A stretch of DNA of 6,033 bases from a virus (taxonomy: Duplodnaviria > Heunggongvirae > Uroviricota > Caudoviricetes). Within the stretch, counting starts at the first letter, position 1. Each line of letters begins with the position of its first letter. Of this stretch, positions 1 to 6,033 are shown one piece after another. The stretch lies in the IMG/VR virus record IMGVR_UViG_2695420809_000001; one strand, written 5' to 3'. A program made the position numbers and the translations under genes. The notes under the pieces were generated by a model, which saw only the letters and a program-made list of their open reading frames with translations, was not told the DNA's origin and made no database searches.

Positions 1-1863
1 CAGTGCAGATGTGGCCTTCGCCAGCGCATCCGGATTATCACCGTACACGTCACGAAGGCGCTGCTCTTCCGACTCCCGCTGCGCCTGACGGTCGGTGAGT
101 CCGCGGGCTTTTGCGCTGATTGCCGCCTGCTTCGCACTCTGCTGCTGTTCAAACCGCGCAGCCTGCTGTGCCAGCTCATTCAGCCGTTTCTGGTGTTCAA
201 CTTTGTCTCCCAGCTCAGCCAGCTGGCGTTTGTACTCCAGCGTCTCTTTCTCATGGGTCAGCAGGGATTTTTCCTGCTCAGATAACTGCCGTTTCGTGGC
301 TGCCTCTTTCAGGACCGCATACTGATTTTCCGCTTTCCATAAATCGCGACGCTGCTGGCTGATTTTCTCATTCGCACCGCTGTGTTTTTCCAGCGTCCGG
401 AGCTCGGTTTCAAGCGCCAGCAGGGCAGCATGCGCCTGGTCTTCCTGACGCTCACCGGCTGACACTTTGACTCCTGACGACTTCGGCTTTTTCAGCGTCG
501 ATTCATAATCCTTTTTCGCCGCCGCCATCAGCGTGTTGTAATCCGCCTGCAGGATTTTCCCGTCTTTCAGGGCCTTATTCAGTTCTTCCTGACGGGCGGT
601 ATATTTCTCCAGCGGCGTCAGCAGACGCTCATACGCCTTCTGCGCCTCTCCGGTATACTTCAGCTGTGATGCGTCCCGTTCGGCCCGGTCCCTGGCGGCC
701 AGTTCACCGGCTTTTTCCATATCCGACTGCAGCGTGGCCGCTGCCAGCCCCAGACGGGCATTTTCCCGGTCATTCCATGCGCCCTGAAGGTTGGCCCGGA
801 AAGAGGCGGTTTTTCCCCGGCGCTGGCTCCGGCTCTGGTACCACTGCCATTTTTTATCCGCCTCATCAAATGCCTTCTGTGCACTGGCGAGCATATCCGC
901 TGAGGACTCAGGACGACCGATATCCAGAATGGCATCCCACATCGATTTGAATGCCTTCCCTGTTTTATCCGCCCAGGTCTCCAGTGTTCCCATGTTTTCT
1001 TTCAGGCGACGGGTCTGCTCATCAAAGCCTTTCGTGGCGATATCGTTCGCCGCCTGCAATGCCCCGGCCTCGTCTCCGGAACGCTGCAGCTGTGCAACAT
1101 ACGCAATCTGCTCTGCCGTCACGTTACGGAACTGGCGCGCCATCGCCATCAGTCCCGACGTCGGGTCGGTGGTCAGTTTTCCGAAAGCCTCTGCAACCTT
1201 GTCCACCTCCACACCGGATGCAGAAGCAAAACGCGCGACACTCTGGTTGATGGCATCAAACTGTTCACCACCACGCACACCGGCATTCACCAGGGCTGCC
1301 AGTGACTCACTCGCCTGGTTAAACGTCAGCCCTGCGGCCTGTCCGGCTCTGGAGAGCGTCAGCATGCGATCGGCAGTCAGTCCGGACTGATTACCGGAAA
1401 GAACCAGGGTTTTATTAAACGCTGAAAGCGTGGAATCCCCCTGGTACCAGGCGTACGCCAGCGCACCTGTCGCCACCGCCAGCGAGGTGACCCCGACCAT
1501 CGGCAGGGTGATCGCACCGGCAAGTCCCCTGAACATGGGGATCATCCCGCCGAAGGAGTCCTTCACCTGACCGCCCTGTTGCAGCAGGATCAGCCAGGGA
1601 TTCTGACCACCGGCAAGCTGCGTGGCGATATCCGTAAACTGTGCGGGCAGGGTTCGCATGGCCGCTTTATACTGCCCGACGGAAATCCCGGCTTTTTGTG
1701 CAGCCAGCGCCTGACGACTCAGGTTCTGCTCAACAACACCGGCGGTTTTTCTGGCGTCAGTCTCCAGTCCGGAAAAATGACGCCTTACCCGGCTCATCTG
1801 CTCATCGAAACGGACCGCATCCAGACTCAGGTCAATAACAAGATCACCAACCGGCTGGGACAT
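1..1863 (-). CDS. H: Tail tape measure protein (lambda gpH-like), N-terminal 621 codons; 3' end lies beyond the window start
   Basis: ATG at 1863-1861 preceded by GGAGGTG about 8 nt upstream. I translated the minus strand in 60-nt blocks from 1863 to 1 and found no stop. Product starts MSQPVGDLVIDLSLDAVRFDEQMSRVRRHFSG... and contains ...GGQNPWLILLQQGGQVKDSFGGMIPMFRGLAG..., closely matching my recollection of lambda gpH. Not in the ORF track because no stop falls inside the window. Position after G/T fits lambda gene order. Confidence 0.93.
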   Translation of the reverse strand, partial: MSQPVGDLVIDLSLDAVRFDEQMSRVRRHFSGLETDARKTAGVVEQNLSRQALAAQKAGISVGQYKAAMRTLPAQFTDIATQLAGGQNPWLILLQQGGQVKDSFGGMIPMFRGLAGAITLPMVGVTSLAVATGALAYAWYQGDSTLSAFNKTLVLSGNQSGLTADRMLTLSRAGQAAGLTFNQASESLAALVNAGVRGGEQFDAINQSVARFASASGVEVDKVAEAFGKLTTDPTSGLMAMARQFRNVTAEQIAYVAQLQRSGDEAGALQAANDIATKGFDEQTRRLKENMGTLETWADKTGKAFKSMWDAILDIGRPESSADMLASAQKAFDEADKKWQWYQSRSQRRGKTASFRANLQGAWNDRENARLGLAAATLQSDMEKAGELAARDRAERDASQLKYTGEAQKAYERLLTPLEKYTARQEELNKALKDGKILQADYNTLMAAAKKDYESTLKKPKSSGVKVSAGERQEDQAHAALLALETELRTLEKHSGANEKISQQRRDLWKAENQYAVLKEAATKRQLSEQEKSLLTHEKETLEYKRQLAELGDKVEHQKRLNELAQQAARFEQQQSAKQAAISAKARGLTDRQAQRESEEQRLRDVYGDNPDALAKATSAL

Positions 1864-2664
1864 ATCTCACACCTCCGGAAATCCCCGCTGAAGCCATCAT
1901 TAATGCGACATCATCCTCGCTGACATCCGCCACATCCGCAGACGATAAAATCTCACGCCCTCCGTCCCCACCAAACCGGACGCCTCCGGCAAGTCCTGCC
2001 GCTTTCTGCATCAGCATTTTTTCCTCATCCGGCATCTCCGTCTGCGCTTCCTCACGCCGGGGGGCAAGCAGACTGAAATCAGAGGGATGCATATCCGGAT
2101 CGCAAAAAAACAGGCTGAGTACGGCGTACGTCAGCCCGGAAAAATGCATATCCAGTTGGGTATCGAGAAAATAATGCGTACGGTAAAAATGTCGCCAGTC
2201 GGCATATTCGGTGGATGTCATCCCGGCAAGCATGGCGCGCCAGTCAGGCCTCCCCATCTCACGCGCCAGTCTGAGGGCAAAATTCAGCTCGCCGTCGAAG
2301 ACTTTCCCGCAGAAAAATCATCATCAGTCAGCGCGTTATAAGACAGACGCAACACCACATCTTCCGCCCGGGCAATGGCATCCGCAGGCCAGGTGGTGAG
2401 CACCTCCTGTTCGATCTGCATCACAGCCTCATTCATTGACGGTGATGCCGTTTTCTGCGGATGGTTATGCCACAGGGACATCGCCACCAGAAACGCGCCG
2501 GTTCTGACGAGATCTTCCACGCTTACCTGCAGGTTGCCGCTGGATTCTGCCTGTTCTGCACGCCGTTTCAGGAGGGCAAGATGCTCAATACGCTGCAGCG
2601 CAGACAATTCGGAAAGCGTGACGGACACACCGTTATATTCAAATTGTTCTGTTTTCAGAAACAT
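1844..2664 (-). CDS. GT: Tail assembly chaperone G-T fusion, made by programmed -1 ribosomal frameshift at GGGAAAG (2308-2302)
   Basis: The -1 frame is open from the slippery site to the stop at 1846-1844 and encodes ...VFDGELNFALRLAREMGRPDWRAMLAGMTSTEYADW..., which is T-like. Codon phase: G-frame codons have low coordinate = 1 mod 3, T-frame = 2 mod 3, as expected for a -1 slip on the minus strand. The 3' end of T overlaps the H start by about 20 nt. Confidence 0.88.
2284..2664 (-). CDS. G: Tail assembly chaperone G (lambda gpG-like), zero-frame product
   Basis: 126-aa ORF MFLKTEQFEYNGVSVTLSELSALQRIEHLALLKRRAEQAESS...AMSLWHNHPQKT...SAGKSSTAS, near-identical in the N-terminal two-thirds to lambda gpG as I recall it. 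ATG at 2664-2662 with GGAGGT upstream; stop TGA at 2286-2284. Confidence 0.94.
   Translation of the reverse strand: MFLKTEQFEYNGVSVTLSELSALQRIEHLALLKRRAEQAESSGNLQVSVEDLVRTGAFLVAMSLWHNHPQKTASPSMNEAVMQIEQEVLTTWPADAIARAEDVVLRLSYNALTDDDFSAGKSSTAS
2302..2308 (-). other. Slippery heptamer G_GGA_AAG for the G/G-T programmed -1 frameshift
   Basis: Plus strand 2302-2308 is ctttccc, so the minus strand reads GGGAAAG in the X_XXY_YYZ register of the G frame (codons GGA AAG = Gly-Lys of ...SAGKSSTAS*), six codons before the G stop. Same heptamer and position as in lambda G/T. Confidence 0.85.
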
Positions 2665-2677
2665 GTATTACCTCCGT

Positions 2678-3430
2678 TTACCCTGCAGCGCCCGCTTCAG
2701 TAACGGTGACTTCAGCCACTGCGGCGAACTGACCATTTCCGCTCACCACAGGGATCTGCACCTTACCTGTCGCCACGCCGTTTACCGTAATTGTCATATC
2801 TTTCACACTAATGGTGGCTTTCGACGGATCGGCGGAAACCGCTCTGAACGTCTTGTCGGTTGCACTTTCCGGCTCAAAAGAAACCGTCAGGGTGGTTGTT
2901 TTCCCTTTTGCCACCGTACCGGATGTCGGCGTCACCTTAATCGCAGTGACCGGCGTAATTTTGCTGCGTTCTTCCGCTACAGAAGGTTTGCCCACGTTGG
3001 TCACTTTCACCGTGCGGGTGATCACTTCTTTCGCCGTCACGGCCTTACCGATACTGCTGACCCAGCCACGAAACACATCCACCGTGCCGTTCGGAAAACG
3101 GATTTTATAGGCCCGCACATCCCCGCTTTCAAACCAGCCTATAAGCCCTTTCTGACCTTCTTCTCCCGGTTTCCAGGCCAGCGTAAAACTGGTATCTCCT
3201 GCAGACTTCTGCCCCTGCCCGGTCGCGGTCCAGTCCGCGTCTTCATCATCCAGGTAGTTATCATCGTAGGGTTCTGCCGTCATCTCGCCCGGCGTCAGAT
3301 CCTTCACCTTAGCCAGTCGCAGCCAGTCATCGTCTGACAACGGGTTTGCATAGGCGTCACCCTGACCGTTATAAACCCACAGGGTGGTACCGGCACCTTT
3401 TACCGGCTCAAGGGGATTTGGTGTTGACAT
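2678..3430 (-). CDS. V: Major tail tube protein (lambda gpV-like) with C-terminal Ig-like domain
   Basis: 250-aa [52 protein letters not shown]...[41 protein letters not shown]..., strongly matching lambda gpV from memory. ATG at 3430-3428 with GAGGA upstream; stop TAA at 2680-2678. 7-nt gap after U, 13-nt gap before G. Confidence 0.95.
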
Positions 3431-3437
3431 ATCGTCC

Positions 3438-3833
3438 TCACATCTCGTATGTAATGGAATAAGTCAGATCCGCAGAACTCCATAACGCCATATCGTCATC
3501 ACGACGATACTCATAGCCCTGCGTAACCATCGTCGTAATCAGGTCTGCCAGTGCCGGGATCGCAGTCATCGCCGGATAAATCCGGCTTTCCATCCACGAA
3601 TCCAGCTCCGAATCCGGTACCTGTGCTGGTAAAAACACCTCAATATGCAGTGTGGCCCGCCAGGTATCTGCATCCAGCTCTTCACCGGTATACTCTGCAT
3701 CCGTCAGATAAACCGCGACGGCCGGAAAATCCTCTTCGTCAAAAACAACGGGGCGACCATCAAACAGCGTCGCCCCGTGTTCATGCAGCTCCAGTGCATC
3801 CAGCACTGCCGCACGGATATCAGTATGTTTCAT
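3438..3833 (-). CDS. U: Tail terminator / tail-to-head joining protein (lambda gpU-like)
   Basis: 131-aa [90 protein letters not shown]...[10 protein letters not shown], same length as and very similar to lambda gpU. Start ATG 3833-3831 overlaps the Z stop TGA 3832-3830 (ATGA). Confidence 0.95.
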
Positions 3834-4363
3834 CGTTTTATCGCAATCCTCAGTTGTTGTTTCAGCGCGTATGCCAGTTCTCCGGGCAGACGTTCACGCC
3901 GGATACGGTCAACATTCTCATCAAACGCCTGTTTCAGTGGGGCCGCCATCGGGATTTTCACCACATCAATGGGGTAACGGTTTTTCCCGGCCACACGCTG
4001 CATGACATGCCAGCGACCATTTTTTAATCGCTGAATAAATGCCCGCTGATAACGATGCTGACCGGCTTTGAGTATGCTGTCCGGACGACGCCCCGGCATC
4101 CTGATCCCCAGCTTAATCACCGGGAGATCACCGCGGTTAACGATAATTCTGGCATTCGGATTTCTGACCGTGGCCCGTTTCAGTCTGGACCGTTCCTTAA
4201 CCAGTTTCCGTCTCACCCTGGTTTCCCGGGCAACCTGTGATGAAGACTGATTAATCGCCGTTGTGGCCACGCGGTTAATGGTCATTGCAGAAGCCGCCGG
4301 AATGGCGTTTTTACGAACCCGGCTCAGATTATCAATCGCCTGCTCAAGCCCTTTTATCGCCAT
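3830..4363 (-). CDS. Z: Tail completion protein (lambda gpZ-like)
   Basis: 177-aa ORF MAIKGLEQAIDNLSRVRKNAIPAASAMTINRVATTAINQSSSQVARETRVRRKLVKERSRLKRAT...FIQRLKNGRWHVMQRVAGKNRYPIDVVKIPMA...RIRRERLP..., with N- and C-terminal thirds matching lambda gpZ. ATG at 4363-4361 with AGGGTGA upstream, 15 nt after the FII stop. Confidence 0.93.
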   Translation of the reverse strand: MAIKGLEQAIDNLSRVRKNAIPAASAMTINRVATTAINQSSSQVARETRVRRKLVKERSRLKRATVRNPNARIIVNRGDLPVIKLGIRMPGRRPDSILKAGQHRYQRAFIQRLKNGRWHVMQRVAGKNRYPIDVVKIPMAAPLKQAFDENVDRIRRERLPGELAYALKQQLRIAIKR

Positions 4364-4378
4364 AATTTCACCCTGCGT

Positions 4379-4732
4379 TTATCGTCGCCGGTTAACGGCG
4401 GGTGGTTGCCCACGGTTGAGCCAGAGATAACAGCTGCCCCCGTCATCCGGAGAAACACGATCCACCCAGAACGTCTCACCATTAATGGTCAGCGTGTCAC
4501 CACGCCGCACAGCACGAACCGTATCCGTCCGCACAAATAATGACGGGCTGCTTCCTTCAATACGGACCCCGCTACCGGCAAATCCCAGCGACTCCGGATC
4601 GTCAAAAACCCCCTGAACTTCTCCGCCACACTGTGCCCCCGAGGTGAACTGTGCACAGAGCCCCATCACTTCAACAATCGTACTGTCCACCCCGGCAAGG
4701 GCAGCATCAAAGGCATTCTGAAAATCACGCAT
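4379..4732 (-). CDS. FII: Head-tail joining protein (lambda gpFII-like)
   Basis: Start chosen at the third in-frame ATG (4732-4730), giving 117 aa: MRDFQNAFDAALAGVDSTIVEVMGLCAQFTSGAQCGGEVQGVFDDPESLGFAGSGVRIEGSSPSLFVRTDTVRAVRRGDTLTINGETFWVDRVSPDDGGSCYLWLNRGQPPAVNRRR. This matches lambda gpFII in length and sequence. The start overlaps the FI stop (ATGCGTGA, 4732-4725). Stop TAA at 4381-4379. Confidence 0.92.
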   Translation of the reverse strand: MRDFQNAFDAALAGVDSTIVEVMGLCAQFTSGAQCGGEVQGVFDDPESLGFAGSGVRIEGSSPSLFVRTDTVRAVRRGDTLTINGETFWVDRVSPDDGGSCYLWLNRGQPPAVNRRR

Positions 4733-5099
4733 AAACAGCCATTCCGCCATCAACGTGTGTTTTTGCATCTGAGGACATAATCAGAATCACCCGACCAACA
4801 TCCGCAATCTCAACGGATTCCCCTGTTTCACCATCAATGCCACAGAGATGGAGGCAGGTCAGAACTCTGATGCGCGTTAACGCACCGGATGTATCCTCAC
4901 GAACATCATGAGCCGCGGTTTCCCGCTCCCGGATCACCGTATCCCCAACCTGAACATCCTCGCCGGATGACTGTATTTCCTCTTCCCATTCCGCCACCCG
5001 CTGCGCTATCTCTGCGGCACTCCCGGATATATCCGGCTCACGCCCCAGAATCAGGGCCAGTTCATCAAGCCGTTTCAGATTTTGCTCTTTCGTTGCCAT
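4725..5099 (-). CDS. FI: DNA-packaging / head assembly protein FI-like
   Basis: Lies between E and FII, as FI does in lambda. 124 aa from the ATG at 5099-5097: MATKEQNLKRLDELALILGREPDISGSAAEIAQRVAEWEEEIQ..., an acidic helical N-terminal region resembling gpFI, though more weakly than the other genes match their lambda counterparts. This start is preferred over the track start at 5147 because it has a G-rich SD (AGGGGG) 6-10 nt upstream and the longer version would run through a terminator-like hairpin. Confidence 0.78.
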   Translation of the reverse strand: MATKEQNLKRLDELALILGREPDISGSAAEIAQRVAEWEEEIQSSGEDVQVGDTVIRERETAAHDVREDTSGALTRIRVLTCLHLCGIDGETGESVEIADVGRVILIMSSDAKTHVDGGMAVYA

Positions 5100-5113
5100 A
5101 TCAGCCCCCTGTG

Positions 5114-5142
5114 AAAAAAGACACGGGGGCATTTCGCCCCCG
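5114..5142 (-). terminator. Intrinsic-terminator-like hairpin with T-tract in the E-FI intergenic region (putative partial terminator or RNA stability element)
   Basis: Minus strand immediately after the E stop reads CGGGGGC-GAAAT-GCCCCCG followed by TGTC and TTTTTT. That is a 7-bp GC stem, a 5-nt loop, a short spacer and a T6 run. Function is not demonstrated. Confidence 0.35.
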
Positions 5143-5150
5143 CTCACGGA

Positions 5151-6033
5151 TTATTTCACCTGTACCACCACAAACTCATCCGGGTCCGGCAACACCATCA
5201 GCGGCGCGGACTGCGTCATGGTAAATTCACGGGCGGGATCCCCCACCGTCAGCCAGTGTTTCGGATAACGGGAAGAGGCCACCACACCTTCGGACAACGC
5301 CTGCGCATCCTGAATGGCACCGTAACAACGGATCCCATCTGCAGCAGTATTCCCCAGAACCAGCATGCCCTCCGGCAGATAACGTTTTTCGATACCGTCT
5401 TCTGCTATATAAGACGTTTTCGCCACCACAATGGCCAGATCGCCGTAATACCCCTTGAAGGACACCACTGCGCCCAGATCTTTCACTGCCGTTTCGAGTT
5501 GAGAATTTGAACCGCGACGGGTATCCAGTTTTTCGCGGAACAGCTTAAAACCATTCAGAAGACGCCAGACGGTACCGTCCATAATGGCAATATTCACAAG
5601 ACCGCTGGCCTGGTCGCAGTAGAGGTCAAGATCATGTGTAGGATCGAACGTGTCACGATCCTGTTTTGACCACTCCTTACCACTACCCTGAGTGATGTTA
5701 TTCTTCGTCGACCTGCCAAAATCGACCTCAATTTTCTCGAACTGGTCTCCTTCCATCGTATATTTGCCATACAACACAGCATTTACCGCCTGTATTTCTT
5801 CCACCTGGACAATCGCGTGCTCTTCCTGTTTGAGGTTATCGGTAATGATACGCAGACGGCGGTAAGCCGGATCGTTCAGTTGAGCCGGATCTTCACCAGG
5901 AAGGCGCTCAACCGCCTGCTGGTAATTAAATTCGTGTTTCGGCTTGACGTAGCCCGGACGTAACACGCGGGTTTCACCACCACGATGACGCAGCACTTTT
6001 CCTTCAACAACCGGGGAGACATAGGCCGCCACC
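5151..6033 (-). CDS. E: Major capsid protein (lambda gpE-like), C-terminal ~293 residues; 5' end lies beyond the window end
   Basis: Frame open from the window edge to TAA at 5153-5151. Product ...YVSPVVEGKVLRHRGGETRVLRPGYVKPKHEFNYQQAVERLPGEDPAQLNDPAYRRLRIITDNL...NNITQGSGKEWSKQDRDTFDPTHDL...GNTAADGIRCYGAIQDAQALSEGVVASSRYPKHWLTVGDPAREFTMTQSAPLMVLPDPDEFVVVQVK aligns along its length with lambda gpE as I recall it. The 'M' opening the track ORF is a GTG at the window edge, not a real start. Confidence 0.95.
   Translation of the reverse strand, partial: VAAYVSPVVEGKVLRHRGGETRVLRPGYVKPKHEFNYQQAVERLPGEDPAQLNDPAYRRLRIITDNLKQEEHAIVQVEEIQAVNAVLYGKYTMEGDQFEKIEVDFGRSTKNNITQGSGKEWSKQDRDTFDPTHDLDLYCDQASGLVNIAIMDGTVWRLLNGFKLFREKLDTRRGSNSQLETAVKDLGAVVSFKGYYGDLAIVVAKTSYIAEDGIEKRYLPEGMLVLGNTAADGIRCYGAIQDAQALSEGVVASSRYPKHWLTVGDPAREFTMTQSAPLMVLPDPDEFVVVQVK

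What the first reader, a model, noticed from the sequence alone, without database searches (positions are those of the whole stretch)
5100..5150. E-FI intergenic region: mutually exclusive hairpins, one terminator-like and one burying the FI ribosome-binding site
On the minus strand the 51-nt gap between the E stop and the FI start reads TCCGTGAG-CGGGGGC-GAAAT-GCCCCCG-TGTCTTTTTTCAC-AGGGGGC-TGAT-ATG. The central C-run (5137-5141 on the minus-strand transcript = plus 5125-5129) can pair upstream with the first G-run to give a GC stem followed by T6, which looks like an intrinsic terminator. Alternatively it can pair downstream with AGGGGGC, which is the only plausible Shine-Dalgarno for FI. This is the largest non-coding gap in an otherwise gap-free operon. 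It sits exactly where expression must drop from an abundant shell protein (E) to a low-copy assembly factor (FI). A switch between partial termination or 3' stabilisation of the E message and occlusion of the FI SD would be an economical way to set that ratio. This is inferred from sequence only.
Basis: inference. Interest (0 to 1): 0.5.

Follow-up and report, generated by a model that had tools for sequence, protein, structure and literature searches.

The report
Terminator-like hairpin after capsid gene
The gap between the major capsid gene and the next gene of this phage-21-like prophage holds an ordinary terminator-type RNA hairpin, conserved at this spot across lambda-like phages; the proposed second hairpin that would hide the next gene's ribosome-binding site can form here, but related phages do not preserve it.

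Summary
On the minus strand the 51-nt E-FI gap (5100-5150) reads exactly as reported. It contains an 8-bp GC hairpin (5123-5143, about -17 kcal/mol) followed by GUC-U6. This is the most stable local hairpin in the window and its only coding-strand terminator-like site.

The C-run can also pair with the FI Shine-Dalgarno G-run. That state lies about 2 kcal/mol above the hairpin-A state, with an equilibrium share of about 1.3%.

Comparison separates the two structures. Every one of 51 distinct E-to-FI junctions (phage 21, lambda, Providencia, Serratia, Kluyvera, Aeromonadaceae and others) has a GC hairpin 2-17 nt after the E stop. At least eight different stem sequences occur, and the inner five pairs are standard pairs in all 27 distinct hairpins.

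The SD-burying helix is not preserved. Among 247 junctions of the 21 clade, hairpin A is essentially invariant, yet about 93 carry GGAGG, GGGAG or AGAGG SD variants with no compensating change. Other clades show no arm-dependent occlusion.

A twin hairpin follows the decoration gene. My reading is a known kind of intra-operon terminator or mRNA 3'-stabiliser next to the abundant head genes. The switch is probably incidental. Function is inferred and no transcript data were available.

The parts
5151..6033 (-). 3' part of the major capsid gene E (phage 21 gene 7 type). The stop codon TAA is at 5153-5151. The gene runs off the window end.
   Evidence: ORF 5151..6032. It is 98.5% identical to phage 21 M81255 gene 7. 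RefSeq annotates it as 'major capsid protein' in a 99.8% identical prophage.
5123..5143 (-). Hairpin A: GCGGGGGC-GAAAU-GCCCCCGU. The 5' arm is 5143-5136, the loop 5135-5131 and the 3' arm 5130-5123. It starts 7 nt after the E stop.
   Evidence: Its energy is -16.8 to -17.5 kcal/mol and its pair probability 0.92-0.99. It is the top terminator-like hit. In 14 haplotypes of the 21 clade, 100% of cells are paired and there is one compensated G-C to A-U change. Different stems occupy the same position in all 51 distinct junctions.
5114..5122 (-). GUC followed by U6, the U-rich tail of hairpin A. Seven of the 10 nt after the stem are U.
   Evidence: The U6 starts 4 nt after the stem, so the tail is not ideal for an intrinsic terminator. 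Across clades the tail ranges from 0 to 8 U in 10 nt.
5154..5159 (-). GUGAAA, the last two sense codons of E. In the predicted optimum it pairs with UUUCAC (5116-5111) as an outer helix around hairpin A.
   Evidence: Seen in the MFE and centroid structures. This helix accounts for most of the advantage of the A state over the B state (-25.3 against -23.5). It is a prediction only.
5104..5110 (-). AGGGGGC, the FI Shine-Dalgarno. The GGGGG run is at 5109-5105, 5 nt before the AUG. It is also the 3' strand of the alternative helix B.
   Evidence: The duplex with the 16S 3' end is -9.4 kcal/mol. It is annotated as a putative RBS in M81255. It is the most variable segment of the gap in the 21 clade.
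5104..5130 (-). Alternative helix B: GCCCCCGUG (5130-5122) paired with CAC-A-GGGGGC (5113-5104) across the U-tract loop. It is mutually exclusive with hairpin A and with its outer helix.
   Evidence: Its energy is -13.2 for the 6-bp version and -15.6 to -16.8 for the extended version. The equilibrium probability is 0.013. It is not preserved: 85.7% of cells are paired, with 18 unpaired cells over 14 haplotypes, and about 93 of 247 junctions have an A inside the G-run.
4725..5099 (-). The FI gene (DNA-packaging chaperone, 124 aa, N-terminus MATKEQNLKRL...). Its ATG is at 5099-5097.
   Evidence: RefSeq annotates gpFI at the equivalent position, and M81255 annotates ORF1. The N-terminus is homologous to lambda FI MTKDELIARL. 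The longer ORF 4725..5147 is an in-frame upstream extension that is not conserved.

Best explanation
The gap holds a conserved, terminator-type RNA stem-loop (hairpin A plus a U-rich tail) that marks the 3' boundary of the major capsid cistron in the late operon of lambda-like phages.

Shown:
- The hairpin exists, and it is the strongest local structure in the window.
- A GC hairpin occupies this exact position (2-17 nt after the E stop and 17-27 nt before the FI AUG) in every E-to-FI junction examined, despite unrelated stem sequences.
- A second such hairpin follows the other abundant head gene (D or the decoration gene).

Inferred:
- Late transcription in these phages is driven by Q-modified, terminator-resistant RNA polymerase (established knowledge of lambda Q). 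Most polymerases should therefore read through.
- The hairpin then works mainly on the RNA, as a barrier to 3'-to-5' exonucleases and a site of 3'-end formation. This would keep the D and E message segments longer-lived, or more abundant, than the FI-to-tail segment.
- Some leaky termination of unmodified polymerase is a likely secondary effect.
- This would raise the E:FI (and head:tail) output ratio without any switch.

The alternative helix B, which buries the FI Shine-Dalgarno, is a lineage-specific by-product. It arises because a C5 arm sits next to a G-rich SD. It is not a selected regulator.
For: - Hairpin A is about -17 kcal/mol, the best terminator-like hit and the best local hairpin in the window.
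- All 51 distinct E-to-FI junctions carry a hairpin of -8 to -22 kcal/mol at the same place. The sources are E. coli, Shigella, E. albertii, Providencia, Trabulsiella, Serratia, Buttiauxella, Erwinia, Kluyvera, Citrobacter, Enterobacter, Klebsiella, Pluralibacter, Phytobacter, Dryocola and an Aeromonadaceae MAG.
- In 27 distinct hairpins, pairs 1-5 are standard pairs in 27 of 27, with G-C to C-G swaps at pairs 2 and 3. In register, 157 of 162 cells are paired, against 94 and 81 of 162 when the partner is slid by 1 or 2.
- Within the 21 clade, 100% of cells pair. All substitutions are wobble or compensated. The only other changes to the hairpin are single-base insertions or deletions in the G and C runs, seen in 4 of 18 haplotypes; these were left out of the alignment counted.
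- Lambda itself has ATGGCCC-UUCG-GGGCCAU plus UGUUUCUCU in the same gap.
- Twin hairpins follow the decoration gene in the 21 type and in lambda. They are the two best coding-strand sites in 12 kb of late operon.
- Some lineages keep the hairpin but have no U-tract (L090, L092, L112). This argues that the stem, not efficient termination, is the selected feature.
- Intra-late-operon terminators after the procapsid module are reported for P22-like phages, with 'roles not known' (PMC8022706).
- B is not preserved.
Against: - No transcript 3'-end, half-life or expression data could be consulted. The stabiliser role is therefore inference from position, conservation and analogy.
- Most lineages do keep a U-rich tail. 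A pure exonuclease barrier would not need one, so real termination may matter more than I assume.
- The hairpin lies only 2-12 nt from the stop codon in most clades. Terminating ribosomes may melt it repeatedly.
- B is thermodynamically close to A in this particular window, about 2 kcal/mol apart in context. It ranks in the top 3% or so of grafted controls. One haplotype shows a three-way compatible change (L086).
Confidence: 0.55

Rival explanations
1. The hairpin is an insulating terminator. Its main job is transcriptional: it stops RNA polymerases that entered the late operon without Q modification, such as spurious initiation in the lysogen. Q-modified polymerase ignores it, so it has no effect on E:FI stoichiometry during lytic growth.
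For: - It has the form of an intrinsic terminator: stem, loop and U-rich tail.
- Most clades retain a U-rich tail.
- This possibility is stated explicitly for the P22-like intra-operon terminator (PMC8022706).
- The concept is also discussed for antiterminated conjugation operons, to judge from the abstract of PMC8955417 in the search listing.
Against: - Only two such sites occur in 12 kb of late operon, and both flank the two most abundant head genes rather than being spread out.
- The U-tract is lost in several lineages that keep the hairpin.
- Here the U6 is separated from the stem by GUC.
- The hairpin sits so close to the stop codon that it would be weakened on translated RNA.
Confidence: 0.2
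2. A and B are alternative states. A ribosome terminating on the E stop codon covers the base of hairpin A, which frees the C-run to capture the FI Shine-Dalgarno. Heavy E translation (or partial termination) would then lower FI initiation.
For: - A and B share the C-run and are mutually exclusive. In context the two states are only about 2 kcal/mol apart.
- Masking the whole 5' arm raises the SD opening cost from 1.1 to 11.3 kcal/mol. Masking only 10 nt after the stop, to model a ribosome on the stop codon, flips the optimum to B and gives 4.2 kcal/mol.
- Native B is in the top 3% or so of grafted initiation regions.
- The L086 haplotype changes all three runs compatibly: GGGAGC, GCUCCC and AGGAGC.
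Against: - About 93 of 247 junctions in the 21 clade have an A inside the SD G-run with an unchanged C-run. The commonest of these, GGAGG (n=68), drops the ribosome-on-stop cost to 1.5 kcal/mol.
- In 14 haplotypes B has 18 unpaired cells, against none for A.
- Lambda-type and all other clades show no arm-dependent occlusion.
- The equilibrium share of B is 1.3%, and A forms first during transcription.
- The result depends on the assumed ribosome footprint.
Confidence: 0.07
3. The hairpin is a translational insulator. Its selected role is to separate E termination from FI initiation. It would block ribosome sliding and re-initiation, and set a defined local structure for the FI initiation region. 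FI would then be translated only by independent, weaker initiation.
For: - Spacing is constant: 17-27 nt from the hairpin to the AUG, with the SD directly after the tail, in all clades.
- All other junctions in the operon are overlapping or 26 nt or less apart, which suggests coupling elsewhere.
- Lambda-type FI initiation regions are themselves partly structured, with an opening cost of 4.7-6 kcal/mol.
Against: - This does not explain the U-rich tails.
- It does not explain the twin hairpin upstream of E, a gene that must be translated very efficiently.
- SD opening costs vary from 0 to 6 kcal/mol among clades, so no common FI set-point is evident.
Confidence: 0.1

Closest known systems
The E-FI intergenic hairpin of phage lambda itself (NC_001416 7163-7180, ATGGCCC-TTCG-GGGCCAT followed by TGTTTCTCTG)
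   Same: It lies in the same gap between homologous genes, at the same distance logic (2 nt after the stop, 21 nt before the AUG). It is a GC stem with a pyrimidine-rich tail and was picked up by the same scan.
   Different: The stem sequence is unrelated, 7 bp with a UUCG loop. In lambda the arm next to the SD is the G-rich GGGCCAU arm, so no SD-capturing alternative exists. Instead the lambda FI initiation region forms its own small hairpin. I found no paper that assigns it a function.
[quoted passage not shown]
   Same: It is a predicted rho-independent terminator inside a single-promoter, antiterminated late operon, directly after the capsid-building genes. The authors state that such terminators are not unique and that their roles are unknown. 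They offer partial termination or blocking of spurious transcription as possibilities.
   Different: The capsid gene family and the phage group are different. That case is prediction only, and no comparative or covariation analysis was reported there. Homology of the element is not implied.
Intercistronic mRNA-stabilising stem-loops in bacterial operons (malE-malF REP elements, the Rhodobacter puf operon, papB-papA). This comparison rests on established knowledge and was not checked here.
   Same: In each case a stable stem-loop lies directly 3' of the cistron needed in excess. The upstream segment is protected from 3'-to-5' decay, which gives unequal protein output from one transcript.
   Different: For the phage hairpin no half-life or 3'-end data exist, so the resemblance is positional and structural only. 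The sequence is not a REP element, and Rfam gives no match.
Attenuator-type alternative hairpins and SD-sequestering switches (trp and erm leaders, translational riboswitches). This comparison rests on established knowledge.
   Same: One strand (the C-run) can pair with either of two partners. One state is terminator-like and the other hides a Shine-Dalgarno.
   Different: In true attenuators both helices are conserved and a trigger is known. Here only helix A is conserved, B forms after the terminator decision point, and no trigger is evident.

Membership tests
Rho-independent (intrinsic) terminator | GC-rich stem of about 5-14 bp with a 3-8 nt loop | tested here: met
   The stem has 8-9 pairs, 7 of them G-C, with a loop of 3-5 nt and an energy of about -17 kcal/mol.
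Rho-independent (intrinsic) terminator | U-tract directly following the stem | tested here: inconclusive
   U6 is present but begins 4 nt after the stem (GUC spacer). Seven of the first 10 nt are U, and the site passes the consensus scan. Across homologous junctions the tail ranges from 0 to 8 U in 10 nt and is absent in L090, L092 and L112.
Rho-independent (intrinsic) terminator | Causes transcript release, with RNA 3' ends at the U-tract | not testable with these tools
   No Term-seq or RNA-seq data were accessible. The EHEC Term-seq of PMC7547250 is deposited only in GEO.
Intercistronic mRNA-stabilising stem-loop | Stable stem-loop immediately 3' of the more highly expressed cistron of a polycistronic mRNA | tested here: met
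   The hairpin starts 7 nt after the stop of the major capsid gene. A twin hairpin follows the decoration gene.
Intercistronic mRNA-stabilising stem-loop | Structure rather than sequence is conserved among homologous operons | tested here: met
   At least eight stem classes occur at one position. Pairs 1-5 are standard pairs in 27 of 27 distinct hairpins, with G-C to C-G swaps. In the 21 clade 100% of cells are paired.
Intercistronic mRNA-stabilising stem-loop | The upstream segment has a longer half-life that depends on the stem-loop | not testable with these tools
   This needs rifampicin-chase or mutant analysis.
Alternative-hairpin regulatory switch (attenuator or SD-sequestering riboregulator) | Two mutually exclusive helices that share one strand | tested here: met
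   The C-run 5125-5129 pairs either with 5137-5141 (A) or with 5105-5109 (B).
Alternative-hairpin regulatory switch (attenuator or SD-sequestering riboregulator) | Both helices are conserved or covary in related sequences | tested here: not met
   A is conserved. In B, 85.7% of cells are paired, with 18 unpaired cells. About 93 of 247 junctions in the 21 clade have uncompensated SD changes. Other clades show no arm-dependent occlusion.
Alternative-hairpin regulatory switch (attenuator or SD-sequestering riboregulator) | A trigger that shifts the balance between the states | tested here: inconclusive
   At equilibrium P(B) is 0.013. Modelling a ribosome on the E stop codon gives an SD opening cost of 4.2 kcal/mol in this haplotype, but 1.5 in the common GGAGG variant.
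Any curated RNA family (Rfam 15) | Match to a covariance model | tested here: not met
   There is no match in or near 5100-5150, even at an E-value cut-off of 1.

The most novel reading that the evidence does not exclude
In the canonical phage-21 haplotype carried by this window, the hairpin could act as a ribosome-gated anti-coupling device. Each ribosome terminating on the heavily translated E cistron would open the base of hairpin A. The C-run could then be captured by the FI Shine-Dalgarno in the near-isoenergetic helix B. FI initiation would be throttled in proportion to E translation. This would be a lineage-specific refinement added to an ancestral terminator or stabiliser hairpin.
Probability: 0.06. 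Interest if true: 0.55.

Novelty: new member of a known kind. Interest (0 to 1): 0.22.

Why it matters
How lambda-like phages obtain very different amounts of protein from one long late transcript is a classical question, and it has usually been answered by differences in translation initiation. The comparative result is new in that I found no publication of it. A structure-conserved hairpin follows the E gene in every lambda-like E-to-FI junction examined, and a twin follows the decoration gene. This points to an RNA-level element that brackets the two most abundant head genes. Existing lambda tools can test it directly. It also gives a concrete, conserved example of the 'intra-operon terminators of unknown role' noted for P22-like phages. 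The more striking idea of a terminator-versus-SD-occlusion switch does not survive comparison, so the finding is essentially ordinary.

Tried and rejected
- Rfam scan of the whole window at an E-value cut-off of 1: nothing relevant.
- The whole-region shuffle z-score is uninformative, because shuffled G and C runs also fold.
- MAFFT across clades misaligned the hairpins. It aligned the 21-type 3' arm ATGCCCCC to the lambda 5' arm ATGGCCC. I read this as a low-complexity coincidence, and counted pairs anchored on the loop in Python instead.
- My first start-codon finder picked the in-frame ATG inside the hairpin loop. I corrected this using FI N-terminal homology.
- The grafting control for helix B was contaminated by the junction's own 5' arm, which was scored as an initiation region. 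Its p-value of about 0.02-0.03 is therefore rough.
- I considered that the ORF extension 4725-5147 (GTG at 5147, or the loop ATG at 5133-5131) encodes a longer FI. I rejected this because single-base insertions or deletions in variants L003 and L004 break the frame.
- I considered B as an anti-terminator. I rejected this because its 3' strand is transcribed after the U-tract.
- I considered an antisense terminator. On the plus strand the hairpin is preceded by the A-tract and followed only by a weak T-content.
- Literature: Liu 2013, Popovic 2012, Sampson 1988 and Casjens & Hendrix 2015 are not held. Several searches returned nothing useful. I found no paper on the E-FI hairpin and no FI abundance figure.

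Full report
**What the window is.** The window is a piece of a lambda-like prophage late operon read on the minus strand. It runs from the major capsid gene E (partial) through FI, FII, Z, U, V, G and T to the start of H.
- It is 99.8% identical to prophages in several E. coli chromosomes. RefSeq annotates 'major capsid protein' followed by 'DNA-packaging protein FI (gpFI)' at the positions concerned.
- The E-to-FI junction is 98.5% identical to phage 21 (M81255: gene 7, a putative RBS, ORF1).
- The rest of the window is closer to other lambdoid phages.

**Checking the observation.** The minus strand reads TAA-TCCGTGA-GCGGGGGC-GAAAT-GCCCCCGT-GTC-TTTTTT-CAC-AGGGGGC-TGAT-ATG. The E stop is at 5153-5151 and the FI ATG at 5099-5097, so the gap is 51 nt, exactly as reported.
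- Hairpin A (5143-5123) has 8 pairs at about -17 kcal/mol.
- It is the top hit of the terminator scan and the only hit on the coding strand.
- It is the most stable hairpin of 25 nt or less in the whole window on either strand, at -17.5 against -14.7 for the next.
- The alternative helix B is real. The C-run arm GCCCCCGUG pairs with CAC-A-GGGGGC, which contains the FI Shine-Dalgarno. Its energy is -13.2 for six pairs and -15.6 to -16.8 when extended.
- In an 81-nt context the best A-containing fold is -25.3 and the best B-containing fold is -23.5 kcal/mol. A gains from an outer helix between the last codons of E (GUGAAA) and UUUCAC.
- Equilibrium pair probabilities are 0.987 for A and 0.013 for B.
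- With A formed, the SD is nearly free, with an opening cost of 1.1 kcal/mol.
- The gap is the largest downstream of E in the annotated operon.

**Comparative evidence for hairpin A.** I collected E-downstream regions from one genome per species, from IMG/VR viral contigs, from GenBank phages and from metagenomes. After removing duplicates there were 51 distinct E-to-FI junctions.
- Every junction has a GC-rich hairpin (-8 to -22 kcal/mol) that begins 2-17 nt after the E stop and ends 10-27 nt before the FI AUG (17-27 nt in all but L090, L092 and L112).
- The stems differ between clades:
  - GCGGGGGC/GCCCCCGU (phage 21 type);
  - AUGGCCC/GGGCCAU with a UUCG loop (lambda);
  - GUGGCCC/GGGCCAC;
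  - CGGCCC/GGGCCG;
  - CGGCGGG/CCCGCCG (Providencia);
  - CAUGCCCC/GGGGCAUG (Aeromonadaceae);
  - GCACCACGGUC/GGCCGUGGUGC (Trabulsiella);
  - and others.
- In 27 distinct hairpins aligned on the loop, pairs 1-5 are standard pairs in 27 of 27, with G-C to C-G swaps at pairs 2 and 3. In register, 157 of 162 cells pair, against 94 and 81 of 162 when the partner is slid by one or two positions.
- Inside the 21 clade, 14 haplotypes give 100% paired cells. The only substitutions are wobble changes or one compensated G-C to A-U change. Single-base insertions or deletions in the G and C runs also occur, in 4 of 18 haplotypes; those haplotypes were not part of this count.
- The U-rich tail is less constant, from 0 to 8 U in the first 10 nt. 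It is absent in L090, L092 and L112, where the SD follows the stem almost directly.
- A distant E homologue in Methylorubrum (28% identity) is also followed by a strong hairpin. A Kosakonia locus whose next gene is not FI has none.

**A twin hairpin.** Just upstream of the window, the gap between the decoration gene and E carries another 9-bp hairpin (TCAGGCCACC-GCGG-GGTGGCCTGA). Lambda has GCCGC-CTGT-GCGGC followed by T7 in its D-E gap. In 12 kb of the late operon of the matching E. coli prophage, the two best coding-strand terminator-like sites are exactly these two gaps. The hairpins therefore bracket the two most abundant head genes.

**Comparative evidence against helix B.** In the 21 clade, the SD and spacer form the most variable part of the gap.
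- Among 247 junctions, which are not independent samples, hairpin A is unchanged in about 232.
- The SD reads GGGGGC in 117, GGAGGC in 68, GGGGGA in 22 and GGGAGC in 14. The rest read AGAGGC, AGAGGG, GGAGAC or GGGGA.
- About 93 junctions therefore have an A opposite an unchanged C.
- On 14 haplotypes, B has 85.7% paired cells, with 18 unpaired cells. One row is shifted by a column in that alignment, which slightly overstates the mismatches.
- Modelling gives a clear contrast. With the 5' arm of A masked, opening the SD costs 11.3 kcal/mol in the window's haplotype, but 5.1 for GGAGG, 3.6 for GGGAG and 2.5-2.7 for AGAGG types. With a ribosome parked on the E stop (10 nt masked) the values are 4.2, 1.5, 2.7 and about 3.
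- In lambda-type and other clades the opening cost is the same with or without masking, so no switch exists there.
- Lambda's FI initiation region instead forms its own small hairpin, GUGGA-GGAG-UCCAU.
- The one point in favour of B is the L086 and L155 haplotype (GGGAGC, GCUCCC, AGGAGC), in which all three runs change compatibly. AGGAG is simply the SD consensus, however, and only a few copies exist.
- Grafting other SD-bearing initiation regions behind the C-run shows that 22% reach -10 kcal/mol or better. The native one lies in the top 3% or so. The complementarity is somewhat unusual but not extraordinary for a C5 arm next to a G-rich SD.

**Mechanistic reasoning.**
- B cannot influence termination, because its 3' strand is synthesised after the U-tract.
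- On read-through RNA, A forms first and is favoured at equilibrium, so the default state exposes the SD.
- Late operons of lambdoid phages are transcribed by Q-modified polymerase, which ignores terminators (established knowledge). Efficient termination at this site during lytic growth is therefore unlikely.
- The stem is retained without the U-tract in some lineages. Taken with the points above, this suggests that the RNA structure itself is the selected feature.
- The most economical reading is a 3'-end-forming and exonuclease-blocking stem-loop. It would prolong the D and E message segments relative to FI and the tail genes, with leaky termination of unmodified polymerase as a secondary or alternative role.
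- This reading is an inference. I could not access any transcript-end or half-life data.

**Literature.**
[quoted passage not shown] It suggests partial termination or blocking of spurious transcription (PMC8022706).
- gpFI is described as a packaging chaperone that binds the gpE lattice (PMC4856287). It is absent from the virion proteins found by mass spectrometry (PMC10721106).
- Key older papers were not held.

**Verdict.**
- Hairpin A is a genuine, structure-conserved element of a known kind: an intra-operon terminator or stabiliser after the capsid gene. It is present in lambda itself.
- The proposed A/B switch is thermodynamically possible in this haplotype.
- It survives only as a low-probability, lineage-specific possibility, about 0.06 in a ribosome-gated form.
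- Interest is low to moderate, and the novelty class is a new member of a known kind.

Noticed in passing
Outside the window: L265 2805-2826, equal to L010 1304-1325; lambda NC_001416 about 6100-6122: A second strong hairpin sits in the 57-nt gap between the decoration (D-like) gene and E. It is TCAGGCCACC-GCGG-GGTGGCCTGA in the 21 type and GCCGC-CTGT-GCGGC followed by T7 in lambda. Together with the E-FI hairpin it brackets the two most abundant head genes. These are the two best coding-strand terminator-like sites in 12 kb of late operon.
   Followed up: partly
window 5131-5133 and 5145-5147 (minus strand): The ATG formed by the hairpin loop and 3' arm (GAA-AUG) and an upstream GTG are in frame with FI. 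This is why ORF listing reports a 140-aa ORF 4725-5147. The 5' arm GGGGG lies 4 nt upstream of that ATG, like an SD. Natural one-base insertions or deletions (L003, L004) break the frame, so it is not a conserved N-terminal extension.
   Followed up: yes
L002 1183-1207 (lambda 7182-7206): Lambda's FI initiation region folds into a small hairpin, GUGGA-GGAG-UCCAU, which ties up part of the SD and the AU of the start codon. The SD opening cost is 4.7-6 kcal/mol, against about 1 in the 21 type. The two clades therefore differ markedly in predicted FI initiation-site accessibility.
   Followed up: partly
window 4950-5350 compared with the whole window: There is a mosaic boundary. The E 3' end and the gap are 98.5% identical to phage 21, while the window as a whole is only about 84.5% identical to phage 21 and 93-94% identical to PhiR12-type phages. 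At least three FI alleles (MATKEQNLKRLDEL, MATKEENQKRLREL, MATKEENLNRLRQL) sit behind the same hairpin, so recombination joints fall at or just after the SD.
   Followed up: partly
L093-L108, L127-L137 (genome-contig hits): Short contigs in assemblies of unrelated organisms carry sequence identical to lambda E-FI. The organisms include Neobacillus, Kitasatospora, Bradyrhizobium, Paenibacillus, Prevotella and Enterococcus. This is almost certainly lambda DNA contamination of those assemblies.
   Followed up: no
window 4725-4732: FI and FII overlap by 8 nt, taking the FII start at 4732 from the phage 21 and RefSeq annotation. The longest-ORF start listed at 4768 is upstream of the annotated one. 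All junctions downstream of FI are overlaps or gaps of 26 nt or less.
   Followed up: partly
L140 about 2391-2420 (Methylorubrum rhodesianum) and L143 (Kosakonia): A very distant E-family capsid gene (28% identity) in an alphaproteobacterial prophage is also followed by a strong GC hairpin (GGCGGCGCCC-TCAC-GGGCGCCGTC) 8 nt after its stop. A Kosakonia locus (43-54% identity), where the next gene is not FI, has only a 10-nt gap and no hairpin.
   Followed up: partly
alignment A2: MAFFT aligned the 21-type segment AAATGCCCCCG (loop and 3' arm) to lambda's TCATGGCCCTTCG (5' arm). The 21-type 5' arm then looks like an insertion relative to lambda. This is probably a low-complexity coincidence, and I did not pursue it.
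   Followed up: no
H95, NZ_CM149869.1: One otherwise 99.8% identical E. coli prophage copy carries an ISEc23 (IS66-family) insertion within this late-gene segment.
   Followed up: no
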